Shown: positions 1-64,000 of the stretch, one piece after another | How positions within the stretch are numbered: position 1 is the stretch's first letter | Layout: every line of letters begins with the position of its first letter | Assembly (NCBI RefSeq): GCF_058153355.1 | Contig: NZ_CM177019.1 | Length of the DNA: 64,000 bases | Strand: one strand, 5' to 3' | Program-made: the position numbers and the translations under genes | Notes under the pieces: generated by a model | The model's database searches: none | What the model saw: the letters and a program-made list of their open reading frames with translations, nothing else | What the model was told of the DNA's origin: nothing

Positions 1-246
1 TAACGCAATAAAACATATTTACTGCAATTCTTTGGCCGGTTCTTTTACGTACAACGGAAACCTGCCACTTAAACGGTGAGTACTGGCGATAAAAATCCAA
101 TAAAACGTTCAAGGCAAAAGTAAGAAACAGACAAAGCAAAGGCCGCTCACGATATAGCCAGATAAATGACGGGGATCAATTGGCTTACCCGCGATAAAAT
201 GTTACCATTCTGTTACTTTTATGTATAAGAACAGGTAAGCCCTACC

Positions 247-1647
247 ATGCCACATTCCTACGATTACGATGCCATAGTAATAGGTTCCGGCCCCGGCGGC
301 GAAGGCGCTGCAATGGGCCTGGTTAAGCAAGGTGCGCGCGTCGCAGTTATCGAGCGTTATCAAAATGTTGGCGGCGGTTGCACCCACTGGGGCACCATCC
401 CGTCGAAAGCTCTCCGTCACGCCGTCAGCCGCATTATAGAATTTAATCAAAACCCACTTTACAGTGACCATTCCCGACTGCTCCGCTCTTCTTTTGCCGA
501 TATCCTTAACCATGCCGATAACGTGATTAATCAACAAACGCGTATGCGTCAGGGATTTTACGAACGTAATCACTGTGAAATATTGCAGGGGAACGCTCGC
601 TTTGTTGACGAGCATACGTTGGCGCTGGATTGCCCGGACGGCAGCGTCGAAACACTAACCGCTGAAAAATTTGTTATTGCCTGTGGTTCTCGCCCTTATC
701 ATCCAACAGATGTTGATTTCACCCATCCACGCATTTACGACAGCGACTCAATTCTTAGCATGCACCACGAACCGCGCCATGTACTTATCTATGGTGCTGG
801 AGTGATCGGCTGTGAATATGCGTCGATCTTCCGCGGTATGGATGTAAAAGTAGATCTGATCAATACCCGCGATCGCCTGCTGGCATTTCTCGATCAAGAG
901 ATGTCAGATTCTCTCTCCTATCACTTCTGGAACAGTGGTGTAGTGATTCGTCACAACGAAGAGTACGAGAAGATCGAAGGCTGTGACGACGGTGTGATCA
1001 TGCATCTGAAGTCAGGTAAAAAACTGAAAGCTGACTGTCTGCTCTATGCCAACGGTCGCACCGGTAATACCGATTCGCTAGCGTTACAGAACATTGGGCT
1101 GGAAACTGACAGCCGCGGACAACTTAAAGTCAACAGCATGTACCAGACCGCACAGCCGCACGTTTACGCGGTGGGCGACGTGATTGGTTATCCGAGCCTG
1201 GCGTCGGCGGCCTATGACCAGGGGCGCATTGCCGCGCAGGCGCTGGTGAAAGGCGAAGCCACCGCACATCTGATTGAAGATATCCCTACCGGTATTTACA
1301 CCATCCCGGAAATCAGCTCTGTGGGCAAAACCGAACAGCAGCTGACCGCGATGAAAGTGCCATATGAAGTGGGCCGCGCCCAGTTCAAACATCTGGCACG
1401 CGCACAAATCGTCGGCATGAACGTGGGCACGCTGAAAATTTTGTTCCATCGGGAAACAAAAGAGATTCTGGGCATTCACTGCTTTGGCGAGCGCGCTGCC
1501 GAAATTATTCATATCGGTCAGGCGATTATGGAACAGAAAGGTGGCGGCAACACTATTGAGTACTTCGTCAACACCACCTTTAACTACCCGACGATGGCGG
1601 AAGCCTATCGGGTAGCCGCGTTAAACGGTTTAAACCGCCTGTTTTAA
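247..1647 (+). CDS. sthA: soluble pyridine nucleotide transhydrogenase
   Basis: 466-aa ORF, N-terminus [18 protein letters not shown] with GxGxxG dinucleotide-binding motif; full-length match to E. coli SthA from memory; 3' end overlaps oxyR convergently. Confidence 0.95.
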
Positions 1648-2547
1648 CACTTTATCGAAATGGCCATCCATTCTTGCGCGGATGGCCTCTGCCAGCTGCT
1701 CATAGCGGCTGCGCAGCGGTGAGCCCGGACGATAAACCAGGCCAATAGTGCGGCGTGGTTCCGGCTTAATACACGGCAAATAAACAACCCCATCGCGTTT
1801 GCGCTCCGGCGGCACAGCCAGTGCAGGCAGTAAAGTGATCCCGCTACCTGCCGCCACCATGTTGCGCAGAGTTTCCAGGCTGGTCGCGCGGAAGTGTGTA
1901 TCTTCATCCGCCCCGGCTTCAAAGCAGAAACCCATTGCCTGATCGCGCAAACAGTGACCATCTTCCAGCATCAGCAGTTTTTCCCCTGCCAGATCGGCCA
2001 TCGGTACGCATTCGCGGTTCGCCCACGGGTGATCTTCATAGATAGCCAGCAGCATTGGTTCATCAAACAATGGCACTTCAATGAATGCTTCGCTCTCTTT
2101 CACCAGCGCGAGGATCACGCAATCGAGTTTGCCGCTGTCCAGTTGCGCCAGTAACTGGTGGGTCTGTGCTTCATGCAGATACATTTCCAGCTTTGGAAAG
2201 GTCTGGTGCAGCATCGGGATAATATGCGGTAACAGGTAAGGCCCAACCGTTGGAATCAAACCAATATGCAGCGGTCCGGACATCGTCTCGCCCTGCTGGC
2301 TTGCCATCTCTTTAAGGACTTTCACCTCACGCAGCACGGTACGCGCCTGATCCACCAGCAGCATTCCCGCCTGGGTGAACAACACTTTACGGCTGGTCCG
2401 CTCCAGCAACATCACGCCCAGCTCATCTTCCAGCTTACGAATTTGCCCGCTAAGCGTCGGCTGGCTAACGTGGCAGGAGTCTGCCGCACGCCGAAAATGG
2501 CGGTGTTCAGCCAATGCCACCAGGTACTCAAGATCACGAATATTCAT
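1630..2547 (-). CDS. oxyR: LysR-family hydrogen peroxide-responsive regulator OxyR
   Basis: ORF 1630..2592 contains [44 protein letters not shown]; start trimmed to the MNIRDLEY methionine to give the 305-aa OxyR length. Confidence 0.95.
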
Positions 2548-2642
2548 TATCCATCCTCCATCGCCACGATAGTTCATGGCGATAGGTAGCATAGCAACGA
2601 ACGATTATCCCTATCAAGCATTCTGACTGATAATTGCTCACA

Positions 2643-2755
2643 GAAACGGAGCGGCACCTCTTTTAACCCTTGAAGTCACTGCCCGTTTCGAGAGTTTCTC
2701 AACTCGAATAACTAAAGCCAACGTGAACTTTTGCGGATCCCCAGGATCCGCTTTT
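2643..2755 (+). ncRNA. oxyS: OxyS small regulatory RNA, divergent from oxyR
   Basis: Sequence gaaacggagcggcacctcttttaacccttgaagtcactgcccgtttcgagagtttctcaactcgaataactaaagccaacgtgaacttttgcggatccccaggatccgc matches the OxyS sequence from memory; ends in a hairpin plus T-run. Confidence 0.85.
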
Positions 2756-2759
2756 TTTT
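2733..2759 (+). terminator. intrinsic terminator of oxyS
   Basis: Inverted repeat gcggatcc-cca-ggatccgc followed by ttttttttt. Confidence 0.8.
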
Positions 2760-2798
2760 ATTCTACAGGCCCACAGCAAGAGAGCCTGATAGTAACAG

Positions 2799-4082
2799 TT
2801 ACTCAATCCGATCTTTGACAATAAAGAAGTAACACAGCGCCCCGGTGAACGTCACACAGGCCGCGATAACCAGCGCCAGATTAAACGAGTGCGTGGTATC
2901 CACTACCCAACCGGTTACGATCGGAGCAAAGGAAGCAAAAACAAAACTGCCAAAGTTTTGAATCCCGGCGATGGAAGCCACTTTTGTTTCTGACACCATC
3001 ACCTGCACCAGTCCCCATGCAGATGTTCCCGCGAAATGCACGCAGAACAGCGCCATTGAGATAAACGCTACAGCCTGGGCTGGCGAGGAGGATTGCACGA
3101 CCAGCAACGTGCCTAATGCCGACATCATCAAACCGCAGACAATAGCCGTTTTACGCGTCTTCGCCAGGTCGTAGCCTTTTTTCGCCAGCCGATCGACAAC
3201 AATACCGTTAACCCACATCCCGACCGCCGCCGCGAGGAAAGGAATCGCCGCCACCCAACCGGTTTTCGCCAGACTGAAGCCTTGCTCGGCTTGTAAATAA
3301 CCGGGTAACCACGCGATGTAGAGCCAACCGGTATAATTGACGCCAGAGAAACCTAAAATCATCCCCCAGGTTGTCCGATGCTTAAACAGCGCCAGCCACT
3401 CGCTAAATTGTAATTGTGGACGCGGTTTAACCGGCGCGGAGAGATAGGTCCGTTCTTCGTCGGTCAGGACAAACTGCGCCCGGTTGCGATACCACGCGTA
3501 CCAACAGATCCCAACCAGAATCCCCGCCACGCCGATGATGACGAACATTGCCCGCCAGCCCCATGCCAGCTGCATCAATACAAGAGCAGGAGGCGCAATA
3601 GCCTGACCGATAACGGTAGATGAGTTAAAAATCCCCAGCGCCGTGCCGCGTTCTTTTTGCGCATACCAGTCGGTGATCGACTTTACTCCCGCAGGCATAA
3701 ATGGCGCTTCGCCAATACCCAGACCGATACGCATTAAAATAAAGTGGCTAAAAGAATTAACCATTCCTGTTAATGCCTGCATTAATGACCAGAATATTAA
3801 GCCTGCGCCTAAAACTATTCGTGGGCCAAAGCGGTCTAGCAAAATACCGGAAGGGAGTTGTGAAAAACCATAAGACAGAGAAAATGCAGAAAGCAAAACG
3901 CCAAATTCTGTCGCCGATAATCCTAACTCGCCACGAATCGCTTCGCCTGCCACGCTCAATGACGAACGGTCGAGGAAATTAACGATCCCCGCCATAAATA
4001 ATAAAACCAGCGTTACTGTCTGAATACGACGAATCCGTTGCGGTTTATTACCCGCAACACTGGTTGACACATCAACGTCCAT
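2799..4082 (-). CDS. MFS transporter, anion:cation symporter (ACS) family, probable sugar-acid (aldonate/hexuronate-type) permease
   Basis: 427-aa ORF with multiple hydrophobic helices and the NFLDR-type motif typical of ExuT/GudP/DgoT-like ACS transporters; co-oriented with the downstream ManD-like gene; substrate not inferable. Confidence 0.8.
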   Translation of the reverse strand: MDVDVSTSVAGNKPQRIRRIQTVTLVLLFMAGIVNFLDRSSLSVAGEAIRGELGLSATEFGVLLSAFSLSYGFSQLPSGILLDRFGPRIVLGAGLIFWSLMQALTGMVNSFSHFILMRIGLGIGEAPFMPAGVKSITDWYAQKERGTALGIFNSSTVIGQAIAPPALVLMQLAWGWRAMFVIIGVAGILVGICWYAWYRNRAQFVLTDEERTYLSAPVKPRPQLQFSEWLALFKHRTTWGMILGFSGVNYTGWLYIAWLPGYLQAEQGFSLAKTGWVAAIPFLAAAVGMWVNGIVVDRLAKKGYDLAKTRKTAIVCGLMMSALGTLLVVQSSSPAQAVAFISMALFCVHFAGTSAWGLVQVMVSETKVASIAGIQNFGSFVFASFAPIVTGWVVDTTHSFNLALVIAACVTFTGALCYFFIVKDRIE

Positions 4083-5848
4083 TTTTAGCTCCTTGAGCGG
4101 AATTAATCGATTTGCTGACTATTCAGAAAATAATTAAGCGAACCGTTATTACCAGTTCCACAATGTGCCATCTTCCAGTCGTGCGACGGGGAGATACGCC
4201 GGGTCATACGGATATTTCGCCGCCAGTTTCTCATCGAAAGAAATACCCAGCCCCGGTTCATCGCCTGGGTGCATATAACCTTCATCGAAGCGCCAGCTGT
4301 GCGGGAAGACTTCAAGCATTTGTTCGGAATAGCCCATGTACTCCTGAACGCCAAAGTTTGGCACCCAGAGGTCAAAATGCAGCGCCGCCGCATGACAAAC
4401 AGGCGATAAATCTGAAGGGCCATGCGAACCGGTACGTACCTGATAAAGCGATGCAAAATCGGCAATCCGTCGCATCCCGGTAATGCCGCCTGCATGGGTA
4501 ATCGTCGTGCGAATATAGTCAATCAGCTGCTCTTCGATTAACTGCTTGCAGTCCCAGATACTGTTAAACACTTCACCGACCGCAATCGGCGTCACAGTAT
4601 GCTGGCGAATCAGACGAAAACATTCCTGGTTCTCGGCAGGCGTCGGATCTTCCATCCAGAACAGGCGGTAATCCTCAATGCTCTTCCCAAAGCGCGCCGC
4701 TTCGATAGGAGTCAGGCGATGGTGCATGTCATGCAACAGATGTTCGTTAAAACCGAACTTATTACGCACCGCTTCAAATAACTTCGGTGTAAAATCGAGA
4801 TACTTTTCTGAAGACCACAACTGCTCTTCCGGCCACAGGCCTTTGGTTGCCGGTTCATACGCCAGTCCTTTGCCCTTCGCCAGGCCATAAGTTGTTTGCA
4901 TACCCGGTACACCACACTGCACACGAATCGCCTTAAAGCCCATCTGCTGGTGCTTTGCATAGTCTTCAAGGACTTCATCAATCGTGCGCCCGGTGGTATG
5001 GCAATAAACCATCACGCCTTCACGAGAAGCCCCACCAAGCAGTTGATACAATGGCATATTTGCCGCTTTGGCTTTGATATCCCACAACGCCATATCAATG
5101 GCAGAAATGGCCGACATCGTGACGGGGCCACGTCGCCAGTAAGCACCTTTATAAAAGAATTGCCAGATATCTTCGATACGGCTGGCATCGCGGCCAATTA
5201 ATTGTGGACAAAGATGATCTTTCAGATAAGAAGCGACCGACAATTCGCGACCATTTAATGTGGCATCTCCCAATCCACAAAGTCCGCTTGCAGTGGTTAT
5301 TTTAAGCGTAACGAAATTACGTCCTGGGCAAGTAACAAAAACATCTGCAGCAATAATTTTCATTATTGCAATCTCCTGTGTTGTAAATAGACGCTTCAAA
5401 CTTAATTTTACGCCTACTACCATACAAGAGAGAAAGAGCGATTATTCAACCGTGATCACATTAAAAATAAAAATTTCCGCCGAGGAGAAAAACCCCCCTC
5501 AAAAACCACCTGAATAATTAACCATCATCGTTAAAACAACACGTTAAATAATCACATAACAAACTCCATTAATCATTAAAAATGAGCGCAGCAATAGAAA
5601 TGAATTATATTCAATTAATTAAAATATGTATTGATTGATGTATTGAAAATATGATTTTCATGGGGAGAGTGAAGGTAAAGAAGACGCAAGAATAAAAAGG
5701 AATATGACAAATAATAGTTCTGGTTGGGCGTTAAATTTAAGGTCACCAGAATGCTGACAAATTTCTGCCTGAGGCAGTCCGCCTACGTAGTGTCGCTACT
5801 TTATAGGCGTGGTAAGCTCCCCATTTTCAGGGGAGCAATATAAACCAA
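4083..5848. other. boundary region of a two-gene insertion between oxyS and argH, including a 485-bp AT-rich upstream region (5364..5848)
   Basis: In the K-12 arrangement (from memory) oxyS lies directly between argH and oxyR; here two extra genes and a long AT-rich leader intervene. Confidence 0.6.
4149..5363 (-). CDS. enolase-superfamily D-mannonate dehydratase subgroup protein (RspA paralog)
   Basis: ORF 4149..5423; from [24 protein letters not shown] onward it is nearly collinear with E. coli RspA as I remember it; start trimmed to that methionine (about 404 aa). Confidence 0.85.
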
Positions 5849-7222
5849 TTACTCCAACCGCGCCTGCGCAAAAGCAATCGCCTGCGCCACCTGCTGCGGG
5901 GAGACGCCGCCTTTTGCTGCACGCTTGTCGAGGCACGATTGCAGCGACAGAATCGGATAGACATCTTCGCCAATCACCTGACTGAATTTCTGCAACTCAC
6001 TGAGCGGCAGTTCTTCCAGCGGTTTGCCCTGACGAATGGCTTCCACCACCGCTTCACCCACAATATGGTGCGCCTCGCGGAACGGCACACCTTTCGCCAC
6101 CAGGTAATCCGCCAGTTCAGTGGCGTTCGCATACCCCTGCTGCGCCGCTTCCTGGCAACGCGGACGTTTCACCTGAATCCCGTCCAGCACCAGCGCCGCC
6201 ATATGCAGGCAGTCCAGCCAGGTATCGAGCGCGTCGAACAGACCTTCTTTATCTTCCTGCATATCTTTGTTATAGGCCAGCGGCAGACCTTTCAGCGTCA
6301 TCATCATGCCAGTCAACGCGCCCTGAACACGACCGCATTTACCCCGAATCAGCTCCAGCGCATCCGGGTTTTTCTTCTGCGGCATTAATGATGAACCGGA
6401 AGTAACACGATCAGAAAGCTCCACAAAACCCGCTTCGCCGGTGTTAAAGAAAATCAGATCTTCGGCAAAACGCGACAAATGCACCATACCGATAGCGGCG
6501 GCAGAAAGCAGTTCCAGCACGTGGTCGCGGTCAGAAACGCTGTCGAGACTGTTACGGGTCGCCGAGGCAAAGCCCAGCCAGCCTGCTAACTGTTCACGGT
6601 CGATTTCATAGGCCGTTCCCGCCAGTGCGCCACAGCCTAACGGGCTGACATCCAGACGCTTAAGCGCATCCTGCAAACGGCTTTCATCACGCGCCAGCAT
6701 CTCAACATAGGCCAGGCACCAGTGCGCAAACGTCACCGGCTGGGCGCGTTGCAGGTGAGTATAACCAGGCATTACCGCGTCCTGATTATTCTGCGCGGTC
6801 TCGACCAGAGCGGATTGTAACTGTCGGTTAGCCGTCAGCAACTCGCTAACGGTATCCTTGCACCACAGTTTCAGGTCAGTCGCTACCTGATCATTACGGC
6901 TACGCCCGGTATGCAATTTTTTGCCTAACTGGCCCACTTTGTCGATCAGTTTGCCTTCCACCCAGCTATGGATATCTTCGGCGTCGCTTTCAAGAATTTG
7001 TTGTGGCCTGGCGCGAACATCTTCCAGCAGCACGTTCAGCGCCTCTTCCAGTTGCGCCTGCTCTTCTGCGGTTAACACGCCGACCGTGACCAGGGCTTTG
7101 GACCAGGCCACAGAGCCAACAATATCCTGCTCCGCCAGACGGTAATCAAAGCGCAGTGAGTCGTTGAATTGTTTGAACCGTTGATCTGCTGCCTGGGTAA
7201 AACGCCCGCCCCAAAGTGCCAT
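5849..7222 (-). CDS. argH: argininosuccinate lyase
   Basis: 457-aa [47 protein letters not shown]; fumarate-lyase family signature [12 protein letters not shown] present. Confidence 0.96.
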
Positions 7223-7282
7223 AAATCTGTTTCCTTATTTTGAAATTCAATGCCGGAAAGCTACGTCTCCGGCTAACAAAAC

Positions 7283-8059
7283 TTAAGCTAAAATCCGCGT
7301 ACCCATCGGCATACCGTTAAACAGTGCCGGAAGTTGTTCCGCATGACGCCAGGAGGCGATATCTACCGGGCGACCCAGCGTGCGCGCAGCGTCCAGCGCC
7401 GCGTTCACTTTCACTATCATGCCGTCAGTAATAATGCCCTGCTCAATCAGTTGTTCTGCTTTCGCTGCGGTCATTTCGGCAATACGTTGTCCTTTGCCGT
7501 CGAGAATACCGCTGACATCAGAGAGCAAAATCAGATCCGCGCCCAGCGTTGCCGCCAGCGCCGTCGCCGCCTGGTCAGCATTGACGTTCATCAGTTGCCC
7601 TTCGTCCGTTACGCCAATGGAGCTGACCACTGGTAGATAACCGTTTTCCAGCAACGTGTTGATAAGCTTAGGCGAACCTGGCTGCGCCAGTCCAACATGG
7701 CCTAACTCTTCATCGAGCTGGGTCACTTTTACGCTGTCGCCGTCACCGAGAAACAAACCTACGGCTGCAATCTGATGTTTCTTCGCCCATGCCAGCAGGG
7801 TTTTATTTGCCGTTCCCGCCAGCGCTCCGGTGATAATGTCTATCTGATCCGCAGGCGTCACCCGCAGGCCGTTTTTCTTTTTCACCGGCAGATTCAGTCC
7901 TTTCATCAGCTCATCCACCACGCAGCCGCCGCCGTGGACAATCACCAGCGGACGCTGATGTGACTCGCGATAATTCACCAGGGCGCTAAACAGACGTTCC
8001 AGCGCCTCTTCACTATCCAGCAGTACGCCGCCCAGTTTGATAATTAATGGATTCATCAT
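7283..8059 (-). CDS. argB: acetylglutamate kinase
   Basis: ORF 7283..8092 contains [45 protein letters not shown]; start trimmed to give 258 aa. Confidence 0.95.
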
Positions 8060-8066
8060 TGCACCC

Positions 8067-9071
8067 CTAAATAAGAGACTGCGTTTCCGCATAGCCGAAA
8101 CGAATATTGGCGCACTGTACCGCTTGTGCTGCCGCGCCTTTCAATAAGTTGTCTTCGGTCGCCACAATAATCAGATGTTCCCCCTGAACGGCAAAACCGA
8201 TATCGCAGAACGGCAGCCCGACGACATTTTTCAGCGCCGGAACGCCTTTGTCATACAACCGTACCAGCGGTTTATGGGCATACGCCTGCTGTAACGCTTG
8301 CGCGACTTGCGCCTGGTTCACGCCAGGCTTCAGGCGGCAGGTAATGGTTTCGAGAATGCCGCGCGGGAAATTGCCCAGATGCGGGGTAAAAATAACGTCA
8401 GCACCGAGATGCGTGGCGATCTCCGGCTGGTGGCGATGGGTAAAGACACCATACGGTTGCAGGCTAACTTCACAAAAACTATTTGAAATCGCTGCCTTAC
8501 GTCCTGCTCCGCTCACACCACTGGTGGCGTTGATAACCGGCCACTGATTGAGGTCAAGAAGATCGGCATCAATCAACGGTTTCAGCGCCAATTGCGCCGC
8601 CGTCGGATAACAGCCAGGCACCGCAATTAAGTTCGCTTCTTTTAATTTATGACCGCACCACTCCGCCAGACCGTAAGCTGCCTGTTCCAACAGTTCCGGG
8701 TATTGATGGCTAAAGCCGTAATATTTTTCATAGAAGGTGGCGTCGTTAACACGAAACGCGCCGGAAAGGTCGAACACCACACAGCCCGCTTCAAGAAATT
8801 GTGGCGCTAAATCGTGACTAACTTCATGGGCAGTAGCAAGAAACACCACGTCCACCCCTGGGCTAAACTCACTGATATCCGACATCGGCTGCAACGGCAG
8901 ATCAACGATGCCTTTTAGCTGCGGATGCAAATCGGAGATTAACTTTCCCGCATCATTGCTTTGCGCTGAAACAGTCAAAGCGGTTATGTTCATATGCGGA
9001 TGGCGATTTACATAGGTCACTAGCTCTGCGCCAGCGTAACCGCTGGCACCCACAATCAGCGTATTCAACAT
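8067..9071 (-). CDS. argC: N-acetyl-gamma-glutamyl-phosphate reductase
   Basis: 334-aa [46 protein letters not shown]; matches E. coli ArgC. Confidence 0.95.
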
Positions 9072-9149
9072 CGGGGCTATTCACCTTCTTATGTCTGGTT
9101 GCCTGGTTAAACGTAAAACATTCACCTTACGGCTGGTGGGTTTTATTAC

Positions 9150-9200
9150 GCTCAACGTTAGTGTATTTTTATTCATAAATACTGCATGAATATTGATACT
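9150..9200. promoter_or_regulatory. divergent argE / argCBH control region with ARG-box-like ArgR operator sequences
   Basis: gtgtatttttattcataaatactgcatgaatattgatact contains TGAAT/ATTCA half-sites resembling ARG boxes, between the divergent argC and argE starts. Confidence 0.5.
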
Positions 9201-9224
9201 ATCATGACCAGAGGTGTGTCAACA

Positions 9225-10376
9225 ATGAAAAACAAATTACCGCCATTTATCGAGATTTACCGTGCTCTGATTGCCACACCTTCAATAAGCGCCACGGAAG
9301 AGGCACTCGATCAAAGCAATGCAGATTTAATCACTCTACTGGCGGACTGGTTTAAAGATTTGGGCTTCAATGTGGAAGTGCAGCCCGTGCCGGGAACTCG
9401 CAACAAATTTAATATGCTAGCCAGTTGCGGACAGGGAGCTGGCGGTTTGCTGCTGGCGGGGCATACCGATACGGTGCCATTTGATGACGGCCGCTGGACG
9501 CGCGATCCGTTTACGCTGACAGAGCATGACGGCAAGCTTTACGGCTTAGGCACCGCCGACATGAAAGGCTTTTTTGCGTTTATCCTCGATGCACTACGCG
9601 ATGTCGACGTCACGAAACTGAAAAAACCGCTCTACATTCTGGCGACTGCCGATGAAGAGACCAGTATGGCAGGAGCGCGTTATTTTGCCGAAACTACCGC
9701 CCTGCGCCCGGATTGCGCCATCATTGGCGAACCGACGTCGCTGCAACCGGTACGCGCGCATAAAGGCCATATCTCGAACGCCATCCGTATTCAGGGCCAG
9801 TCGGGGCACTCCAGCGATCCAGCACGCGGAGTTAACGCGATCGAATTGATGCACGACGCCATCGGGCATATTTTGCAATTGCGCGATAATCTGAAAGAAC
9901 GTTATCACTACGAAGCATTTACCGTGCCATACCCTACGCTCAACCTCGGGCATATTCACGGTGGCGATGCATCTAACCGTATTTGCGCTTGCTGTGAGTT
10001 GCATATGGATATTCGTCCGCTGCCAGGCATGACACTCAATGAACTTAATGGTTTGCTCAACGATGCATTGTCTCCGGTGAGCGAGCGCTGGCCGGGTCGT
10101 CTGACGGTCGACGAGCTGCATCCACCGATCCCTGGCTATGAATGCCCACCGAATCATCAACTGGTTGAAGTGGTTGAGAAATTGCTCGGAGCAAAGACCG
10201 AAGTAGTGAACTACTGTACCGAAGCGCCGTTTATTCAGACGTTATGCCCGACGCTGGTGCTGGGACCTGGCTCAATTAATCAGGCTCATCAGCCTGATGA
10301 ATACCTGGAGACACGGTTTATCAAGCCCACCCGCGAACTGATCACCCAGGTGATTCACCATTTCTGCTGGCATTAA
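9225..10376 (+). CDS. argE: acetylornithine deacetylase
   Basis: ORF 9186..10376; [26 protein letters not shown] onward matches ArgE (383 aa); M20 peptidase family. Confidence 0.95.
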
Positions 10377-10377
10377 A

Positions 10378-10430
10378 ACGTAGGCCAAACAATGTCGGAT
10401 GCGATGCTTGCGCATCTTATCCGACCTACA
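10378..10430. repeat. REP (repetitive extragenic palindromic) element
   Basis: gtaggccaaacaatgtcggatgcgatgcttgcgcatcttatccgacctaca, an imperfect palindrome of the GCCGGATG/ATCCGGC REP type downstream of argE. Confidence 0.7.
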
Positions 10431-10677
10431 CCTTTGGTGTTACTCGAGGCGATTTTTTAACATTTCCATAAGTTACGCTTATTTAAAGCGTCGTGAATTT
10501 AATGGCGTAAATTCCTGCTATTTATTCGTTTGCTGAAGCGATTTCGCAGCATTTGACGTCATCGCTTTTACGTGGCTTTATAAAAGACGACGAAAAGCAA
10601 AGCCCGAGCATATTCGCGCCAATGCGACGTGAAGGATACAGGGCTATCAAACGATAAGATGGGGTGTCTGGGGTAAT

Positions 10678-13329
10678 ATGAACGAACAATATTCCGCATT
10701 GCGTAGTAATGTCAGTATGCTCGGCAAAGTGCTGGGGGAAACCATCAAGGATGCGTTGGGAGAACACATTCTTGAACGCGTTGAAACTATCCGTAAGTTG
10801 TCCAAATCTTCACGCGCTGGCAATGATGCTAACCGCCAGGAGTTGCTCACCACTTTACAAAATTTGTCGAACGACGAGCTGCTGCCCGTTGCGCGTGCGT
10901 TTAGTCAGTTCCTGAATCTGGCTAACACCGCCGAGCAATACCATAGCATTTCGCCGAAAGGCGAAGCAGCCAGCAATCCGGAAGTGATCGCCCGCACCCT
11001 GCGTAAACTGAAAAACCAGCCGGAACTGAGCGAAGACACCATCAAAAAAGCAGTTGAATCGCTGTCGCTGGAACTGGTCCTCACGGCTCACCCAACCGAA
11101 ATTACCCGTCGTACGCTGATCCACAAAATGGTGGAAGTGAACGCCTGCTTAAAACAGCTCGACAACAAAGATATCGCCGACTACGAACATAACCAGCTGA
11201 TGCGCCGCCTGCGCCAGTTGATCGCCCAGTCATGGCATACCGATGAAATCCGTAAGCTGCGCCCAAGCCCGGTAGATGAGGCCAAATGGGGCTTTGCCGT
11301 AGTAGAAAACAGCCTGTGGCAAGGCGTACCGAATTACCTGCGCGAACTGAACGAACAACTGGAAGAGAACCTCGGCTACAAACTACCCGTCGAATTTGTT
11401 CCGGTGCGTTTTACCTCGTGGATGGGCGGCGACCGCGACGGAAACCCGAACGTCACTGCCGATATCACCCGCCACGTCCTGCTGCTCAGCCGCTGGAAAG
11501 CCACCGATCTGTTCCTGAAAGATATTCAAGTTCTGGTTTCTGAACTGTCGATGGTTGAAGCAACTCCGGAACTGCTGGCGCTGGTCGGCGAAGAAGGTGC
11601 CGCAGAACCGTATCGCTATCTGATGAAAAACCTGCGTTCCCGCTTGATGGCGACACAGGCATGGCTGGAAGCGCGCCTGAAAGGTGAAGAAGTACCAAAA
11701 CCAGAGGGTCTGCTGACGCAGAACGAAGAACTGTGGGAGCCGCTCTACGCTTGCTACCAGTCCCTTCAGGCGTGTGGCATGGGTATTATTGCCAACGGCG
11801 ATCTGCTCGACACCCTGCGCCGCGTGAAATGTTTCGGTGTACCGCTGGTCCGTATTGATATCCGTCAGGAGAGCACCCGTCATACCGAAGCGCTGGGCGA
11901 ACTGACCCGCTACCTCGGCATCGGCGACTACGAAAGCTGGTCAGAGGCCGACAAACAGGCGTTCCTGATCCGCGAACTGAACTCCAAACGCCCTCTTCTG
12001 CCGCGTAACTGGCAACCGAGCGCCGAAACGCGCGAAGTACTTGATACCTGTCAGGTAATTGCTGAAGCACCGCAAGGTTCCATTGCCGCCTACGTGATCT
12101 CGATGGCAAAAACGCCGTCCGACGTACTGGCTGTACACCTGCTGCTGAAAGAAGCGGGTATTGGATTTGCGATGCCGGTTGCACCGCTGTTTGAAACCCT
12201 TGATGACCTGAACAACGCCAACGATGTCATGACCCAGTTGCTCAATATCGACTGGTATCGCGGCCTGATTCAGGGCAAACAGATGGTGATGATTGGCTAT
12301 TCCGACTCAGCAAAAGATGCGGGGGTGATGGCGGCTTCCTGGGCGCAATATCAGGCACAGGATGCATTAATCAAAACCTGCGAAAAAGCGGGTATTGAAC
12401 TGACGCTGTTCCACGGCCGCGGCGGTTCCATTGGTCGCGGCGGCGCACCTGCCCATGCGGCGCTACTGTCACAACCGCCAGGAAGCCTGAAAGGCGGCCT
12501 TCGCGTGACCGAACAGGGCGAGATGATCCGCTTTAAATATGGTCTGCCAGAAATCACCGTTAGCAGCCTGTCGCTGTACACCGGGGCGATTCTGGAAGCC
12601 AACCTGCTGCCACCGCCGGAGCCGAAAGAGAGCTGGCGTCGCATTATGGATGAACTGTCAGTCATCTCCTGCGATCTCTACCGTGGCTACGTACGTGAAA
12701 ACAAAGATTTTGTGCCGTACTTCCGCTCCGCTACGCCGGAACAAGAGCTGGGCAAACTGCCGTTGGGTTCACGTCCGGCGAAACGTCGCCCGACCGGCGG
12801 CGTCGAGTCACTGCGCGCCATTCCGTGGATTTTTGCCTGGACACAAAACCGCCTGATGCTCCCCGCCTGGCTGGGTGCAGGTACGGCGCTGCAAAAAGTG
12901 GTCGAAGATGGCAAGCAGAGCGAACTGGAAGCCATGTGCCGCGACTGGCCATTCTTCTCGACGCGTCTCGGCATGCTGGAGATGGTCTTCGCCAAAGCAG
13001 ACCTGTGGCTGGCGGAATACTATGATCAACGTCTGGTAGACAAAGCATTGTGGCCGTTAGGTAAAGAGTTACGTAATCTGCAAGAAGAAGACATCAAAGT
13101 GGTGCTGGCGATTGCCAACGATTCTCACCTGATGGCCGATCTGCCGTGGATTGCGGAGTCTATTCAGCTGCGAAATATTTACACCGACCCACTGAACGTA
13201 TTGCAGGCCGAGTTGCTGCACCGCTCCCGCCAGGCAGAAAAAGAAGGCCAGGAACCGGATCCTCGCGTCGAGCAAGCGTTAATGGTTACTATTGCCGGGA
13301 TTGCGGCAGGTATGCGTAATACCGGCTAA
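10678..13329 (+). CDS. ppc: phosphoenolpyruvate carboxylase
   Basis: 883-aa [46 protein letters not shown]; C-terminal ...AGMRNTG. Confidence 0.97.
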
Positions 13330-13346
13330 TCTTCCCCCCTCCTGCA

Positions 13347-13376
13347 AACCCTCGTGCTTTTGCGCGAGGGTTTTCT
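13347..13376 (+). terminator. intrinsic terminator downstream of ppc
   Basis: aaccctcgtgcttttgcgcgagggtttt: GC-rich inverted repeat followed by T-run. Confidence 0.7.
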
Positions 13377-13512
13377 GAAATACTTCTGTTCTAACACCCT
13401 CGTTTTCAATATATTTCTGTCTGCATTTTATTCAAATTCTGGATATCCCTTCAGATATCCTTAAGGAATTGTCGTTACATTCGGCGATATTTTTTCAAGA
13501 CAGGTTCTTACT

Positions 13513-15246
13513 ATGCATTCCACAGAAGTCCAGGCTAAACCTCTTTTTAGCTGGAAAGCCCTGGGTTGGGCACTGCTCTACTTTTGGTTTTTCTCTACTC
13601 TGCTACAGGCCATTATTTACATCAGTGGTTATAGTGGCACTAACGGCATTCGCGACTCGCTGTTATTCAGTTCGCTGTGGTTGATCCCGGTATTCCTCTT
13701 TCCGAAGCGGATTAAAATTATTGCCGCAGTAATCGGCGTAGTGCTATGGGCGGCCTCTCTGGCGGCGCTGTGCTACTACGTCATCTACGGTCAGGAGTTC
13801 TCGCAGAGCGTTCTGTTTGTGATGTTCGAAACCAACACCAACGAAGCCAGCGAGTATTTAAGCCAGTATTTCAGCCTGAAAATTGTGCTTATCGCGCTGG
13901 CCTATACGGCGGTGGCAGTTCTGCTGTGGACACGCCTGCGCCCGGTCTATATTCCAAAGTCGTGGCGTTATGTTGTCTCTTTTGCCCTGCTTTATGGCTT
14001 GATTCTGCATCCGATCGCCATGAATACGTTTATCAAAAACAAGCCGTTTGAGAAAACGTTGGATAACCTGGCATCGCGTATGGAGCCTGCCGCACCGTGG
14101 CAATTCCTGACCGGTTATTATCAGTATCGTCAGCAACTAAACTCGCTAACAAAGCTACTGAATGAAAATAATGCCTTGCCGCCGCTGGCTAATTTCAAAG
14201 ATGAATCAGGTAACGAACCGCGCACCTTAGTGCTGGTGATTGGCGAGTCGACCCAGCGTGGACGCATGAGTCTGTACGGTTATCCGCGTGAAACCACGCC
14301 GGAGCTGGATGCGCTGCATAAAACCGATCCGAATCTGACCGTGTTTAATAACGTGGTGACGTCTCGTCCGTACACCATTGAAATCCTGCAACAGGCGCTG
14401 ACTTTTGCCAATGAAAAGAACCCGGATCTGTATCTGACGCAGCCGTCGCTGATGAACATGATGAAACAGGCGGGTTATAAAACCTTCTGGATCACCAACC
14501 AGCAAACGATGACCGCCCGCAATACCATGCTGACGGTATTTTCGCGCCAGACCGACAAGCAGTACTACATGAACCAGCAACGTACGCAGAGTGCGCGTGA
14601 ATACGACACCAACGTGCTGAAGCCGTTCCAGGAAGTGCTGAATGACCCTGCGCCGAAGAAACTGATCATCGTTCATCTGCTGGGTACGCATATCAAATAC
14701 AAATACCGCTACCCGGAAAATCAGGGCAAGTTTGATGGCAATACCGATCATGTTCCGCCGGGACTAAGCGCAGAAGAGCTGGAGTCATATAACGATTATG
14801 ATAACGCTAACCTGTATAACGATCATGTGGTTGCCAGCCTGATTAAAGACTTTAAAGCAGCAGACCCGAACGGTTTCCTGGTTTACTTCTCTGACCACGG
14901 TGAAGAGGTTTACGACACGCCGCCGCACAAAACTCAGGGGCGTAATGAGGACAACCCGACGCGTCATATGTACACCATTCCGTTCCTGCTGTGGACGTCA
15001 GAAAAATGGCAAGCGACTCATCCGCGTGATTTCTCGCAGGATGTTGATCGTAAATACAGCCTGGCGGAACTGATCCACACCTGGTCAGATTTGGCGGGCT
15101 TATCTTACGACGGTTACGATCCAACCCGTTCAGTGGTGAATCCGCAGTTCAAAGAAACTACCCGCTGGATTGGTAACCCGTACAAGAAAAACGCGCTGAT
15201 CGATTACGACACTCTGCCGTATGGCGATCAGGTGGGTAATCAGTAA
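13513..15246 (+). CDS. eptC: phosphoethanolamine transferase (sulfatase-family membrane enzyme)
   Basis: 577-aa ORF with an N-terminal multi-helix membrane domain and sulfatase-like C-terminal domain; matches E. coli EptC (YijP) from memory. Confidence 0.9.
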   Translation: MHSTEVQAKPLFSWKALGWALLYFWFFSTLLQAIIYISGYSGTNGIRDSLLFSSLWLIPVFLFPKRIKIIAAVIGVVLWAASLAALCYYVIYGQEFSQSVLFVMFETNTNEASEYLSQYFSLKIVLIALAYTAVAVLLWTRLRPVYIPKSWRYVVSFALLYGLILHPIAMNTFIKNKPFEKTLDNLASRMEPAAPWQFLTGYYQYRQQLNSLTKLLNENNALPPLANFKDESGNEPRTLVLVIGESTQRGRMSLYGYPRETTPELDALHKTDPNLTVFNNVVTSRPYTIEILQQALTFANEKNPDLYLTQPSLMNMMKQAGYKTFWITNQQTMTARNTMLTVFSRQTDKQYYMNQQRTQSAREYDTNVLKPFQEVLNDPAPKKLIIVHLLGTHIKYKYRYPENQGKFDGNTDHVPPGLSAEELESYNDYDNANLYNDHVVASLIKDFKAADPNGFLVYFSDHGEEVYDTPPHKTQGRNEDNPTRHMYTIPFLLWTSEKWQATHPRDFSQDVDRKYSLAELIHTWSDLAGLSYDGYDPTRSVVNPQFKETTRWIGNPYKKNALIDYDTLPYGDQVGNQ

Positions 15247-15319
15247 ATGACCTTTGTATCGCGTCTGGCACTATTTGCCGGATGCGATACTGGCACAATG
15301 TTTACATCGCACTCCCATC

Positions 15320-15348
15320 AGGCCACACTTTTCAGGTGGCCTTTTTTA
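15320..15348 (+). terminator. intrinsic terminator downstream of eptC
   Basis: aggccacacttttcaggtggcctttttt hairpin plus T-run. Confidence 0.7.
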
Positions 15349-15394
15349 ATAATGCCAGTTACTGTTTTCCCGACTACCTACCTAAGGGAATAAC

Positions 15395-16246
15395 ATGTAT
15401 CACGACGTCAGCTATCTGCTCTCCCGCCTGATCAACGGCCCGCTGTCGCTGCGCCAGATTTACTTTGCCAGCAGCAACGGCCCGGTGCCCGATCTTGCGT
15501 ATCAGGTCGATTTTCCACGGCTGGAAATTGTGCTGGAAGGCGAGTTTGTTGATACCGGCGCTGGCGCAACGTTAGTTCCCGGCGATGTACTGTACGTTCC
15601 CGCTGGCGGCTGGAATTTCCCACAATGGAAAACACCCGCTACCACCTTTAGTGTGTTGTTTGGCAAACAACAACTCGGTTTCAGCGTCGTGCAATGGGAT
15701 GGCAAACAGTATCAAAATCTGGCGAAGCAACACGTCGCCCGACGCGGCCCGCGCATTGGTTCTTTTCTGCTACAAACGCTCAATGAAATGCAAATGCAGT
15801 CGCAAGAGCAGCAAACGGCAAGGCTTATCGTCGCCAGCCTGCTTAGCCACTGCCGCGATTTGCTTGGTAGCCAAATCCAGACCGCCTCACGCAGCCAGGC
15901 ACTATTCGAAGCTATTCGCGATTATATCGACGAACGCTATGCCTCCGCGCTTACCCGCGAATCTGTCGCACAGGCATTCTATATTTCACCAAACTATCTC
16001 TCGCACCTGTTTCAAAAAACGGGGGCCATTGGTTTTAACGAATACCTGAATCACACGCGACTGGAACACGCTAAGACGTTATTGAAAGGCTATGACCTGA
16101 AGGTAAAAGAAGTGGCGCACGCCTGCGGCTTTGTTGACAGCAACTACTTCTGCCGTCTGTTTCGTAAAAACACCGAACGCTCGCCGTCGGAATATCGTCG
16201 GCAATACCATAGCCAACTGACAGAAAAATCGACTACTCCAGAATAA
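15395..16246 (+). CDS. yijO: AraC-family transcriptional regulator
   Basis: 283-aa ORF; C-terminal AraC-type HTH region (...NYLSHLFQKTGAIGFNEYLNHTRLEHAKTLLK...); position after eptC as in E. coli. Confidence 0.85.
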   Translation: MYHDVSYLLSRLINGPLSLRQIYFASSNGPVPDLAYQVDFPRLEIVLEGEFVDTGAGATLVPGDVLYVPAGGWNFPQWKTPATTFSVLFGKQQLGFSVVQWDGKQYQNLAKQHVARRGPRIGSFLLQTLNEMQMQSQEQQTARLIVASLLSHCRDLLGSQIQTASRSQALFEAIRDYIDERYASALTRESVAQAFYISPNYLSHLFQKTGAIGFNEYLNHTRLEHAKTLLKGYDLKVKEVAHACGFVDSNYFCRLFRKNTERSPSEYRRQYHSQLTEKSTTPE

Positions 16247-16574
16247 GATGGGTTTGCTGCGGCGCAGAAAGCACTTTACGCACCGCGCTCATCACCCGCT
16301 GCGGCTCACGCAGGAACGCGTAGATGCTGCATTGCACGTAGCGGCAATGTTCAAATCGCTCAGCACCGGCAAGTTCAATATCCGTAATCAACAGCGCAAC
16401 ATCCGCCCGGCGGATATCCTCGTCCGCTAAACGATTCTCCGTTCCCAAAGCACCCTGAGTTTCAATTCTGACGCCCCACTTCTCTAACTGGCACAACTTT
16501 TCCAGCCGTTCCGCCGCCATATAAGTATGCGCCACGCCGCTTACGCAGGCGGTTACTGCCACCAGGTATGCCAT
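16233..16574 (-). CDS. frwD: PTS fructose-like EIIB component 2
   Basis: 113-aa ORF MAYLVAVTACVSGVAHTYMAAERLEKL, PTS IIB fold with the active-site Cys in TACxSGVAHTYMAAE. Confidence 0.9.
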   Translation of the reverse strand: MAYLVAVTACVSGVAHTYMAAERLEKLCQLEKWGVRIETQGALGTENRLADEDIRRADVALLITDIELAGAERFEHCRYVQCSIYAFLREPQRVMSAVRKVLSAPQQTHLILE

Positions 16575-16575
16575 T

Positions 16576-17454
16576 TTAACCTCCCACGGTAACCTGAAAT
16601 CCGGCCCGTTCTGCCATTTCGCGCATCGTTGTCACATCGGCTGACGACGGCGCAGGCACCTCTTTCATCGACCATGTTTTCCCCAGCAGGCGGTATTTCG
16701 GTTCGCCGTACTGGTGAAACGGTAACAGATGGATCTGCCTGATATTCAGCGGGATCAGTACGTCCAGCGCCTGCTGCATATTCTCCCGACTGAGCGTGAA
16801 ACCTGGGATCAGTGGCAAGCGCGGTATCACATTAACACCTTCGCTCACCAGCAAACGCAGGTTCTCCAGCACGCGCGGCAGGTTCATCTTCACCACATCC
16901 CGCGCCTGAGTTGCATCCATTATTTTTAAATCGAACAACACTTCATCGCACAATTTCGCCAGCGGTAACAGCTTGCTGGCTGGAGCGTCTCCGGCAGTTT
17001 CGATGGCGCATGACACGCCCCACAGACGAAGTCGCTGTAAAAAACGGGTAGCAAACTCCGCCTGCATTAACACTTCGCCGCCAGAAAGCGTGACGCCACC
17101 GCCGGACGCGCGAAAGAAAATGTCATCTTTCATCACTTCCCGCTCCAGCGCGTCAAGGCTGATATCGCGACCAATCCGTTCAAACGCGCCGGAGGGGCAT
17201 TCATCCGCATCACGCAAACATTTTGCGCAGTGCAGGCATTTCGCCTCTCTGCGCACCGTCTGGATTTTGCCGGAGATCGACTCCGGATTAGCACACCACG
17301 GGCAAAGATGCGGGCAGCCTTTAAAAAAGACCACCGTACGAATGCCCTCGCCGTCATTCAGTGAATAACGCTGAATGTTGAAAATGCGCGCCACATCATC
17401 GCGGCGCGTTTCCACAACGTTACAGCTGATGCGCTGTCCGGCGGATGATGTCAT
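16576..17454 (-). CDS. pflC: glycyl-radical enzyme activating protein (radical SAM)
   Basis: ORF 16576..17481; CPHLCPWCANPE radical-SAM cysteine motif; start trimmed to MTSSAGQRISCNVVE for 292 aa. Confidence 0.9.
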   Translation of the reverse strand: MTSSAGQRISCNVVETRRDDVARIFNIQRYSLNDGEGIRTVVFFKGCPHLCPWCANPESISGKIQTVRREAKCLHCAKCLRDADECPSGAFERIGRDISLDALEREVMKDDIFFRASGGGVTLSGGEVLMQAEFATRFLQRLRLWGVSCAIETAGDAPASKLLPLAKLCDEVLFDLKIMDATQARDVVKMNLPRVLENLRLLVSEGVNVIPRLPLIPGFTLSRENMQQALDVLIPLNIRQIHLLPFHQYGEPKYRLLGKTWSMKEVPAPSSADVTTMREMAERAGFQVTVGG

Positions 17455-19717
17455 CCTGGATCTCCTTCGACAATTCGACAAAGAAGGCGCTGTATCCGGC
17501 TACGCGCACCACCAGCCCGGCATAGTCCTGTGGGCGCTGTTGGGCTTCCCGCAACGTGTCAGCGTTCACCACGTTAAACTGAATATGCTGCAACTTAAGC
17601 TGGGTAAATGCCCGTAAGAAGTCGGCCAGTTTGCGTAATCCCGCTTCACCTTCCAGGGTCGCCGGAGTGAATTTCACGTTCAGCAACGTACCGTTAGAAA
17701 GCAGCGTGTTATCGAGCTTGCTGACTGATTTCAGTACCGCCGTTGGTCCTTGTGCATCCTGGCCCAGCATGGGAGACAAACCACCGTCTGCCAGTTGTTC
17801 CCCGGCAAAACGGCCGTCTGGCGTCGCACCAACCACCGCTCCCAACGGGACGTGAGCAGAAACGGTATACGATCCCGGCGTGAAGTAGCCGCCGCGCGGG
17901 TTCTGGTATTTTTCCACTTCTTTGCAGTAATGACGCAGGAGTTCGGCGCTAATGTTATCCACCTCGTCGATATCGTTACCGTATTTCTCAAAGCGGTTAA
18001 TTAAGCGAGCGCGGATTTTTTCGCCTTCTGGCGTTGCGAAGTTAGCTTTTAATACCGACAGCAATTCGTCAAAACTTAAACGCTGTTGATCAAAAATCAT
18101 CCCTTTCAACGCATGGAGAGAATCGCTCAGGTTGGCGATACCGATCCCCTGTACGCCGGAGAAGTTATAACGCGCGCCGCCATCGGTAATATCGCGGCCT
18201 TTTTCCAGACAATCGCTGATAAACGATGAGAGCAGCGGTACAGGAGCCCAGTCACGATGGCCGATATCACAAATATTGCTGCCTTCAACCATCAGGGTGA
18301 TGTAGTGGCTGATCTTGACGCGGATCTGTTCCAGCAAACCTTCATAACTCAGCGCGGCATTGCCTTCATTTTCATGCAAGCAGATTTCCATCACTTTCAG
18401 CAGGTTAAACATCGCGATGTCATGCAAGCCGTAGGTTCTGCCAGGAATAGATAATTCCACGCAGCCCACTACGGAATAGTCGCGCGCATCTTCCAGCGAA
18501 ACGCCACGGTTGAGGAACGCTGGCACCACCACTTCATCGTTGAAGATTTGCGGAATACCCGTGCCGAGGCGAATGGTTTCTGCGGTTTTCATCAGGAACG
18601 GCGTGTCGATCAAGGCGTTAGTGCGCACACCCAGGTTCGGTTGTGGTAATTGCACGCTTTGATAGGCATCGAGGCAAAGGAACGAAAGCACGTTCACCGC
18701 GCTACGTCCGTTTTCGGTTAACCCACCGAGCAGGGCGGTATAGCCGGTCGGGAAACCTGCAAAATAGCGCGCGCTGCTGGTGGAGCGTAACAGCACGATG
18801 TCGTTGCATTTCACCCATAAAGATTCGAGCAGCTCTTTCAGGAACGCTGGATCTTCGCCCTGGGTTAATGATGCCTGATAGAACGGCAACATATACTGGT
18901 CGAAGCGCCCTAAAGACAGCGAGCTGGCGTTGGATTCGTATTGCAGAATGATGTTCATGTACCAGAACAACTGGCACGCCTGCCAGAATGTCTGTGGCTT
19001 ATGTTCGGCGTTATGGCGGGAGATCTCCGCGATAGTCAGCAGTTCTTCGCGACGCTGGGCATCAGTGCAGTTTGCCGCCATCGTTTCCGCCAGTTCGGCG
19101 TAACGCAAAATGTGTTTCTGCGAGGCTTCGAGCAATAACAGCGCAGCCTGATAAAAGTGATTCTCCGGCTGTTGCTGGCAATGTTGCTGCATCTGCGCCA
19201 CCAGCTCACCCAGCCCGTGATTCAGCAGGCGCGGGTAATCAATAATGATGTGCCCCTGGCCTTTATCTGTCTGGTTGATACTGAAAATCTGCGTGCTGGT
19301 CGCGGCTTTTACTTCATCCGTCATCTGCCCGTTAATAAAATCTTTCATCGAGCGTTTTTCCCAGTATGGGAACAGCTCTTCGCGGTAGATACGTTTATCT
19401 TCTTCACTAATGGCGAAGCGGTCCTGCGGTCGCGTCGGAAATTGATCCAGCTCTTTCAGCAGCCAGTAAGGGTCCATTTCCGGCGACATAATCCCGGCGC
19501 GCGGTTTTACGGTACGGTTACCAGCAATCAGTTCTTCATCACGAATCGAAATTTCAACATGTTCAAGGATATACGCTGTTGCTTTCGCCCGGCGCAATAT
19601 CACTGGTTCGCCTTCGGTTTGCCGATGGCTGGCGGTATAAAGCAGCGCCCGCTCCAGCGAGATTTCACGGGTATTAGCAAACAGTGCAGTTTTAAGGCGA
19701 GAGATACGATTCGTCAT
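17420..19717 (-). CDS. pflD: pyruvate formate-lyase-like glycyl radical enzyme
   Basis: 765-aa ORF with glycyl-radical fingerprint RVAGYSA near the C-terminus; matches E. coli PflD. Confidence 0.93.
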   Translation of the reverse strand: MTNRISRLKTALFANTREISLERALLYTASHRQTEGEPVILRRAKATAYILEHVEISIRDEELIAGNRTVKPRAGIMSPEMDPYWLLKELDQFPTRPQDRFAISEEDKRIYREELFPYWEKRSMKDFINGQMTDEVKAATSTQIFSINQTDKGQGHIIIDYPRLLNHGLGELVAQMQQHCQQQPENHFYQAALLLLEASQKHILRYAELAETMAANCTDAQRREELLTIAEISRHNAEHKPQTFWQACQLFWYMNIILQYESNASSLSLGRFDQYMLPFYQASLTQGEDPAFLKELLESLWVKCNDIVLLRSTSSARYFAGFPTGYTALLGGLTENGRSAVNVLSFLCLDAYQSVQLPQPNLGVRTNALIDTPFLMKTAETIRLGTGIPQIFNDEVVVPAFLNRGVSLEDARDYSVVGCVELSIPGRTYGLHDIAMFNLLKVMEICLHENEGNAALSYEGLLEQIRVKISHYITLMVEGSNICDIGHRDWAPVPLLSSFISDCLEKGRDITDGGARYNFSGVQGIGIANLSDSLHALKGMIFDQQRLSFDELLSVLKANFATPEGEKIRARLINRFEKYGNDIDEVDNISAELLRHYCKEVEKYQNPRGGYFTPGSYTVSAHVPLGAVVGATPDGRFAGEQLADGGLSPMLGQDAQGPTAVLKSVSKLDNTLLSNGTLLNVKFTPATLEGEAGLRKLADFLRAFTQLKLQHIQFNVVNADTLREAQQRPQDYAGLVVRVAGYSAFFVELSKEIQDDIIRRTAHQL

Positions 19718-19767
19718 GAGGAACTCCTGTGGGAAAGCGAACCCGCCCTTACGGGCGGGATAAGAAC

Positions 19768-20088
19768 TTAAGCGGTTTGCGCCAGGTGAGCTTCAATTTT
19801 GCTCATAATGGCATCAGCACGTTTTACCGCGTCGCTGATGTTGACGCGCACAATGGTCTTGCCAGCAAAACGCTCTTCAAACTTGATGCCGATATCTTTG
19901 GTCAGAATCACCATATCGGCGCTCGCCACATCTTCCGCAGTCAGTTCATTTTCCAGACCAATCGAGCCCTGGGTTTCTACTTTCACTTCCCAGCCTTTCG
20001 CTTTCGCGGCACTTTCCAGCGCCTCTGCCGCCATATAAGTATGGGCAACACCAGATGGACATGCGGTTACTGCAATAATTTTCGTCAT
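19768..20088 (-). CDS. frwB: PTS fructose-like EIIB component 1
   Basis: 106-aa ORF MTKIIAVTACPSGVAHTYMAAEALESAAKAKGWEVKVETQG. Confidence 0.9.
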   Translation of the reverse strand: MTKIIAVTACPSGVAHTYMAAEALESAAKAKGWEVKVETQGSIGLENELTAEDVASADMVILTKDIGIKFEERFAGKTIVRVNISDAVKRADAIMSKIEAHLAQTA

Positions 20089-20102
20089 GGCTCGTTCCTC
20101 AA

Positions 20103-21182
20103 TTAATTAATTTCAAAATCCAAATCCAGGTCGTCTTCTTTTTCATCAGTCGAAGACCCATTTTTACGCGCCAGACTTTTCAGCACGTTCACGCAGACTG
20201 CCGTCACCACTGCTCCGACAGCCACTGCGGCGATATAACCCAGCTTGCCTTCAACCACCGGCAGCACAATCAGACCACCCCAGCCTGCATAGCACTGCGC
20301 ACCGACCAGCGCCGCAGTTACTGCACCACAAACTGAACCGACCATGATGGAAGGAATAACACGCAGCGGATCGGCAGCGGCAAAAGGAATCGCCCCTTCA
20401 GTAACCCCAACGCACCCCATCACCAACGCCGCTTTGCCGGTTTCGCGCTCTTCTGCGGAGAAATTTTTACGACCAATCAGCGTCGCCAGCCCCATGCCCA
20501 ACGGTGGAACACAAATCCCAACAGCGGCAATAGCCACCACGGTATAAACACCCTGAGCAACGCAAATCAGCATGAAGGCATAGGCCACTTTGTTAACCGG
20601 ACCGCCCATATCGAACGCCAGCATCAGCCCCATGATCACCGCCAGCATAACAATGCTGCCCTGCTGCATCCCCTGTAGCCACTGAGTCAGGCTGTTGGTC
20701 AACGCCCCCACCGGCTCGCCCAGTCCCCACATCATGACACCAGCGGTAATCAGTGTGCCGACGATCGGAATGATGAAGATTGGCATCACCGAGCGCAGAA
20801 CTTTATGCACCGGAATTTTCTTCAGATAATGCACCACGATGCCGCCGATAATCCCTGCGATCAGCGCACCAAAGAAGCCCGCGCCAAAGCTGTTACCAAC
20901 CCAGGCACCGATGGCGCACGGAGCCAGCGCAGAACGTTCTGCAATGGAATAACCGATGTACGCTGCGAGGAAAGGCACCATCAGCGTCAACCCCGCAACG
21001 CCGATATCAAACAGTTTTTTCAGATTCGGATCGGCTACGGCATCCGGCACTGCGCCTTTGCCATACAACATGACGGAAACCGCCAGCAAAATACCGCCCG
21101 ATACCACGAAGGGAATCATATGTGAAACGCCCGTCATTAAATGCTGACGGGTATTTTTCAGGATCTGCACCAACTCATTCAT
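20103..21182 (-). CDS. frwC: PTS fructose-like EIIC permease
   Basis: ORF 20103..21203; polytopic membrane protein; start trimmed to MNELVQILKNTRQHLMTGVSHMIPF for 359 aa. Confidence 0.9.
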   Translation of the reverse strand: MNELVQILKNTRQHLMTGVSHMIPFVVSGGILLAVSVMLYGKGAVPDAVADPNLKKLFDIGVAGLTLMVPFLAAYIGYSIAERSALAPCAIGAWVGNSFGAGFFGALIAGIIGGIVVHYLKKIPVHKVLRSVMPIFIIPIVGTLITAGVMMWGLGEPVGALTNSLTQWLQGMQQGSIVMLAVIMGLMLAFDMGGPVNKVAYAFMLICVAQGVYTVVAIAAVGICVPPLGMGLATLIGRKNFSAEERETGKAALVMGCVGVTEGAIPFAAADPLRVIPSIMVGSVCGAVTAALVGAQCYAGWGGLIVLPVVEGKLGYIAAVAVGAVVTAVCVNVLKSLARKNGSSTDEKEDDLDLDFEIN

Positions 21183-21490
21183 AAGCTGCTCCCGGGCTTG
21201 CAAAAGCCCATGTCCATATTTTTGATGGAGGAAACAATAGGCAATCGCAGGCGGAGCAAACAGTGGATAAAAAGGCCATTTACTGGACTTTTGTAATATC
21301 AGTACAAAAATGCGATCCGCCTCATAACTTGCGATAACCCGGAAGCATGCCGCAGAACGGCGTCTTGTGAGACGCGTCGCAAATTGACGGTTACATTACA
21401 TTTGTCCAGCTTTTGGCAGATTTGTCACATGGCAGGCCGTTGCCGTGCGCTCTTATCCTGTAAACAGAGAACCGTACCGGGAGAGAGGCA

Positions 21491-23992
21491 ATGGCCCTGA
21501 TTGTGGAATTTATTTGTGAGCTACCTAACGGCGTACATGCGCGTCCGGCAAGCCACGTTGAAACGCTGTGTAATACTTTTTCATCACAAATTGAGTGGCA
21601 TAACCTGCGCACTGACCGCAAGGGCAACGCCAAAAGCGCCCTTGCGCTGATTGGCACCGATACGCTGGTGGGCGATAACTGCCAGTTACTGATTTCCGGG
21701 GCCGACGAGCAGGAAGCGCACCAGCGTTTAAGCCAATGGCTGCGCGATGAATTCCCCCACTGCGACGCGCCGCTGGCGGAAGTAAAATCTGACGAACTGG
21801 AGCCGCTGCCGGTATCATTAACCAACCTGAATCCGCGTATTATCCGCGCCCGCACCGTATGCAGTGGTAGCGCAGGCGGCATTCTGACGCCAATCTCTTC
21901 TTTAGATCTCAACGCGCTGGGTAACCTCCCCGCAACCAACGGCGTTGACGCCGAGCAATCCGCGCTGGAAAACGGCCTGACACTGGTACTGAAAAATATT
22001 GAGTTTCGTCTGCTGGATAGCGACGGTGCTACCAGCGCGATTCTGGAAGCGCACCGCTCCCTGGCTGGCGATACTTCCCTGCGCGAACATTTACTGGCAG
22101 GCGTCAACGCCGGATTAAGCTGCGCCGAAGCAATTGTCGCCAGTGCGAATCACTTTTGCGAAGAGTTCGCCCGTTCCAGCAGCAGCTACCTGCAAGAACG
22201 CGCGCTGGATGTGCGCGATGTCTGCTTCCAGTTACTCCAGCAAATCTACGGCGAGAAACGCTTTCCGGCACCGGGCAAGCTAACGCAGCCCGCCATTTGT
22301 ATGGCGGATGAACTGACCCCTAGCCAGTTCCTCGAACTGGATAAAAATCACCTCAAAGGATTGTTGCTCAAAAGCGGCGGCACCACCTCACACACGGTGA
22401 TCCTTGCCCGTTCGTTCAACATTCCGACGCTGGTTGGTGTGGATATTGATGCCCTTACTCCGTGGCAGCATCAAACGATTTATATCGACGGCAACGCTGG
22501 GGCGATTGTGGTTGAGCCTGGAGAAGCCGTAGCCCGTTATTATCAGCAAGAAGCCCGCGTACAGAACGCCCTTCGTGAGCAACAGCGTGTCTGGCTGACC
22601 CAACAAGCCCGTACCGCTGACGGTATCCGCATTGAAATTGCCGCTAACATCGCTCACTCCGTCGAAGCGCAGGCCGCATTCGGCAATGGTGCGGAAGGCG
22701 TTGGTTTGTTCCGCACTGAAATGCTCTATATGGATCGCACCAGTGCACCGGGCGAAAGCGAGCTGTACAACATTTTTTGTCAGGCGCTGGAGTCCGCCAA
22801 CGGACGCAGCATTATTGTGCGCACTATGGATATTGGCGGTGACAAACCCGTTGATTATCTGAATATTCCCGCAGAGGCAAACCCGTTCCTCGGTTATCGC
22901 GCCATGCGTATTTATGAAGAGTACGCGTCGTTATTTACCACGCAGCTACGATCGATCCTGCGCGCCTCCGCTCATGGCAGCCTGAAAATCATGATCCCGA
23001 TGATCTCTTCAATGGAAGAGATCTTATGGGTGAAAGAAAAACTGGCGGAAGCTAAACAGCAGCTGCGTAACGAACACATTCCGTTTGATGAGAAGATCCA
23101 GCTCGGTATCATGCTTGAGGTGCCGTCAGTAATGTTCATCATTGATCAATGCTGTGAAGAGATTGATTTCTTTAGTATTGGTAGTAATGACCTGACGCAA
23201 TATCTGCTGGCAGTGGATCGCGATAACGCTAAGGTAACTCGTCACTACAACAGCCTGAATCCGGCATTCTTACGAGCGCTTGATTACGCCGTGCAGGCAG
23301 TGCATCGCCAGGGCAAATGGATTGGTCTGTGCGGTGAACTGGGGGCGAAAGGTTCCGTGCTGCCGTTGCTGGTCGGTTTAGGGCTGGATGAGTTGAGCAT
23401 GAGTGCACCGTCAATTCCGGCGGCGAAAGCGCGAATGGCGCAACTTGATAGCCGCGAATGCCGCCAGTTGCTCAACCAGGCAATGGCCTGCCGTACTTCG
23501 CTGGAAGTGGAACACCTGCTGGCACAATTCCGCATGACGCAACAGGACGCACCGTTGGTCACCGCCGAGTGCATCACGCTGGAAAGCGACTGGCGCAGCA
23601 AAGAAGAAGTGCTCAAAGGCATGACCGATAACCTGCTGCTGGCGGGCCGCTGCCGCTATCCGCGTAAACTGGAAGCCGACTTGTGGGCGCGCGAGGCCGT
23701 TTTCTCTACCGGTCTGGGCTTTAGTTTTGCCATTCCACACAGCAAATCAGAACACATTGAGCAGTCCACCATCAGCGTGGCGCGTCTGCAAGCGCCAGTG
23801 CGCTGGGGCGATGATGAAGCACAATTCATCATTATGTTAACCCTTAACAAACACGCTGCCGGCGATCAGCATATGCGCATTTTCTCGCGCCTCGCTCGCC
23901 GCATCATGCACGAAGAATTCCGTAACGCGCTGGTTAACGCCGCCTCTGCCGACGCTATCGCCAGCCTGCTGCAACATGAACTGGAACTGTAA
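21491..23992 (+). CDS. ptsA: multiphosphoryl transfer protein (HPr-EI-EIIA fusion)
   Basis: 833-aa ORF; N-terminal HPr-like segment (GVHARPAS), central PEP-utilising Enzyme I region ([21 protein letters not shown]), C-terminal EIIA-like domain. Confidence 0.92.
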
Positions 23993-24003
23993 AAGGAAAC
24001 ATC

Positions 24004-24666
24004 ATGGAACTGTATCTGGACACCGCTAACGTCGCAGAAGTCGAACGTCTGGCACGCATATTCCCGATTGCCGGGGTAACAACTAACCCGAGCATTATCG
24101 CGGCCAGCAAGGAGTCCATCTGGGAAGTGCTGCCGCGTTTGCAAAAAGCGATTGGTGATGAGGGTATTTTGTTTGCTCAGACCATGAGTCGTGACGCGCA
24201 GGGGATGGTGGAAGAAGCGAAGCGCCTGCGCGACGCCATTCCGGGCATCGTGGTGAAAATCCCGGTGACTTCCGAAGGTCTGGCCGCCATTAAGATGCTG
24301 AAAAAAGAGGGTATTACTACACTTGGCACCGCTGTATATAGCGCCGCACAAGGGTTATTAGCCGCGCTGGCAGGGGCAAAATATGTTGCTCCGTATGTTA
24401 ACCGCGTCGACGCCCAGGGCGGTGACGGCATTCGTACGGTTCAGGAGCTGCAAGCGCTGTTGGAAATGCACGCGCCAGAAAGCATGGTGCTGGCTGCCAG
24501 CTTTAAAACACCGCGTCAGGCGCTGGATTGTTTGCTGGCAGGATGTGAGTCCATCACCCTACCCTTAGATGTAGCGCAACAAATGCTCAACACTCCTGCG
24601 GTAGAGTCGGCTATAGAGAAGTTTGAGCACGACTGGAATGCCGCATTTGGCACTACTCATCTCTAA
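24004..24666 (+). CDS. fsaB: fructose-6-phosphate aldolase 2 (transaldolase family)
   Basis: 220-aa [38 protein letters not shown]. Confidence 0.93.
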
Positions 24667-24676
24667 AGGAGCAATT

Positions 24677-25780
24677 ATGGACCGCATTATTCAATCACCG
24701 GGTAAATACATCCAGGGCGCAGATGTCATTAATCGTCTGGGCGAGTACCTGAAGCCGCTGGCAGAACGCTGGTTAGTGGTGGGTGACAAATTTGTTTTAG
24801 GTTTTGCTCAATCCACTGTCGAGAAAAGCTTTAAAGATGCTGGACTGGTAGTAGAAATTGCGCCGTTTGGCGGTGAATGTTCGCAAAATGAGATCGACCG
24901 TCTGCGTGGCATCGCGGAGACTGCGCAGTGTGGCGCAATTCTCGGTATCGGTGGCGGAAAAACCCTCGATACTGCCAAAGCGCTGGCACATTTCATGGGT
25001 GTTCCGGTAGCGATCGCACCGACTATTGCCTCTACCGACGCACCGTGCAGCGCGCTGTCTGTTATCTACACCGATGATGGTGAGTTTGACCGCTATTTGC
25101 TGTTGCCAAATAACCCGAATATGGTCATTGTCGACACCAAAATCGTCGCGGGCGCACCTGCACGTCTGTTAGCGGCGGGTATCGGCGATGCGCTGGCGAC
25201 CTGGTTTGAAGCGCGTGCTTGCTCTCGTAGCGGTGCGACCACAATGGCGGGCGGTAAGTGTACTCAGGCAGCGCTGGCGCTGGCTGAACTGTGCTACAAC
25301 ACGCTGCTGGAAGAAGGCGAAAAAGCGATGCTTGCCGCCGAACAGCATGTAGTAACTCCAGCACTGGAACGCGTGATTGAAGCGAACACCTATTTGAGCG
25401 GCGTTGGCTTTGAAAGCGGTGGGCTGGCGGCGGCGCACGCGGTGCATAACGGCCTGACTGCAATCCCTGATGCCCATCACTATTATCATGGTGAAAAAGT
25501 GGCATTCGGTACGCTGACGCAGCTGGTTCTGGAAAATGCGCCGGTGGAAGAAATCGAAACCGTAGCTGCACTTAGCCATGCGGTAGGTTTGCCAATAACC
25601 CTCGCTCAACTGGATATTAAAGAAGATGTCCCGGCGAAAATGCGGATTGTGGCAGAAGCGGCATGTGCAGAAGGTGAAACCATCCACAACATGCCTGGCG
25701 GCGCGACGCCAGATCAGGTTTACGCCGCACTGCTGGTAGCCGACCAGTACGGTCAGCGTTTCCTGCAAGAGTGGGAATAA
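24677..25780 (+). CDS. gldA: glycerol dehydrogenase
   Basis: ORF 24623..25780; [41 protein letters not shown] onward (367 aa); iron-type alcohol dehydrogenase family. Confidence 0.95.
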
Positions 25781-25788
25781 TCTATGCC

Positions 25789-25813
25789 AAACTCCCGGCT
25801 TGTCCGGGAGTTT
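25789..25813 (+). terminator. probable terminator hairpin after gldA
   Basis: aaactcccggcttgtccgggagttt inverted repeat immediately after the stop; weak T-run. Confidence 0.5.
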
Positions 25814-25824
25814 GAACGCAAAAT

Positions 25825-25925
25825 TGCCTGATGCGCTACGCTTATCAGGCCTACGAAATATCTGCAATGCATTGAATTTACGTGTTTTTTATGTCTGACA
25901 AGGCGTTCAAGCCGCATCCGGCACT
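25825..25925. repeat. REP/BIME repeat pair
   Basis: gcctgatgcgctacgcttatcaggcctac and gacaaggcgttcaagccgcatccggca: two REP-type palindromes in opposite orientation. Confidence 0.75.
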
Positions 25926-26051
25926 CTGTGCCATTAATCTGATACTCCCACGTTGTTCGGGAGTTTTTATCCGCTTCTGGACATTTTCTCCACAGAACAA
26001 TCGTTAGCCCGGAAGGTCGAATCTGTGAATATTTTTTCACGGACGAAACAG

Positions 26052-26669
26052 ATGAAAGCTTCACTGGCGTTGTTCAGTCTTCTGACGGTATTTACCAGTT
26101 ACTCCTTAAAATCTCCCGCTGTTCTACCAACCGTGGTACAAATCCAGGCCAACACCAATCTTGCCATCGCAGACGGTGCCAGACAGCAAATTGGCAGCAC
26201 GCTATTTTACGATCCGGCGTATGTGCAGCTTACTTATCCTGGCGGTGATGTCCCACAAGAACGCGGTGTATGTTCCGATGTGGTGATCCGCGCCCTGCGC
26301 AGCCAGAAGGTCGATTTGCAAAAACTGGTTCACGAAGATATGGCGAAGAATTTTGCCGATTATCCGCAAAAGTGGAAGTTAAAGCGCCCGGACAGCAACA
26401 TCGATCACCGTCGGGTGCCTAATCTGGAAACCTGGTTTACCCGCCACGATAAAACACGCCCCACCAGCAAAAACGCCAGTGACTACCAAGCGGGCGATAT
26501 TGTCTCCTGGCGATTAGATAATGGGCTGGCGCATATCGGAGTGGTGTCAGATGGCTTTGCCCGCGACGGTACGCCGCTGGTGATACATAACATTGGCGCA
26601 GGCGCGCAGGAAGAAGACGTGCTGTTTAGCTGGCGGATGGTGGGGCATTATCGGTATTTTGCTAAATAA
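26052..26669 (+). CDS. yijF: DUF1287-family secreted protein
   Basis: ORF 25953..26669; from MKASLALFSLLTVFTSYSL (signal peptide) 205 aa; matches E. coli YijF from memory. Confidence 0.85.
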   Translation: MKASLALFSLLTVFTSYSLKSPAVLPTVVQIQANTNLAIADGARQQIGSTLFYDPAYVQLTYPGGDVPQERGVCSDVVIRALRSQKVDLQKLVHEDMAKNFADYPQKWKLKRPDSNIDHRRVPNLETWFTRHDKTRPTSKNASDYQAGDIVSWRLDNGLAHIGVVSDGFARDGTPLVIHNIGAGAQEEDVLFSWRMVGHYRYFAK

Positions 26670-26693
26670 GCGCTCGCCCCACCTGTAAAAAAT

Positions 26694-27602
26694 TCAGATC
26701 CTTTTTACGCTGACGGCTTCTTTTTTCTTACGGCTCACCAGCGCCAGTGCCAGCACAATCAGCACAATACCGCTGCCTTCAACCGCGCCGGGATTTTCAC
26801 CGAGCAGCCACCAGGAAAAGAGTACGCCGCAAACGGGAACCGCCAGCGTACTTAAGCTGGCGATACTGGCGGGCAAGTTTTTCAGCACAAACAACCATAA
26901 GCTCCAGGCCAGCGCCCAGAATACGGTGGGCTGCCAGTCAATTTCACGTTGCGGCACCAGTAAAGCGACCGCACTCATCACCAGCGCCGCATACAACATC
27001 TGCCAAGATGTTAACGACAATAAATCTACGCGCGGATGACGGGCGTAAAGGCGTTTAGCGACAATGGCACTCGCCCCCCAACTGACACCAGAGAGGATCG
27101 CCAGCATGGCGCTTTTCATCGAAGAGAAATCGAGTTGCCACGGCTGCAACACCAAAAATAAGCCGAAAGCGGCAATCAGAATCGCCAAATATTGCCCGCG
27201 TCGCAGGCGTTCACCGAGAAACAACGCGGCGAAAATCACCACCCAGAATGGCATGGTATAGCTCAGGATTGCCACCTTCCCTGCTCCGCCGCTCACCAGC
27301 GCCCACTGCGCCAGGCCAACCATCCCGCAGGTTTGTAACAGGGCAATGGCTAAGGTGTATTTAAAGGGCGTCGGGCGCATGCCGCGACCGCGTAATAAAA
27401 GGACGATGAATAAAACGAGAGCGCCGAAAATGCAGCGTAAAGCGGTAAAGTCGAAGGCACCGATGTAGCTGGTGACTTGCTTCATGAAAATCCAGCTATA
27501 ACTCCAGATAAGTGTGAGCACAACCAGGCCACTGATTGCCAGTGGGTTGCTCTTTCCTGCGGCAGACATGAGAGATCCAGTGTGTAGTTTTCCTGTGGAC
27601 AC
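26694..27602 (-). CDS. yijE: EamA/DMT-family transporter
   Basis: 302-aa ORF with about 10 hydrophobic helices; position and sequence consistent with E. coli YijE. Confidence 0.85.
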
Positions 27603-27662
27603 TATACGCTGGTAAAGAAACTTCAGCGACTGCCAGACAGACAGTCGCTGAAGAAGGTCAGA

Positions 27663-29897
<2,235 letters not shown>

Positions 29898-30171
29898 TTA
29901 TAATTGAATTAATCCACGGATGCGATAGTTGAGATCTTACATATTGTTGGTTAAAGAGATGTAGATCAAATTGATCGTAATTAAGCTTTTTTGATTATGT
30001 CCGAATTCGGACAAATGCTTTATAAAAAAGGGTTTTAGCTTCCTATTCTTCAAGGAAGGAGGGCGAAAACAAAGCTGACAACCTTATTTTTCCGCCCTCA
30101 TTTCGAGGCAGCATTTTGTGCTCTGTTTAAAATTTGTGATCACAGTGTGATTTTCACAAAAGGCACACTAT

Positions 30172-31065
<894 letters not shown>

Positions 31066-31118
31066 TTACCTCATCAATCGCTTGTAGTTATATGTTGTGT
31101 TGTGCACATCTATCCGTT

Positions 31119-31146
31119 TAGACGTCCAGATGTAAAGATGAAGGAA
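31119..31146. promoter_or_regulatory. tandem MetJ boxes in the metF promoter
   Basis: tagacgtccagatgtaaagatgaa: consecutive 8-bp repeats resembling the AGACGTCT met-box consensus, about 60-85 bp upstream of the metF start. Confidence 0.7.
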
Positions 31147-31414
31147 AAGCTGAAGGGCGTCAACCGAAAAATGACCAATGATGGTGAGGAAAAATCAGGG
31201 AAGATGAAAAAAATTCAGGATAAAGGCCAAAGTTCCTCGTACCTGAACATGTGGAATATACCTCATTTAAGATGATATTTATTTGTTTAATTATTTTTTC
31301 TATTAACCGGTGCAACGAGTGTTAAAGCGTGTAATTTTAGGATTATATCAATAGTCACGGTTATACAAACAGTGATAATTTATGAAATAATTTTATTTAC
31401 CAGAGGAATAGCGC

Positions 31415-32389
31415 ATGTATCTTAATACTCAAGTTCAATATAATAAGTTAAATAAAGATGAAAAAAAGATCCTGTTGTTACAAAAGCTAGCCCATTTAAC
31501 TGATTTTACTTTTGACAGAATAGAGACATTTTCAGCATTTGGACAATCTACTGAAACAGGTGTTTTTAAATATAAAGATGGCAATGAATTTGTTGTTGTC
31601 CCCGGGGATACAGTAATATTAGGGTGGGATGCCAGTCTCAATAATATGGATGGTCCGACAAAACAAGAATTTGAAGAGATGTTGGAACCAGAAGGTTTAG
31701 ATTTGAATAATTATCTCACCGACTCTTGCACACCTGTCAGGAAGGTTACAATTTCCCCGATGCTGGTTGAAAGAAACGTTCACGCCGAACCAAGTTGGAA
31801 GGAAGTATCTCTTACGGACCCCCGCATCACAGAGAACAGCATGCTGCAAAAATTTCTGTCTGATTATATGGAAAAAATTAATCCTGGAGTTCACGAATTA
31901 AACGCAAGATTGAAATTACAATATATAGATGGGGATTTATTTGCACAAATATATGAATCAATTAGCTATGATGAGTTACTTCAAAATATCCAAAGCAATA
32001 GTTTTGATCTTCCGAGCGAAGATGAATGGGAATATTTATGTGGCGGTGGTTCCAGGACACTCTGGCGCTGGGGGAATAATTTCGACTATCAAATGAAAAT
32101 CCCATTTATTACTTCAGAAGAACCAACAACCTGGGATATAGAATGGCCTAATCAGTTTGGGTTGCAGATTGCATTTGATCCCTATCTTCAGGAAATTATT
32201 AATGATAAAGATATTCTTCTGAAAGGTGGCGATGGTGGGTGCAATCTCTGCGGAGGTGCTAATGTTGTATTAGGATTCTTGCCTGTGGCAACTTATTACA
32301 AAGGATATAATAAACATACGGACGAATTAGAATATATGGATGACATTGGAGACAATTATACTTCTTATCGCAGAATAATTCGTTTATGA
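31415..32389 (+). CDS. hypothetical protein, FGE-sulfatase (SUMF1/EgtB/PvdO-like) domain suspected
   Basis: 324-aa ORF, very AT-rich by eye; motifs FVVVPGDTVILGWDAS, SEDEWEYLCGGGSRTLWRWGNNF and NQFGLQI resemble the MVxIPGGxFxMG, AEWEYAxRGG...PWG and NxxGLxDM motifs of formylglycine-generating-enzyme-like domains; no signal peptide. Confidence 0.5.
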   Translation: MYLNTQVQYNKLNKDEKKILLLQKLAHLTDFTFDRIETFSAFGQSTETGVFKYKDGNEFVVVPGDTVILGWDASLNNMDGPTKQEFEEMLEPEGLDLNNYLTDSCTPVRKVTISPMLVERNVHAEPSWKEVSLTDPRITENSMLQKFLSDYMEKINPGVHELNARLKLQYIDGDLFAQIYESISYDELLQNIQSNSFDLPSEDEWEYLCGGGSRTLWRWGNNFDYQMKIPFITSEEPTTWDIEWPNQFGLQIAFDPYLQEIINDKDILLKGGDGGCNLCGGANVVLGFLPVATYYKGYNKHTDELEYMDDIGDNYTSYRRIIRL

Positions 32390-32440
32390 GTAAAAATTAT
32401 ATTTCAGGACAAGAAGTTATGCTCGGGTCAAGCTAATGAA

Positions 32441-33952
32441 TTGCTTAACGCAAGGAATAAAAACGTATTGATGAACACTGGGAATTTCGAGTCGATACAA
32501 ATCATGATCGACGCGCAAGAGTGGCGTAGCCTGCCGCTGCATCTGCGTCTGTATCACGCTTTTCGCCAATTGGTGATTTCCGGCGCATTGTCTGATGGCG
32601 CAAAACTGCCTTCCGCTCGCGCACTGGCCCAGCAACTTGGTCTTTCCAGAGATACCATCGAAAATGCCTATTCCCAGCTCCACCGCGACGGTTTTATGGC
32701 TCGCAGGCAGGGGGCCGGGAGTTTCGCCAGCCGCCAGGGGATACCGCATATTCAGGGCCAGCATGCGCAACCACCCTCGCCCGGACAAGTACCGGCTTTA
32801 AGCGCTCGCTGGCAGCCAATTGCCGATCGCGCAGTCTCTTTCGATGCCCGCCAGATGCAGACCTTTACGCTTGGCCTGCCGGAAACGCGAAACTTCCCGC
32901 TAAACATTTGGCAGAACTTTTCCCGCCAGATCCAACGTGAGCAGGCACATACGCTGATGTTAAATAGCGATCCGCAGGGCGAGCCACAGCTGCGCCAGCA
33001 AATTGCGCATTACCTTAATTTTGAACGCGGCGCGAAGGTAGATGCCGGGCAGATTGTGATTGTCAGCGGCGCACGGCAGGCGTTCTGGCTGTGCGGGCAA
33101 CTGCTGGCAGAGGCCGGACAGTCGGTGGCGATGGAAAATCCGGGCTATCCCGGCGCGCGTCAGGCGTTTTCTGCCGCACAGCTTAATCTTCTTCCCGTTG
33201 AAGTGGATGACGCCGGGATCCGGGTGGATAAACTGCCGCCCGCGCCGCTGGTTTACGTCACGCCCTCGCACCAGTTTCCTTCCGGTCATTTGCTCACGCT
33301 GGCGCGGCGTCATGCCCTGATTGCCTGGGCGCAGGCGCACAATGCGTGGATTATCGAAGACGACTACGACAGCGAATTTCACTACACCAGCGCGCCCGTC
33401 GCCTGTCTGCAAGGGTTAGACTGCGAGCAACGCACCCTGTATGTCGGCACTTTCAGCAAAACGCTCTATCCCGGCCTGCGCATCGGTTATCTGGTGGTGC
33501 CGACGTCGCTGGCTGCGCACTTTGCCGCCGCGCGTAATTTGCTTGATGGCGCAACGCCTGCGTTATCCCAACTAACGCTGGCGCGATTTATCGAGTCCGG
33601 TCATTTTGCCGCCCATATTCGCAACATGCGTAGTATGTATGCGGTGCGACAGGGGTGCCTGGCAGAGGCTATTCATCAGCACTTAAGTGAATGGGTCACG
33701 CCAGTGGTGACATCCGGTGGATTGCAAATGCCCTGCTGGCTGCATGGAGGTATTGATGAGCAACAGACGCTGAATGCCGCGCGCCGCGCCGGGTTAAACA
33801 TCGCCGGAATGCGCCAGTTCTGGCTGACGCACCCCGCGCACGCGGGCTGGCTGCTGGGATTCGCCGCCTTTACCCCCTACGAGATTGAACAGGGCGTCAA
33901 GCGTCTGCGGGCTGCATTATGCACTGAAAACGTGCGCCCAGCCGGGTCATAA
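32441..33952 (+). CDS. MocR/GabR-type regulator (GntR HTH fused to a PLP aminotransferase-like domain)
   Basis: 503-aa ORF; N-terminal GntR-like HTH (LPSARALAQQLGLSRDTIENAYSQLHRDGFMARRQGAGSF) followed by a roughly 350-aa aminotransferase class I/II-like region; true start may be an internal Met; GC-rich by eye. Confidence 0.8.
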   Translation: MLNARNKNVLMNTGNFESIQIMIDAQEWRSLPLHLRLYHAFRQLVISGALSDGAKLPSARALAQQLGLSRDTIENAYSQLHRDGFMARRQGAGSFASRQGIPHIQGQHAQPPSPGQVPALSARWQPIADRAVSFDARQMQTFTLGLPETRNFPLNIWQNFSRQIQREQAHTLMLNSDPQGEPQLRQQIAHYLNFERGAKVDAGQIVIVSGARQAFWLCGQLLAEAGQSVAMENPGYPGARQAFSAAQLNLLPVEVDDAGIRVDKLPPAPLVYVTPSHQFPSGHLLTLARRHALIAWAQAHNAWIIEDDYDSEFHYTSAPVACLQGLDCEQRTLYVGTFSKTLYPGLRIGYLVVPTSLAAHFAAARNLLDGATPALSQLTLARFIESGHFAAHIRNMRSMYAVRQGCLAEAIHQHLSEWVTPVVTSGGLQMPCWLHGGIDEQQTLNAARRAGLNIAGMRQFWLTHPAHAGWLLGFAAFTPYEIEQGVKRLRAALCTENVRPAGS

Positions 33953-33956
33953 TCTC

Positions 33957-35003
33957 CTACGGGATGGTGTTGCAGGCAGCGGCAACCTGTTCCAGCGTCT
34001 GGCCTGCGCCAATAAATTCCACCTTATCGCCCGCTGTCGGCGTGACGGAGCTGGCATCGACCATAAAGCTGTCCATACAAACCCGCCCCAATACCGGTAA
34101 CCGCACGCCGCGCCAGCATACGCCCGCCGGAGGACGCATATTTCGCGGAACGCCATCCGCGTAACCCGCGGATATCGTAGCGATACGCAGCGGACGCGTG
34201 GCGGTAATCGTGCTGCCGTAGCCAACTGGCGTTCCCGCCGGGACATCCTGCACGCGCAGAATAGTTAGCGTCAGCGTAAAAGCCGGTTTTAGCGGCCTGG
34301 AAAACCACGGCTGGGCGACGCCAAACAGCGCAATCCCCGGACGGCAGAGATCTTCCCGCCAACCTGGTTGCAAAAACATTCCGCAGGAGTTCGCCAGCGA
34401 AAATCGGCTGCTGGGGAAAACCGTTTTTGCCTGCTGGAATAGCGCGTGTTGCGCCATATTTAACGCATGATCCGGCCTGTCGGCGTTCGCCAGATGGCTG
34501 ATGATATAGTCCGGCGCAGGCCAGTTACGCTCACGAAAAATCGCCGCCAGACGCATCAGTTGTTGCGGCATCATGCCCAGCCGCGACATACCAGAATCGA
34601 GCTGAATCATCACCGCGCTCCGTTGCTGGCGCGTTTCCAGTAACGTAAGCCACGCCATCACCTGGTCTACGGAATTGAGCAATGGCGTGATCTGCTGCGC
34701 GTAACAATACGCCATCGCCTCCGGCATAACCCCATTAAGCACTACCACCATCGCATCAGTGGGCAGGATTTTACGCAACGCCACGCCTTCAGAAAGCTGT
34801 GCGACAAAAAAGATCCGGCAGTTCGCCGCATACAGGGCGGGCGCAATCGCCTCCGCCCCCAGACCATAGGCATTGGCTTTCAACACCGCGCCACATTGCG
34901 CAGGGGCAGCATGGCGGGCCAGCATACGATAATTGTCGACGATGGCGGCGCGATTAACGCACATAACACCGCACGCCGCCTGGATTTCAGTAGAAGTCAT
35001 CAT
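33957..35003 (-). CDS. alanine racemase-family PLP enzyme (amino-acid racemase, specificity unknown)
   Basis: 348-aa ORF; VLKANAYGLG (PLP-lysine motif, cf. VVKANAYGHG in Alr) and SAGYADGVPR (cf. MGYGDGYPR catalytic Tyr region). Confidence 0.8.
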   Translation of the reverse strand: MMTSTEIQAACGVMCVNRAAIVDNYRMLARHAAPAQCGAVLKANAYGLGAEAIAPALYAANCRIFFVAQLSEGVALRKILPTDAMVVVLNGVMPEAMAYCYAQQITPLLNSVDQVMAWLTLLETRQQRSAVMIQLDSGMSRLGMMPQQLMRLAAIFRERNWPAPDYIISHLANADRPDHALNMAQHALFQQAKTVFPSSRFSLANSCGMFLQPGWREDLCRPGIALFGVAQPWFSRPLKPAFTLTLTILRVQDVPAGTPVGYGSTITATRPLRIATISAGYADGVPRNMRPPAGVCWRGVRLPVLGRVCMDSFMVDASSVTPTAGDKVEFIGAGQTLEQVAAACNTIP

Positions 35004-36238
35004 TAATAAGGCAACGGGTAGCGGTTGGTTAGTTGTATTACTTTTTGCTCAATATCGGCGCAAATGTCTGCAATATCTGATGAATTAATGGCGAAAATAA
35101 TTTCACTTATCCAGTCGGCAATCAGCGCAAAGTCATCCGCCTTCATCCCACGCGTGGTGCAGGCCGCGCTGCCAATACGAACGCCGGAGGTAATCAACGG
35201 CGGCTGCGGATCGCCCGGCAGGGTGTTTTTATTGACCGTGATCCCCGCCAGTTCGAGAAAGTACTCCACCTGTGCGCCGGTTAACCCCTGCGGGCGCAGG
35301 TCGATAATCCCCAGATGGCAGTCGGTGCCGTCCGTTAACAGCGTCAGGCCGCGCAGCGCCAGTTGCTGGCACATCGCCTGCGCATTGTCGATAACCTGCC
35401 CGGCATAACGTTTAAATTCCGGTTGTAATGCCTCGCCAAGCGCCACCGCTTTCGCTGCGATAACGTGCATCAACGGCCCGCCCTGCAAACCGGGAAAAAT
35501 GGCACTGTCGATTTTTTTCGCAAGCCTGGCGTCGTTGGTGAGGATCATGCCGCCGCGCGGCCCGCGCAATGTTTTATGCGTGGTGGTGGTGACCACATCA
35601 GCATACGCCAGCGGCGAAGGGAAACAGCCGCCCGCCACCAGCCCGGCAAAGTGCGCCATATCCACCAGCAAAATGGCGTCAACGGCATCGGCAATGCGGC
35701 GAAAACGGGCAAAATCATAGTGACGTGGATAAGCCGATCCTCCGGCAATAATCAACCGCGGGCGCTCACGCAGCGCGATCATCTCGACCTGATCCATATC
35801 AATCAAACCACTGTGCGCATCGACGCCATAGTGAAAAGCGTTAAACCATTTGCCGGATTGATTGACCGGCGAACCGTGCGTGAGATGCCCGCCGCATTGC
35901 AGGCTCATGCCAAGAATTTTGTCGCCGGGTTTCAGCAACGCCAGATGGACCGCCTGATTCGCCTGGCTGCCGGAGTGAGGCTGCACATTGACGTAACGCG
36001 CGCCAAAGAGCTGCTGCGCGCGGGTTATCGCCAGCATCTCAACCTCATCAATAAACTTACAGCCGCCGTAATAGCGATGCTGGTAATAACCTTCGGCGTA
36101 TTTATTGGTTAACACCGACCCCTGCGCCGCGAGAACGGCGGGGCTTACGAAATTCTCCGAGGCAATCAGTTCCAGCGACTGCTGCTGGCGCTGTTGCTCC
36201 TGGTTAATCAATGCAAAAAGTGGATCGTTATTTATCAT
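35003..36238 (-). CDS. serine hydroxymethyltransferase-family PLP enzyme (GlyA paralog)
   Basis: ORF 35003..36304; from [30 protein letters not shown] collinear with E. coli GlyA including [16 protein letters not shown] (PLP lysine); start at the internal Met preceded by gggggaag is more plausible, coordinate +/- a few bases. Confidence 0.85.
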
Positions 36239-36513
36239 GCGCTTCCCCCGCAAATTCATCATGCGATGATTTTCGCAGGGAAAACCTCGTCCGCACCCTG
36301 CCACTTTTTTGGGCAGGTGCAGACCACCTGTATGTCGTATTACTTAAAAGAAGAGAACATCGCTGACAATACCGGTATTAACTCCGAAATGAAGAGGGAA
36401 GAAGGCTCCGGCCATCTCCATGTGCGATTCTGGCTAGTAAAACATCATATTCCAGCTGCTCTTATCCGCCTACGTTATTGCATATACGGATAAGGCAGCC
36501 TCAATACGTACTT

Positions 36514-38067
36514 TTACTTGATATCTTTCACGCGCATACCGTTGATCTGTTCATCCGTGATGGTGTTACCCGCTTTAAAGTAATCAACCACCGCGTGATA
36601 AACGTAATAACCGCCCGTCGTATTGCGCGCTTTACCCTCGGTAAACGCGGTAAAACCATCTCCACCATCAGCAAGGAAACTCTGAGTGGCAATGTGGTAA
36701 ACCGTCGCATCTTCAATCGGTTTGCCATTCAAAGTCAGTGAGATAACCCGCTGACCAACCGGCTTGCTGCTGTCGTACTTCATTTCCAGGCCTTTCGATA
36801 CCTGTAAAACGCCATTACTTAAACTTGCGCCGTGTTCCATCAAACTGCGTAATTGTTTACCCGTGAGTTCCATCGTCACCAGTTCGTTGGGGAACGGGAA
36901 GGTACTGATGACGCCACCCATCGTAATTGCACCCGCCGGGATCTCATTGCGGATACCGCCAGAGTTGGTTAACGCCAACTGGGTATTTTTACCCGCCGCT
37001 GCCAGTAAAGCATCTGCCGCCAGGTTCCCGAGAGAAGCCGATTCACCATAGGCACGTTTTAGTTCAACCGGCGATTGCGCCACCGTTTGCTGCACGACTT
37101 CATCCAGCTTTTTATTCCAACTATCAATCACCTGTTTTGTTTGCGGATCGGGCTTCCACTCGTCGGCGTAAAGGGTTTTAAGCTCGAAGTTTTTCACCGT
37201 AAAAGTGTGCGGCTTCTCTTTGTAGTCCAGTACCAGTTTACCCACATCAATCCCACCGCTGTCAGTGGAGAGGATGAGCGTATTGCCGACTTTAATCGGT
37301 TCCGGCGTACCCACATGTGCATGCCCGGTGATCAAAATATCCAGCCCTTTCACCTGACTTGCCGTCTGAATATCTTTATCCAGTGCGCGGCGCACATCTG
37401 TGCCCCCCATACTGGACTGGCGGGCCGGAACACCTTCGTGAATCAGCGCAACGGTCAAATCAACCTTGCCTTTGAGTTCATCGATATAACGTTGTAGCCA
37501 TTTAATTTCATCACGCGCCTCAATACCCACTCGCGTTGCCGCAGATACCGTATCATTAAAGGCAAATACACCGTGCAAACCAATCACGCCAATTTTCACG
37601 CCGTCTTTTTCAATGATGGTATAGGGCTTATCCCAGAATGATTTACTGCTGTTCTGATAAAAAACATTACCCTGCACAATCGGGAATTTTGCCTGACTCA
37701 ACTGTAATAACGTATTGTCCCAGCCGTGATCAAATTCATGATTACCTATAGTGGCCGCATCGAACGGCATGGTATTCATAATATCGATAATCGCCTTGCC
37801 TTTAGTCAGGCTGCTGATATACGGCCCGGTAAAATAGTCACCCGCATCAAAAAACCAGGTCGCTTTGTTTTTAGCTTTTTCTTGTTTAACAAGCGTAGTG
37901 ATATTTGCCCAGCCGCCAATATCTCGTTTACCGTCAGCAATCCACGGCACTTTATAAGGCTCTACATGTGCATGGAGGTCGTTGGTATAAATGATGGTGA
38001 CATCTTTGGCGCAAGCCCAAAACGGCAGTGTTAATGCGATACCCGCAGCAAGCATTTTAATTTTCAT
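36514..38067 (-). CDS. secreted 5'-nucleotidase / metallophosphoesterase-family protein (UshA-like), paralog 1
   Basis: ORF 36514..38073; signal peptide [20 protein letters not shown]; calcineurin-like motifs NDLHAH, GDYFTG, GNHEFD, ITGHAHV and a C-terminal 5'-nucleotidase-type region; start trimmed to the ATG preceded by a purine-rich SD. Confidence 0.85.
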
Positions 38068-38125
38068 AAACAATCCCTTCCAGTGAGATAAAGGATTGCT
38101 ACATTACGTTCTGAAAGGCTTTTTT

Positions 38126-38143
38126 ATGTGAGAATACTCACAT
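38126..38143. promoter_or_regulatory. 7-4-7 inverted repeat (candidate operator) in the divergent promoter region between the paralog-1 nucleotidase and the zinc-ribbon protein gene
   Basis: atgtgag-aata-ctcacat lies centrally in the 132-bp divergent intergenic region 38068..38199. Confidence 0.4.
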
Positions 38144-38199
38144 CCAGAGGCGATAACTGTAGGACAAAATCAACGACCTTATGAAATCGTTGGTGATAT

Positions 38200-39327
38200 A
38201 TGTCAAATCTGTTTGCGATTAATGTCTGTAAAACGTTCGGTTGTCGAAATTTGGGATTGGCCTCATCGGAAGATTACAGTTGGCCAGACTATAAACTGGG
38301 TTTTCCGGCACTGCACTGCCAGGCATGCGGAAGTTACCCCCCTTTGTTTGATGAACAACAATTTCGTGACTGGTTGTCAGTTCACATGACTGCGTGTGCC
38401 ATAGAAACAGGGCATTTTTGTCCATCATGCTATTGTAAAGAAAAGATTTTTTATGGCCACAACCCGCAGGGAACACAACGCGTTCAATGCCGTTCATGCA
38501 AAAAAGTCTGGACTCCGAAACAGCAGCCAGCAAGAGAAATTACGTATCCCCAGTCCATTGAAACCGTTCAACTGTTCATGCCCTTTCAAGGAGCCAGCGC
38601 AGTACAAAAGCTCTATGTTTTAGTCAGTCTTGACGCCACTCGTGGCAACATCCTTCATCTCTCCACGAATTATACGCAACATCAGACAGGAGACAGTCTG
38701 CGGTACAGTTACAGAGGCAATACAGAACCAACTGAGCACCATAGCGATATTGTGCAGAGGGTAGATATGCGTGAAGCGCAATTCTTGCGCCGGAGCCAGT
38801 TCGATGAAATTCAGTATGGCAGTGCTGTGCTCAAGCGCAACGGCAAGGGAGCCATACTACGCCCGGTTATCACGGCACACGGGCATTTCAGAATACTGAA
38901 AATCCGCTTTCCACATGTCAAAACGCATATCATTTCACACGAATGTTTTCTGAGAGGCGCAATTATTACAGCCTGGGCAGATCAGTTCCGCCAACAACAA
39001 GGCGAACTTTGGTTCGTAGAAGAAGAAATCAGCGACCGTAACGCTGATATTCCCTGGCATTTTCAGGGAACGACATACCATGGTTGGTGGCAAAATCAGT
39101 GGCAACGCTGGGGGCAGGGGAATAACAGCAAGATGGTCTGCCTGCTCACAGGAGTCTCCTTAGAAAGGGGCGCAAATGTTTCTCTGGCAACCAGTCGTTG
39201 CTTTATCACATGGCTGACAGACCAACACGACTTTACCCAAAGCGCGTTATTATCCGCAGGTCGCGTAACGAAAATGCTGACCTCACTGGCGTTAAAATAC
39301 AATGAATCGCTCAATCCATCTTGTTAG
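38200..39327 (+). CDS. hypothetical Cys-rich protein with N-terminal zinc-ribbon(s), possibly transposase-derived DNA-binding protein
   Basis: 375-aa ORF; Cys pairs CKTFGC...CQAC and CPSCYCKEK-x14-RVQCRSCKKVWT resemble the IS1 InsA / IS1595-type zinc ribbon (CPSC...QRYLCSHCRKTWQ); remainder not recognisable; no signal peptide. Confidence 0.45.
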   Translation: MSNLFAINVCKTFGCRNLGLASSEDYSWPDYKLGFPALHCQACGSYPPLFDEQQFRDWLSVHMTACAIETGHFCPSCYCKEKIFYGHNPQGTQRVQCRSCKKVWTPKQQPAREITYPQSIETVQLFMPFQGASAVQKLYVLVSLDATRGNILHLSTNYTQHQTGDSLRYSYRGNTEPTEHHSDIVQRVDMREAQFLRRSQFDEIQYGSAVLKRNGKGAILRPVITAHGHFRILKIRFPHVKTHIISHECFLRGAIITAWADQFRQQQGELWFVEEEISDRNADIPWHFQGTTYHGWWQNQWQRWGQGNNSKMVCLLTGVSLERGANVSLATSRCFITWLTDQHDFTQSALLSAGRVTKMLTSLALKYNESLNPSC

Positions 39328-39556
39328 TCAATACACTCGACAAACGACCATAAATTAATGGGATCACTATTTCTCATTTAATTAAATATATGAATGTATG
39401 ACTGAAAAATATAATCACAGTCAATGTTTAATTAATAACATTATTTGTTACTAAGATCACATAATACTTTCCTGACCTATGCTTACATAAAAATAAGACA
39501 CGGAGTTCCTTTTATTTAAATAATTCAACCAATGTAACAACCCCTATCAAGGAGGG

Positions 39557-41110
39557 ATGATGAGAACTGTATTTACGACTTTATCAGTCATATTCAGCGT
39601 GATGTTTTCTCACAGTATACTAGCTCAGGACGTTACTATTTATTATACGAATGATATTCACGCACATGTCAATCCGGCAAAAATTCCCGCTGTTGATAAG
39701 AACAGACTTGTAGGTGGTATGGCTAATATTGCAGGCATCGTTAATGAAGCGAAGAAAAAAAACAAAGATGTCTTTTTCTTTGATGCAGGCGACTATTTTA
39801 CCGGTCCGTATATCAGTACCCTGACCAAAGGTGAAGCTATTATTGATATCATGAACACCATGCCCTTTGATGCGGTATCCGTTGGTAATCACGAGTTCGA
39901 TCACGGCGTGCCCAATATGGTATCTCAGTTATCAAAAGCAAAATTCCCCATTCTGCTGGGAAATATTTACTACACCGATACAAATAAACCAGTTTGGGAT
40001 CATCCGTGGACCATTATCGAAAAAGATGGTTTAAAGATTGGTGTGATTGGATTGCATGGTGCATTCGCTTTCTATGATACAGTCGCGGCAAAAGCACGTG
40101 AAGGCGTAGAAGCCAGAGACGAAATTAAATATTTAAATAAAGCACTTGCAGAATTAAAAGGTAAAGTCGACATTACCGTTTTGCTAATTCACGAAGGTGT
40201 TCCGGCGCGTCAATCAAGCTTTGGTAGTAAAGATGTGGAGCGGCTACTACAGGCAGATATTGAGACAGCTAAAAAAGTGAATGGTGTTGATGTCTTAATT
40301 ACCGGTCACGCACATGTCGGAACACCGCAACCAATAAAAGTTAATAACACATTAATTGTATCTACCGATGCATACGGCACCGACATCGGAAAACTTGTGC
40401 TTGATTACAATCCGAAAACGAAGAAAATTGATAGTTATAATGGTGAGTTAATCACCATCTTCGCAGATCAATTTAAACCTGACACCATCGTTCAAAATAC
40501 TATCGATAAATGGAGTGCAAAGCTTAACAAAATAACACAGGAAGTTGTCGGCCATTCTCCCGTAGTTTTAACACGTGAGTATGGCAGTTCTTCTTCTACC
40601 GGTAACCTTATTCTTGATGCAATGATGGAAAAAACACCAGATGCCATTGCCGGATTTCAAAATAGCGGTGGGATGCGAGCTGATTTTCCTAAAGGTGATA
40701 TCACGCTGGGAGATGTTATTAGCACATTCCCCTTTAATAATGACCTCATCGAGATGGATTTGACGGGCCGCGATCTCAAATCGTTGATGACGCATGCAAC
40801 CAATCTAACTAACGGTGTGTTACAGGTTTCAAAAAGCGTTGCGGTTGTCTATGACAGCAAAAAACCACTGAACCAACGGTTAATCTCTTTCACCATTAAC
40901 GGCAAACCCGTGGAAGATAATCAAACATATCGTATTGTCACGCACTCCTTTTGTGCCAGTGGTGGTGACGGTTTTGAAGCATTTTTGAATGGAAAAAATG
41001 TGAAGACGATACCGGGAACAACCTCGGCGGAATCTATCATCGATTATTTCAAAAATCATAAACCTGTCACCCCAGACTTAACTAAACGAGTAATGGACGT
41101 CGCCAAATAA
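39557..41110 (+). CDS. secreted 5'-nucleotidase / metallophosphoesterase-family protein, paralog 2
   Basis: 517-aa ORF, AT-rich; signal peptide MMRTVFTTLSVIFSVMFSHSILA; same motif set (NDIHAH, GDYFTG, GNHEFD, ITGHAHV); collinear with paralogs 1 and 3. Confidence 0.85.
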   Translation: MMRTVFTTLSVIFSVMFSHSILAQDVTIYYTNDIHAHVNPAKIPAVDKNRLVGGMANIAGIVNEAKKKNKDVFFFDAGDYFTGPYISTLTKGEAIIDIMNTMPFDAVSVGNHEFDHGVPNMVSQLSKAKFPILLGNIYYTDTNKPVWDHPWTIIEKDGLKIGVIGLHGAFAFYDTVAAKAREGVEARDEIKYLNKALAELKGKVDITVLLIHEGVPARQSSFGSKDVERLLQADIETAKKVNGVDVLITGHAHVGTPQPIKVNNTLIVSTDAYGTDIGKLVLDYNPKTKKIDSYNGELITIFADQFKPDTIVQNTIDKWSAKLNKITQEVVGHSPVVLTREYGSSSSTGNLILDAMMEKTPDAIAGFQNSGGMRADFPKGDITLGDVISTFPFNNDLIEMDLTGRDLKSLMTHATNLTNGVLQVSKSVAVVYDSKKPLNQRLISFTINGKPVEDNQTYRIVTHSFCASGGDGFEAFLNGKNVKTIPGTTSAESIIDYFKNHKPVTPDLTKRVMDVAK

Positions 41111-41144
41111 AATATCATTTATCAGTCTATTTATTTAACAAGGA

Positions 41145-42770
41145 ATGCGAATGAAAACAGTGCAGCGTACTTTACTTGCCGCAACATTGCTGACTATTTT
41201 TTCGGTCTCAGCCATGGCGCAGGATGTCACGATTATTTATACCAATGATCTTCACGCTCATGTGGATTCTTATAAAGTGCCGTATATCGCAGACGGAAAA
41301 CGCGACATTGGCGGCTTTGCCAATATATCTACTTTAGTAAAACAAGAGAAAGCGAAAAATAAAGCCACCTTTTATTTTGATGCTGGAGACTATTTCACCG
41401 GCCCTTATATCAGCAGTCTGACAAAGGGCGAAGCAATAATTGACATTATGAATACCATGCCTTTTGACGCAGTATCAATCGGTAATCATGAGTTTGACCA
41501 TGGCTGGGATAATGCCCTGCGACAATTAAGCAAAGCGAATTTTCCTGTTTTATTGGGCAATGTTTATCATAAAGAGAGTGAGAAACCCTTCTGGAACAAG
41601 CCCTACACCATCCTGGAAAAAGATGGCATCAAGATTGGTATTATTGGGCTACACGGCGTATTTGCATTTAATGATACGGTCTCGGAGCTCTCTCTCCAGG
41701 GACTCGATAATGACAATAATAACCGCTTTGATAAATCTTCCGAGACCCTTAAGAATCAGGGGATTGAAGCACGTGATGAAGTGAAGTATTTGCAGCATTA
41801 TATCGACGAGTTACGTGATAAGGTTGACCTCACTGTGGCGCTGGTTCATGAAGGCGTTCCGGCGCGTCAGTCCAGCATTGGCATTACAGATGTTAGACGC
41901 GCTCTTGATAAAGATATTCAAACCGCTAGCAAGGTGAAAGGATTGGATATTCTGATTACCGGGCATGCCCACGTCGGAACGCCAGAACCAATCAAAGTCG
42001 GCAACACCTTAATCCTTTCAACTGATAGTGGCGGTATCGATATTGGTAAATTAGTCCTTGATGTCAACCCTACAGCTCGTACCCATAAAATGAAGAGCTT
42101 TGAGCTGAAAACAGTTTATGCCGATGAATGGATACCCGATCCAACGACACAAAAAGTTATCAATGGCTGGAATAAAAAACTGGCGGATATTGTACGCCAA
42201 CCAGTGGGTGAATCATCGATTGCATTAACTCGCGCCTATGGTGAGTCATCGCAACTAGGCAACCTGTTTACCGATGCAATGCTTGTCGCTGCTCCGACTG
42301 CACAGATTGCATTGATAAACTCCGGCAGCTTACGTGCGGATATAAATGCAGGCACGATTACCTTTGGCGACATTACCAGTACATTCCCCTTCAAGAATGA
42401 ACTTACTGAAATGGATCTCAGCGGTAAGGATCTGCGTAACCTACTGGAACACGGGGCATCGCTTACCAATGGCATCCTGCAAATGTCAAAAGGCGCAGAA
42501 ATGCGCTATACCCCGCAGAAACCAGTAGGTCAGCGCATAGTATCTTTTAAAATTAATGGTGAAGAGATCGTTGATACGAATATTTACCATGTTGCAACAA
42601 CGACTTTCCTTGCACTGGGGGGCGATGGTTTTCTGGCATTCAAAGAAGGGAAAAATGTTCAGGTCCGCGCCGGAAAAAACATGTCCGATGTCGTGATCGA
42701 TTATTTGAAGAAAGGCCACAAGATTACGCCTGCACAGGTAAATGAAATGCGGGTGGACGTTAGCAAATAA
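41145..42770 (+). CDS. secreted 5'-nucleotidase / metallophosphoesterase-family protein, paralog 3
   Basis: 541-aa ORF; signal peptide MRMKTVQRTLLAATLLTIFSVSAMA; highly similar to paralog 1 but with an extra Asp/Asn-rich insertion of about 25 aa (SELSLQGLDNDNNNRFDKSSETLKNQG). Confidence 0.85.
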   Translation: MRMKTVQRTLLAATLLTIFSVSAMAQDVTIIYTNDLHAHVDSYKVPYIADGKRDIGGFANISTLVKQEKAKNKATFYFDAGDYFTGPYISSLTKGEAIIDIMNTMPFDAVSIGNHEFDHGWDNALRQLSKANFPVLLGNVYHKESEKPFWNKPYTILEKDGIKIGIIGLHGVFAFNDTVSELSLQGLDNDNNNRFDKSSETLKNQGIEARDEVKYLQHYIDELRDKVDLTVALVHEGVPARQSSIGITDVRRALDKDIQTASKVKGLDILITGHAHVGTPEPIKVGNTLILSTDSGGIDIGKLVLDVNPTARTHKMKSFELKTVYADEWIPDPTTQKVINGWNKKLADIVRQPVGESSIALTRAYGESSQLGNLFTDAMLVAAPTAQIALINSGSLRADINAGTITFGDITSTFPFKNELTEMDLSGKDLRNLLEHGASLTNGILQMSKGAEMRYTPQKPVGQRIVSFKINGEEIVDTNIYHVATTTFLALGGDGFLAFKEGKNVQVRAGKNMSDVVIDYLKKGHKITPAQVNEMRVDVSK

Positions 42771-42792
42771 TAAAAAAATTATAATGCCATTC

Positions 42793-42826
42793 ATTCACTG
42801 AATGGCATTATTTTCTCTAAATCAAC
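42793..42826 (+). terminator. intrinsic terminator after nucleotidase paralog 3
   Basis: aatgccattcattcactgaatggcatt inverted repeat followed by attttctc. Confidence 0.65.
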
Positions 42827-42847
42827 AATAGATAATGAGATATATTT

Positions 42848-43708
42848 ATGTGTATAAAAAAGCACGGGATAGCTTTATCGATTCTATTAATACCTTGCAT
42901 TGGAAACGCTCAGGAAATTAAAAGTGAGGAAGGCTGGTTACATCAAAGCTTGAATGTCATTGGTCGCACAGACTCTCGCTTTGGCCCAAGGCTGACTAAC
43001 GACCTCTACCCTGAATATACTGTAGCAGGAAGAAAAGACTGGTTTGATTTTTATGGTTATGTTGATCTACCAAAATTCTTTGGCGTCGGCAGTCACTATG
43101 ATGTTGGGATCTGGGATGAGGGCTCACCACTATTTACGGAAATAGAACCTCGGTTTTCCATTGACAAATTGACCGGATTAAATCTTGCGTTCGGCCCTTT
43201 TAAAGAATGGTTCATTGCAAACAACTATGTCTATGATATGGGTGACAACCAGTCATCCCGGCAAAGTACATGGTATATGGGGCTTGGTACAGATATCGAC
43301 ACGGGTCTACCAATTAAGCTTTCTGCCAATATATACGCCAAGTATCAGTGGCAAAACTATGGTGCCGCTAATGAAAATGAATGGGACGGATATCGATTCA
43401 AAATAAAATATAGCATTCCTCTTACCCATTTATTCGGAGGGCGATTGGTATACAATAGTTTTACTAACTTTGATTTTGGATCCGATCTTGCGGACAAATC
43501 ACACAATAATAAACGAACCAGTAATGCTATTGCTTCAAGCCATATCCTTTCCCTGCTATATGAACACTGGAAATTTGCATTTACACTACGTTATTTTCAC
43601 AACGGTGGACAATGGAATGCTGGGGAGAAAGTTAACTTCGGAGATGGTCCATTTGAATTAAAAAACACAGGATGGGGAACCTATACTACTATTGGTTATC
43701 AATTTTAA
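42848..43708 (+). CDS. Tsx-family outer-membrane nucleoside-specific channel protein (paralog of tsx)
   Basis: 286-aa ORF, AT-rich; signal peptide then blocks matching E. coli Tsx from memory ([97 protein letters not shown]) and a C-terminal aromatic residue. Confidence 0.85.
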
Positions 43709-43854
43709 ATCAGGTGATGTTTTAGATATTTTTACTTAATGCCATTTTGTAATTGTCATAAATAACTTCACCATTCACACTGTGAATTCATCGCTCAACA
43801 CAAAAGCCCCCTTATTACCGGGGCACTGACCAAAGGCAAAATGACAATCAATCA

Positions 43855-43876
43855 CCACCTCCGCAGGAGGTGGTTT
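43855..43876 (+). terminator. terminator hairpin after the Tsx-like gene
   Basis: ccacctccgcaggaggtgg followed by ttt. Confidence 0.5.
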
Positions 43877-43887
43877 AGAGGTGACAA

Positions 43888-43914
43888 CAAAAGCTGGCAA
43901 CTGCCAGCTTTTGT
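43888..43914 (-). terminator. terminator hairpin immediately downstream of metL
   Basis: aaaagctggcaactgccagctttt palindrome flanked by A/T runs, directly 3' of the metL stop on the minus strand. Confidence 0.6.
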
Positions 43915-43924
43915 TCAATAATCA

Positions 43925-46357
43925 CTACAACAACTGCGCCAGACGGTTAATATCCGACTGAATCGCCCCGGCGGTGACGTCGCGCCCTGCGCCTGGCCCA
44001 CGGATCACCAGCGGGTTGTCGCGATACCAGCGGCTTTCGATGGCAAAGACGTTATCGCACGGTAGTAGTGATGCCAGCGGATGGTCTTCTCGCACCGCTT
44101 CCACGCCTACTCGCGCTTTGCCGTTAGCATCGAAACGCGCCACGTAGCGCAACACCAGCCCCATTTCACGGGCCGCTTCCAACCGTTGTACCATCTGCTC
44201 ATTAAGTTCATCGCCATTTTCAAAGAAATGGTCGATGCTGCCACCTTCGCAATGGGTTGGCACCAGTGATTCAACACGCACCTGGTCCGGTTCAATGTTG
44301 TAACCCGCTTCACGCGCCAGAATCACCAGCTTGCGCATCACATCTTTGCCGGAGAGGTCATCACGCGGGTCAGGTTCAGTTAAGCCCTGCTGCCACGCCT
44401 GATCCACCAGCTCAGTAAACGGCACGCTACCGTCGAATTGCAGGAACAGCCAGGAGAGCGTGCCGGAGAAGATCCCGCTGATCGACAAAATAGTGTCGCC
44501 GCTGTCGATCAGATCGCGCACGGTATGGTTGATCGGCAAACCTGCGCCGACGGTGGCGTTGTATAGCCAGTGACGCCCGGTTTTTTCGAACGCGTCGTGG
44601 ATCTGTCGATATTTATTGCTGTCGCTGGCTCCCGCCAGTTTGTTGGCACTGATGACGTGGAAACCGTGGCTGGCGAAATCGAGATACTGATCAGCAAGCT
44701 GCTGGCTGGCAGTAACGTCCAGCACCACTAAATCATCATACGGATGGGCACGCATCCACAGGAACAGCGACTCTTCATCCTGTTCGACGGCTTCATCATT
44801 AAAGAAGGCTAGCGCACGGCTGGCGTCCAGCCCGTCATAGCTCAACAGGCTGCGACGGCTGTCCACCACGCCTGCCAGCACAAATTCAAAGCCGGTGCGC
44901 GCCGAGAGCGTGCTCTGCTCACGGGCGAACAGTTCCAGCCAGCGGGAACCGATATTGCCCTTACCGAACAATACCAGGCCGATGCGTTTTTCTGCGCGGA
45001 AGACGGACTGATGCAGCCCCTGAATCAGGCTTTCGGTCGGCCCGGTGCGCAGTACTGCCACCAGGCTGATGCCGTCATCGGACTGCCAGGTAAACTCGAC
45101 CGGCTGGCCTTTCAGTTGCTGCCAGAAGCGGTGGCAATGCAGCGGGTTACGGGTGACGCCCGCCCCAACCATCGCCACCAGCGCCAGCCCCTGACGCAGG
45201 CGCAGTTCGCCGGGTAATCCTGCTTCGTCGAGGATTTTCAGCGCACTGTCGGCCACTTCCGAGGTGTAGCAAAATTGCAGCAACTGGCGATCGTTATGCA
45301 CGCCAACTGCCAGTGGGCGCACCTGAGCACGTTTCAGGATTTGGTCGATCTCTTTATGCGCCAGTTTAAAATCCTGACTGGCGGGCACCTGAAACTCAAT
45401 CAAACAGACATCATCGTGGCTGGTGACAATACGCGCGCCAGTACCTGAGGCCAGCACGCGTTCAATACGCGTAGATCCTTGATCCGGTGTATAGCTACAG
45501 CGCAGCTGCAGGTCGATTTCGCTGCCAGAAACTGGCTGTAAAGTACGCGCGTGCAACACTGGCGCGGCAAGACGCGCCAGTTCACTGGCTTCATCAAGAC
45601 GCAGCAATGGCAGCAGACAGGCATCTTTCACTTTACGCGGGTCGGCACTATATACCCCGGCGACATCGCTCCAGATGGTTACGCGGGAAACCCCCGCCAG
45701 CGCACCGATTTGTGTCGCGGAATAGTCGGAACCGTTACGCCCCAGCAGCACCGTTTCACCGGCGTTGTTACGGCTGATAAACCCGGTCACCACCAGACGT
45801 TTGCCCGGATGTTGTACCAGTAGCTGTTGCAGCAACGGGTAAGAAAGCCCTTCATCAACCTGCGGCTGCGCGGCGCGTTCAGCGCGTAAAAACTCGCGGG
45901 CATCAAGCCAGGCCGCTGGCAGCCCTTGTTGATTAAGTACCGCAGACATCAGGCGCGCCGACCACACTTCACCGTGGCCCACCACTTCCGCATACACCGC
46001 ATCGTTAATACCGCTGTCGAGCAGCGCCGCCAGGCGTTCCAGATCGCTGACAAAAGCGCTAATGAGGCTATCGGCTTCTTCAGCGGGTAGCAGGCCGCTA
46101 ATCAGATCGCACTGATAGCGACGCAGCGTTTGTTGAACCTGATGCGCAGAGAGACGATCGGTCTGGCTTAGTTTCAACCAGTTAATCAACTGGTTAGTGG
46201 TGCTACCGGCGGCGGAAACCACCATCATATCGTCAGGCTGAGAGTACTCCGCCATAATGCCCGCGACACGCAAATAACACTTCACATCAGCCAGACTACT
46301 GCCACCAAATTTATGCAGTTGACGACCTTTCGCCCCTGCCTGCGCAATCACACTCAT
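43925..46357 (-). CDS. metL: bifunctional aspartokinase II / homoserine dehydrogenase II
   Basis: 810-aa ORF MSVIAQAGAKGRQLHKFGGSSLADVKCYLRVAGIMAEYSQPDDMMVVSAAG. Confidence 0.96.
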   Translation of the reverse strand: MSVIAQAGAKGRQLHKFGGSSLADVKCYLRVAGIMAEYSQPDDMMVVSAAGSTTNQLINWLKLSQTDRLSAHQVQQTLRRYQCDLISGLLPAEEADSLISAFVSDLERLAALLDSGINDAVYAEVVGHGEVWSARLMSAVLNQQGLPAAWLDAREFLRAERAAQPQVDEGLSYPLLQQLLVQHPGKRLVVTGFISRNNAGETVLLGRNGSDYSATQIGALAGVSRVTIWSDVAGVYSADPRKVKDACLLPLLRLDEASELARLAAPVLHARTLQPVSGSEIDLQLRCSYTPDQGSTRIERVLASGTGARIVTSHDDVCLIEFQVPASQDFKLAHKEIDQILKRAQVRPLAVGVHNDRQLLQFCYTSEVADSALKILDEAGLPGELRLRQGLALVAMVGAGVTRNPLHCHRFWQQLKGQPVEFTWQSDDGISLVAVLRTGPTESLIQGLHQSVFRAEKRIGLVLFGKGNIGSRWLELFAREQSTLSARTGFEFVLAGVVDSRRSLLSYDGLDASRALAFFNDEAVEQDEESLFLWMRAHPYDDLVVLDVTASQQLADQYLDFASHGFHVISANKLAGASDSNKYRQIHDAFEKTGRHWLYNATVGAGLPINHTVRDLIDSGDTILSISGIFSGTLSWLFLQFDGSVPFTELVDQAWQQGLTEPDPRDDLSGKDVMRKLVILAREAGYNIEPDQVRVESLVPTHCEGGSIDHFFENGDELNEQMVQRLEAAREMGLVLRYVARFDANGKARVGVEAVREDHPLASLLPCDNVFAIESRWYRDNPLVIRGPGAGRDVTAGAIQSDINRLAQLL

Positions 46358-46359
46358 TT

Positions 46360-47520
46360 TTACCCCTTGTTTGCAGCCCGGAAGCCATTTTCCAGGTCGG
46401 CAATTAAATCTTCGCCATCTTCAATACCGGTGGAGATACGCAGCAGCGTCTCGGAGATCCCGGCGGCAGCACGCGCTTCTGGTGCCATGCCTGCATGTGT
46501 CATGGTTGCGGCGTGAGAGATTAAACTTTCCACTCCCCCTAATGATTCCGCCAGCGTAAACAACGACAACCCGCCCAGGAAACGACGCAGCGTCTGCTCA
46601 TCGCCATCCAGTTCAAAACTCAACATTGCGCCAAAGCCTTTTTGCTGGCGCGCGGCAATTTCATGCCCCTGATTTTCCGGCAGCGACGGGTGATACAGTT
46701 TTTTCACCAACGGCTGGGTTTGCAGATATTTCACAATCGTCTGCGCGTTGCGCTGCGCCAGCTCCATACGCGGCACCAGCGTTCGCAACCCGCGTAGCAG
46801 CAGATAGCTGTCAAACGCGCCGCCCGTCACACCAATATTGTTTGCCCACCAGGCCAGTTCGGTGACAACGTCCGGGTCTTTAGCAATCACCACGCCAGCC
46901 ACTACATCTGAGTGACCGTTCAGATATTTCGTGCATGAATGCAACACCAGATCGGCACCTAATGCCAGTGGATTTTGTAATGCCGGGCTTAAGAAGGTGT
47001 TATCCACCACGCTCACCGCCCCGACTTCCCTTGCCAGATGGCAGATTTTCGCAATATCCACGACGCGTAACAATGGATTACTTGGGCTTTCTACCAGTAC
47101 TAGTTTGGGTTTTTCTGCCAGTGCCGCCTGCAATGCCTGCTCATCTCCTTGATCAACAAACAGCACGCGATAACAGCCGCGTTTCGCCAGGCTGTCGAAC
47201 AGGCGATAGCTGCCGCCGTAGCAGTCGTGCGGTGCAACCAGCAAATCGCCAGGTTTCAAAAAGACAGTCGTTACCAGGTGGATGGCAGACATGCCGGTAT
47301 TAGTCAGCACTGCACCAGCACCGCCTTCCAGTTCTGCCAGCGCACGCTGAACCACATCGCGCGTTGGGTTGCCGCGACGCGAGTAATCATGCGCGCGCGG
47401 TTCATTAAATCCGATAAAGTTATAGGTGCTGGAAAGATGGATGGGAGGGACAACGCAACCATACTGTTCGTCGTCATTTAACCCGCTACGCACTGCGATG
47501 GTGGCCTGTTTACGCGTCAT
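46360..47520 (-). CDS. metB: cystathionine gamma-synthase
   Basis: ORF 46360..47697; MTRKQATIAVRSGLNDDEQYGCVVPPIHLSSTY onward (386 aa). Confidence 0.95.
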   Translation of the reverse strand: MTRKQATIAVRSGLNDDEQYGCVVPPIHLSSTYNFIGFNEPRAHDYSRRGNPTRDVVQRALAELEGGAGAVLTNTGMSAIHLVTTVFLKPGDLLVAPHDCYGGSYRLFDSLAKRGCYRVLFVDQGDEQALQAALAEKPKLVLVESPSNPLLRVVDIAKICHLAREVGAVSVVDNTFLSPALQNPLALGADLVLHSCTKYLNGHSDVVAGVVIAKDPDVVTELAWWANNIGVTGGAFDSYLLLRGLRTLVPRMELAQRNAQTIVKYLQTQPLVKKLYHPSLPENQGHEIAARQQKGFGAMLSFELDGDEQTLRRFLGGLSLFTLAESLGGVESLISHAATMTHAGMAPEARAAAGISETLLRISTGIEDGEDLIADLENGFRAANKG

Positions 47521-47583
47521 GTGATGAAGTTCCCTGGGCTTGGTCGGTGAAATGTCAGGCACCAGAGTAAACATTGTGTTAAT

Positions 47584-47615
47584 GGACGTCAATACATCTG
47601 GACATCTAAACTTCT
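47584..47615. promoter_or_regulatory. MetJ boxes in the divergent metBL / metJ control region
   Basis: ggacgtcaatacatctggacatctaaacttct: tandem 8-bp met-box-like repeats. Confidence 0.7.
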
Positions 47616-47796
47616 TTGCGTATAGATTGAGCAAATCCCAAATAGCCGTTAAAATTATATGCATTATCACGCCGACAGGTGCATTACACGATGTCACGGT
47701 AACGCCTGTACGGTAAACTATGCGGGTTTACGGTCAGTACCCACATAAATTGTGTGGTCTGGTCTCAATTTATTGACGAAGAGGATTAAGTATCTC

Positions 47797-48114
47797 ATGG
47801 CTGAATGGAGCGGCGAATATATCAGCCCATACGCTGAGCACGGCAAGAAGAGTGAACAAGTCAAAAAGATTACGGTTTCCATTCCTCTTAAGGTGTTAAA
47901 AATCCTCACCGATGAACGCACGCGTCGTCAGGTGAACAACCTGCGTCACGCTACCAACAGCGAGCTGCTGTGCGAAGCGTTTCTGCATGCCTTTACCGGG
48001 CAACCTCTGCCGGATGATGCCGACCTGCGTAAAGAGCGCAGCGACGAAATCCCGGAAGCGGCAAAAGAGATCATGCGTGAGATGGGGATTAACCCGGAAA
48101 CGTGGGAATACTAA
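47797..48114 (+). CDS. metJ: methionine repressor MetJ
   Basis: ORF 47752..48114; [66 protein letters not shown] (105 aa). Confidence 0.96.
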
Positions 48115-48173
48115 AGCGGAAAAGAGCGGCGCGGAGTTAACCAGCCGCTTTTTTCATACATGGACGTTTAACT

Positions 48174-48782
48174 ATGAAATACAGGCTACTGATCCTCAGC
48201 ATGCTGGTTTCTGTGCCTGCCCTTGCCTGGCAGCCGGAAACTGGCGACATCATCTTTCAGATCTCTCGCTCATCGCAAAGTAAAGCAATCCAACTGGCGA
48301 CCCATTCCGATTACAGCCACACCGGTATGCTGGTGATGCGTAACAAAAAGCCCTACGTTTTTGAAGCGGTCGGCCCGGTGAAATACACCCCGCTCAAGCA
48401 GTGGATCGCCCATGGTGAAAAGGGCAAATACGTTGTTCGCCGCGTTGAAGGCGGACTGAGTGTTGAACAACAGCAAAAACTGGCGCAAACGGCAAAACGT
48501 TATCTCGGCAAACCGTACGATTTCAGCTTCTCGTGGAGTGATGATCGCCAGTACTGTTCGGAAGTAGTGTGGAAGGTTTACCAGAACGCACTGGGAATGC
48601 GCGTGGGTGAACAGCAAAAACTGAAAGAGTTCGATCTCAGCAACCCGCTGGTTCAGGCGAAGCTCAAAGAACGTTACGGGAAAAATATTCCGCTTGAAGA
48701 AACGGTGGTCTCGCCACAAGCCGTTTTCGATGCGCCACAACTCACCACAGTCGCCAAAGAATGGCCGCTGTTTTCGTGGTAA
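48174..48782 (+). CDS. yiiX: YiiX-family lipoprotein / permuted papain-like hydrolase
   Basis: 202-aa ORF with signal peptide MKYRLLILSMLVSVPALA; position between metJ and rpmE as in E. coli. Confidence 0.85.
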   Translation: MKYRLLILSMLVSVPALAWQPETGDIIFQISRSSQSKAIQLATHSDYSHTGMLVMRNKKPYVFEAVGPVKYTPLKQWIAHGEKGKYVVRRVEGGLSVEQQQKLAQTAKRYLGKPYDFSFSWSDDRQYCSEVVWKVYQNALGMRVGEQQKLKEFDLSNPLVQAKLKERYGKNIPLEETVVSPQAVFDAPQLTTVAKEWPLFSW

Positions 48783-48802
48783 TACGACCAAAATTCAGGC
48801 AC

Positions 48803-48830
48803 AAAAAAAGCGCCGTGCGGCGCTTTTTTC
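48803..48830. terminator. bidirectional intrinsic terminator between convergent yiiX and rpmE
   Basis: aaaaaaagcgccgtgcggcgcttttttc: GC hairpin flanked by A-run and T-run. Confidence 0.8.
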
Positions 48831-48842
48831 GGAAATCCGGTC

Positions 48843-49094
<252 letters not shown>

Positions 49095-49098
49095 CTAA

Positions 49099-51456
<2,358 letters not shown>

Positions 51457-51611
51457 TGCGCAAACGATGCGAGGCGGATCGAAAAATTCAATATTCATCA
51501 CACTTTTCATGAAAATTCTGTAACCGTTTTCACGCGCTATCTGCTAAAAATGTTGCCGATGTGAAGTAAACATGGAAGTAGTACGCCTGCCGTGCCGGGC
51601 GAGGAGTGAGT

Positions 51612-52637
51612 GTGAAAGCGAAGAAGCAGGAAACTGCCGCGACCATGAAAGACGTTGCCCTGAAGGCAAAAGTCTCTACAGCGACCGTCTCCCGAGCATT
51701 AATGAATCCCGATAAAGTCTCCCAGGCCACCCGTAATCGGGTTGAAAAAGCGGCCCGGGAAGTAGGTTATTTGCCGCAGCCTATGGGGCGCAACGTCAAG
51801 CGTAATGAATCCCGTACCATTCTGGTGATTGTCCCGGATATCTGCGATCCCTTCTTTAGCGAAATTATTCGCGGTATCGAAGTTACGGCGGCAAATCACG
51901 GATATCTGGTGCTGATTGGCGACTGTGCGCATCAAAATCAGCAGGAAAAAACCTTTATCGATTTGATCATCACCAAGCAAATTGATGGCATGTTGCTGCT
52001 GGGTTCAAGGCTGCCGTTTGATGCCAGCATTGAGGAACAGCGTAATCTGCCGCCGATGGTGATGGCGAACGAATTTGCACCGGAACTGGAGCTACCAACA
52101 GTTCATATCGACAATCTGACCGCCGCATTTGATGCAGTAAATTATTTATATGAGCAAGGGCATAAACGGATTGGCTGTATAGCCGGTCCCGAAGAGATGC
52201 CGCTGTGTCACTACCGCCTGCAAGGCTACGTTCAGGCGCTGCGTCGCTGCGGCATTATGGTTGATCCGCAATACATCGCCCGGGGCGACTTCTCCTTTGA
52301 AGCCGGAAGCAAAGCGATGCAACAGCTGCTTGCTCTTCCGCAACCGCCTACTGCTGTCTTCTGCCATAGTGATGTGATGGCGCTCGGCGCACTTTCTCAG
52401 GCAAAACGCCAGGGGCTGAAAGTCCCGGATGATCTGTCCATAATCGGTTTTGATAACATCGACCTGACGCAATTTTGTGATCCGCCGCTGACAACCATCG
52501 CGCAGCCGCGTTACGAAATCGGTCGGGAAGCTATGCTGTTATTGCTTGATCAAATGCAGGGGCAACACGTTGGCAGTGGCTCTCGTTTAATGGACTGCGA
52601 ACTTATCATCCGGGGATCAACACGCGCGTTACCTTAA
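51612..52637 (+). CDS. cytR: LacI-family transcriptional repressor CytR
   Basis: ORF from 51606; MKAKKQETAATMKDVALKAKVSTATVSRALMNPDKVS... (341 aa if started at the GTG two codons in). Confidence 0.93.
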   Translation: MKAKKQETAATMKDVALKAKVSTATVSRALMNPDKVSQATRNRVEKAAREVGYLPQPMGRNVKRNESRTILVIVPDICDPFFSEIIRGIEVTAANHGYLVLIGDCAHQNQQEKTFIDLIITKQIDGMLLLGSRLPFDASIEEQRNLPPMVMANEFAPELELPTVHIDNLTAAFDAVNYLYEQGHKRIGCIAGPEEMPLCHYRLQGYVQALRRCGIMVDPQYIARGDFSFEAGSKAMQQLLALPQPPTAVFCHSDVMALGALSQAKRQGLKVPDDLSIIGFDNIDLTQFCDPPLTTIAQPRYEIGREAMLLLLDQMQGQHVGSGSRLMDCELIIRGSTRALP

Positions 52638-52728
52638 AGTAAACCTTTAAGACTGCCGTGACTGGTCAAAGGCCCGCCGCTTAAGTAACATGGCGGGCTG
52701 ACGAACGAATAAATACAGCGAAACGATA

Positions 52729-53676
52729 GTGGCACAACGAGATTATGTACGCCGCAGCCAACCGGCACCTTCGCGGCGAAAAAAAAGCACCTCACGGAAA
52801 AAGCAACGAAATCTGCCTGCGGTTTCTCCCGCAATGGTCGCTATTGCTGCCGCCGTTCTTGTGACCTTTATCGGTGGTCTGTACTTCATTACGCATCACA
52901 AGAAAGAAGAGTCCGAGACGCTGCAAAGCCAGAAAGTGACCGGAAACGGATTACCACCGAAACCAGAAGAACGCTGGCGCTACATTAAAGAGCTGGAAAG
53001 TCGCCAGCCGGGTGTGCGTGCACCAACAGAACCTTCTGCCGGTGGTGAAGTGAAAACGCCGGAACAACTGACACCAGAACAACGTCAGCTTCTTGAACAA
53101 ATGCAGGCTGATATGCGCCAGCAACCAACGCAACTGGTTGAAGTCCCATGGAATGAACAGACGCCGGAACAGCGTCAGCAAACGCTTCAACGTCAGGCAC
53201 AACAGCGTCAGATTCAGGCGGCTCAACAGCAGCAGCGTCAGGCTGAGCAGGCATATCAACAACCGCGTACCGCGCAAGCGCAGCAACCACCGCGCCAGAC
53301 GCAGCAGACTCGCCAGGCGGCTCAGCAGCCGTACCAGGATCTCCTGCAAACGCCAGCACACACTGCCGCGGCGCAGCCGAAGTCACAGCAAGTCGCGCCT
53401 GTTAGCCGGGCCGCTGACGCGCCAAAACAGACGGCAGAGAAAAAAGACGAGCGGCGCTGGATGGTACAGTGCGGTTCGTTCCGAGGCGCGGAACAGGCAG
53501 AGACGGTACGTGCTCAGCTGGCGTTCGAAGGCTTTGACTCGAAAATTACCACCAACAATGGCTGGAATCGTGTGGTGATTGGCCCGATTAAAGGGAAAGA
53601 AAATGCCGACGGCACCCTGAATCGCCTGAAGATGGCGGGTCATACAAACTGTATTCGACTCGCCGCCGGGGGTTGA
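52729..53676 (+). CDS. ftsN: cell division protein FtsN
   Basis: 315-aa ORF MAQRDYVRRSQPAPSRRKKSTSRKKQRNL, TM helix, Gln-rich linker, C-terminal SPOR domain (WMVQCGSFRGAEQAETVRAQLAFEGF). Confidence 0.93.
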   Translation: MAQRDYVRRSQPAPSRRKKSTSRKKQRNLPAVSPAMVAIAAAVLVTFIGGLYFITHHKKEESETLQSQKVTGNGLPPKPEERWRYIKELESRQPGVRAPTEPSAGGEVKTPEQLTPEQRQLLEQMQADMRQQPTQLVEVPWNEQTPEQRQQTLQRQAQQRQIQAAQQQQRQAEQAYQQPRTAQAQQPPRQTQQTRQAAQQPYQDLLQTPAHTAAAQPKSQQVAPVSRAADAPKQTAEKKDERRWMVQCGSFRGAEQAETVRAQLAFEGFDSKITTNNGWNRVVIGPIKGKENADGTLNRLKMAGHTNCIRLAAGG

Positions 53677-53700
53677 AACCCTCAAAATCCCCCCCATCTA
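53673..53700 (+). promoter_or_regulatory. sigma-32 (heat-shock) promoter of hslVU
   Basis: ttgaaa (-35) and ccccatcta (-10) with about 13-bp spacing, matching the sigma-32 consensus, about 70 bp upstream of hslV. Confidence 0.7.
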
Positions 53701-53768
53701 TAATTGCATTATGCCCCGTACTTTTGTACGGGGTTTGTACTCTGTATTCGTAACCAAGGGGTCAGCTC

Positions 53769-54299
53769 GTGACAACTATAGTAAGCGTACGCCGTAACGG
53801 CCATGTGGTCATCGCTGGTGATGGTCAGGCCACGTTGGGCAATACCGTAATGAAAGGTAACGTGAAAAAGGTCCGCCGTCTGTACAACGACAAAGTCATC
53901 GCGGGCTTTGCGGGCGGTACTGCGGATGCTTTTACGCTGTTCGAACTGTTTGAACGTAAACTGGAAATGCATCAGGGCCATCTGGTCAAAGCCGCCGTTG
54001 AACTGGCAAAAGACTGGCGTACCGATCGCATGTTACGCAAACTTGAAGCACTGCTGGCAGTCGCGGATGAAACCGCTTCACTGATCATCACCGGTAACGG
54101 TGACGTGGTGCAGCCAGAAAACGATCTTATTGCTATCGGCTCCGGCGGCCCTTACGCCCAGGCTGCGGCGCGCGCGCTGTTAGAAAACACTGAACTAAGC
54201 GCCCGTGAAATTGCTGAAAAGGCGTTGGATATTGCAGGCGACATTTGCATCTATACCAACCATTTCCACACCATCGAAGAATTAAGCTACAAAGCGTAA
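53769..54299 (+). CDS. hslV: ATP-dependent protease subunit HslV
   Basis: 176-aa ORF (GTG start) [31 protein letters not shown]-terminal Thr nucleophile. Confidence 0.96.
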
Positions 54300-54308
54300 G
54301 GATCTCCC

Positions 54309-55640
54309 ATGTCTGAAATGACCCCACGCGAAATCGTCAGCGAACTGGATAAACACATCATCGGCCAGGATAACGCCAAGCGTTCCGTGGCGATTGCACT
54401 GCGTAACCGCTGGCGTCGCATGCAGCTTAACGAAGAGCTGCGCCATGAAGTGACCCCGAAAAATATCCTGATGATCGGCCCGACCGGTGTCGGTAAAACT
54501 GAAATCGCTCGTCGTCTGGCTAAGCTGGCGAATGCGCCGTTCATTAAAGTTGAAGCGACCAAATTCACCGAAGTGGGCTATGTAGGTAAGGAAGTGGATT
54601 CTATTATCCGCGATCTGACCGATGCCGCCGTGAAAATGGTACGCGTCCAGGCTATTGAGAAAAACCGTTATCGCGCTGAAGAACTGGCAGAAGAACGTAT
54701 TCTCGACGTGCTGATCCCACCGGCTAAAAACAACTGGGGACAGACCGAACAACAGCAGGAACCGTCCGCTGCTCGTCAGGCATTCCGCAAAAAACTGCGT
54801 GAAGGCCAGCTCGATGACAAAGAAATCGAGATCGATCTTGCCGCAGCACCGATGGGCGTTGAAATTATGGCGCCTCCGGGAATGGAAGAGATGACCAGCC
54901 AGCTGCAGTCCATGTTCCAGAACCTGGGTGGTCAGAAACAAAAAGCGCGTAAGCTGAAAATCAAAGACGCCATGAAGCTGCTGATTGAAGAAGAAGCGGC
55001 GAAACTGGTGAATCCGGAAGAGCTGAAGCAAGACGCTATCGACGCCGTTGAACAGCACGGGATCGTGTTTATCGACGAAATCGACAAAATCTGTAAGCGC
55101 GGCGAGTCTTCCGGTCCGGATGTTTCTCGTGAAGGTGTTCAGCGTGACCTGCTGCCGCTGGTAGAAGGTTGCACCGTTTCCACCAAACACGGGATGGTCA
55201 AAACTGACCACATTCTGTTTATCGCTTCTGGCGCGTTCCAGATTGCGAAACCGTCTGACCTGATCCCGGAACTGCAAGGTCGTCTGCCAATCCGCGTTGA
55301 ACTGCAGGCACTGACCACCAGCGACTTCGAGCGTATTCTGACCGAGCCGAATGCCTCTATCACCGTGCAGTACAAAGCACTGATGGCGACTGAAGGCGTA
55401 AATATCGAGTTCACCGACTCCGGTATTAAGCGGATCGCGGAAGCAGCATGGCAGGTGAACGAATCTACCGAAAACATCGGTGCTCGTCGTTTACATACTG
55501 TTCTGGAGCGTTTAATGGAAGAGATTTCCTACGACGCCAGCGATTTAAGCGGTCAAACCATCACTATTGACGCAGATTATGTGAGCAAACATCTGGATGC
55601 GTTGGTGGCAGATGAAGATCTGAGCCGTTTTATCCTATAA
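54309..55640 (+). CDS. hslU: ATP-dependent protease ATPase subunit HslU
   Basis: 443-aa [43 protein letters not shown], Walker A GPTGVGKT. Confidence 0.97.
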
Positions 55641-55671
55641 TCGCGTTCAATCATTTTCATCATTGTTTGAT

Positions 55672-55694
55672 GGGGCTGAAAGGCCCCATTTTTA
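55672..55694 (+). terminator. intrinsic terminator after hslU
   Basis: ggggctgaaaggcccc followed by attttta. Confidence 0.7.
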
Positions 55695-55706
55695 TTGGCG
55701 CGTATT

Positions 55707-56633
55707 ATGACTGAACAACAAATTAGCCGAACTCAGGCGTGGCTGGAAAGTTTACGACCTAAAACCCTCCCCCTCGCCTTTGCTGCAATTATCGTCGGGA
55801 CGGCGCTGGCATGGTGGCAAGGTCACTTCGATCCGCTGGTCGCCCTGCTGGCACTGATTACCGCCGGACTGCTTCAAATTCTCTCTAACCTCGCTAATGA
55901 TTACGGCGATGCAGTAAAAGGCAGCGATAAACCTGACCGCATTGGCCCGCTACGTGGCATGCAAAAAGGGGTCATTACCCAGCAAGAGATGAAACGGGCG
56001 CTCATTATTACCGTCGTCCTCATCTGTCTCTCCGGGCTGGCGTTGGTTGCAGTGGCGTGCCATACGCTGGCCGATTTTGTCGGCTTCCTGATTCTTGGCG
56101 GGTTGTCGATCATTGCCGCTATCACCTACACCGTGGGCAATCGTCCTTATGGTTATATCGGTCTGGGTGATATTTCCGTACTGGTTTTCTTTGGCTGGTT
56201 AAGCGTCATGGGCAGCTGGTATTTACAGGCTCATACGTTGATTCCGGCGTTGATCCTTCCGGCGACCGCATGCGGCCTGCTGGCAACGGCAGTACTGAAC
56301 ATTAATAACCTGCGTGATATCAATAGCGACCGCGAAAACGGCAAAAACACGCTGGTGGTGCGCTTAGGTGCAGTAAACGCGCGTCGTTATCATGCCTGCC
56401 TGCTGATGGGCTCTCTGGTGTGTCTGGCGCTGTTTAATCTCTTTTCGCTGCATAGCCTGTGGGGCTGGCTGTTCCTGCTGGCGGCACCATTACTGGTGAA
56501 GCAAGCCCGTTATGTGATGCGGGAAATGGACCCGGTGGCGATGCGACCGATGCTGGAACGCACTGTCAAGGGAGCGTTACTGACTAACCTGCTGTTTGTT
56601 TTAGGGATATTCCTAAGCCAGTGGGCAGCATAA
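55707..56633 (+). CDS. menA: 1,4-dihydroxy-2-naphthoate octaprenyltransferase
   Basis: ORF 55695..56633; MTEQQISRTQAWLESLRPKTLPLAFAAI onward (308 aa); UbiA-family polytopic membrane protein. Confidence 0.93.
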   Translation: MTEQQISRTQAWLESLRPKTLPLAFAAIIVGTALAWWQGHFDPLVALLALITAGLLQILSNLANDYGDAVKGSDKPDRIGPLRGMQKGVITQQEMKRALIITVVLICLSGLALVAVACHTLADFVGFLILGGLSIIAAITYTVGNRPYGYIGLGDISVLVFFGWLSVMGSWYLQAHTLIPALILPATACGLLATAVLNINNLRDINSDRENGKNTLVVRLGAVNARRYHACLLMGSLVCLALFNLFSLHSLWGWLFLLAAPLLVKQARYVMREMDPVAMRPMLERTVKGALLTNLLFVLGIFLSQWAA

Positions 56634-56725
56634 CTGACAAATATCAATTAACAATTGATGATTTTGCCAACAGCCCACATAGCGCGATATACTGAAAATT
56701 CTCGCAGCAACTGAATGTTAAGCCT

Positions 56726-57211
56726 ATGAAATACGATACTTCCGAGCTTTGTGACATCTATCAAGAAGATGTTAACGTCGTGGAACCGCTGTTCTCCAAT
56801 TTTGGCGGACGGGCGTCGTTTGGCGGACAAATAATCACGGTAAAATGTTTCGAGGACAACGGGTTGCTGTACGATCTGCTCGAACAGAATGGCCGTGGTC
56901 GTGTTCTCGTCGTTGATGGCGGTGGTTCTGTTCGTCGCGCACTGGTCGATGCTGAGCTGGCGCGTCTGGCAGTACAAAATGAATGGGAAGGCCTGGTCAT
57001 TTACGGCGCGGTGCGTCAGGTAGATGACCTGGAAGAGCTGGATATCGGCATCCAGGCGATGGCAGCAATTCCAGTCGGTGCCGCTGGCGAAGGCATTGGC
57101 GAAAGCGATGTCCGCGTTAATTTTGGCGGCGTCACCTTCTTCTCCGGTGACCATCTTTATGCCGACAATACCGGAATTATTCTTTCAGAAGATCCGCTGG
57201 ATATTGAATAA
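56726..57211 (+). CDS. rraA: RNase E inhibitor RraA
   Basis: 161-aa [49 protein letters not shown]. Confidence 0.95.
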
Positions 57212-57228
57212 GTACCTGCCATGCGTTA

Positions 57229-57254
57229 AAAGGGGAATTAAATTCCCCTTTTTT
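57229..57254 (+). terminator. intrinsic terminator after rraA
   Basis: aaaaggggaattaaattcccctttttta. Confidence 0.75.
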
Positions 57255-57469
57255 ATATGCAAAATATTCATAAAGACTATCGTTTGTTTTTATTTAATTC
57301 ATTTTAAATATCAATAGTTCACATCTGACAATATAAATTAATTATCGATAAATCATTTCATAAAAATATGCAGCATTAAAAATTAATGCTATATGGTAAA
57401 TTAACTATTCTGGGAATAGGGATATGAATCATCGTTAGTAGCGAACGTATTATATAATAAGGGACTGAT

Positions 57470-58186
57470 ATGAGATACGTTATCTTATTAATACTATGGA
57501 TAATAACTACTTTTCTTAGTCATCTTCAGCACAGCAACCTACTGTCTGGAGATCCTGGCATGGTTGGCGAGTATATCGGTTCAGTATTTCTGGGGCCGTT
57601 GTTACTTCCCGTGCTTGTGTCAGGTATTCTGTGCGCATTTATTAAAAAAAAACGTAACTTCGCCAGTTTTACTCGCGGGTGCTGTTGGGTATTGGGAATC
57701 CTGCTTTTATCCAAAGTCGGCAATACGTTTCGTATGTTTACCCCGTGGCAATATACCTTTGAGAATGCTGCGATAACCGTGACTATCCCGAACCGACACT
57801 GGAATACGGTTTCCATCAGTACTAATAAAACCATTGATATAAGAAGTGAGGATAATAGCGTCTTCATTTCTGCTTTCCGCCTGCCCGCAGGACGTAGCGC
57901 CGATGACCCGCTGGAAGCGTTAAAGAAGAAGCAGCGAGACAATCTCAAGGATCAATACAATGAGGAAGCCTTCCAGTTTCATGATTGTAATGCCAAACAT
58001 TTCACCTGTAAGTATCAGGATGTGTTGATAAATTTTGATGGTCAGCAGAAAAGAACCATCAGTGTTTATCTTGAAGACACCCCCAGGGCTGTGGGGATCA
58101 TTGCATTAATGGCGCCAGATACGGCAGATAAATATCGCCAACAGGCGATGGAGATTATGCTTTCCGCTAAAAATGCAGTGAAGTAA
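57470..58186 (+). CDS. hypothetical small membrane protein (2-3 N-terminal TM helices plus soluble C-terminal domain)
   Basis: 238-aa ORF, AT-rich by eye, preceded by a 215-bp AT-rich region; hydrophobic segments VILLILWIITTFL, VFLGPLLLPVLVSGILCAFI, CCWVLGILLL; no recognisable family; lies between the rraA and zapB terminators. Confidence 0.6.
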   Translation: MRYVILLILWIITTFLSHLQHSNLLSGDPGMVGEYIGSVFLGPLLLPVLVSGILCAFIKKKRNFASFTRGCCWVLGILLLSKVGNTFRMFTPWQYTFENAAITVTIPNRHWNTVSISTNKTIDIRSEDNSVFISAFRLPAGRSADDPLEALKKKQRDNLKDQYNEEAFQFHDCNAKHFTCKYQDVLINFDGQQKRTISVYLEDTPRAVGIIALMAPDTADKYRQQAMEIMLSAKNAVK

Positions 58187-58192
58187 AAAATA

Positions 58193-58210
58193 AGGCGCCT
58201 TGCGGCGCCT
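58193..58210 (-). terminator. intrinsic terminator of zapB (minus strand)
   Basis: aggcgccttgcggcgcct hairpin; on the minus strand it is followed by ttatttttt. Confidence 0.7.
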
Positions 58211-58224
58211 CTGCGTGGAAGAGA

Positions 58225-58518
<294 letters not shown>

Positions 58519-58739
58519 TTACCGGTGACGCCTTAATAAATACGAGCGCACTTTAGTTAGCTCCGATTGTATGAAGCCGCGCCATCGCTGTCCAGCGGCA
58601 CGCCTTGCAGATTACGGTTTGCCACACTTTTCATCCTTCTCCTGGAGACATAATCCACGCAAATCGAAAATGTTAATAAATTTGTTGCGCGAATGATCTA
58701 ACAAACATGCATCATGTACAACCAGATGGAATAAATGGC

Positions 58740-58840
58740 GCGATAACGCTCATTTTATGACGAAGCACACACATTTTAAGTTCGATATTTCTCGTTTTTG
58801 CTCGTTAACGATAAGTTTACAGCATGCCTACAAGCATCGT
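58740..58840. promoter_or_regulatory. glpFKX promoter region with probable GlpR operator and CRP site
   Basis: Repeated TCGAT/TCGTT-AACGA half-site-like sequences (ttcgatatttctcgtttttgctcgttaacgataag) and a TGTGT-N6-CGTCA-like element upstream of glpF; assignment by consensus recall only. Confidence 0.4.
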
Positions 58841-58894
58841 GGAGGTCCGTGACTTTCACGCATACAACAAACATTAACTCTTCAGGATCCGATT

Positions 58895-61271
<2,377 letters not shown>

Positions 61272-61306
61272 TATCAGGCATCTGAACCAATTGCCTGATA
61301 CTGATC

Positions 61307-61395
61307 GCCTGATGCGACGCTTACGCGTCTTATCAGGCCTACGAGCCGATGCCATTTTGTGTAGGCCGGATAAGGCGTTCACGCCGCATCCGGCA
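61307..61395. repeat. REP/BIME repeat pair
   Basis: gcctgatgcgacgcttacgcgtcttatcaggcctac and tgtaggccggataaggcgttcacgccgcatccggca in opposite orientations. Confidence 0.8.
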
Positions 61396-61501
61396 TGTCG
61401 TAGACTCTAAAATCGTGCGGGGGCAACCCCCGCACACATCAATAATCCTGCCCTTCCCCTGTGCTACACTTCGCGCCATTCCTTACTGCTTAGAGTTTGC
61501 T

Positions 61502-62512
61502 ATGAGACGAGAACTTGCCATCGAATTTTCCCGCGTCACCGAATCTGCGGCGCTGGCTGGCTACAAATGGTTAGGACGCGGCGATAAAAACACCGCGGAC
61601 GGCGCAGCGGTTAACGCCATGCGCATTATGCTCAACCAGGTCAACATTGACGGTACCATCGTCATTGGTGAAGGTGAAATCGACGAAGCGCCGATGCTCT
61701 ACATTGGTGAAAAAGTCGGTACCGGTCGCGGCGATGCGGTAGATATTGCTGTTGATCCGATTGAAGGCACGCGCATGACGGCGATGGGCCAGGCTAACGC
61801 GCTGGCGGTGCTGGCAGTAGGCGATAAAGGCTGCTTCCTCAACGCGCCGGATATGTATATGGAGAAGCTGATCGTCGGACCGGGAGCGAAAGGCGTCATT
61901 GATCTGAACCTGCCGCTGGCGGATAACCTGCGCAATGTTGCGGCGGCGCTCGGCAAACCGTTAAGCGAACTGACGGTAACGATTCTGGCGAAACCACGCC
62001 ACGATGCTGTTATCGCAGAAATGCAGCAACTCGGCGTGCGCGTATTTGCTATTCCGGATGGCGATGTGGCAGCCTCAATTCTCACCTGTATGCCAGACAG
62101 CGAAGTTGACGTGCTGTACGGTATTGGTGGCGCGCCGGAAGGCGTGGTTTCTGCGGCGGTGATCCGCGCATTAGATGGTGACATGAACGGTCGTCTGCTG
62201 GCACGTCATGACGTCAAAGGCGACAACGAAGAAAATCGCCGCATTGGCGAGCAGGAGCTGGCGCGCTGCAAAGCGATGGGCATCGAAGCCGGTAAAGTAT
62301 TGCGTCTGGGCGATATGGCACGCAGCGATAACGTTATCTTCTCTGCCACCGGTATTACCAAAGGCGATCTGCTGGAAGGTATTAGCCGCAAAGGCAATAT
62401 CGCCACCACCGAAACACTGCTGATCCGCGGTAAATCACGCACCATTCGTCGCATTCAATCCATCCACTATCTGGATCGTAAAGACCCGGAAATGCAGGTG
62501 CACATTCTCTGA
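61502..62512 (+). CDS. glpX: fructose-1,6-bisphosphatase class II
   Basis: ORF 61349..62512; MRRELAIEFSRVTESAALAGYKWLGRGDKNTADGAAVNAMR onward (336 aa). Confidence 0.96.
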   Translation: MRRELAIEFSRVTESAALAGYKWLGRGDKNTADGAAVNAMRIMLNQVNIDGTIVIGEGEIDEAPMLYIGEKVGTGRGDAVDIAVDPIEGTRMTAMGQANALAVLAVGDKGCFLNAPDMYMEKLIVGPGAKGVIDLNLPLADNLRNVAAALGKPLSELTVTILAKPRHDAVIAEMQQLGVRVFAIPDGDVAASILTCMPDSEVDVLYGIGGAPEGVVSAAVIRALDGDMNGRLLARHDVKGDNEENRRIGEQELARCKAMGIEAGKVLRLGDMARSDNVIFSATGITKGDLLEGISRKGNIATTETLLIRGKSRTIRRIQSIHYLDRKDPEMQVHIL

Positions 62513-62534
62513 GTGATTTGATCGATTGAGCCTT

Positions 62535-62561
62535 CCAGTCCTTCGGGACTGGAATTTTTTT
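62535..62561 (+). terminator. intrinsic terminator after glpX
   Basis: ccagtccttcgggactgg followed by aattttttt. Confidence 0.8.
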
Positions 62562-62608
62562 GTTCGGAGAACGAAGATAAGGCAAGTCAATCAAAACAGG
62601 AGAAAAAC

Positions 62609-63355
62609 ATGGCTGATTGGGTAACAGGCAAAGTCACTAAAGTGCAGAACTGGACCGACGCCCTGTTTAGTCTCACCGTTCACGCTCCCGTGCTTCCATT
62701 TACTGCCGGGCAATTCACCAAACTAGGCCTTGAAATTGACGGCGAACGCGTCCAGCGTGCCTATTCCTACGTTAACTCTCCTGATAATCCCGATCTGGAG
62801 TTTTACCTGGTGACCGTCCCCGATGGAAAATTAAGCCCACGATTAGCGGCACTGAAACCGGGCGATGAAGTACAGGTGGTTAGCGAAGCAGCTGGCTTCT
62901 TTGTGCTGGATGAGGTCCCTGACTGCGAAACACTGTGGATGCTGGCAACCGGTACAGCGATTGGCCCTTATTTATCAATTCTGCAACGGGGCAAAGATTT
63001 AGATCGCTTCAAAAATCTGGTTCTGGTTCACGCCGCACGTTATGCCGCCGACTTAAGTTATCTGCCACTGATGCAAGAACTGGAAAAACGCTACGAAGGG
63101 AAACTGCGCATTCAGACGGTGGTCAGTCGGGAAACGGCGGCGGGTTCGCTCACCGGGCGAATACCGGCGTTAATTGAAAGTGGTGAACTGGAAAGTGCGG
63201 TGGGCTTGCCGATGGATAAAGAAACCAGCCATGTGATGCTGTGCGGCAATCCACAGATGGTTCGCGATACGCAACAGTTGCTAAAAGAAACCCGGCAGAT
63301 GACGAAACATTTACGTCGTCGACCGGGCCATATGACAGCGGAGCATTACTGGTAA
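62609..63355 (+). CDS. fpr: ferredoxin/flavodoxin-NADP(+) reductase
   Basis: 248-aa ORF MADWVTGKVTKVQNWTDALFSLTVHAPVLPFTAGQFTKLGLEIDGERVQRAYSYVN. Confidence 0.96.
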   Translation: MADWVTGKVTKVQNWTDALFSLTVHAPVLPFTAGQFTKLGLEIDGERVQRAYSYVNSPDNPDLEFYLVTVPDGKLSPRLAALKPGDEVQVVSEAAGFFVLDEVPDCETLWMLATGTAIGPYLSILQRGKDLDRFKNLVLVHAARYAADLSYLPLMQELEKRYEGKLRIQTVVSRETAAGSLTGRIPALIESGELESAVGLPMDKETSHVMLCGNPQMVRDTQQLLKETRQMTKHLRRRPGHMTAEHYW

Positions 63356-63359
63356 GCGG

Positions 63360-63788
63360 TTACTTGTCGATAAACGGCACGATGAGCAGATCCGCTTTCA
63401 ACTTATTGATCATCCCGCGGTATGCCGGCATCAAACGGTTGATAAATGAGTGGTGATGACCACAGACAAGGAGGTCGCACTGCTCTTGTTGCATAATATC
63501 CAGCAGTGTTTCCGGCATTTCCCCACGTTCAATACGCAGTTTTGTCTTCGGCCATTGAATATTTTTCGTCAGTTTATACAGCTTGTTATCCGACTTATTC
63601 TTCAACAATTGAAGAATATCCTCTGTTGCAGGGAAGTAGATACCCGGATACAACTCGCTTAAGCCATCATCAATATGAATTAACGTCAGGTGAGCGTCAT
63701 TATGTCTGGCGAGCTCCAGGGCTTTATTCACCAGTAAGGCATCTTCTTCATTCCCGGAAATTGCCACGCCAATGTGTTTATAAGCCAT
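63360..63788 (-). CDS. uspD: universal stress protein D
   Basis: 142-aa [45 protein letters not shown]. Confidence 0.93.
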
Positions 63789-63814
63789 GTTTAACTCCTT
63801 CTAAAGCAACTCCA

Positions 63815-64000
63815 TCAAGCTAACGAACGCAGTGATAACTCAAAAATAATCATCTCGGCCTGGCATGAGAAGGTGAAGGCCGCATCAAGCTCAACTTGCC
63901 CCTCCAGATCCTTAATCTTATAGGCCACGCTGGCCCCTTCATCCGCAGAGGATGCAGCGGCGGCAAGCTCTTTCAGTTTAGTCATAAAGGACTCTGCTTC
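63815..64000 (-). CDS. small protein upstream of uspD, probably yiiS-like; possibly truncated at the window edge
   Basis: Manual minus-strand translation from the ATG at about 63985 gives [56 protein letters not shown] then stop near 63815; the true start may lie beyond the window; not in the ORF track. Confidence 0.4.

Follow-up and report, generated by a model that had tools for sequence, protein, structure and literature searches.

The interval between oxyS and argH in the stretch of DNA analyzed here (the window, 64,000 nucleotides of contig NZ_CM177019.1 from NCBI RefSeq assembly GCF_058153355.1) holds, at positions 2753-5848, two co-oriented minus-strand genes in place of the 54-bp spacer of K-12. 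The pair probably forms a bicistronic unit for the uptake and dehydration of a sugar acid, which was relocated to this site early and was later lost in K-12-like lineages. By its sequence, the pair is a fragment of an rspA-MFS unit that moved to this site; about 110 bp of an rspA-type promoter came with it, and half of the RspR operator has been lost. The genes themselves are already known, as RefSeq annotates 'MFS transporter' and 'manD' in thousands of genomes, CFT073 included; searches of the literature on the argH-oxyS locus turned up no account of the pair.

Organization of the argH-oxyS interval

An initial annotation had described a co-oriented transporter-dehydratase pair between oxyS and argH with a long AT-rich leader, and had placed oxyS of K-12 directly between argH and oxyR. 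The layout of the locus bears out this description:

2643 to 2752, plus strand: oxyS small RNA (Rfam RF00035, 137.4 bits; gathering score 75), left boundary of the variable segment
2733 to 2751: hairpin of the oxyS terminator; eight T follow it (terminator scan)
2753 to 2798, minus strand: 46-nt tail from the MFS stop codon to the oxyS terminator (direct sequence reading)
2799 to 4082, minus strand: MFS transporter, 427 aa (Pfam MFS_1, TIGR00893, DgoT structure 6E9N)
4149 to 5363, minus strand: manD dehydratase, 404 aa (NF043051, NF011654, Pfam, 4IL2)
5364 to 5848, minus strand: leader upstream of manD, 485 bp, 35% GC
5364 to 5475, minus strand: rspA-type promoter region (alignment to five native rspA upstream regions)
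5373 to 5377, minus strand: manD ribosome-binding site, AGGAG
near 5393, minus strand: predicted transcription start (by homology)
5399 to 5404, minus strand: predicted -10 element, TAAGTT (by homology)
5422 to 5427, minus strand: predicted -35 element, TTGTAT (by homology)
5422 to 5431, minus strand: degenerate RspR box, TCTCTTGTAT (alignment)
within 5445 to 5460, minus strand: CRP-like TGTGA motif (alignment)
5476 to 5760, minus strand: AT-rich upstream leader (composition, 32% GC)
5765 to 5836, minus strand: argH-proximal end of the segment, with a REP-like remnant (5765 to 5787) and the hairpin GCTCCCCTGAAAATGGGGAGC (5816 to 5836) (alignment)
5849 to 7222, minus strand: argH (argininosuccinate lyase), right boundary (ORF list, annotation of homologous loci)

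In K-12-type genomes (KLY, L001), the 54-bp spacer alone separates the oxyS terminator from the argH stop codon, and strain JNU and O157:H7 have the identical short spacer. Sequence comparison showed that identity to K-12 stops immediately past the T-run of the oxyS terminator, and that the last codon of argH encodes E in the window and G in K-12. The oxyS gene is convergent with the MFS gene, and direct reading of the 46-nt tail between them revealed no separate GC-rich terminator for the latter; 43-44 of the 44 aligned bases of this tail are matched in CFT073, Escherichia sp. E1V33, and E. whittamii, and Citrobacter sp. R56 has a hairpin of its own at this position. At the opposite end, the hairpin at 5816-5836 is probably the structure in which argH ends on its 3' side. 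The adjoining element, which we take to be REP-like from the REP consensus, is represented in alignments of other Escherichia by a fuller copy, GGATAAGGCGTTTACGCCGCATCAGGCAG.

The dehydratase is a paralogue of RspA

The manD product begins with MKIIAADVF; an alternative, upstream-extended start giving 424 aa is supported neither by homologues nor by the RefSeq annotation. The protein scored 731.5 bits against the NCBIfam ManD equivalog NF043051 (cut-off 550) and 806 bits against NF011654, and matched the Pfam families MR_MLE_N (N-terminal capping domain, PF02746, 117 bits) and MR_MLE_C (barrel, PF13378, 156.7 bits). It shares about 90% of its residues with 4IL2, the structure of CFT073 RspA (E = 5e-270), and its identity to E. 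coli RspA is about 90-92% over the full length. Native E. coli rspA lies elsewhere, in the order ynfA-rspA-rspB without an MFS gene, so that it is flanked by ynfA and rspB and followed by rspB, whereas manD of the window sits between argH and oxyS and is followed by the MFS gene. The argH-locus gene is therefore, as read from sequence, a paralogue of native rspA encoding an RspA-type ManD of the enolase superfamily, in agreement with the close relationship to RspA and the ManD subgroup proposed in the initial annotation.

The residues R147, Y159, D212, H214, E238, E264, R285, and H314 are all present. Among them are the metal-binding acidic residues D212, E238, and E264, whose absence the initial annotation would have taken as evidence against its reading; the motifs that contain them, HDMHH, WMEDP, and VGEVF, are kept in 4IL2, in 4E4F, and in the C. 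salexigens ManD 3OW1. Rakus et al. (2007) reportedly numbered the metal ligands D210 and E236 (2QJJ numbering). The signature of the ManD subgroup, R147, Y159, E262, and R283 in 2QJJ numbering (PMC4570537), corresponds here to the R147-Y159 base dyad, E264, and R285, and the shift of +2 agrees with the 2QJJ alignment range. Two further comparisons had been proposed at the outset. In the ManD phylogeny, the clade formed by the argH-locus proteins branches outside all native RspAs, and synonymous divergence between this manD and E. coli rspA is saturated (dS 1.8). In the loop at 150-180, the protein is nearly identical to RspA, including the CFT073 protein of the rspAB operon (4IL2), with identical catalytic residues, and its loop sequence resembles that of the RspA class. 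Eight fixed substitutions distinguish the two proteins, among them M161L beside the catalytic Y159; the 147-185 loop and the catalytic residues are otherwise the same.

The transporter is a relative of DgoT in the ACS family

The MFS gene is preceded by a ribosome-binding site (AAGGAG, inside the motif located at 4080-4094), and its 1284-bp CDS is labelled 'MFS transporter' in RefSeq. The protein matched Pfam MFS_1 (PF07690) with 191 bits. Its best NCBIfam match was TIGR00893 (2A0114; ACS, TC 2.A.1.14), at 275.3 bits and below the cut-off of 395, so the protein is a family-level ACS relative that is left unnamed by the NCBI rule. Its top PDB match was the DgoT structure 6E9N (E = 4e-57, full length), and the ACS-family assignment made initially therefore stands, with DgoT as the best solved relative. 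In DgoT, the E. coli D-galactonate:H+ symporter (6E9N/6E9O, SLC17/ACS), D46 and E133 are involved in proton coupling, R47 and Y79 in carboxylate binding, and Q164, Q264, S370, and N393 in hydroxyl recognition (PMC6532931). The proton-coupling and carboxylate-binding residues are all conserved in the MFS protein when aligned to 6E9N (as D38, E125, R39, and Y71, respectively), as are R126, W373, and N393 of DgoT. At the hydroxyl-recognition sites, Q164 is replaced by T156, Q264 by F245, and S370 by G352, and N393 (N376) alone is retained; the carboxyl-coordinating Y44 is replaced by F. An assignment as the DgoT (D-galactonate transporter) orthologue was rejected, given the changes at three of the four hydroxyl-reading residues and at Y44 and the TIGR00893 score below cut-off. 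The homology predicts a proton-coupled sugar-acid importer.

The gene pair corresponds to part of native rsp clusters

Orthologues of both genes were found in the native rsp cluster of at least seven other enterobacterial genera, as mapped by tblastn and ORF lists of loci L007-L022, and the two are adjacent except in Atlantibacter. These clusters contain rspB (a Zn-dependent dehydrogenase), a ydfJ-like MFS gene, a ydfI-like fructuronate reductase gene, a ydfH/rspR-like gene for a GntR regulator, ydfG, and speG; NCBIfam assignments were to RspB (PRK10083, 639-648 bits), the fructuronate reductase family (676 bits), YdfG, SpeG, UxaC, and GPH. The native pair is likewise adjacent and co-oriented, and its products are 82-89% (MFS) and 91-94% (ManD) identical to those at the argH locus. 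The gene order is rspA-MFS-rspB-ydfJ-ydfI in Lelliottia, Siccibacter, and Enterobacter sp. kpr-6, and MFS-rspA in the native clusters of Raoultella, Pluralibacter, and Klebsiella; the rspA-then-MFS order in the window matches the Lelliottia/Siccibacter type. In contrast to the native clusters, the argH locus has the first two genes only, with no adjoining RspB, YdfI, YdfJ, or RspR, and the upstream 370 bp are unrelated.

Binding of RspR is directed to the box ATACnnGTAT, and rspA transcription starts 30 nt upstream of the ATG (PMC8249747). Allowing up to one mismatch, a search for this box found nothing in the leader, and the degenerate box is visible by alignment only: five native loci have ATACTTGTAT at this position, compared with TCTCTTGTAT in the window, E1V33, and E. 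whittamii, and AATCTTGTAT in Citrobacter sp. R56. The intact operator that overlaps the -35 element at native rspA has thus lost its left half at the argH locus. The surrounding promoter core is homologous to that of rspA, and the TGTGA motif and CTTGTATGGTAGTAG are invariant across the argH-locus sequences and five native rspA upstream regions in the alignment. A strict consensus scan found no sigma-70 promoter upstream of manD, and the hexamers predicted by homology are weak, each agreeing with the consensus at three of six positions. Of the CRP-like site, the TGTGA half alone is conserved, and inspection of the leader by eye, without scoring, gave no convincing match to KdgR, ExuR/UxuR, or full CRP palindromes. 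The predicted sigma-70 promoter is weak and probably depends on an activator (the CRP-like TGTGA is near -60); transcription from it would have largely escaped repression by RspR.

Farther upstream, the AT-rich leader had no homologous sequence in native rsp loci or in the K-12 spacer, and it was found at the argH-oxyS locus only, in 1867 E. coli genomes. Within it, the block TAACGTGTTGTTTTAACGAT (5527-5546) is kept in alignments as far out as Citrobacter sp. R56. A permissive Rfam search (E <= 1) of positions 2700-5900 returned oxyS alone and no known RNA element in the leader. Short leader ORFs of 36-58 aa were considered as genes and found no support.

The segment is old and vertically inherited in Escherichia

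Of 5426 complete E. coli genomes, 1860, CFT073 among them, have the same two-gene arrangement and 66% lack it, consistent with the accessory module proposed initially. No match was obtained in the genomes that represent E. albertii, E. fergusonii, E. marmotae, E. ruysiae, and Salmonella in GTDB, a result that counts against the order of events proposed below. The initial annotation had called the pair an insertion, a term that holds as a description relative to K-12. As a statement of recent gain, in which an E. coli lineage with a K-12-like spacer acquired a two-gene islet horizontally, it is largely refuted, and we regard that history as highly improbable. It would account for the absence of the pair from K-12, O157:H7, and two thirds of the complete genomes with one identical short spacer, for the AT-richness of the leader (32-35% GC), and for the fact that the closest relatives outside Escherichia belong to other genera. 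Those relatives, however, are only 87-94% identical in protein sequence and saturated at synonymous sites. The two ORFs are alone in the segment, and the ORF list contained no integrase, IS element, transposase, or tRNA target; a repeat search found no target-site duplication, terminal inverted repeats, or flanking direct repeats at 2753 or 5848. The GC content of the two genes (50-51%) equals that of the whole window (51%). On these same grounds, a mobile genomic island was rejected.

Divergence within Escherichia also opposes a recent gain. A single collinear HSP of 5.7 kb covers the locus at 94% identity to Escherichia sp. E1V33 and 92% to E. whittamii, cryptic Escherichia clades in which the arrangement at the locus is the same, and dS values for manD and the MFS gene (0.16-0.38) match those of the flanking argH, oxyR, and sthA (0.27-0.39). 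At the same site, Citrobacter sp. R56 carries the MFS gene and an internally deleted manD, a decayed copy that is more diverged than its flanks. These sequence data indicate that the segment is old and vertically inherited in Escherichia, an ancient resident that was lost or replaced in K-12-like lineages. Because the dS of the segment matches that of the flanks, the cryptic clades share the arrangement, and a decayed copy exists in Citrobacter, the K-12 state is more likely a loss than the long allele a gain. Simple inspection gives no path from one allele to the other, since the K-12 spacer has no homology to any long-allele locus (blastn-short) and the leader has none to native rsp loci. 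A copy of the two leading genes of an rspA-MFS-rspB-type operon would have entered the space between argH and oxyS ahead of the Escherichia radiation, and possibly ahead of the split between Escherichia and Citrobacter; loss, or replacement by the 54-bp spacer, would have followed in K-12-like lineages.

Purifying selection on both genes is strong (dN/dS 0.011-0.035 for manD and 0.011-0.027 for the MFS gene, over dS of 0.1-0.38), with constraint equal to that on argH, oxyR, and sthA. This argues against a silent leftover operon fragment without a physiological role, for instance one bound by H-NS through its AT-rich leader, weakly promoted, lacking a regulator of its own, and in the course of being lost. 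Such a relic would fit the loss of the pair from most E. coli genomes, the truncated MFS gene of DSM 101139, the deleted Citrobacter manD, the half-destroyed operator, and the weak predicted promoter, and authors who studied RspA-type ManDs are said to have considered them possible evolutionary relics. The reading frames are nevertheless intact in the window, CFT073, KCJ3K291, R32_14_1F, and two cryptic clades, and conservation is high in both the promoter core and the 46-nt tail; we therefore consider a relic improbable.

Predicted function of the gene pair

For a unit of sugar-acid uptake and dehydration, the MFS protein would bring in D-mannonate, or one of its precursors (for example L-gulonate), by symport with protons, and ManD would dehydrate D-mannonate to 2-keto-3-deoxy-D-gluconate (KDG), probably with a low, RspA-like efficiency. 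Core KdgK and Eda would then turn KDG into pyruvate and glyceraldehyde-3-phosphate. RspA-type ManDs are reportedly low-efficiency enzymes without a demonstrated physiological role (Wichelecki et al. 2014). In the glucuronate pathway of E. coli, the canonical D-mannonate dehydratase is UxuA; it carries out the same reaction with KDG as product, but it belongs to an unrelated protein family outside the enolase superfamily and is part of the core hexuronate system regulated by UxuR/ExuR. E. coli thus has UxuA for D-mannonate already, which counts against the proposal. The standard route leads from D-mannonate to KDG and on through KdgK and KdgA/Eda (PMC6353982).

The initial annotation had held that the substrate is not established by sequence, and we agree. 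The importer may serve another aldonate (L-gulonate, D-gluconate, L-idonate, or another acid sugar) for enzymes encoded elsewhere, such as native RspB, YdfI, or UxuB, or the specificity of ManD may have shifted. In the native clusters, the pair sits with the RspB dehydrogenase and a fructuronate reductase, a set that would start from L-gulonate rather than D-mannonate, and a cryptic L-gulonate pathway in CFT073 was reportedly described by Wichelecki et al. in 2014. The altered hydroxyl-recognition residues of the transporter, N393 excepted, and the eight substitutions in ManD point in the same direction. The RspA-like loop and catalytic residues speak against a shifted specificity, and the two-gene unit alone completes a pathway for D-mannonate or D-gluconate only, the two substrates to which, to our knowledge, documented dehydration in the ManD subgroup is limited. 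A different substrate is accordingly rather unlikely in our estimate, and the unit is read here as one for sugar-acid uptake and dehydration. The stronger proposal, that the pair is a functional second route from an aldonate to KDG that escaped RspR control, is also unlikely.

Implications

Taken together, these comparisons correct a likely misreading of the argH-oxyS interval, which is an old variable locus and not a fresh island, and they provide an example of an operon fragment relocated with its promoter, its repressor site having been lost. No new kind of biology is involved, and the substrate question is common to the whole RspA class. The reference uropathogen CFT073 has two RspA-type dehydratases, native RspA and the argH-locus copy, and studies of rspA knockouts have to reckon with the second. 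If the pair is a functional second route, two RspA-type ManDs are present in CFT073 and in a third of all E. coli strains, and the missing physiological role of the 'low-efficiency' RspA-type dehydratases could be due to this redundancy or to a shift in the specificity of the MFS-ManD pair. Carriers could then gain a niche advantage on L-gulonate or D-mannonate derived from the host or its diet.

Organization and distribution of the argH-oxyS module

The initial annotation had placed a co-oriented transporter-dehydratase pair with a long AT-rich leader between oxyS and argH (2760-5848) and had held it to be missing from K-12. Both points were borne out, because the layout was confirmed and because the K-12 derivative KLY carries only a 54-bp spacer from the oxyS terminator T-run to the argH stop codon; the same 54-bp spacer is found in strain JNU and in O157:H7.

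Features of the locus (ORF list, except oxyS)
247-1647, plus strand, sthA
1630-2547, minus strand, oxyR with the RefSeq-type 305-aa start
2643-2752, plus strand, oxyS (Rfam RF00035, 137 bits)
2799-4082, minus strand, MFS ORF, 427 aa
4149-5363, minus strand, dehydratase ORF (manD), 404 aa
5364-5848, gene-free stretch (leader) of 485 bp between manD and argH
5849-7222, minus strand, argH, with argB and argC coming next

The two genes of the pair are separated by 66 bp. By composition, the gene-free stretch has a GC content of 35% (32% in its core, 5476-5760), manD and the MFS gene 50-51%, and the whole window 51%.

At least 80% of window 2593-5900 is present in 1860 of 5426 complete E. coli genomes, which agrees with the accessory status proposed for the pair, and RefSeq labels the genes uniformly in these 1860 genomes as 'MFS transporter' and 'manD: D-mannonate dehydratase ManD'. 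The number of genomes with the leader is 1867, and in each of them it lies at the argH-oxyS locus. Both exact protein sequences are public, each on at least 1000 contigs, and CFT073 shows the order argH (c4919), manD (C_RS23255), MFS gene (C_RS23260) and oxyR. The pair is ordinary and annotated already, and a literature search returned no discussion of the manD and MFS genes of the argH-oxyS locus. CFT073 also carries a further two-gene accessory pair, an M20 aminoacylase and a citrate-proton symporter, in its sthA-fabR interval (L027:30897-33422); this pair is missing in strain JNU, and the window begins at sthA.

Properties of the dehydratase and the transporter

The manD product starts with MKIIAADVF (404 aa), which is also the RefSeq start, scores 731.5 bits against the NCBIfam ManD equivalog NF043051 (cut-off 550) and 806 bits against NF011654, and carries both enolase-superfamily Pfam domains. 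Its closest solved relatives are RspA of E. coli CFT073 (4IL2, E = 5e-270, ~90% identity) and 4E4F; because 4IL2 is the native RspA of CFT073, that strain has two RspA-type ManDs. The acidic metal ligands of the enolase superfamily are present (D212, E238, E264), as are the ManD-specific dyad R147-Y159 and the residues H214, R285 and H314, and the functional residues are kept too in the C. salexigens enzyme 3OW1. The ManD subgroup signature is R147, Y159, E262 and R283 in 2QJJ numbering (PMC4570537). Family scores, the 4IL2 match and the residues agree with the earlier assignment of the dehydratase as a close RspA relative within the ManD subgroup. Only eight fixed differences separate the module ManD from native RspAs (V4I, H61S, R137K, E140Q, M161L, N361E, K369E, E375S), and its 147-185 loop is otherwise RspA-like. 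By analogy, the enzyme most likely falls in the low-efficiency D-mannonate class, in which RspA-type ManDs were reportedly placed by Wichelecki et al. in 2014.

The transporter is an MFS_1 protein (Pfam) whose best family is TIGR00893 (ACS family; 275 bits, under the 395 cut-off) and whose best structure match, over its full length, is the D-galactonate:H+ symporter DgoT (E = 4e-57). Residue roles in DgoT, including proton coupling (D46/E133) and carboxylate binding (R47/Y79), were taken from the literature (PMC6532931) and mapped onto the alignment. The window protein shares these coupling and carboxylate residues with DgoT, together with the pocket or gating residues R126, W373 and N393; however, Y44, Q164, Q264 and S370, which act in carboxyl coordination and galactonate hydroxyl recognition, are replaced by F, T, F and G. 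On this mapping the protein is not an orthologue of the galactonate transporter and is predicted to be a proton-coupled carboxylate (sugar-acid) importer.

Relationship to native rsp clusters

An MFS scan with one genome per species returned 21 loci. The order argH-manD-MFS-oxyR was also found in Escherichia sp. E1V33 and E. whittamii, and the contig of Escherichia sp. MOD1-EC7003 shows MFS-oxyR-sthA and breaks off inside manD. Citrobacter sp. R56 has an intact MFS gene at the same site, with manD present as a promoter and an internally deleted open frame, so that the module has decayed at this position in a genus other than Escherichia. In that frame (L020:7588-7950), approximately the first 29 codons are fused to the last ~30 (MKIVGTEVFMTCPGRNF...).

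Orthologues of the MFS protein (82-89% identity) and of ManD (91-94%) lie in the native rsp neighbourhood of Enterobacter, Lelliottia, Siccibacter, Atlantibacter, Pluralibacter, Raoultella, Klebsiella and another Citrobacter, and are adjacent in all of these except Atlantibacter. This neighbourhood, beside speG, contains rspB (PRK10083, 639-648 bits), a ydfJ-like MHS-type MFS gene, a ydfI-like fructuronate-reductase family gene (676 bits), a ydfH/rspR-like GntR regulator, ydfG and, in some cases, uxaC with a GPH transporter. In E. coli itself the rsp locus reads ynfA-rspA-rspB, then a prophage integrase, and lacks the MFS gene. In a contig titled Chryseobacterium sp. 18061, the rsp locus is enterobacterial and almost the same as in Citrobacter sp. 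18056, which probably reflects a wrong assembly label or contamination.

Upstream of manD, 110 bp can be aligned with the rspA promoters of five native loci, and TGTGA and CTTGTATGGTAGTAG are invariant in the rspA/manD promoter alignment.

Predicted expression signals of the module
near 5393, predicted start site, placed by homology with the mapped start of rspA
5399-5404, minus strand, predicted -10 TAAGTT
5422-5427, minus strand, predicted -35 TTGTAT
5445-5460, CRP-like TGTGA, near -60
ahead of manD and of the MFS gene, ribosome-binding sites

The pairing in native clusters and the promoter homology suggest that the module arose by relocation of a copy of the leading gene pair of an rspA-MFS-rspB-type operon. 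The RspR box, ATACnnGTAT, overlaps the promoter (PMC8249747). All five native loci read ATACTTGTAT at its position, the three aligned Escherichia copies from the argH locus read TCTCTTGTAT, and Citrobacter sp. R56 has AATCTTGTAT. The module appears to have arrived with the core promoter, but its RspR repressor site is damaged and half-lost. The AT-rich 370 bp further upstream had no counterpart in the native rsp loci compared.

Within the leader, conservation of the block TAACGTGTTGTTTTAACGAT (5527-5546) extends to Citrobacter sp. R56, with two changes; the block matched none of the nameable motifs compared and could be the site of an unrecognised regulator. At 5765-5787 other Escherichia copies have the REP-like palindrome GGATAAGGCGTTTACGCCGCATCAGGCAG, of which a 13-nt deletion has left a remnant in the window, and E. 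whittamii and E1V33 carry extra REP-like sequence by the argH hairpin.

Age, selection and recombination

The pair had been described as an insertion, which holds relative to K-12 but probably not as a recent event. The window aligned with E1V33 and E. whittamii in a single collinear 5.7-kb HSP (94% and 92%), and dS of manD and the MFS gene (0.16-0.38) matched that of argH, oxyR and sthA (0.27-0.39). Third-codon divergence from Citrobacter sp. R56 was 55% for the MFS gene and 38-45% for the flanks, the module ManD clade fell outside all native RspAs in the tree, and dS between module manD and E. coli rspA was saturated at 1.8. The module has no integrase, IS element or tRNA, and a repeat search found no boundary repeat. 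Taken together, these comparisons argue against recent insertion and favour long residence at the site, followed by loss or replacement in K-12-like lineages. This polarity is tentative: the 54 bp of the short allele share no sequence with the long allele, and representative genomes of several other Escherichia species and of Salmonella gave no hit in the MFS scan.

Constraint on manD (dN/dS 0.011-0.035) and the MFS gene (0.011-0.027) equals that on the neighbouring core genes. Among the Escherichia copies examined, the only disrupted frame was in E. coli DSM 101139 (L029:1706-2713), where the MFS gene is cut to 1008 bp (335 aa); 335-aa partial MFS sequences also occur in a public protein cluster, and these truncated copies indicate ongoing loss of the transporter in some E. 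coli lineages.

The argCBH allele of the window (5849-9071) diverges to an unusual degree: it is 94-96% identical to K-12 and R32_14_1F and reaches at least 99% identity in no more than 3 of 5425 E. coli genomes; sthA and oxyR are ~98% identical to K-12. R32_14_1F carries a near-identical module (MFS 100%, manD 99.6%) beside an argH of 95.8% identity, and the divergence of argCBH against this near-identity implies a putative recombination breakpoint within the AT-rich leader or close to it.

Transcription and proposed function

Reading of the sequence found no terminator of the MFS gene's own before the convergent oxyS terminator, and MFS transcription would run antisense into oxyS unless that terminator is bidirectional. 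The 46 nt that follow the MFS stop up to the oxyS terminator (2753-2798) form a tail in which 43-44 of the 44 bases aligned are identical from E. coli to the cryptic clades, whereas the leader is only 86-91% identical across them. In Citrobacter sp. R56 a GC-rich hairpin of its own takes the place of this tail.

We propose that the weak promoter would yield one manD-MFS transcript and that the transporter would take up the putative substrate, either D-mannonate itself or a precursor; L-gulonate would be one such precursor, and native RspB together with YdfI or UxuB could convert it. ManD would then form KDG, and the core enzymes KdgK and Eda would complete the pathway, a KDG route that has been described (PMC6353982). 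Altogether, the original reading of the pair was judged correct and the finding real; the additions made here, namely an apparently relocated rsp fragment, a half-lost RspR operator, a probably ancient presence/absence polymorphism and purifying selection, are useful context rather than a surprise.

Follow-up and report, generated by a model that had tools for sequence, protein, structure and literature searches.

The AT-rich interval between argH and manD of Escherichia coli is probably a composite intergenic spacer with an rspA-type promoter

The genes argH and manD of the E. coli chromosome studied here are separated by a conspicuously AT-rich interval, and the question that it raises is whether this sequence is a long leader of the manD transcript, the site of a hidden gene, or a promoter region of an ordinary kind. 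The analysis covered a stretch of 64,000 nucleotides from contig NZ_CM177019.1 (assembly GCF_058153355.1), which is referred to below as the window. The gap occupies exactly positions 5364–5848 (485 bp). The first-pass annotation had described it as AT-rich and rich in homopolymers, and this description is borne out: its GC content is 35.3% (64.7% AT), compared with 51.3% (48.7% AT) in the window overall, only 1.5% of all windows of this length in the 64 kb reach such an AT content, and it contains seven homopolymer runs of at least 5 nucleotides versus 2.9 ± 1.6 in shuffled sequences, 2.7% of which reach seven. In a near-identical genome annotated by PGAP, it is also the longest feature-free interval in 43.6 kb. 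The genes of the locus are the following.

2799–4082, minus strand: sugar-acid MFS transporter of the anion:cation symporter type, the module's second gene (PGAP)
4149–5363, minus strand: manD, D-mannonate dehydratase ManD of the enolase superfamily, first gene of the module (PGAP)
5849–7222, minus strand: argH, argininosuccinate lyase (ORF listing; PGAP annotation of homologous genomes)

The stop codon of argH, the upstream neighbour, ends at 5849 and borders the gap, and manD begins with the ATG at 5363–5361 on the minus strand, a start that is shared by the PGAP annotation of five homologous genomes. A 424-aa form of manD beginning at the ATG at 5423 was rejected, as this codon lies inside the conserved operator described below and upstream of the predicted transcription start site, and the N-terminal extension is out of frame in rspA. 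The manD product matches the NCBIfam equivalog NF043051 with 731 bits (cutoff 550), and the transporter matches the D-galactonate transporter subfamily TIGR00893 with 275 bits, below the cutoff of 395. Together the two genes form a 3.1-kb accessory module between argH and oxyS (OxyS at 2643–2752; Rfam, 137 bits), which about one third of complete E. coli genomes carry (1860 of 5426). The oxyS-argH locus is horizontally variable, and in genomes that lack the module the empty site measures 54 bp. Searches for a mobile-element origin gave no phage matches, and the matches labelled as plasmid were chromosome-sized records only; flanking direct repeats were not found.

The composition of the gap is uneven, with GC contents of 47% in 5719–5848, 26% in 5571–5718, 33% in 5461–5570 and 37% in 5364–5460. 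Its anatomy, homologies and pattern of constraint, which like its composition are direct observations, are best explained in our opinion by a composite region made up of the 3' flank of argH, a neutrally evolving filler, a constrained element (block A) and a promoter paralogous to that of rspA, and we regard this explanation as likely. The gap is thus probably an ordinary mosaic spacer of four parts and not a long mRNA leader. The value of recognizing a promoter region here, in place of a long leader or a hidden gene, lies mostly in cleaning up the annotation.

The part nearest to argH (5719–5848) consists of a stem-loop and a decayed REP/BIME element, and it ends within a junction repeat.

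5816–5836, minus strand: stem-loop GCTCCCC-TGAAAAT-GGGGAGC, 12 nt past the argH stop codon (sequence)
5765–5815, minus strand: decayed BIME, a REP pair (allele alignment)
5718–5751, no strand assigned: inverted repeat TTCTGGT...ACCAGAA around the palindrome TTAAATTTAA (sequence and allele comparison)

The stem-loop is kept in all Escherichia alleles, it has no U-tract and it was not called in the terminator scan; from the lack of the U-tract, it may represent a weak terminator or a 3'-end stabiliser. Most E. coli alleles read GTAGGCGGATAAGGCGTTTACGCCaCATCAGGCAG at the BIME position and in the alignment E. whittamii has two full REPs, whereas in the allele of the window about 15 bp are missing from the second REP and little is left of the other one. 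The REP core matches the canonical REP present at 61368–61390 of the window, with one mismatch to the 23-nt core among the allelic variants. An intact BIME allele scores 27.9 bits (E=0.009) against the naRNA4/REP model, which is below the gathering score of 59.5, and the truncated remnant in the window has no Rfam match and no longer scores with this model. The placement directly after a stop codon and stem-loop, and the intact alleles with one or two REPs having the canonical GGATAAGGCGTTTACGCC core, are as in other BIME/REP elements found 3' of E. coli operons, from which the degraded element in the window differs by its decay. The RNA fold of 5690–5860 (-52.9 kcal/mol, z = -4.07) is more stable than that of any of 200 shuffled sequences, and this structure is explained by the stem-loop and the REP. 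The flank differs from E. whittamii at 22/129 positions, in addition to indels. The inverted repeat marks the junction where homology between two island alleles stops, and in one strain an IS1 is inserted at 5715. A Cra-like sequence, GCAGAAATTTGTCAGC (12/16), was seen at 5753–5768; it lacks the central CG and was one of 15 motifs tried.

Downstream of this flank lies the most AT-rich part of the gap.

5571–5718, minus strand: AT-rich filler of 25.7% GC (74% AT) (composition and divergence)

The filler differs from E. whittamii at 28/155 positions, which in comparison with 20–24% at the 4-fold sites represents a neutral rate, it contains small indels, and its sequence is not conserved between alleles. 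The first-pass annotation had named a lack of conservation of the region as an observation that would count against its proposal; this holds for most of the gap, which drifts at the neutral rate, but not for two strongly constrained segments, which are the promoter and block A considered below. The transcribed strand of the filler is pyrimidine-rich, and its C/G ratio of 4.0 over 5600–5745 (146 nt) is more extreme than in all other windows of this length in the 64 kb, where the 99th percentile is 2.0. In 78-nt windows from 5745 to 5600 the ratio is 3.5–8, and the C-rich, G-poor tract thus reaches the length of at least about 80 nt expected of a rut site. A transcript of this composition should make a good loading site for Rho, which would probably stop read-through from argH before manD. 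The filler is a candidate rut-like zone, a candidate platform for H-NS, or both. Similar to Rho-dependent intergenic terminators, in which the RNA is C-rich, G-poor and unstructured, the tract comes directly after a weak hairpin with which a highly expressed operon ends; in contrast to them, the resemblance is one of composition alone. The bias is smaller in the diverged alleles (2.2 in E. whittamii and 1.4 in the big-island allele), and a selected rut function is uncertain for this reason. A derivation of the filler from a decayed oxyR-oxyS intergenic region, which was considered owing to a pseudo-oxyS in the big-island allele, was rejected (local alignment score 13 versus a null mean of 12.5).

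The sequence of 5364–5482 is paralogous to the promoter of rspA in K-12. About 115 bp nearest to manD align with that promoter, and when the proximal 260 bp are aligned locally with the region upstream of rspA, the alignment joins CGGCGgAAAT...TGTGATCAC...CTTGTATGGTAGTAG. The elements recognized by this comparison are as follows.

5364–5393, minus strand: predicted 5'UTR of about 30 nt, with the Shine-Dalgarno sequence AGGAG at 5373–5377 (sequence)
5399–5404, minus strand: candidate -10 element TAAGTT, 17 bp after TTGTAT (register comparison with rspA and a 96-site consensus)
5417–5428, minus strand: conserved 12-mer CTTGTATGGTAG, which includes the right RspR half-box and overlaps the -35 element TTGTAT (5422–5427)
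5445–5460, minus strand: CRP-type site TGTGATCACGGTTGAA with the half-site TGTGATC (alignment with TGTGATCAC of the rspA promoter)

In K-12, the start site of rspA has been mapped by primer extension to 30 nt upstream of the ATG, and RspR footprints the rspA box ATACnnGTAT and represses the promoter (PMC8249747); the CRP and RspR sites of rspAp are described as known (10.1101/2025.05.13.653802). We infer the start site of manD and the action of both regulators by transfer from this paralog. In view of the position of the rspA start and the alignment of the two promoters, the manD transcript is predicted to start at about 5392–5396 and to have a 5'UTR of about 30 nt. The term leader, applied earlier to the whole gap, is thus not supported for the other 455 bp or so, which are located either ahead of the promoter or in the argH 3' flank.

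The promoter of rspAB, which is repressed by RspR (YdfH) and activated by CRP, shares with the manD promoter the TGTGATCAC sequence, followed after 25 nt by TTGTAT within CTTGTATGGTAGTAG, a TAnnTT -10 element 17–18 bp later (a candidate at manD), a leader of about 30 nt (predicted for manD) and the CGGCG-AAAT remnants further upstream. In both cases, the downstream gene encodes a dehydratase of the ManD subgroup, and manD and rspA show about 81% nucleotide identity (blastn). However, the rspA promoter has the full RspR palindrome, where the manD copy has TCTC for ATAC; its -35/-10 spacer is 18 bp, versus 17 bp of a different sequence at manD; its partner gene is rspB and not an MFS transporter; and it lacks block A, which at manD belongs to 370 further bp upstream.

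The 12-mer CTTGTATGGTAG is present without change in 77 of 79 manD/rspA-type loci of Enterobacterales at a distance of up to 140 bp from the start codon, and from Enterobacter to Budvicia it is found 54–88 nt before that codon. Its first base in the window lies 65 nt before the manD ATG, within the range of about 55–90 nt that characterizes the family, and it is invariant in all island alleles. A TGTGA(T/C) sequence occurs across the Enterobacterales at a fixed offset of about 31 nt from the 12-mer. In the window TGTGATC begins 32 nt upstream of it (5460 versus 5428), a spacing that is the same as in K-12 rspA and one base off the 96-site consensus. The left half of the CRP-type site is good and its right half is poor, and as its match to the consensus (7/10 core positions) is no better than those in shuffled sequences, it is the conserved position that argues for it. 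Relative to the predicted start site, it is centred at about -60 to -61, corresponding to class I geometry. This site also holds the only GATC of the gap; a 6mA-seq preprint reports a glucose-dependent GATC at 'manD' in ATCC 25922, but as it gives no coordinate, the report cannot be used here.

The complete RspR palindrome ATACnnGTAT is not found in the window, which reads TCTCttGTAT and retains the right half only. A left half (ATAC/ATA) is present in 71 of 78 manD-proximal sites, and the boxes that precede MFS/ydfI-type genes of other genera are likewise without it. RspR may not bind here because the left half is absent. The rspR (YdfH) gene belongs to the core genome (5417 of 5426 E. coli genomes) and its product may still repress the promoter, although with only a half-palindrome this control may be weakened or replaced. 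The candidate -10 element is one base off the register of TAGATT in rspA and was not among the top PWM candidates, and neither a promoter/terminator scan nor our own sigma-70 PWM gave a site better than those in shuffles, with no strong sigma-70 match anywhere in the gap. The lack of a strong constitutive sigma-70 promoter fits with dependence on an activator. Motifs were also scanned with consensus sequences (CRP, KdgR, ExuR/UxuR, GntR, ArcA, FNR, IHF, Fis, DgoR, ArgR, Lrp, and NagC) and none of these had a match in the gap beyond chance. The predicted 5'UTR shows 0/30 differences from both E. whittamii and the big-island allele, the 5'UTR and core promoter together differ from E. whittamii at 1/102 positions (P = 1e-9), and 14 further metagenome haplotypes show the same pattern of constraint.

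Expression of manD and the transporter gene would accordingly involve a CRP site at about -61, the 12-mer over the -35 element, a weak -10 element, a 5'UTR of about 30 nt and a strong Shine-Dalgarno sequence, and the two genes most likely form a sugar-acid operon that is under catabolite control, depends on an activator and has a short leader. These results would place an accessory module carried by about one third of E. coli within the CRP/RspR-type regulatory family of sugar-acid genes, and the occurrence of CTTGTATGGTAG upstream of several genes across the Enterobacterales suggests that the RspR-type regulon is larger than the single K-12 target. The earlier suggestion of multiple regulator sites in the gap has found support by homology, in the putative CRP half-site and RspR-type box, and also in the following element.

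5530–5563, minus strand: block A, TTTGTTATGTGATTATTTAACGTGTTGTTTTAAC, 34 bp with a direct repeat of TTTAACG (two copies, 13 bp apart; conservation)

Relative to the predicted start site, block A spans about -136 to -170, and the CRP site follows 70 bp downstream. Each of the 23 haplotypes shows little or no variation in it: no change was seen in the nine from genomes, and the 14 from metagenomes showed three singleton changes, none of them within the TTTAACG repeats. It has 0/34 differences from E. whittamii (P = 3e-4), and in the comparison with the big-island allele (P = 1.5e-7) its flanks differ by 30–40%. Its spacing from the CRP site is constant, as no indel separates them in any of the 23 haplotypes. 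Block A is present in a single copy in E. coli, where no homolog was found elsewhere except one 18-nt match with a chance-level E-value, and it is absent from the 79 other Enterobacterales loci. From its sequence conservation, block A is a strongly constrained element under clear purifying selection. The rspA-paralog promoter model does not account for it. Its candidate roles are nucleation of H-NS or binding of some other regulator.

Silencing by H-NS is compatible with the composite explanation, to which it would add a further layer, and the two are not exclusive. According to this proposal, H-NS nucleates at high-affinity sites in the gap (such as the two CGTTAAA of block A and GCGTTAAATT at 5728), spreads over DNA of 26–35% GC and keeps manD and the transporter gene off unless it is counteracted. 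Binding of H-NS to the gap is plausible from the sequence, and we give the full proposal somewhat less than an even chance. The AT content (64.7%, and 74% in 5571–5718) is well above the average over several hundred bp, the gap being within the lowest 1.5% of 485-bp windows for GC. With the template tCG[ta]TA[at]ATt from Lang et al. (PMC2094087), four matches of at least 8/10 are found in the gap, or 8.2/kb versus 2.1/kb in the whole window. Two of these are within block A, the most constrained block, and the best (9/10) is the GCGTTAAATT sequence in the inverted repeat at 5718–5751. At a threshold of 7/10 there are 18 matches versus 10.5 in shuffles (P = 0.016). However, the four stronger matches are not above composition-matched shuffles (2.2, P = 0.16), Lang et al. 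found that about 39% of random 500-bp regions contain the motif (PMC2094087), which also counts against the proposal, and the AT-rich filler is without sequence conservation. The horizontally variable locus favours it. The region resembles cryptic or accessory sugar operons silenced by H-NS (bgl, and the proU type of nucleation and spreading; Lang et al., 2007) in its AT-rich upstream sequence, its horizontally variable catabolic operon, its template matches with a central TpA step and its weak promoter, predicted here to depend on CRP; it differs in that the motif count at manD is not significant once composition is considered. No H-NS ChIP for a module-bearing strain was found in the literature, and a CRP/H-NS study of ETEC H10407, a strain for which presence of the module is not established, reports nothing at the manD locus.

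A more specific proposal, which is tentative and which we consider rather unlikely to be correct, is that block A is a lineage-specific cis-regulatory element by which the duplicated rspA promoter has been rewired. The copy would have lost the left half of the RspR operator and gained a pair of TTTAACG sequences, kept at a constant distance some 100 bp further upstream and putatively bound by H-NS (nucleation, with the accessory sugar-acid operon subject to xenogeneic silencing) or by another E. coli regulator.

It is improbable that the gap beyond a minimal promoter is only functionless debris, that is, a scar left at the oxyS-argH hotspot by recombination or deletion. The neutral evolution with indels of both the filler and the argH flank, the progressive deletion of the REP, the break in homology of the island alleles at 5718 and the insertion of IS1 at 5715 are all in accordance with such an origin. 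However, it does not explain a block A that stays invariant 70 bp upstream of the CRP site while its flanks differ by 21–40%, a spacing between the two that never varies, or a C>G bias that is the most extreme in 64 kb.

A genuine long leader is very unlikely. It would require a distal promoter in the filler, where a perfect TATAAT is present at 5604–5609, giving a 5'UTR of about 240 nt in which block A acts as RNA, through a GGAG-N6-ATG-TGA start-stop or through GUGAUUAUUUAAC/GUUGAAUAAUCGC pairing. Block A indeed has a Shine-Dalgarno-like GGAG 6 nt before ATG-TGA, and the fold of 5364–5620 is modestly stable (z = -2.43) with block A paired to the CRP-site region. However, the TATAAT is without an acceptable -35 element and reads TATGAT in the diverged alleles, the promoter scan gave no sites and the best PWM score is below the shuffle mean, the ATG of block A is ACG in one haplotype, several inverted repeats like the 11/13 one between block A and the CRP-site flank are expected by chance in 485 AT-rich bp (our own estimate), no Rfam family matches, and the proximal promoter architecture is kept across the whole bacterial order.

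The idea that the gap hides an independent small RNA or small protein gene, also raised in the first-pass annotation, we consider the least credible of all: a 39-codon ORF on the plus strand (5724–5843, TTG start) is indeed not interrupted in any Escherichia allele, although indels of 12 bp and 33 bp occur, and the argH flank is strongly structured, but the middle of this ORF is the REP element, replaced wholesale between alleles, its TTG start has no Shine-Dalgarno sequence, a 43-aa ORF is frameshifted or stopped in three of nine alleles, no gap peptide has a Pfam match, Rfam at E <= 1 over 1–12000 gives OxyS alone and nothing in 5364–5848, and in place of a promoter/terminator pair the scans found no promoter-like sites in the gap and only two terminator-like sites, both inside manD. 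An 85-aa ORF was likewise rejected; it is antisense to the promoter and is conserved only because the promoter is.

Between the promoter and block A, one further small structure was observed.

5482–5500, minus strand: small hairpin GAGGGG-loop-CTCCTC (alleles and RNA fold)

It lies in a neutrally evolving T-rich stretch, and in the diverged alleles a G.U pair of its stem has become A-U, which leaves the stem intact.

On sequence evidence, the 485-bp gap between argH and manD is an ordinary composite intergenic spacer with a functional core paralogous to a known promoter. The composition noted in the first-pass annotation was confirmed: the gap is exactly 485 bp long, AT-rich (35.3% GC versus 51.3% for the window, among the 1.5% of 485-bp windows with the lowest GC) and homopolymer-rich (7 runs of at least 5 versus 2.9 expected), and it is the longest unannotated one in 43.6 kb of an annotated near-identical genome. 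Its AT-richness is concentrated at 5461-5718, and the argH-proximal 130 bp have 47% GC. Stretches that are equally or more AT-rich (485-bp GC of 0.31-0.36) also occur at 30971-31951, 39121-39421, 43271-43371, and 57011-57301. The identity of the downstream gene as ManD is confirmed by its NCBIfam equivalog match. The gene order and the main features of the window, which is E. coli chromosomal DNA, are as follows.

247-1647, plus strand: sthA
between sthA and OxyS, minus strand: oxyR
2643-2752: OxyS sRNA (Rfam, 137 bits)
2799-4082, minus strand: MFS transporter, sugar-acid ACS type
4149-5363, minus strand: manD (NCBIfam equivalog, 731 bits versus a cutoff of 550)
5364-5848: argH-manD gap
5373-5377, minus strand: Shine-Dalgarno AGGAG
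near 5392-5396: predicted start site (rspA register)
5399-5404, minus strand: candidate -10 TAAGTT (17-bp spacer; shifted by one base from the rspA register)
5422-5427, minus strand: candidate -35 TTGTAT (rspA register)
centre about -60 to -61: putative CRP site (rspA register)
5530-5563, at about -136 to -170 relative to the predicted start: block A, a conserved segment, TTTGTTATGTGATTATTTAACGTGTTGTTTTAAC
5816-5836: stem-loop GCTCCCC/GGGGAGC after the argH stop, lacking a U-tract
5849-7222, minus strand: argH, then argB, argC, argE, and ppc

The proximal segment of the gap aligns with the upstream region of E. coli rspA (CGGCG-AAAT, TGTGATCAC, and CTTGTATGGTAGTAG joined). Of 79 manD/rspA-type loci of other Enterobacterales, 77 carry an exact copy of the 12-mer CTTGTATGGTAG, 54-88 nt before the start codon, with TGTGA(T/C) about 31 nt upstream of it. 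In K-12, rspA is repressed by RspR (YdfH), which has a 31-bp footprint centred on ATACnnGTAT, and its start site lies 30 nt upstream of the ATG (Shimada et al., PMC8249747). The promoter elements of manD were placed by transfer of this register, and the manD leader is therefore predicted to be about 30 nt; reading the 485 bp as an unusually long leader was not supported. The suggestion of multiple regulator sites is supported by homology, several sites being predicted in this regulatory region. A manD with 20 extra codons, starting at ATG 5423 in a mechanical ORF list (5423-5361, minus strand), was rejected: this ATG falls within the conserved operator and precedes the predicted start site, and 5363 is the start used by PGAP and by all orthologs.

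Although the island copy shares the aligned 12-mer and the TGTGA element with the K-12 rspA promoter, the left half of its RspR palindrome differs, reading TCTC rather than ATAC in every island allele, and no island allele has the complete palindrome. At manD-proximal sites elsewhere the left half is ATA in 71 of 78 cases. Since RspR-type boxes before MFS and ydfI-type genes of other genera also lack the left half, the invariant box core alone may suffice. Control of this manD copy by RspR is uncertain; rspR itself is a core gene, present in 5417 of 5426 genomes. Across the whole gap, no strong sigma-70 promoter was detected by a simple scan or by our own PWM, a result that is consistent with activator dependence of the promoter and speaks against separate transcription units.

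The sole GATC of the gap (5454-5457) lies inside the CRP half-site TGTGATCAC, and in rspA-type promoters of other genera it is usually followed by another GATC some 20 nt downstream; regulator-protected Dam sites would give a cheap in vivo readout of occupancy. In other Enterobacterales, CTTGTATGGTAG with TGTGATC upstream is also found before MFS-transporter and ydfI-like (mannitol dehydrogenase family) genes (loci L006, e.g. 4484 and 11090, L014, L020, L024, L053, L060, L067, and L076). In these bacteria, an RspR-type regulon may therefore comprise several operons, versus the single target reported for K-12.

Conservation of the gap was assessed in an alignment of nine alleles (the window, six E. 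coli genomes, E. whittamii, and the long-island allele), with 4-fold degenerate sites in manD, MFS, and argH as the calibration (20-24% different versus E. whittamii and 7-14% versus the long-island allele). The 5'UTR and core promoter (1/102 differences versus E. whittamii, P = 1e-9) and block A (0/34, P = 3e-4) are constrained, whereas the remainder, namely the T-rich segment between block A and the core promoter (12/57), the AT filler (28/155), and the argH flank (22/129 plus indels), evolves about neutrally. In the long-island allele block A is identical although its flanks differ by 30-40% (P = 1.5e-7). Fourteen further haplotypes, retrieved from metagenomes with the CRP-site 23-mer as anchor to avoid selecting for block A itself, showed the same profile: three singleton changes were seen in block A, all of them outside its two TTTAACG repeats, and no indels occurred between it and the CRP site.

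Block A is thus a constrained element. It occurs in a single copy in E. coli, was not found before manD, rspA, or MFS genes of other genera, and fits none of the transcription-factor consensus sequences compared with it. Action of H-NS on the gap, as first proposed, is possible: on the opposite strand the two repeats (TCGTTAAAAC and ACGTTAAATA) each match the H-NS template of Lang et al. (PMC2094087) at 8/10 positions. However, AT-rich DNA often contains this motif, and the number of matches in the gap (4 versus 2.2, P = 0.16) is not significant. Block A also contains an ATG-TGA start-stop behind GGAG, in which ACG replaces ATG in one haplotype. An exact 18-nt match to its core TTTAACGTGTTGTTTTAA in strain LHM10-1 (L094 2501-2524), in unrelated AT-rich intergenic DNA upstream of a methylaspartate mutase (glmS/glmL) cluster, is probably due to chance (BLAST E = 1). 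Experiments might be worthwhile only for block A and the missing RspR half-site.

The suspected hidden sRNA or small ORF found no support: Rfam had no match in the gap, Pfam had none for its ORFs, and a 43-aa ORF is broken in three alleles. A 39-aa ORF stays open, but it is encoded by the REP, starts with TTG, and has no Shine-Dalgarno. No phage or true plasmid relatives were found.

Directly after the argH stem-loop are BIME remains, at a position reading GTAGGCGGATAAGGCGTTTACGCCaCATCAGGCAG in most E. coli alleles and holding two full REPs in E. whittamii; about 15 bp are lost in the window. The assignment as a REP/BIME remnant is supported by a core matching the canonical REP at 61368-61390 (plus strand), by a sub-threshold naRNA4 match in the intact allele, and by a flank that folds far better than shuffles (z = -4.07). 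Another REP sequence (10391-10425, plus strand; partial naRNA4 match, 32 bits) lies between argE and ppc. On the transcript strand, the C/G ratio from 5745 to 5600 is 4.0 over 146 nt, the most extreme strand bias in 64 kb (99th percentile 2.0), and it is weaker in diverged alleles. From this composition we infer a Rho-loading zone, which would insulate manD from arginine-regulated read-through. At 5753-5768 (minus strand), GCAGAAATTTGTCAGC is a Cra-like imperfect palindrome lacking the central CG, which matches a Cra consensus at 12/16 positions (reached by 0/200 shuffles; one of 15 motifs tried).

The oxyS-argH gap (2753-5848; L001, L003/L004) is a three-state hotspot. In the empty state (L001, K-12-like genomes) only 54 bp, including the canonical argH terminator, separate oxyS from argH. 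The 3.1-kb manD+MFS module is carried by 1860 of 5426 complete E. coli genomes, and E. whittamii (L005) has it too. The long allele (about 12.7 kb, about 136 genomes) has a 9.6-kb sugar-utilisation cluster (FGGY kinase, two epimerases, ABC transporter, DeoR regulator, and araD) inserted at the equivalent of 5718. The long allele also carries a second, full-length but decayed oxyS copy (L003 4356-4478, plus strand), which abuts the stop codon of the FGGY kinase gene. Its Rfam OxyS score is 35.5 bits (gathering score 75), it shares about 80% identity with the 3' 97 nt of the genuine oxyS, and it seems to be left over from an older junction between oxyS and cargo. In strain LP5-1 (L002 3248-4000), an IS1 is located at the island-allele junction, equivalent to 5715, and the strain has lost manD together with the 5' part of its MFS gene.

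Follow-up and report, generated by a model that had tools for sequence, protein, structure and literature searches.

We propose that a cluster of TGTGA/TCACA motifs between metF and katG, found in a 64,000-nucleotide stretch of E. coli DNA (the window), contains a weak, probably bidirectional extended -10 sigma-70 promoter at the edge of an inserted segment, where it would define an RNA of about 95 nt. We regard this reading as about equally likely to be right or wrong. In the proposed mechanism, the promoter core would start a minus-strand RNA at position 30143 (all positions are those of the window, unless K-12 is named), and this RNA would share its 3′ end, at the foot of a hairpin, with the metF mRNA. 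A predicted mirror start on the plus strand would yield a transcript antisense to the 3′ end of metF.

The cluster corresponds to the 28-mer TTTGTGATCACAGTGTGATTTTCACAAA quoted in a preliminary description of this DNA (plus strand), and the two palindromic TGTGA/TCACA arrangements noted there are real: TGTGATCACA is a perfect 10-bp palindrome and TGTGA-TTT-TCACA a 13-bp palindrome. The 10-bp palindrome has its sole copy in the 64 kb here (0.03 copies expected by chance; present in 3 of 100 shuffles), two of the three TGTGA...TCACA pairs lying no more than 20 nt apart in the window fall inside the cluster, and the cluster packs four TGTGA/TCACA half-sites into 24 bp. metF occupies 31062–30172 on the minus strand, the katG ATG lies at 29843–29841 on the same strand, and the spacer between the two genes is 328 bp long, as in K-12. 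Given the position of the metF stop codon, the cluster lies 12–39 bp downstream of metF and about 290 bp from the katG ATG, in agreement with the roughly 15–40 and 300 bp estimated before.

The perfect 10-bp palindrome is a minority allele in E. coli, as K-12 and most other strains have A, not T, at minus-strand position 30144, which gives AGTGATCACA. Among 5,425 complete E. coli genomes, the 36-nt stretch of the window was present exactly in 480, with a one-base difference in 3,782 and with two or three differences in 1,163. Comparison with the K-12 RefSeq annotation found no feature covering the cluster, and the annotation of the closest genome has no feature there either. A literature search by coordinates and region names returned nothing relevant; the sole match in a search by sequence was a PCR primer in a paper on LsrR (PMC8487509).

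On the minus strand, the order of elements is TTTATA, 17 bp, TGtGAAAAT, 6 bp and G, and the extended -10 element consists of TGn followed by a hexamer whose second base is A and whose sixth base is T. The metF row in Supplementary Data 4 of PMC10687069 gives a ‘Nearby TSS’ at K-12 coordinate 4133535, taken from Thomason 2015 (dRNA-seq). By coordinate mapping, the start cited in this table is the G of CACACA-G-TGATC inside the cluster, which places the 5′ end 7 nt past the hexamer. With an approximate sigma-70 position matrix, the minus-strand site scored 12.0 bits, the best value in the spacer and rank 16 of about 128,000 window positions. Shuffled sequence contained about 22 equally good promoter sites per window, so the matrix score alone proves nothing, and a simple consensus promoter scan called no promoter at the cluster. 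The weight of the argument lies in the exact geometry around an independently mapped start, as this start is cited in the published table. The -10 hexamer was invariant in 68 E. coli sequences, singletons aside, one of which is a confirmed G-to-A change at 30155. Of the E. coli haplotypes seen, all but the O157:H7 type, which has lost the TG, retained TG plus (G/A)AAAAT, and so did E. albertii, where the -35 element is poor.

The two strands of the 13-bp palindrome read TGtGAAAAT (minus) and TGtGATTTT (plus), and both fit TGnGAWWWT, with GAAAAT and GATTTT each preceded by TG. The plus-strand element has TTTAAA 17 bp upstream of GATTTT and scored 10.2 bits, as compared with 12.0 bits for the minus strand; its predicted start at 30161 is 18 bp away from the minus-strand start. 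Bidirectional promoters of E. coli are pseudo-symmetric and share a -10 element, with 18 bp being the commonest distance between divergent starts, although distances of 10 or 23 bp also occur (Warman et al., PMC12825309). We infer that the palindromic look of the cluster probably arises from a nearly symmetric shared -10 region of this kind. The cluster resembles the bidirectional sigma-70 promoters of Warman and Grainger in its short, near-palindromic A/T-rich -10 region read on both strands and in the predicted 18-bp spacing. It differs from them in that one start of the two is documented, through the citing table, whereas the plus-strand start is predicted. Furthermore, the cluster adjoins a stop codon instead of lying between divergent genes, and its hexamers are weak (4/6 and 3/6) and reliant on the TG extension. 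A Rho-terminated RNA antisense to metF has been listed at K-12 4132920, minus strand (PMC7815308, supplementary file 2), and it lends the predicted plus-strand start indirect support.

Table 1 Positions and variability of features in and around the metF-katG spacer. Segregating sites were counted in 12 divergent E. coli haplotypes
Feature	Position	Strand	Segregating sites	Remarks
metF third codon positions			107/296 (36%)	
-35-like hexamer TTTATA (4/6)	30173–30178	-		17 bp upstream of the -10 hexamer; overlaps the last metF codon and stop
metF stop codon TAA	30172–30174	-		C-terminus ...GVRPGL
Spacer between -35 and TG	30171–30159		3/13	
TGTGA/TCACA cluster	30133–30160			Contains TGTGATCACA (30135–30144) and TGTGA-TTT-TCACA (30146–30158)
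Extended -10 element TGtGAAAAT	30150–30158	-		TG 30158–30157, GAAAAT 30155–30150
TG to +1	30158–30143		2/16	
Equivalent of K-12 start 4133535 (G)	30143	-		7 nt after the -10 hexamer; coordinate mapping of the start in the citing table
Mirror promoter-like element	30126–30161	+		TTTAAA 30126–30131, TG 30146–30147, GATTTT 30149–30154
Conserved block (promoter core and unpaired 5′ part of RNA)	30107–30158	-	5/52	
Candidate transcript of about 95 nt	30049–30143	-		K-12 4133535–4133629, start as in the citing table
Unpaired 5′ part of RNA	30142–30107		3/36	
Long imperfect hairpin	30050–30106	-	16/57	The metF 3′ terminus maps to its base
Small ORF MLPRNEGGKIRLSALFSPSFLEE (MLPRNEGG...), then stop	30043–30114	-		ATG 30114–30112; 23 aa here, 39 aa in K-12
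Insert beyond mapped 3′ end	30048–29977		26/72 (36%)	
AT-rich single-copy segment of about 195 bp	29977–30171	-		Escherichia only among the genera sampled
Shared katG upstream region	29976–29844	-	1/133	Shared with Citrobacter and Salmonella

The start at 4133535 and the metF 3′ terminus at 4133629, 94 nt further downstream, delimit an RNA of 95 nt, with the two ends coming from two published data sets, the former through the citing table. In the fold predicted for this RNA, an AU-rich 5′ part of 36 nt is unpaired and the long imperfect hairpin forms the 3′ part, with a whole-RNA energy of -24 kcal/mol in the window and -29.5 kcal/mol in K-12. The base of the hairpin coincides with the mapped 3′ end of the metF mRNA; since no U tract follows the hairpin, this 3′ end probably results from trimming as far as the stem. 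In PMC10687069, the metF 3′ UTR is not among the outliers in read density. Selection on the hairpin could not be upheld, as it showed no convincing covariation and the observed substitutions were no milder than other possible transitions. An Rfam search with E-values up to 10 gave no family match except for a chance microRNA hit.

DapZ and MicL are 3′-UTR small RNAs that have their own promoter and share the terminator of the mRNA. The candidate RNA is similar to this type in its internal start near the gene end, according to the start in the citing table, and in the 3′ end common with the upstream mRNA, as well as in its conserved unpaired 5′ part and stable 3′ hairpin. In contrast to DapZ and MicL, it has no U-rich tail after the hairpin and no Rfam family, and its hairpin is not conserved in E. 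albertii. Such an RNA might act as a riboregulator, serve as the leader of a short peptide, or do nothing. The table of PMC10687069 also lists a start at 4135968, within the 3′ end of katG and 94 nt ahead of the terminus at 4136062, which may be another promoter embedded in a 3′ end.

The variability along the spacer (Table 1) sets the promoter core and the unpaired 5′ part of the RNA apart. This block is less variable than the metF third codon positions (Fisher p = 8e-5) and less variable than the insert past the mapped 3′ end (Fisher p = 7e-4), and the counts for the block and for the part after the 3′ end were the same in 68 sequences (51 metagenome contigs; alleles seen at least twice). 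Thus, with 5 of 52 positions varying in the block and 26 of 72 past the 3′ end, conservation follows the boundaries of the transcript. For katG, 20% of the third codon positions were segregating, a value between those of the katG upstream region and the metF third codon positions.

The segment downstream of metF that begins with the cluster contains no canonical terminator. Of 5,426 complete E. coli genomes, 5,425 had one copy of it, and there was no match in phages or genuine plasmids; the four ‘plasmid’ matches are records of 1–4.9 Mb, that is, mislabelled chromosomes. As the segment is single-copy in E. coli and matched neither phages nor genuine plasmids, we rejected an origin from a mobile element. 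The assumption that the cluster is native core sequence held in so far as the segment is native and single-copy, whereas ‘core’ applies to Escherichia only among the genera sampled, the relatives having a canonical terminator in its place. We compared the metF loci of 80 Enterobacterales species, mostly Enterobacteriaceae; the comparison took in E. coli and E. albertii but not E. fergusonii, E. marmotae or E. ruysiae. Most of them have a canonical terminator within about 30 nt of metF, for example GCCCTC-ttcg-GAGGGC-T8, with energies of -9 to -20 kcal/mol. Citrobacter, Salmonella arizonae, Pseudocitrobacter, Enterobacter and Leclercia keep the metF-katG order with spacers of 144–167 bp, and the katG upstream region follows directly after the terminator in all five; the spacer is 328 bp long in E. 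coli and 340 bp in E. albertii, both of which have the genus-specific AT-rich sequence of about 195 bp there. By parsimony, the short spacer is probably ancestral, as judged from these sequences. In strain ETEC4090, an IS1 is found in the metF-katG spacer (L090 748–1445), near the katG-side edge of the Escherichia segment.

A more far-reaching scenario is that the insertion of about 195 bp in Escherichia replaced the ancestral metF terminator and brought, or evolved, the bidirectional promoter together with a new RNA of about 95 nt whose 5′ part is conserved and unpaired; this RNA would be a genus-specific regulator between metF, a methionine/folate gene, and katG, a gene of peroxide defence, and might encode a short peptide as well. 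We consider this doubtful.

The main rival to the promoter reading is that the cluster is a non-adaptive by-product, in which an AT-rich insert makes promoter-like sequences and palindromes by chance, the start reflects pervasive transcription, and the low diversity is due to local mutation bias or linkage. We judge this explanation possible, though unlikely. The insert is indeed poor in G+C (30–43%), shuffled sequence gives about as many equal promoter scores, the remaining insert evolves at the neutral rate, and E. albertii is strongly diverged after the first ~50 nt; the lack of any annotation or literature found for the element is also in line with it. Against it, the 52-bp block shows about a quarter of the variability of the adjoining insert sequence, which is just as AT-rich, in the same genomes. 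Moreover, the conservation boundary coincides with the mapped RNA ends and the distance between the -10 hexamer and the start is exactly as expected, both points relying on the start in the citing table. A role of the transcript as the leader of a small protein gene, translated from the ATG of the small ORF into a peptide of ~22–39 aa, is the least probable of the readings considered. Seven of the eight differences between the window and K-12 fall at one codon phase and five of them are synonymous (p about 0.008), codons 1–22 carry 6 synonymous and 3 non-synonymous changes, and some annotators call a ‘hypothetical protein’. Nevertheless, the ORF has 9, 21, 41 or 75 aa in other strains and is frameshifted in some E. 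coli, and its ATG is missing from E. albertii. The mapped 3′ end falls within the ORF, at codon 22, the ORF is preceded by a weak Shine-Dalgarno sequence, and the hairpin tolerates the same changes. Three ribosome-profiling or small-ORF papers do not mention the ORF in their main text. With its unstable length and its absence from E. albertii, we rejected the ORF as a small protein gene, and it is unlikely to be coding.

The other two explanations concern the palindromes themselves. Read on the metF strand, the cluster RNA is UUUGUGA-aaa-UCAC-acu-GUGA-UCACAAA followed by UUUU, and the metF 3′ UTR could form a hairpin that acts as a weak intrinsic terminator or 3′ stabiliser, which we consider improbable. 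Like the canonical metF terminators of the relatives, the cluster lies just after the metF stop and forms a sense-strand hairpin followed by U (four U, 13 nt past the stop); the terminators of most sampled relatives are likewise within ~30 nt of the stop, and the difference between K-12 and the window lies in the loop. The terminators of most relatives, however, have a GC-rich stem (GCCCTC-loop-GAGGGC) and 4–8 U, with the energies given above, whereas the cluster hairpin has an AU-rich stem of -7.4 kcal/mol with G-C in 5 of its 11 pairs and a 3-nt bulge, followed by UUUUAAAC. The fold of 81 nt around it has a z-score of -1.2, and a terminator scan did not call the hairpin; an intrinsic terminator has a G+C-rich stem with a loop of 3–8 nt and a U-rich tract directly after it. 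One E. coli polymorphism is located in the loop, and three more disrupt one base pair each, every one in a different lineage (a G-to-A change in O157:H7, an A-to-T change in B2-like strains and a T-to-C change in a rare type), and are uncompensated; in E. albertii there is essentially no hairpin (-0.5 kcal/mol). The K-12 metF terminus itself is 123 nt past the stop (PMC10687069, Supplementary Data 4) and belongs to the class ‘Distant primary’, i.e., none within the first 100 nt of the stop. In the curated Term-seq list of PMC7815308, no 3′ end is entered anywhere in the metF-katG spacer. A caveat to these published 3′ ends is that metF is poorly expressed in LB. The metF terminator that had been considered for the cluster was therefore rejected because of its weak energetics, the pair-breaking variants and the published 3′ ends at +123.

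A CRP site has inverted TGTGA and TCACA 6 bp apart, which form the 16-bp core of the 22-bp site. The cluster shares the inverted pentamers with CRP sites, but the spacings between its half-sites are 0, 3 and 14 bp and never 6 bp; no TGTGA-N6-TCACA with up to two mismatches was found in 30120–30170, and the best alignment to the 16-bp core has at least three mismatches. Elsewhere in the window there are 26 matches with up to two mismatches, which is about chance level. CytR operators consist of repeats of the octamer GTTGCATT beside a CRP site. This octamer, with at most one mismatch, was absent between 27437 and 32167, spacer included, and the CRP- or CytR-like site suggested in the preliminary description did not stand. 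More generally, the nested palindrome over the -10 element and start (12-bp arms, 3-bp asymmetry) might be the operator of a DNA-binding protein, either CRP bound to a site of non-canonical form or some other regulator, and we deem this very improbable. Its overlap with the -10 element and the start is the classic position of a repressor, the half-site density and the rarity of the 10-bp palindrome described above as well as the conservation of the block agree with it, and a ‘katG promoter’ fragment, amplified with a forward primer that begins within the cluster, is shifted by purified LsrR (PMC8487509). Against an operator, apart from the missing CRP spacing and CytR octamer, the perfect 10-bp palindrome is the minority allele and half-sites are hit by variants in major lineages. 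In addition, the site proposed by the LsrR authors, AACAAT, is ~190 bp away, and the cluster itself was not examined in PMC8487509.

Other regulatory sequences were considered in the same region. The perfect 16-bp palindrome TGTCCGAATTCGGACA at 29998–30013 has the form of a DeoR/GlpR-type operator; it was rejected as such because its sequence varies among E. coli strains. A perfect CRP core with the canonical 6-bp spacing, TGTGAGAATACTCACA, is located at 38127–38142 in the 126-bp gap between the divergent ORFs 36514–38073 (minus strand) and 38200–39327 (plus strand), and it is plausible that this is a real CRP site. A sigma-54 promoter in the spacer was rejected as well: the pattern is GG-N10-GC (TGGCAC-N5-TTGC), and the nearest candidate, GGCAGCATTTTGTGCT on the plus strand at 30108–30123, has GG-N11-GC and is off by one. 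An RpoN SELEX peak was reported in the metF-katG spacer (PMC8743547), and K-12 has an intragenic metF sigma-54 site, TTGGCGCGAATATTGCC (IS48, PMC4591121). The equivalent of IS48 in the window, at 30294–30310 in metF, is altered at four positions, which look synonymous by eye. As its -12 element has changed from TTGC to TCGC, the site is probably weakened in the window strain.

On the other side of metF, the region directly upstream (31063–33952) contains genes that are not there in K-12, which has metL at this place. One of them is an ORF of 324 aa with a weak FGE-sulfatase-like match and the other encodes a 503-aa regulator with GntR and aminotransferase parts (MocR-type); in the closest genome, a 5′-nucleotidase gene is found near these genes. 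The region may be a strain-specific island.

If the promoter were noise, the cluster would be ordinary intergenic sequence. If the promoter reading is true, it would be wrong to take TGTGA/TCACA palindromes for CRP sites by default, since those with a 3-bp spacer would represent two overlapping extended -10 elements. Furthermore, metF of E. coli would have lost the canonical terminator of its relatives, which bears on the insulation of katG from metF transcription. The E. coli chromosome would then have, in a stretch that is among its best studied, an unannotated transcription unit, encoding a young, genus-specific short RNA whose ends have been mapped experimentally, the 5′ end as cited in the published table.

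What the first reader, a model, noticed from the sequence alone, without database searches (positions are those of the whole stretch)
31415..32389. AT-rich stand-alone FGE-sulfatase-like gene at the metF edge of the island
This 324-aa protein has motifs resembling the formylglycine-generating-enzyme / EgtB / PvdO fold, yet there is no sulfatase, kinase or NTPase partner nearby that would explain it, and its composition is unlike the neighbouring GC-rich PLP module. Stand-alone FGE-like proteins in enterobacterial accessory regions are poorly characterised; the domain can act as an oxygen-dependent Cys-modifying enzyme or as a ligand-binding/sensor module.
Basis: inference. Interest (0 to 1): 0.55.

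Follow-up and report, generated by a model that had tools for sequence, protein, structure and literature searches.

The report
Stand-alone divergent FGE-fold gene cassette
A rare, AT-rich, horizontally acquired E. coli gene encodes a cytoplasmic protein with a very divergent formylglycine-generating-enzyme fold; its family is widespread and uncharacterised, always stands alone, and keeps a conserved glycine/cysteine loop where true FGEs bind copper, so its function is unknown but it is not an ordinary sulfatase activator.

Summary

It is a single-gene cassette, independent of the PLP module. E. albertii carries it alone at the same metF-metL junction, and only 2 of 5426 complete E. coli genomes have it.

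It belongs to a distinct full-length family of about 930 clusters at 50% identity, spread patchily over many bacterial phyla and gut archaea. Across 80 loci no neighbour is conserved: no sulfatase, kinase, NTPase, T6SS or DGR.

Family-specific conservation sits on C209 and a loop K-G-G-D-G-G-x3-[C/H]-G-G in the region of the FGE copper-binding loop. The canonical CxxxxC pair is not kept.

My best reading is an autonomous metal-site enzyme or ligand binder (about 0.45). The main rival is a non-catalytic neutralising or immunity-like binder (about 0.3). It is a new variant of a known superfamily and of moderate interest.

The parts
31222..31414 (+). Upstream part of the inserted cassette: AT-rich leader with the ribosome-binding site (AGAGGA about 8 nt before the ATG). 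The left insertion junction lies between 31221 and 31222.
   Evidence: Alignment of the window, E. albertii and an empty-site E. coli: all three are identical up to 31221. After that, the window and E. albertii share the insert and the empty site diverges. Sequence read. Promoter-like hits are not above chance.
31415..32389 (+). Coding sequence of the 324-aa stand-alone FGE-fold protein (WP_000281214.1 in RefSeq, annotated there as hypothetical protein).
   Evidence: ORF list; 99.9% identical in 2 RefSeq E. coli genomes; dN/dS 0.07 against E. albertii; homologues; AF2 model pLDDT 86.7.
31415..31579 (+). Family-specific N-terminal extension (aa 1-55): two short helices plus a beta-hairpin ahead of the FGE core. 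No signal peptide or transmembrane segment, so the protein is predicted cytoplasmic.
31586..31609 (+). First core strand motif E-F-V-x-V-P-G-D (aa 58-65), the counterpart of the 'MVxIPGGxFxMG' start of FGE-sulfatase domains.
   Evidence: Invariant E58 F59 V60 V62 P63 G64 in alignment A1. The global hhalign run places residue 57 against residue 1 of the FGE core, 'SKMVPIPAG'.
31772..31954 (+). Family-specific insert (about aa 120-180: strand, two helices, beta-hairpin) between the first FGE core strands and the EWEY motif.
   Evidence: Model secondary structure; poorly conserved, indel-rich columns in A1; no confident counterpart in the FGE alignment.
32012..32074 (+). Superfamily signature L-P-[ST]-E-D-E-W-E-Y-L-C-G-G-G...W-G (aa 200-220), including the family-conserved C209.
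   Evidence: This is the only stretch matched by Pfam PF03781, PDB FGE/ToxD and hhalign. C209 is Cys in 92% of 156 members and 88% of the non-redundant set.
32147..32164 (+). P-N-Q-F-G-L motif (aa 245-250), the counterpart of FGE 'PNGYGL'.
   Evidence: hhalign aligns it to FGE PNGYGL. N246 is 99% conserved, F248 97% and G249 100%.
32222..32263 (+). Family-defining glycine/cysteine loop K270-G-G-D273-G-G-C276-N-L-C279-G-G-x-[G/N] (aa 270-283), lying in the region of the FGE [RK]GGS..C....C copper-binding loop. Candidate metal or active site.
   Evidence: D273 99%, G274/G275 99%, K270 88% (plus R 8%), C279 96%, C276 67%. In the non-redundant set position 279 is C in 90% and H in about 6.5%. This is the lowest-confidence part of the model, pLDDT below 50 at 273-275. 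The register against FGE is ambiguous (and motif spacing).
32366..32386 (+). C-terminal strand Y-R-R-I-I-R-L (aa 318-324), with near-invariant R319. Probable counterpart of the 'GFR' end of FGE-sulfatase domains.
   Evidence: R319 is invariant in A1 and present in 151 of 156 members. The counterpart assignment comes from motif order and is an inference.

Best explanation
SHOWN: the gene encodes a cytoplasmic, stand-alone member of a distinct and so far uncharacterised clade of the FGE-sulfatase / C-type-lectin-fold superfamily. It entered the metF-metL intergenic hotspot as a single-gene, AT-rich cassette and is kept under strong purifying selection. INFERRED: the protein works alone, without an operon partner, through a conserved site built from the loop K-G-G-D-G-G-x3-[C/H]-G-G together with C209, in the region where true FGEs hold their Cu(I)-binding cysteines. 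The Cys/His interchange at position 279, the invariant Asp273 and the conserved C209 point to a bound metal ion (Cu, Zn or Fe). I therefore think it most likely is a metal-dependent enzyme, or a tight ligand binder, acting on a widely available substrate. By analogy with FGE that would be a thiol-containing peptide, protein or small molecule, but not a sulfatase. The actual substrate and reaction are unknown.
For: Fold and superfamily. Real, selected gene: dN/dS 0.07, and only the Superficieibacter copy is frameshifted. Distinct full-length family: 360 word-indexed homologues with about 98% coverage; 930 representative clusters, 441 of them at E<=1e-10; whole-length structural matches at TM 0.8-0.96 to uncharacterised AFDB proteins. 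Autonomy: E. albertii carries the gene alone at the same junction. Clustering of 1178 ORFs from 80 loci in about 28 taxa found no conserved neighbour, the best being a generic cluster in 13 loci. Pfam scanning of 83 same-strand adjacent neighbours showed no enriched family. Conserved site: 31 invariant positions in 30 sequences from six or more phyla at about 40% identity. Conservation specific to the family, as opposed to superfamily-wide structural motifs, sits on D273/G274/G275 (99%), C279 (96%) and C209 (92%). Position 279 is C in 90% and H in 6.5% of the non-redundant set, and the loop survives even in the 30%-identical Lachnospiraceae branch, as KGGDGGCSLCGGDG. Such conservation is typical of catalytic or metal sites and not of fast-evolving immunity proteins.
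Against: No biochemical datum exists for any member. The first Cys (C276) is only 55-67% conserved. The canonical FGE CxxxxC spacing is absent, and the residue-level register against FGE is ambiguous. C209 and C279 are not lost together more often than chance would give (Fisher p = 0.12). The best structural neighbours (PvdO, PorK, TvpA, pFGE) are non-catalytic scaffolds or of unproven activity. Some contexts look like immunity arrays: an Imm-NTF2 gene next to a fusion member and a Colicin_Pyocin immunity gene about 5 kb upstream in Brevibacillus. Tandem paralogues occur in Lachnospiraceae, and giant fusions with DUF4241, DUF4261, DUF1963 and TPR often carry degenerate loops. I could not inspect 3D coordinates, so the clustering of C209, C276, C279 and D273 in space is unverified.
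Confidence: 0.45

Rival explanations
1. The protein is a non-catalytic binding or neutralising protein: an orphan immunity-like gene. The FGE fold would serve as a scaffold that binds and blocks an incoming toxin or other foreign protein, as Tsi3 does for the T6SS effector Tse3, and the gene spreads horizontally as a protective cassette.
Against: No toxin, VgrG, PAAR, LXG or Rhs gene is adjacent in the window or enriched in 80 loci. The family occurs in Firmicutes, Fusobacteria and archaea that lack T6SS. It has no signal peptide. Sequence conservation is far higher than is usual for immunity proteins: invariant D273/E260/N246, 40% identity across phyla, dN/dS 0.07. The immunity-type contexts amount to 2 anecdotes among about 90 loci.
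Confidence: 0.3
2. The protein is a bona fide aerobic formylglycine-generating enzyme that matures a Cys-type sulfatase encoded elsewhere in the genome.
For: It has the FGE fold and an EWEY..C..GG motif. A Cys-containing loop follows a [K]GG motif at roughly the position of the FGE catalytic loop.
Against: Pfam covers only 44 of 255 model positions, at 20 bits. The CxxxxC pair is replaced by CxxC with a poorly conserved first Cys. No sulfatase is nearby or enriched among neighbours in 80 loci. The gene is present in only 2 of 5426 E. coli genomes, although E. coli sulfatase genes are core (established knowledge). Large family-specific insertions are present.
Confidence: 0.05
3. The protein is a detached sensor ('FGS') module of a conflict or defence system (STAND NTPase, kinase, vWA-MoxR or DGR target) that works with a partner encoded in trans, or is a remnant of such a system.
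For: FGE/FGS domains are common sensor or effector modules in such systems (PMC7159879; PMC12803255 listed). There is a weak PHROG 'kinase' hit through the FGE motif. Two neighbours among the 83 had weak nSTAND3 hits.
Against: PADLOC gives no hit. No phage homologues were found. No reverse transcriptase, template repeat or hypervariable C-terminus is present; the C-terminus is conserved. No NTPase or kinase fusion appears among the top 150 representatives. Strong purifying selection argues against a remnant.
Confidence: 0.07

Closest known systems
Aerobic formylglycine-generating enzyme (human SUMF1; S. coelicolor and T. curvata FGE; Pfam PF03781)
   Same: Same fold (Foldseek probability 0.99-1.0). 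Shared motifs: VPGG-type first strand, LPTExEWEY..C.GG...WG, PN.[FY]GL, [RK]GG and a terminal Arg. A cysteine-bearing loop follows the [RK]GG motif. Like bacterial FGEs it would be cytoplasmic.
   Different: Only 12-16% identity, and Pfam matches 44 of 255 positions. The protein has a 55-aa N-terminal extension and a roughly 60-aa insert. The CxxxxC Cu pair is replaced by x/C-x-x-C/H within an all-glycine frame (KGGDGG...GG). There is no sulfatase association and the gene is never found in sulfatase operons.
Non-catalytic or unproven FGE-fold proteins: PvdO (5HHA), PorK/GldK (9MZU), pFGE/SUMF2 (1Y4J), TvpA (2Y3C), CalU17, ToxD
   Different: Those proteins are periplasmic, secreted or pathway-embedded (pyoverdine, T9SS, DGR, calicheamicin and toxoflavin clusters). 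This one is cytoplasmic, has no pathway context, and carries its own strongly conserved Gly/Cys loop.
[quoted passage not shown] 2021, bioRxiv 10.1101/2021.05.21.445229)
   Same: An FGE-fold protein that is not an FGE, with a mobile, strain-variable distribution. It offers a possible 'binder' logic.
   Different: Per the paper, Tsi3 homologues sit opposite tse3 next to vgrG, mostly in tandem groups, in T6SS-bearing Proteobacteria, and lack conserved cysteines. Here there is no T6SS context, usually a single copy, a range that includes Firmicutes, Fusobacteria and Archaea, and conserved Cys/His.
EgtB / OvoA / SenA sulfoxide and selenoxide synthases
   Different: No DinB_2 domain, no conserved His triad and no conserved His at all. 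No ergothioneine or ovothiol genes are nearby.
Uncharacterised AFDB relatives, including DUF7278 proteins of Enterococcus and related genera
   Same: They share the whole-length architecture: TM 0.8-0.96 for 'Sulfatase-modifying factor enzyme domain-containing' proteins and about 0.7 for DUF7278 proteins.
   Different: None is characterised. No paper in the searchable library mentions DUF7278.

Membership tests
FGE-sulfatase / C-type-lectin-like superfamily (Pfam PF03781, clan level) | Statistically supported profile similarity to FGE-sulfatase domains | tested here: met
   Pfam i-E 6e-4 (partial); 19 of 30 members at E<=1e-3; family HMM against PDB FGEs E 5e-6; hhalign against human FGE probability 96.4%, E 1e-9.
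FGE-sulfatase / C-type-lectin-like superfamily (Pfam PF03781, clan level) | FGE-type fold in three dimensions | tested here: met
Bona fide aerobic FGE (SUMF1-type, Cu-dependent) | Two catalytic, Cu(I)-binding cysteines in a C-x4-C loop after [RK]GGS | tested here: not met
   The loop is KGGDGG-C276-x2-C279. The first Cys is 55-67% conserved and the second is C in 90-96% and H in about 6%. The low-confidence global hhalign run puts C279 on FGE C336 and C276 on S333, with no C341 equivalent. Motif spacing allows C276 = C336. Neither register reproduces the CxxxxC pair.
Bona fide aerobic FGE (SUMF1-type, Cu-dependent) | Genomic or functional link to a Cys-type sulfatase (CxPxR substrate) | tested here: not met
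   No sulfatase within the 16 kb either side in the syntenic strain. No sulfatase cluster or Pfam family is enriched among neighbours in 80 loci.
Bona fide aerobic FGE (SUMF1-type, Cu-dependent) | Formylglycine-generating activity | not testable with these tools
   This needs an in-vitro assay on CxPxR peptides with Cu(I), O2 and a reductant.
EgtB/OvoA/SenA sulfoxide synthases | N-terminal DinB_2 domain with an iron-binding His triad fused to the FGE-like domain | tested here: not met
   No DinB hit in Pfam for the protein or for 30 relatives. No invariant or near-invariant His in A1.
Tsi3-type FGE-like T6SS immunity proteins | Encoded next to tse3, vgrG, PAAR or DUF4123, usually in tandem groups, in T6SS-positive Proteobacteria | tested here: not met
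   The window context is metF / MocR-Alr-SHMT. E. albertii has the gene alone between metF and metL. The 80 loci include T6SS-less phyla and show no such neighbours.
Tsi3-type FGE-like T6SS immunity proteins | Sequence membership (RPS-BLAST E<1e-50 to Tsi3, per the paper) | not tested
   The Tsi3 sequence (WP_032046197.1) is not retrievable with the tools.
DGR variable proteins (Mtd/TvpA-type CLec fold) | Hypervariable C-terminal VR with a nearby template repeat and reverse transcriptase | tested here: not met
Polymorphic-toxin immunity genes / poly-immunity loci | Recurrent location downstream of toxin genes or inside arrays of recognised immunity families | tested here: inconclusive
   Two suggestive cases: an Imm-NTF2 gene adjacent to fusion protein P0130, and a Colicin_Pyocin immunity gene about 5 kb upstream with DUF4253 adjacent in Brevibacillus. 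There is no enrichment among 83 adjacent neighbours and none in the Escherichia loci.
Known anti-phage defence systems (PADLOC) | Match to a PADLOC model | tested here: not met
   0 families at E<=10. No homologue in 50,697 phage records.

The most novel reading that the evidence does not exclude
The family, defined by the K-G-G-D-G-G-x3-[C/H]-G-G loop plus C209 on an elaborated FGE fold, is a new class of autonomous cytoplasmic metalloenzymes descended from the FGE scaffold. It would modify a non-sulfatase thiol or protein target and move as a single-gene cassette between bacterial phyla and gut archaea. Alternatively, it is a universal single-gene neutraliser of a widespread toxin.
Probability: 0.25. 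Interest if true: 0.6.

Novelty: new variant of a known kind. Interest (0 to 1): 0.36.

Why it matters
The FGE fold has been re-used repeatedly: Cu oxidase, sulfoxide synthase partner, T9SS ring, T6SS immunity, DGR receptor, gravity-sensing crystal. This family would add a further, widespread and wholly uncharacterised branch of about 930 clusters at 50% identity. It has its own conserved candidate metal site and an unusual lifestyle as an always-solitary, horizontally mobile gene shared between bacteria and gut archaea. For E. coli genomics, it shows that the metF-metL 'island' is a mosaic of independently acquired cassettes. For annotation, it shows that names such as 'formylglycine-generating enzyme family protein' or 'nonheme iron enzyme' over-state what is known. 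The practical impact is modest until a substrate or partner is found.

Tried and rejected
- **NCBIfam, PADLOC, PHROGs:** nothing useful. GldK scored 0.03 and a PHROG 'kinase' 4.5e-5 through the EWEY motif only.
- **Phages and plasmids:** no phage homologue, and only 1 good plasmid hit, from Subdoligranulum.
- **Conserved operon partner:** ORF calling plus all-against-all clustering on 80 loci, and Pfam on 83 adjacent same-strand neighbours, found no conserved or enriched partner. The Pfam summary lists only the top 20 families, so single occurrences of immunity families cannot be excluded.
- **Fusobacterium/Leptotrichia tight arrays:** they looked like immunity arrays, but the neighbours are a DUF523-like protein, a membrane protein, a lipoprotein and a kinase/phosphatase-like protein. 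I rejected them as evidence.
- **NCBIfam on the giant fusion proteins:** only TPR-like noise. Pfam identified DUF4241, DUF4261, DUF1963, DUF5713 and DUF6966, all of unknown function. The literature search on these DUFs gave only the YwqG/TYPP paper.
- **FGE profile for a better C-terminal alignment:** the homologue search with human FGE returned only vertebrate orthologues, which are too uniform to help. The global hhalign run is low-confidence beyond PNQFGL.
- **P0207:** a 2404-aa protein with 7 canonical FGE repeats that matches only through the EWEY motif. It is not a family member.
- **Literature:** no paper mentions WP_000281214 or DUF7278.
- **Regulatory and RNA features:** the promoter/terminator scan was not above chance, and Rfam found nothing in 29000-34000.
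- **Cys209/Cys279 co-loss:** not significant (p = 0.12).
- **OCTIN:** considered and rejected. It is secreted, has a full-length Pfam FGE domain and lacks the cysteines.

Full report
**1. The observation**

The window carries an ATG-initiated ORF at 31415..32389 (+), 324 aa, exactly as described. An AGAGGA ribosome-binding site lies about 8 nt upstream.

Its composition is clearly foreign. GC is 0.365 and GC3 0.308, against 0.526/0.596 for metF, 0.555/0.59 for katG and 0.56-0.59/0.64-0.66 for the adjacent MocR-Alr-SHMT module. The window average is 0.513.

The ORF is a real, selected gene:
- It has hundreds of full-length homologues.
- Nei-Gojobori dN/dS against the E. albertii orthologue is 0.07, with dS about 1.2. 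Against an Escherichia sp. copy it is 0.22.
- The only decayed copy seen is a frameshifted one in Superficieibacter electus.

**2. Where it sits**

The window is the E. coli chromosome between katG-metF and metL.
- Only 2 of 5426 complete E. coli genomes carry the gene, at 99.9% identity. It is annotated there as 'hypothetical protein' WP_000281214.1.
- All other genomes match only the first 222 bases of the query (metF end and promoter region).
- Aligning the window with an empty-site strain and with E. albertii puts the left insertion junction between 31221 and 31222. The junction is identical in E. coli and E. albertii.
- In E. albertii the gene is the only insert between metF and metL.
- The GC-rich PLP module occurs in a third E. 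coli strain (GF4-3) without this gene, preceded there by PTS/MalI genes.
- The 5'-nucleotidase part of the island is found in 1843 of 5426 genomes.

The 'island' is therefore a mosaic in a recombination hotspot. The finding is an independent single-gene cassette and not a component of the PLP module.

**3. What the protein is**

Sequence-level evidence for an FGE relationship is weak but consistent:
- Pfam FGE-sulfatase scores i-E 6e-4, 20 bits, over residues 184-226 only.
- 19 of 30 relatives reach E<=1e-3.
- phmmer against PDB finds ToxD at 0.004 and FGEs at about 0.2.
- A family profile lifts FGEs to E 5e-6.
- hhalign of the family alignment against human FGE gives probability 96.4%, E 1e-9, from the 'SY/SW' strand through LPTEDEWEY..GG..WG to PNQFGL = PNGYGL. 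I wrote the human sequence from memory and then validated it as identical to PDB 1Y1E.

Structure evidence agrees. An AF2 model built on 30 diverse relatives is confident (pLDDT 86.7, pTM 0.85).
- Foldseek gives FGEs at probability 0.99-1.0, but global TM is only 0.3-0.46.

Only about half of the protein is the FGE core. An N-terminal extension (aa 1-55) and an insert (aa about 120-180) are specific to the family. The N-terminus is hydrophilic with no signal peptide, so the protein should be cytoplasmic.

**4. The family**

Homologues cover about 98% of the query length and are 315-350 aa long. They come from E. albertii (84%), Superficieibacter (70%), Listeria (58%), Paenibacillus, Cohnella, Brevibacillus, Chitinophaga, Cytophagales, Fusobacterium, Leptotrichia, Breznakiella, Clostridia/Lachnospiraceae, Chthonomonas, Lysobacter, Methylobacterium, Sandaracinaceae and gut Methanomethylophilaceae archaea.
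- An exhaustive search of 1.84 billion cluster representatives finds 930 at E<=1e-3 and 441 at E<=1e-10.
- AFDB50 shows the whole-length architecture (TM 0.8-0.96) in many 'Sulfatase-modifying factor enzyme domain-containing' proteins, and at TM about 0.7 in DUF7278 proteins. None of these is characterised.
- No phage record carries it and only one plasmid record has a good match. PADLOC has no model for it.

**5. No partner**

I called ORFs in 80 loci (1178 ORFs, about 28 taxa) and clustered them all-against-all.
- Apart from the family itself, the most widespread neighbour cluster occurs in 13 loci and is generic. Everything else is lineage-specific synteny.
- Pfam scanning of 83 non-redundant, same-strand, closely spaced neighbours shows no enriched family. 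There is no sulfatase, kinase, T6SS, toxin or RT family among them.

**6. The conserved site**

In 30 sequences averaging about 40% identity, 31 positions are invariant.

Most of them are the structural motifs common to the whole superfamily: EFVxVPG, R109, M116..E119, Y180, EWEY, WG, PNxFG, E260 and the terminal R319.

What is specific to this family is C209 (in EWEYLCGGG) and the loop K270-G-G-D273-G-G-C276-N-[IL]-C279-G-G-x-G.
- Over 156 full-length members, D273, G274 and G275 are 99% conserved, C279 96%, C209 92%, K270 88% (plus 8% R) and C276 67%.
- In a set made non-redundant at 80% (170 domains), position 279 is Cys in 90% and His in about 6.5%. This Cys/His interchange is typical of metal ligands.
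- Fully degenerate loops occur mostly in the giant fusion proteins.
- The loop survives unchanged in the 30%-identical Lachnospiraceae branch.
- It is the least confident part of the model, with pLDDT below 50 at 273-275. That is what one expects of a Gly-rich loop that needs a ligand.

By motif order the loop lies in the region of the FGE [RK]GGS-x2-C-x4-C copper loop, but the register is ambiguous.
- Using G271-G272 as the 'GG', C276 equals FGE C336 and C279 falls two residues short of C341.
- The global hhalign alignment, which has low confidence there, uses G274-G275. That puts C276 on S333 and C279 on C336, with nothing on C341.

Either way the canonical CxxxxC pair is not reproduced. The protein fails the test for a bona fide FGE while retaining a plausible metal or thiol site in the same place.

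**7. Hints for the rival 'binder/immunity' reading**

Members are sometimes fused into 500-1800-aa proteins with TPR, DUF4241, DUF4261, DUF1963 (YwqG/TYPP), DUF5713 and DUF6966.
- One such fusion is followed by an Imm-NTF2 gene in a tight same-strand array.
- In Brevibacillus the gene lies among small hypothetical genes, with DUF4253 adjacent and a colicin/pyocin-immunity-type gene about 5 kb upstream.
- Lachnospiraceae have tandem paralogues.

The literature shows that FGE folds can serve as non-enzymatic scaffolds:
- Tsi3 T6SS immunity proteins (bioRxiv 10.1101/2021.05.21.445229).
- PorK (PMC12421860) and OCTIN (PMC5915273).
- 'Neutralising' FGS modules (PMC7159879).
- A C-type-lectin-fold fusion to YwqG, noted as a protein-binding context (PMC4275035).

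These cases are anecdotal, about 2 of 90 loci. The family is also far more conserved than immunity proteins usually are.

**8. Verdict**

Shown:
- It is a real, selected, horizontally acquired, stand-alone gene.
- It has a divergent FGE fold.
- It belongs to a distinct, widespread and uncharacterised family.
- No conserved partner exists.
- It is not a canonical FGE, EgtB, Tsi3-context, DGR or defence-system member.

Inferred:
- It acts on its own through a metal-binding Gly/Cys(His) loop in the region of the FGE active-site loop, as an enzyme or tight ligand binder on a non-sulfatase target. I put this at about 0.45.
- The main alternative is a non-catalytic neutralising or immunity-like binder, at about 0.3.

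It is a new variant of a known superfamily. Interest is moderate, because nothing yet points to a specific new mechanism. A conserved C/H-containing loop on a solitary, cross-domain mobile gene is still a clean target for biochemistry.

Noticed in passing
window 32441-36304: The GC-rich module of a MocR-type PLP regulator, alanine racemase and SHMT paralogue is itself very rare. It is found in 3 of 5426 complete E. coli genomes and occurs in strain GF4-3 with different upstream cargo (PTS EIIC and MalI). It is therefore a separate acquisition from the target gene.
   Followed up: partly
window 35003-36304 (- strand): The SHMT paralogue is an intact 433-aa ORF in this window. In the RefSeq strain checked here (2013C-4282) it carries an internal stop (Q to stop at '...RYAG*VIDN'), and RefSeq marks the GF4-3 copy as a pseudogene too. 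This window comes from a strain that keeps the gene functional.
   Followed up: partly
window 36514-38073 and downstream (about 38200-44000): This is the 5'-nucleotidase/metallophosphatase part of the metF-metL island. In the syntenic strain it holds three paralogues, a 'cytoplasmic protein' and a Tsx-like channel. It is common, found in 1843 of 5426 E. coli genomes. A nucleotidase also flanks the target gene in Escherichia sp. MOD1-EC7003 and in Superficieibacter.
   Followed up: partly
L030:7990-9000 (Superficieibacter electus): The 70%-identical orthologue next to metF is split by a frameshift: the N-terminal two-thirds lie in one frame and the C-terminal third in another. It is a pseudogene or a sequencing error.
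   Followed up: partly
L053:7971-13662 and L082 (Methanomethylophilaceae archaea); P0131, P0183: Gut archaea and gut Firmicutes share near-collinear giant proteins of 1250-1770 aa. They start with one or two copies of this FGE-like domain carrying a degenerate loop (RGGDLGGNI..), followed by TPR and DUF4261/DUF4241-type modules. This suggests cross-domain transfer of a multi-domain 'polyvalent' protein of unknown role.
   Followed up: partly
L051:7977-10009 and L054 (Lachnospiraceae): Two family paralogues (350 and 313 aa) sit in tandem, 31-38 nt apart. One has V and the other C at the position equivalent to C276.
   Followed up: no
L093:548-9265: The fusion protein P0130 (unknown N-terminal region, FGE-like domain, then DUF4241) heads a tightly packed same-strand array. 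The array contains an Imm-NTF2 gene, several unannotated genes, a NADAR gene and a C_GCAxxG_C_C gene. It looks like a heterogeneous immunity or counter-conflict locus.
   Followed up: no
window 31222 versus L002:8139-8273: In empty-site E. coli strains a 135-nt 'hypothetical protein' is annotated across the point where the cassette is inserted. It is probably an annotation artefact of the metF-metL spacer.
   Followed up: no
window 31415-32389 versus L003/L014: Synonymous divergence between the E. coli and E. albertii alleles is high (dS about 1.2-1.3) even though they share an insertion junction. This hints that the alleles are older than the host split or were exchanged by recombination of the flanks. 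I did not compare this with the dS of the flanking core genes.
   Followed up: no

What the first reader, a model, noticed from the sequence alone, without database searches (positions are those of the whole stretch)
32441..36304. GC-rich PLP module: MocR-type regulator convergent with an operon of an extra SHMT paralog and an alanine-racemase-family enzyme
Three PLP-dependent proteins are adjacent. The SHMT-like and racemase-like genes are tandem on the minus strand with abutting or overlapping ORFs (likely an operon), and the MocR-type regulator ends 4 bp from the racemase stop. E. coli already has glyA and alr/dadX, so these are accessory paralogs. One concrete hypothesis: SHMT-family 2-methylserine hydroxymethyltransferases interconvert alpha-methylserine and D-alanine, so an SHMT paralog paired with a racemase could form a pathway for an alpha-alkyl or beta-hydroxy amino acid, or supply D-amino acids or one-carbon units to another function of the island. 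The composition suggests acquisition from a higher-GC donor.
Basis: inference. Interest (0 to 1): 0.6.

Follow-up and report, generated by a model that had tools for sequence, protein, structure and literature searches.

The report
PLP-regulator module with spare SHMT and racemase
This is a real, horizontally acquired three-gene unit in which a vitamin-B6-sensing regulator appears to control extra copies of two ordinary B6-dependent enzymes, but the racemase copy in this genome is cut short by a stop codon and nothing supports the proposed alpha-methylserine pathway.

Summary
The three genes are real and sit in a 57.9% GC block between metF and metL. The unit recurs in Salmonella enterica, E. 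fergusonii, an ICE-like element and 3 of 5426 complete E. coli genomes.

- The "4 bp gap" comes from a TAT->TAG nonsense mutation at racemase codon 349. Intact homologues are 368 aa and overlap the regulator's 3' end by 56 nt.
- The SHMT most likely starts at 36238. The longer ORF reads through its own operator and promoter.
- The other E. coli copies carry independent SHMT stop codons, so the module is decaying in E. coli.

Both enzymes look canonical. All 20 SHMT active-site and folate residues checked are kept. The four substitutions seen in the one available 2-methylserine hydroxymethyltransferase are absent, and identity to it is 50%.

The regulator belongs to the proteobacterial PdxR group. 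A bipartite operator, GTGGTCTG-N16-TGGC, lies upstream of the SHMT. The same operator precedes benE or benE-glyA next to 47-50% identical regulators in Bordetella, Achromobacter and Janthinobacterium.

Best reading: a PLP-responsive operon supplying extra SHMT and alanine racemase. This is a variant, with alr added, of a regulon predicted in 2016. The alpha-methylserine idea is not supported. Interest is modest.

The parts
32471..33952 (+). MocR-family (GntR wHTH + aminotransferase-like) regulator of the proteobacterial PdxR group, 493 aa. The maximal ORF starts at TTG 32441.
   Evidence: NCBIfam NF052282 scores 426.6 bits against a cutoff of 320, nearly tied with rhizopine MocR at 422.8 bits, which is below its cutoff of 650. 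Identity is 89% to Salmonella, 82% to the ICE copy, and 46-50% to regulators in Mesorhizobium, Bordetella, Achromobacter and Janthinobacterium that sit next to SHMT or BenE. The FSKT lysine motif is present.
33957..35003 (-). Alanine-racemase paralogue, truncated allele of 348 aa.
   Evidence: TIGR00492 scores 216 bits against a cutoff of 168. The best PDB match is Bartonella Alr 3KW3. Lys42, Tyr262, Arg141, His170, Arg221 and Met310/Asp311 are conserved. The protein is identical to P0001, named 'alanine racemase [Escherichia coli]'.
33957..33959 (-). Premature stop codon TAG, replacing Tyr349 TAT of intact homologues.
   Evidence: DNA and protein alignments with E. coli 2013C-4282 and GF4-3.
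33897..33956 (-). Remnant of the last 20 racemase codons plus the ancestral stop, now untranslated. It overlaps the regulator's 3' end convergently by 56 nt.
   Evidence: Intact 368-aa genes in L001, L002, L003 and L004 extend this far and overlap the regulator gene.
35003..36238 (-). SHMT paralogue, 411 aa, apparently intact. Its last codon is CAA->TAA relative to relatives, which removes one residue.
   Evidence: NF000586 scores 604.9 bits. Identity is 93% to Salmonella, 63% to alpha/beta-proteobacterial GlyA and 54% to E. coli GlyA. All 20 canonical residues checked are kept.
36296..36327 (-). Bipartite operator: box 1 GTGGTCTGC (36327-36319) and box 2 GTGGCAGGG (36304-36296).
   Evidence: The pattern GTGGTCTG-N16-TGGC occurs once in the window. 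It occurs once in every module locus and once next to each related regulator in Bordetella, Achromobacter, Janthinobacterium and Pseudomonas. It occurs in none of the 88 other loci held when the scan was run. The block is conserved in the upstream alignment.
36269..36274 (-). Putative -10 hexamer GAAAAT, exactly 30 nt after the start of box 2.
   Evidence: The same spacing gives TAGAAT in Bordetella, TAGACT in Achromobacter and TAATAT in Janthinobacterium (sequences). This is inference, not tested. The consensus scan did not list it.

Best explanation
This is a mobile three-gene PLP module.

A PdxR-group MocR regulator (32471-33952, +) controls a convergent two-gene operon. The operon encodes an ordinary serine hydroxymethyltransferase and an ordinary alanine racemase.

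Control runs through a bipartite operator, GTGGTCTGC-N14-GTGGCAGGG. Its second box lies over the -35 position of the SHMT promoter.

By analogy with characterised PdxR proteins, the PLP-free regulator would bind the direct repeats and activate transcription, and PLP would switch it off. The cell would then make extra SHMT (one-carbon units, glycine) and extra racemase (D-alanine for the wall) when vitamin B6 is scarce or PLP enzymes are damaged.

In this genome only the regulator and the SHMT look intact. The racemase lost its last 20 residues to a nonsense mutation. Other E. coli copies have stop codons in the SHMT, so the module is being lost in E. coli.

Shown: gene identities, active-site conservation, truncation, module conservation and mobility, and operator conservation across genera. 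Inferred: binding, direction of regulation, PLP as effector, and physiological role.
For: - Family assignments above curated cutoffs.
- Canonical SHMT residues: 20 of 20.
- Canonical racemase residues kept.
- Purifying selection, dN/dS 0.08-0.24.
- The triad is conserved in Salmonella at the same locus, in E. fergusonii, in a metagenomic contig, and on an ICE-like element without the neighbouring 5'-nucleotidase.
- About 110 nt upstream of the SHMT is conserved while sequence further upstream is not.
- The operator pattern is unique in the window and specific to loci with this regulator group.
- Bordetella bronchiseptica has the same architecture: operator, benE-SHMT, and a convergent regulator 47% identical to this one.
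- Mesorhizobium pairs a regulator (46% identical) with an SHMT (65% identical), with inverted ATGGTCTGC boxes.
- Suvorova & Rodionov 2016 (PMC5320631) predicted a 'PdxR (Proteobacteria)' regulon containing GlyA, BenE, COG325 and PdxK. It includes B. bronchiseptica BenE+GlyA.
- The same paper summarises that apo-PdxR activates and PLP acts as anti-activator.
- The C. glutamicum PdxR box AAAGTGGW(-/T)CTA resembles these boxes (PMC4494728).
Against: - No member of the proteobacterial PdxR group has been tested experimentally, as far as the searched literature shows.
- The NCBIfam PdxR score is nearly tied with rhizopine MocR, so the family name is weak evidence for PLP as the sole effector.
- No matching box lies upstream of the regulator gene itself, unlike classical PdxR divergons.
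- The regulator is convergent, not divergent.
- An alanine racemase was not among the regulon members listed in the 2016 study (text search).
- In this window the racemase is truncated, so the full mechanism cannot operate here.
Confidence: 0.55

Rival explanations
1. Amino-acid catabolic or detoxification operon. The MocR regulator senses an amino acid such as D-alanine, D/L-serine or glycine as a PLP-aldimine, as GabR senses GABA. It then induces racemase plus SHMT to channel D-/L-alanine, serine or glycine into central and one-carbon metabolism.
For: Many MocR regulators respond to amino compounds rather than PLP alone (PMC5320631). The regulator scores almost equally with rhizopine MocR and PdxR. 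Both enzymes are canonical.
Against: SHMT and alanine racemase do not form a linear pathway for any common substrate. No transporter or deaminase travels with the triad. The operator and the regulator's relatives tie it to the BenE/GlyA/COG325/PdxK regulon, which is PLP-centred.
Confidence: 0.18
2. The SHMT paralogue is a 2-methylserine (or other alpha-alkyl or beta-hydroxy amino acid) hydroxymethyltransferase whose D-alanine product is handled by the racemase.
For: EC 2.1.2.7 enzymes are SHMT homologues that release D-amino acids. They can sit beside D-amino-acid enzymes, as in the TRIS cluster of mSHMT plus DsdA (PMC10848231). The paralogue has a few clade-specific changes near the active-site loop, P60Y and A/H123C.
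Against: The TRIS mSHMT differs from canonical SHMT at Y55T, Y64F, Y65H and H228T. The paralogue is canonical at all four and at 16 further key positions. It is 50% identical to the mSHMT, against 63% to alpha/beta GlyA. There are no folD/purU or transporter genes. Only one mSHMT sequence was available, so the signature rests on a single example.
Confidence: 0.05
3. Target-duplication defence. Spare copies of two PLP enzymes are induced when PLP enzymes are poisoned, for example by D-cycloserine-type antimetabolites or 2-aminoacrylate stress.
For: GlyA and the alanine racemases are documented targets of 2-aminoacrylate damage in Salmonella (PMC12172467). The regulator has a PLP-binding sensor domain. 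From my own knowledge, alr over-expression gives cycloserine resistance in other bacteria.
Against: There is no direct evidence. The relatives' regulons centre on B6 salvage and transport rather than resistance. This overlaps with the best explanation, since both predict induction when holo-enzyme supply fails.
Confidence: 0.1

Closest known systems
Bordetella bronchiseptica benE-glyA operon with convergent MocR regulator ('PdxR (Proteobacteria)' regulog, Suvorova & Rodionov 2016, PMC5320631)
   Same: Same operator, GTGGTCTG-N16-TGGC, upstream of the operon. The SHMT is of the same clade (63-64% identical). The regulator is convergent downstream and 47% identical.
   Different: Bordetella has a BenE-family transporter ahead of the SHMT and no racemase. 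The enteric module has no BenE and adds an alanine racemase after the SHMT. The gene ends overlap by 56 nt in enterics and are 14 nt apart in Bordetella.
Characterised PdxR regulators (C. glutamicum, L. monocytogenes, S. pneumoniae, B. clausii)
   Same: MocR architecture and GTGG-containing repeat boxes (AAAGTGGW(-/T)CTA). A second box sits at the -35 region, which fits activation. PLP is the ligand.
   Different: Those regulators control pdxST divergently and auto-repress. Here the targets are PLP-dependent enzymes, the regulator is convergent, and no box lies upstream of its own gene. The effector is untested.
Salmonella enterica metL-metF locus ('alanine racemase 3' + second SHMT + PLP-dependent aminotransferase-family regulator)
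   Same: Same genes, order and chromosomal site. Identities are SHMT 93%, racemase 83% and regulator 89%.
   Different: The Salmonella copies examined are intact (412, 368 and 493 aa). The window's racemase is truncated. dS of 0.42-0.57 against 1.29 for metF suggests later exchange rather than strict vertical descent.
2-methylserine hydroxymethyltransferase of the TRIS-degradation plasmid p1_Teo1 (CP131128.1; PMC10848231)
   Same: An SHMT-family paralogue on mobile DNA beside an enzyme acting on a D-amino acid.
   Different: Identity is 50%. The mSHMT has T55/F64/H65/T228 where the window protein has canonical Y/Y/Y/H. The TRIS cluster carries dsdA, folD, purU and dsdX, and is regulated by a LysR-type (GltC-like) regulator.
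E. coli housekeeping GlyA (PDB 1DFO) and Alr/DadX
   Same: Same folds and catalytic residues.
   Different: Identity to GlyA is 54%. The racemase is far closer to alphaproteobacterial Alr (Bartonella 3KW3, 294 bits) than to E. coli Alr (about 140 bits).

Membership tests
MocR subfamily of GntR transcription factors | N-terminal GntR-type winged HTH fused to a fold-type-I aminotransferase-like domain with a PLP-binding lysine. | tested here: met
   NCBIfam HTH matches at residues 40-99 and aminotransferase matches at about 160-495. Homologues carry PF00392 and PF00155. The FSKT lysine motif is conserved in alignments.
PdxR group of proteobacterial MocR regulators | Score above the NF052282 cutoff. 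| tested here: met
   426.6 bits against 320. It is nearly tied with rhizopine MocR (422.8 bits, below its cutoff of 650), so the name alone is weak.
PdxR group of proteobacterial MocR regulators | Shared operator and regulon content (GlyA, BenE, COG325, PdxK). | tested here: met
   GTGGTCTG-N16-TGGC lies upstream of the SHMT here and upstream of benE or benE-glyA beside homologous regulators in three betaproteobacterial genera. Regulon lists are in PMC5320631.
PdxR group of proteobacterial MocR regulators | PLP acts as the effector controlling activation. | not testable with these tools
   Needs binding and reporter assays.
Serine hydroxymethyltransferase (GlyA, EC 2.1.2.1) | Family profile score, Schiff-base lysine, and substrate and folate-binding residues. 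| tested here: met
   NF000586 scores 604.9 bits against 335. E. coli positions S35, Y55, E57, Y64, Y65, L121, G125, H126, L127, S175, D200, H203, T226, H228, K229, R235, F257, P258, N347 and R363 are all identical.
2-methylserine hydroxymethyltransferase (EC 2.1.2.7) | Clusters with, and shares active-site substitutions of, an mSHMT. | tested here: not met
   50% identity. It falls outside the mSHMT branch in an NJ tree. It lacks Y55T, Y64F, Y65H and H228T. The test rests on a single mSHMT sequence, which the TRIS paper (PMC10848231) assigns by similarity to confirmed mSHMTs and by cluster function rather than by enzyme assay.
Alanine racemase (Alr, EC 5.1.1.1) | Family profile score, PLP lysine, and the second catalytic tyrosine. 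| tested here: met
   TIGR00492 scores 216 bits against 168. Lys42 and Tyr262 are present, together with Arg141, His170, Arg221 and Met310/Asp311.
Alanine racemase (Alr, EC 5.1.1.1) | Complete C-terminal domain, including the conserved TIPYE...R segment. | tested here: not met
   The window allele stops at codon 349. Eight positions at least 95% conserved in 103 related racemases are lost.

The most novel reading that the evidence does not exclude
The module is a cofactor-sparing response for vitamin B6, analogous to zinc- or iron-sparing paralogue switches. When PLP runs low, the apo-regulator turns on dedicated isozymes of the two PLP enzymes whose loss kills fastest. These isozymes would have distinctive cofactor affinity or damage resistance; the clade-specific P60Y, A/H123C and A336F changes in the SHMT are candidates. 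Salmonella Typhi, Enteritidis and other serovars would then have a conditionally expressed third alanine racemase. This could affect D-alanine auxotrophy and cycloserine sensitivity.
Probability: 0.25. Interest if true: 0.6.

Novelty: new variant of a known kind. Interest (0 to 1): 0.35.

Why it matters
It links a concrete, cross-genus operator to an untested regulon prediction (proteobacterial PdxR controlling a GlyA paralogue) and extends that regulon to an alanine racemase. This makes PLP-dependent control of PLP-enzyme isozymes directly testable in Salmonella or E. fergusonii, where the genes are intact.

There is a practical side. Several Salmonella serovars, including Typhi, carry a third alanine racemase and a second SHMT. 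That is relevant to D-alanine auxotrophic strains, cycloserine susceptibility and ridA/2-aminoacrylate work.

For this E. coli window the module is half-disabled, so its local importance is small.

Tried and rejected
- A scan of genome contigs with a racemase alignment returned only distant Firmicute racemases (26-39% identity). The two peptide patterns chosen did not recover enteric copies, so the scan gave no information on distribution.
- Rfam search of the conserved SHMT leader gave nothing but a chance snoRNA hit at E=9. A known riboswitch is therefore not supported. An unknown RNA element is not excluded, but the operator reading explains the conservation.
- P0140, which looked like a 73% identical SHMT next to rpiB, is a chimeric metagenome contig. 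GC jumps from 36% to 56-60%, and the downstream racemase is 97% identical to the E. coli module. It was discarded.
- The nearest racemase relatives at about 50% identity (P0010, P0011, P0013) have no SHMT or MocR context, so they say nothing about the module.
- I looked for operator boxes upstream of the regulator gene in five contexts and found none.
- A literature search for 'alanine racemase 3' with Salmonella gave no papers.
- The upstream 5'-nucleotidase was considered as an operon member. It is rejected as part of the unit because the ICE-borne triad lacks it, and conservation starts only about 110 nt before the SHMT.
Full report
**Observation**

The window carries katG (27663-29882, -) and metF (30172-31062, -). 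An insert of about 12.8 kb follows, ending before metL (43925-46357, -). Inside it lie the three reported ORFs. NCBIfam assigns them to three families.
- MocR/PdxR-type regulators: NF052282, 426.6 bits against a cutoff of 320.
- Alanine racemase: TIGR00492, 216 bits against 168.
- SHMT: NF000586, 604.9 bits against 335.

The block is 57.9% GC against 51.3% for the window. The description is therefore correct at the stated coordinates.

**Corrections to the anatomy**

- Alignment with the three complete E. coli genomes that carry the block shows a nonsense mutation in the window's racemase. Only 3 of 5426 genomes have the block, at 95-97% identity.
- The mutation is TAT->TAG at codon 349. Intact genes encode 368 aa and overlap the regulator's 3' end convergently by 56 nt. 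The "4 bp" spacing is thus a mutational artefact.
- The truncated protein is identical to a database entry from E. coli, P0001.
- The truncation removes the conserved TIPYE...R segment, which includes eight positions at least 95% conserved in 103 related racemases. From memory, Tyr349 corresponds to Tyr354 of the Geobacillus enzyme, a PLP-phosphate ligand.
- The SHMT ORF start at 36304 is an over-extension. PGAP and Salmonella calls, a GGGGGAAG Shine-Dalgarno sequence and profile coverage all point to ATG 36238, giving 411 aa. The extra codons read through the promoter region.
- The SHMT lost only its final Gln (CAA->TAA). This turns the usual ATGA overlap into TAATG.
- The other E. coli copies have independent inactivating stops in the SHMT: Gln280 in 2013C-4282 and Gln20 in GF4-3. 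The module is decaying in E. coli.

**Distribution**

- The same triad sits at the same metL-metF site in Salmonella enterica, where it is intact (412, 368 and 493 aa).
- Cluster members come from serovars Typhi CT18, Enteritidis, Dublin, Albany and others, and from E. fergusonii.
- It also occurs next to ParA, DnaB and DUF2857 genes of an ICE-like element, without the neighbouring 5'-nucleotidase, and on a metagenomic contig. The three genes are therefore the unit.
- dN/dS is 0.08-0.24 for all three genes, which indicates purifying selection.
- dS between the window and Salmonella is 0.42-0.57 for the module but 1.29 for adjacent metF. This argues for horizontal exchange after the Escherichia-Salmonella split.

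**The enzymes**

- The SHMT is 93% identical to the Salmonella copy, 63% to alpha/beta-proteobacterial GlyA, 54% to E. coli GlyA and 50% to the mSHMT of the TRIS-degradation plasmid. The E. coli GlyA sequence was verified as identical to PDB 1DFO. The mSHMT is from CP131128.1 (PMC10848231).
- All 20 canonical active-site and folate positions checked are unchanged. The mSHMT differs at Y55T, Y64F, Y65H and H228T.
- Clade-specific changes at otherwise conserved positions are D12N, A18L, P60Y, A/H123C and A336F. Their meaning is unknown.
- The racemase is closest to alphaproteobacterial Alr. Bartonella 3KW3 scores 294 bits, and E. coli Alr about 140. It keeps the catalytic residues.
- Both proteins therefore look like ordinary SHMT and alanine racemase.

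**The regulatory link**

- About 110 nt upstream of the SHMT is conserved among E. coli, Salmonella and the ICE or metagenome copies. Sequence further upstream is not conserved.
- This stretch contains GTGGTCTGC-N14-GTGGCAGGG. No Rfam family matches it.
- The nearest non-enteric homologues of the regulator (46-52% identical) sit beside BenE-family transporter genes or SHMT genes.
- The pattern GTGGTCTG-N16-TGGC occurs exactly once in the window, at 36300-36327 (-). It occurs once in each module locus.
- It also occurs once upstream of benE in Achromobacter, once between the regulator and benE in Janthinobacterium, and once next to the Pseudomonas regulator. It occurs once upstream of benE-glyA in Bordetella bronchiseptica.
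- It is absent from the 88 other loci held when the scan was run.
- Mesorhizobium has inverted ATGGTCTGC boxes between a homologous regulator and its SHMT.
- In four genera a -10-like hexamer lies exactly 30 nt after the start of box 2: TAGAAT, TAGACT, TAATAT, and GAAAAT here (sequences). Box 2 therefore lies over the -35 region.
- Bordetella reproduces the architecture of the window: operator, operon ending in an SHMT, and a convergent regulator.
- These loci are the 'PdxR (Proteobacteria)' regulog of Suvorova & Rodionov 2016. Its predicted members are BenE, GlyA, COG325, PdxK, ArgD and RimI (PMC5320631). No alanine racemase turned up in a text search of that study's tables.
- The boxes resemble the C. 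glutamicum PdxR box AAAGTGGW(-/T)CTA (PMC4494728).

**Mechanism**

Characterised PdxR proteins activate as apo-proteins, and PLP acts as anti-activator (summarised in PMC5320631). The most likely working is therefore PLP-responsive activation of an SHMT-racemase operon. This would give extra capacity for one-carbon and D-alanine supply when PLP is scarce or PLP enzymes are damaged. Binding, direction of control, effector and physiology are all inferred.

Arguments against:
- No box lies upstream of the regulator gene.
- The arrangement is convergent.
- The profile score is nearly tied with rhizopine MocR.
- Nothing in this proteobacterial group has been tested experimentally.

The residue and identity data argue against the last of these.

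**Verdict**

The finding is real, but its specific biochemical hypothesis is not supported. It is a variant, with a racemase added and BenE absent, of a regulon already predicted by comparative genomics. It is common in Salmonella and rare and decaying in E. coli. In this window it is half-disabled. Interest is modest.

Noticed in passing
window 31415-32389 (+): An AT-rich (36.5% GC) 324-aa ORF with no NCBIfam match lies between metF and the regulator. It is present in E. coli 2013C-4282. E. coli GF4-3 has a PTS EIIC gene plus malI in its place, and Salmonella has nothing there. The left edge of the insert is therefore a variable slot.
   Followed up: partly
window 36514-38073 (-), 39557-41110 (+), 41145-42770 (+), 42848-43708 (+): Three paralogous UshA-like metallophosphatase/5'-nucleotidase genes lie here. 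At least the two whose translations were read (36514-38073 and 39557-41110) begin with signal-peptide-like N-termini. A Tsx-like nucleoside channel gene follows. Together they look like a nucleotide or nucleoside scavenging cluster that fills the rest of the metF-metL insert. Only the first gene is also present in GF4-3 and Salmonella.
   Followed up: partly
window 38200-39327 (+): A 375-aa Cys-rich 'cytoplasmic protein' is conserved next to the 5'-nucleotidase in E. coli and Salmonella. Its only hit is a weak match (E=4e-4) of residues 74-136 to the N-terminus of IS1 transposase, a zinc-finger region. Function unknown.
   Followed up: no
L001 14701-15960, L002 14531-15769, window 33957-33959: Three independent nonsense mutations hit the module in different E. 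coli lineages: SHMT Gln280*, SHMT Gln20* and racemase Tyr349*. All are single-base changes with no frameshifts.
   Followed up: yes
window 30172-31062 against 32471-36238, compared with L003: Synonymous divergence from Salmonella is 1.29 for metF but only 0.42-0.57 for the three module genes. This implies later horizontal exchange at a shared chromosomal site.
   Followed up: partly
L093 1-2531: This metagenome contig is a chimera. It joins a low-GC rpiB-glyA segment to the high-GC enteric SHMT-racemase module within the conserved SHMT coding region. The resulting database protein, P0140, is artefactual.
   Followed up: yes
L097 3179-4894 (Achromobacter): Next to the homologous regulator lie a second MocR gene, a YggS-like protein (Ala_racemase_N domain only, COG325 type) and a GATase. 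This is another PLP-centred cluster. The YggS-like protein shares its fold type with the full racemase found in the enteric module.
   Followed up: no

Follow-up and report, generated by a model that had tools for sequence, protein, structure and literature searches.

The inverted repeat upstream of the SHMT paralog (HP1 in the following) probably lies on an operator of the MocR/PdxR type and its promoter, and is not primarily an RNA element; this assignment is drawn from comparison of DNA sequences. It is located in the window (the whole stretch of 64,000 nt analyzed here), in which a 5'-nucleotidase gene on the minus strand ends at 36514 and the SHMT paralog starts approximately 275 nt further on, on the same strand. 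Together with an alanine racemase gene and a convergent gene for a candidate cognate regulator, the paralog forms an SHMT-alr-regulator module positioned between metF and metL (Table 1). The first-pass annotation had described HP1 as a stem-loop in the presumed 5' leader RNA. Comparative evidence does not favor this, placing a MocR-type operator on HP1 and a candidate -10 element 22 nt downstream. Because operator and promoter would underlie HP1, the operon transcript probably starts downstream of it. Among the roles offered by the annotation (a regulatory leader structure, an RNase processing site or a protein-binding palindrome), protein binding came closest, but what is conserved are two boxes in direct repeat and not a palindrome.

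Table 1. Features of the SHMT-alr-regulator locus (positions are those of the window)
Feature	Position	Strand	Remarks
MocR/PdxR-like regulator gene, candidate cognate	32471..33952	+	GntR-wHTH and aminotransferase-like domain; convergent with SHMT-alr operon
Alanine racemase gene (alr), operon gene 2	33957..35003	-	premature stop in window copy
SHMT paralog CDS from SD-led ATG	35003..36238	-	411 aa; alternative start 36262/36259
CCACTTTTT, perfect inverted copy of AAAAAGTGG (box 2 region, 36301-36309)	36215..36223	-	SHMT codons 6-8
HP2, 19-bp hairpin, 3' strand = SD	36241..36285	-	only in transcripts starting upstream of ~36285
Shine-Dalgarno-like GGGGGAAG	36242..36249	-	3 nt before ATG 36238 (6 nt from GGGGG core)
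ATGATG, in frame with SHMT	36257..36262	-	invariant in 8/8 variants; first A ~36262 = predicted transcription start
Candidate extended -10 TGcGAAAAT (TGtCAAAAT in L005)	36269..36277	-	HP2 5' arm; hexamer exactly 22 nt after box 2
HP1, inverted repeat	36289..36324	-	5' strand 36324-36311; A6 'loop' 36310-36305; 3' strand 36304-36289
A-tract and box 2 (AAAAAAGTGGCAGG)	36297..36310	-	HP1 'loop' and 3' arm; box 2 starts 23 bp after box 1
Box 1 GTGGTCTGC, candidate MocR/PdxR-like half-site	36319..36327	-	first 9 nt of block; overlaps HP1 basal 5' strand

The existence of the inverted repeat was confirmed. On the plus strand it consists of GCACCCTGCC (36293-36302), AC, TTTTTT (36305-36310) and GGGCAGGTGC (36311-36320), and it is imperfect, with a 1-nt offset or bulge. 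Read on the minus strand, the core arms GCACCUGCCC (36320-36311) and GGCAGGGUGC (36302-36293) pair with a one-base offset around the A6 loop, and a basal extension (GUCU/GGAC) brings the two strands to GUCUGCACCUGCCC and GUGGCAGGGUGCGGAC. When HP1 alone (43 nt) was folded as RNA, its energy was -23.5 kcal/mol, compared to -12.2 +/- 2.8 kcal/mol for shuffled sequences (z -4.0; 1 of 200 shuffles as good); folded as plus-strand DNA it reached -9.1 kcal/mol (z -2.9). Judged by both z-scores, HP1 is above chance for its own sequence. Downstream of the stem end at 36289 come GAGG and then UUUU (only UUU in Salmonella), without a U-run directly after the stem (GGACGAGGUUUU), and a terminator scan of positions 35900-36900 returned no terminators. 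The view of the first-pass annotation that HP1 is not a classical terminator therefore stands.

HP1 is part of a block of approximately 100 nt, which contains a second hairpin (HP2) and was recovered in eight distinct variants, 90% identical, from Escherichia, Salmonella and a third, unplaced lineage (L005). These eight variants represent about three lineages. Alignment similarity has a sharp upstream limit at GTGGTCTGC (36327) and reaches as far as the start codon, and all DNA further upstream is unalignable, so the block, judged by this contrast with its ~90% identity, is under constraint. A scan of metagenomes with the pattern GTGGTCTGC-N-AAAAGTGGCNGGGT added one E. coli-type and one Salmonella variant, the remaining hits being chance matches. 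Three of the chance matches fell in RelE/HigB-like toxin genes (RWSA..GKSGGVR); an origin of the block as a toxin-gene relic was rejected, as the homology was confined to the forced pattern. A plasmid search with the L005 leader yielded generic glyA matches only.

Within HP1, the invariant parts are the two boxes, and the variable part is the spacer, the length of which is constant. Box 1 is invariant in all eight variants and has no other exact match in the window; AAAAAGTGGC, covering the A-tract and box 2 region, is likewise invariant across variants and unique in the window. Box 2 reads GTGGCAGG at 36304-36297 and takes the form GTGGCRGG across the variants. The distance between the starts of the two boxes is the same in 8/8 variants, and the spacer sequence varies at 5-6 of its 11 positions. 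The boxes have only the GTGG core in common. HP1 itself occurs in some form in all eight variants (8/8), but a strong apical stem was found only in the window lineage, L021 and L005 (-21.8, -21.7 and -15.8 kcal/mol, respectively). When the variable 9 nt of the spacer were replaced, the native spacers of these three were equaled by 0.5-0.6% of random and 3.8-9.3% of permuted sequences. The apical stem of E. coli 2013C is stable as well (-18.7 kcal/mol), and its spacer is marginally better than random (3.1% of random and 6.4% of permuted spacers as good). In GF4-3 (21%) and Salmonella (6-31%), the native spacer is no better than random. Conservation of the structure in orthologues thus holds for some form of HP1, but not for the apical stem, which is at or near the random-spacer level in GF4-3 and Salmonella.

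The regulator encoded in the module matches the NCBIfam model PLP_TF_PdxR with 426.7 bits (cut-off 320), and its best relatives of solved structure in the PDB are B. clausii PdxR (7pq9), in first place, and GabR (4n0b). The Pfam domains GntR and Aminotran_1_2 are present in the regulators of all orthologous loci. Among homologues of the regulator, identity drops from 82% to ~50%, and those at ~50% adjoin BenE-family transporters instead of SHMT; a search for more distant SHMT-alr-MocR modules suitable for footprinting found none beyond 82% regulator identity. The recognition helix of the wHTH domain, LSRDT[IV]ENAY, is common to the window regulator and the BenE-linked clade.

The box 1 motif recurs in the promoters of this clade. 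The 8-mer GTGGTCTG is present exactly once per locus in L038, L039, L042 and L043 (Achromobacter, Janthinobacterium, Pseudomonas and Ewingella, with ~50%-identical regulators), each time in an intergenic region that borders the regulator gene or its BenE neighbor, compared to a chance expectation of 0.13-0.35 per locus; Cupriavidus (L044) has GCGGTCTG, with one mismatch to the 8-mer. Moreover, the register is shared. In the BenE promoters of Achromobacter, Janthinobacterium, Ewingella and Cupriavidus, box 1 is followed by 15 nt ending A/T-rich, a GTGG-like box (GTGG, TTGG, GTGT and CTGG), 22 nt and a hexamer (TAGACT, TAAGAT, TATAAA and TAAGCT). The corresponding elements of the SHMT block are GTGGTCTG, 15 nt with A5-6 at their end, GTGGCRGG, 22 nt and GAAAAT (CAAAAT in L005), with TGn before the hexamer. 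The BenE operators show boxes and a spacer style as in the SHMT block, without an equivalent hairpin. An extra box of the related operators, 11-12 bp from GTGGTCTG, is absent from the SHMT block. In three BenE promoters (L039, 6505-6525; L044, 4068-4092; L043, ~1035-1057), box 2 is also the left arm of a short palindrome, such as TTGGCCTGCC-TGG-GCAGGCCA, giving the layout of two direct plus one inverted box that is common in MocR operators; the Janthinobacterium promoter also contains CCTGCC/GGCAGG hexamers as in the HP1 arms of the window, at a different spacing.

According to the proposed mechanism, the regulator encoded at 32471-33952 would bind box 1 (36327-36319) and box 2 (36304-36297), whose spacing of about two helical turns is taken up by a pyrimidine-rich stretch and an A-tract, and it may either activate or repress. 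Box 2 would adjoin the -35 position of a promoter that is weak and of the activator type, with its extended -10 at a distance of 22 bp from the box. From the geometry of this -10, transcription is predicted to start at ~36262, approximately 27 nt downstream of the HP1 base and inside apical HP2. Each part of HP1 would then have a counterpart in the operator: the basal 5' strand would be the tail of box 1, the apical 5' arm the spacer, the 'loop' the A-tract, and the 3' arm box 2 together with the -35 position. The inverted repeat would arise because the pyrimidine-rich spacer pairs, largely via G-U, with the G-rich box 2 and -35 region; this pairing is especially good in the window lineage. 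All five promoter types have a -10-like hexamer at a fixed 22 nt downstream of box 2, although the hexamers are weak. A sigma-70 consensus scan of the window, Salmonella and L005 contexts detected no promoter, and a crude PWM promoter scan produced no candidate above 8 bits. No second operator site was found within the window, and there is no box upstream of the regulator gene in the window or in L005. The inverted copy of the box 2 region inside the SHMT gene is matched at 9/9 positions in the window, 10/10 in L021, 13/16 in L005 and, by inspection, 8/9 in Salmonella (G-U in RNA); its role may be that of a third operator box in inverted orientation or that of a partner in long-range RNA pairing.

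Several properties of known PdxR-type MocR operators (the pdxR-pdxST operators of B. clausii and C. glutamicum, and the predicted BenE/GlyA regulons) are shared by the SHMT block. In both cases, a regulator of the GntR-wHTH/aminotransferase-fold type is encoded in the locus, boxes with a GTGG core are repeated directly at an interval of about two helical turns, which includes an A/T tract, and the boxes lie just upstream of, or over, a weak promoter, which is a predicted one here (PMC5320631, PMC4494728, PMC10450172). In the literature, the direct repeats of MocR operators are spaced by two or three turns, and an inverted box and DNA-bending A/T tracts often accompany them (PMC5320631, PMC4494728, PMC10450172). 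The target is an SHMT-family gene, as predicted for the PdxR group, and the predicted PdxR regulons of proteobacteria include both GlyA-family SHMT and BenE (PMC5320631). The PdxR box of C. glutamicum is AAAGTGGW(-/T)CTA (PMC4494728), and its counterpart in L005 is AAAGTGGTCTG. Unlike in PdxR-type operators, the regulator gene of the SHMT module lies convergently at the 3' end of the operon instead of diverging from the target promoter, the second box is degenerate, and a clear third box in inverted orientation is missing within ~50 bp, the sole inverted copy being 86 bp away in the coding region.

HP2, which is absent from the first-pass annotation, has -25.7 kcal/mol in the window. It is formed by UUUUCCCUGCGAA pairing with UUUGCGGGGGAAGC, which is the Shine-Dalgarno (SD) sequence of ATG 36238. 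HP2 is present in all lineages with energies of -14 to -26 kcal/mol (z -2.1 to -4.8) and is weakest in L005; it is also a DNA palindrome, with antisense z-scores down to -4.4. The G-rich core of the SD-like sequence is kept in all variants and its edges differ (GAGGGAAG in L021, GGGGGAAC in Salmonella and GGGGAAAT in L005). In predicted folds of transcripts carrying the whole block, the SD is paired, with a probability of being unpaired of 0.001-0.18, and in transcripts from ~36262 (-3 to -6 kcal/mol) it is free. Folding HP1 and HP2 together gave a z-score of -5.9 in the window. The sense strand folds into HP1 plus HP2 in every variant, with z-scores of -2.0 to -6.9 that are always better than those of the antisense strand.

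Covariation across orthologues, which had been proposed as a check of the stem-loop, gave a mixed outcome. There are two compensatory (double-sided) changes, both in HP2 and both in L005, but the signal is marginal, as 33 of 500 shuffles were as good (8 variants, ~3 lineages). In total, 96.6% of pair cells were paired, and L005 has several further wobble-compatible changes. G-U pairs make up 40% of the pair cells of HP1. Among the nine consensus pairs of HP1 there are seven variable sites, all transitions, and 6/7 keep pairing, which is not significant because about two-thirds would be expected by chance (an estimate from arm composition). Support at the RNA level is thus weak. A search of 35500-37000 with Rfam cmscan at E<=10 revealed nothing at the site and two chance matches elsewhere. 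An erm-like switch, in which 2:3 pairing (GCAGGG:CCCUGC) would free the SD, was considered and rejected: HP2 folds and keeps the SD paired even when segment 1 is blocked. A conserved leader peptide was also rejected, since the sole small upstream ORF (25 aa, ending at ~36345) is window-specific and disrupted in 2013C.

With regard to translation, the first-pass annotation had doubted the far-upstream start of the open reading frame, GTG 36304, and had placed it inside the loop. This codon indeed lies in the loop region, at the junction between the loop and the 3' arm of HP1. It is very unlikely as a start, since its position falls within conserved box 2, before the predicted -10. Homologues and gene callers use 36238 (411-413 aa, chosen by several gene callers) or 36259/36262 (419-420 aa, by NCBI). 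For ATG 36238, favored in the annotation, the evidence is divided. A well-spaced, conserved SD and several gene callers speak for it, but the 24 nt upstream show a third-position bias, with 7/9 minimal substitutions between the candidate starts on third codon positions (p 0.008), and contain the invariant ATGATG. No such bias was seen in the 40 nt upstream of this interval. A leaderless or dual SHMT start is possible. Both candidate start codons are surrounded by a 12-nt direct repeat, CGCATGAT(G/A)AAT, at 36230-36241 and 36254-36265, exactly 24 nt apart; its conservation extends over Escherichia and Salmonella, and a small duplication may have left it behind.

Three other explanations of the block have to be weighed against the operator and promoter. 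HP2 strength, the compensatory changes and SD sequestration are not required by the operator model, and the folding bias toward the sense strand and the 40% G-U content of HP1 fit an RNA-level constraint better than a DNA one. One explanation, to which we give a minor chance, accommodates them by dual use: operator and promoter would coexist with hairpins selected at the RNA level against read-through transcription. Read-through transcripts from the 5'-nucleotidase gene would carry both arms of HP2, so that the SD would be locked, and HP1 would contribute to pausing or stability. The internal promoter would initiate within the apical loop of HP2, and its transcripts, being without the 5' arm of HP2, would be translated. 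With read-through silent and internal transcripts translated, expression would depend strictly on the regulator. This is consistent with the persistence of HP2 in all lineages at the energies given above, with the contrast in SD accessibility between long transcripts and that from ~36262, with the compensatory and wobble-compatible changes in L005, and with the position of the predicted transcription start between the arms of HP2. Moreover, no terminator was detected from the 5'-nucleotidase stop (36514) to the block, and a precedent exists in the two stem-loops of IS200 (summarized in PMC3196728). Several observations weigh against it, namely the marginal covariation, the fact that HP2 is also a DNA palindrome, and a transcription start that is predicted only. 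In L005, where HP2 is weakest, the module lies ~350 nt past a terminator-like site, and less read-through would be expected. The terminator scan of L005 found three terminator-like sites, at least ~350 nt upstream of the block, two of which are the two strands of one palindrome; they were the only such sites in the contexts scanned. In its full form, for which we consider the odds to be low, the SHMT-alr cassette would have its promoter nested in a hairpin, its own transcripts would start at the A of AUGAUG and be translated leaderless and/or from the freed SD, and read-through would be silent.

A true 5' leader RNA appears more doubtful still. It would be transcribed from a promoter upstream of 36327, with a 5' UTR of ~90 nt starting with HP1 as a 5' stabilizing stem-loop or a target of a protein or sRNA, and HP2 would close the SD until a factor opens it. 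The sense-strand z-scores in all variants, better than those of the antisense strand, and the 96.6% of pair cells paired are compatible with such a leader, and the best weak promoters, TTGTCA-16-TTAAGT in the window and CTGCCT-17-TACATT in L005, would give starts 5-8 nt upstream of the block. However, no conserved promoter is found upstream of the block, where the DNA is unalignable between lineages, and the TTGTCA of the window sits in a 41-nt stretch absent from E. coli 2013C. Furthermore, HP2 is so stable that the SD remains closed even with segment 1 blocked, a mechanism that would open it is not apparent, Rfam gave no match at E<=10, and the invariant parts of HP1 are boxes common to unrelated BenE promoters without such a hairpin. 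It is highly improbable that HP1 belongs to the 3' end of the 5'-nucleotidase transcript and serves there as a terminator, as an RNase-protective hairpin or as a processing site. The stable hairpin does lie 190 nt past the stop codon of this co-directional gene, with no other terminator detected, but there is no U-tract at the stem (UUUU follows 4 nt after it, only UUU in Salmonella). In addition, the block travels with the SHMT module and not with the 5'-nucleotidase gene (1843 E. coli genomes carry the nucleotidase, and homology ends ~15 nt past its stop in 2017-02-2CC), and L005 has the block without a 5'-nucleotidase gene. The MocR/PdxR-type operator with its promoter is the reading that we retain as the most probable.

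The two hairpins may also be compared with systems in which a ribosome-binding site is occluded. IS10 is reportedly protected from impinging transcription by fold-back inhibition, as Davis, Simons and Kleckner are said to have described in 1985. IS200 has two stem-loops, one of which stops impinging transcripts and the other occludes the RBS (summarized in PMC3196728). Like these elements, the SHMT block has two stem-loops at the upstream border of a horizontally moving unit, the second of which is predicted to occlude the RBS in long transcripts, and its predicted start lies between the arms, so only transcripts from outside would fold. Unlike them, the module does not belong to the insertion sequences, HP1 lacks a U-run and hence does not qualify as a terminator, and the transcription start is predicted rather than mapped. 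With SD-sequestering leaders (FourU/ROSE thermometers, riboswitch platforms and erm-type attenuators), the block shares a U/C-rich strand (UUUUCCC) that pairs with the SD and a four-segment layout with 1:2, 2:3 and 3:4 pairing potential. It differs from the thermometers in that the stability of HP2 (-19 to -26 kcal/mol in most lineages) is much too high, and from such leaders in general in that it comes without a conserved leader peptide or Rfam match, and blocking segment 1 leaves the SD paired.

The module has a scattered distribution. It was found in 3 of 5426 complete E. coli genomes and in Escherichia sp. MOD1-EC7003, the sole species-representative genome with the block motif; a scan of species representatives with the pattern AAAATCNTCGCATGATGAA gave no match outside this strain. 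Many Salmonella enterica, Typhi included, carry the module, with SHMT 92-93% identical. The L005 copy is 86% identical and lies in another chromosomal context, beside ParA/DnaB-type genes and without the 5'-nucleotidase gene. In the window (~31400-36500), the module and a gene for a 324-aa hypothetical protein form an insertion between metF and the 5'-nucleotidase gene. The latter is present in 1843 of the 5426 E. coli genomes and the module in only 3; in 2017-02-2CC, the one module-less strain checked, homology ends ~15 nt past the 5'-nucleotidase stop codon. Just past this stop codon in the window, at 36461-36494, is a REP-like inverted repeat (CTTATCCG ... CGGATAAG), and the intergenic DNA from there to the conserved block varies by strain, including a 41-nt indel relative to E. 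coli 2013C-4282. The border of the module in L005 looks like that of an integrative element: ParA/DnaB-like genes adjoin it, and positions 3495-3560, ~350 nt upstream of the module, contain a fragment resembling a tRNA 3' end (GGTTCGAGTCCGGCC...) and a clean terminator. ARAGORN found no intact tRNA at this border.

The module seems to be decaying in Escherichia, with different genes hit in different strains, given the alr stop in the window and the internal stops of SHMT in three E. coli genomes. The alanine racemase gene of the window (33957-35003, minus strand) encodes 348 aa with a premature stop (NTIP*EIMTRLG), and a 99%-related metagenome copy (L032) reads NTIPYEIMTRLG and encodes 368 aa. 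The 'internal stop' flag falls on SHMT in the three complete E. coli genomes that carry the module. The reaction of alpha-methylserine hydroxymethyltransferase yields D-alanine, and this enzyme is mentioned together with D-alanine in two reviews. As pure speculation from the pairing with alanine racemase in one operon, the 'SHMT' may use a substrate that yields D-alanine. A metagenome protein (P0020), 73% identical to the window SHMT, has a near-identical C-terminal half (two differences) and an unrelated-looking N-terminal half; it is probably an assembly chimera and unsuitable as an orthologue.

The present analysis provides a testable operator, GTGGTCTGC-N14-GTGGCRGG, together with a candidate promoter, for an uncharacterized PdxR-like regulator. 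It also ties the regulator of the SHMT-alr module, found in Salmonella (including Typhi) and rarely in Escherichia, to a BenE-linked MocR clade of beta- and gamma-proteobacteria. If the dual use of the block were true, the horizontally acquired SHMT-alanine racemase module would stay tightly regulated wherever it lands, and it would show that a promoter nested in an RBS-occluding hairpin is not limited to insertion sequences. More generally, a strong predicted hairpin near a gene start can be a by-product of operator composition, that is, of a pyrimidine-rich spacer, an A-tract and a G-rich box.
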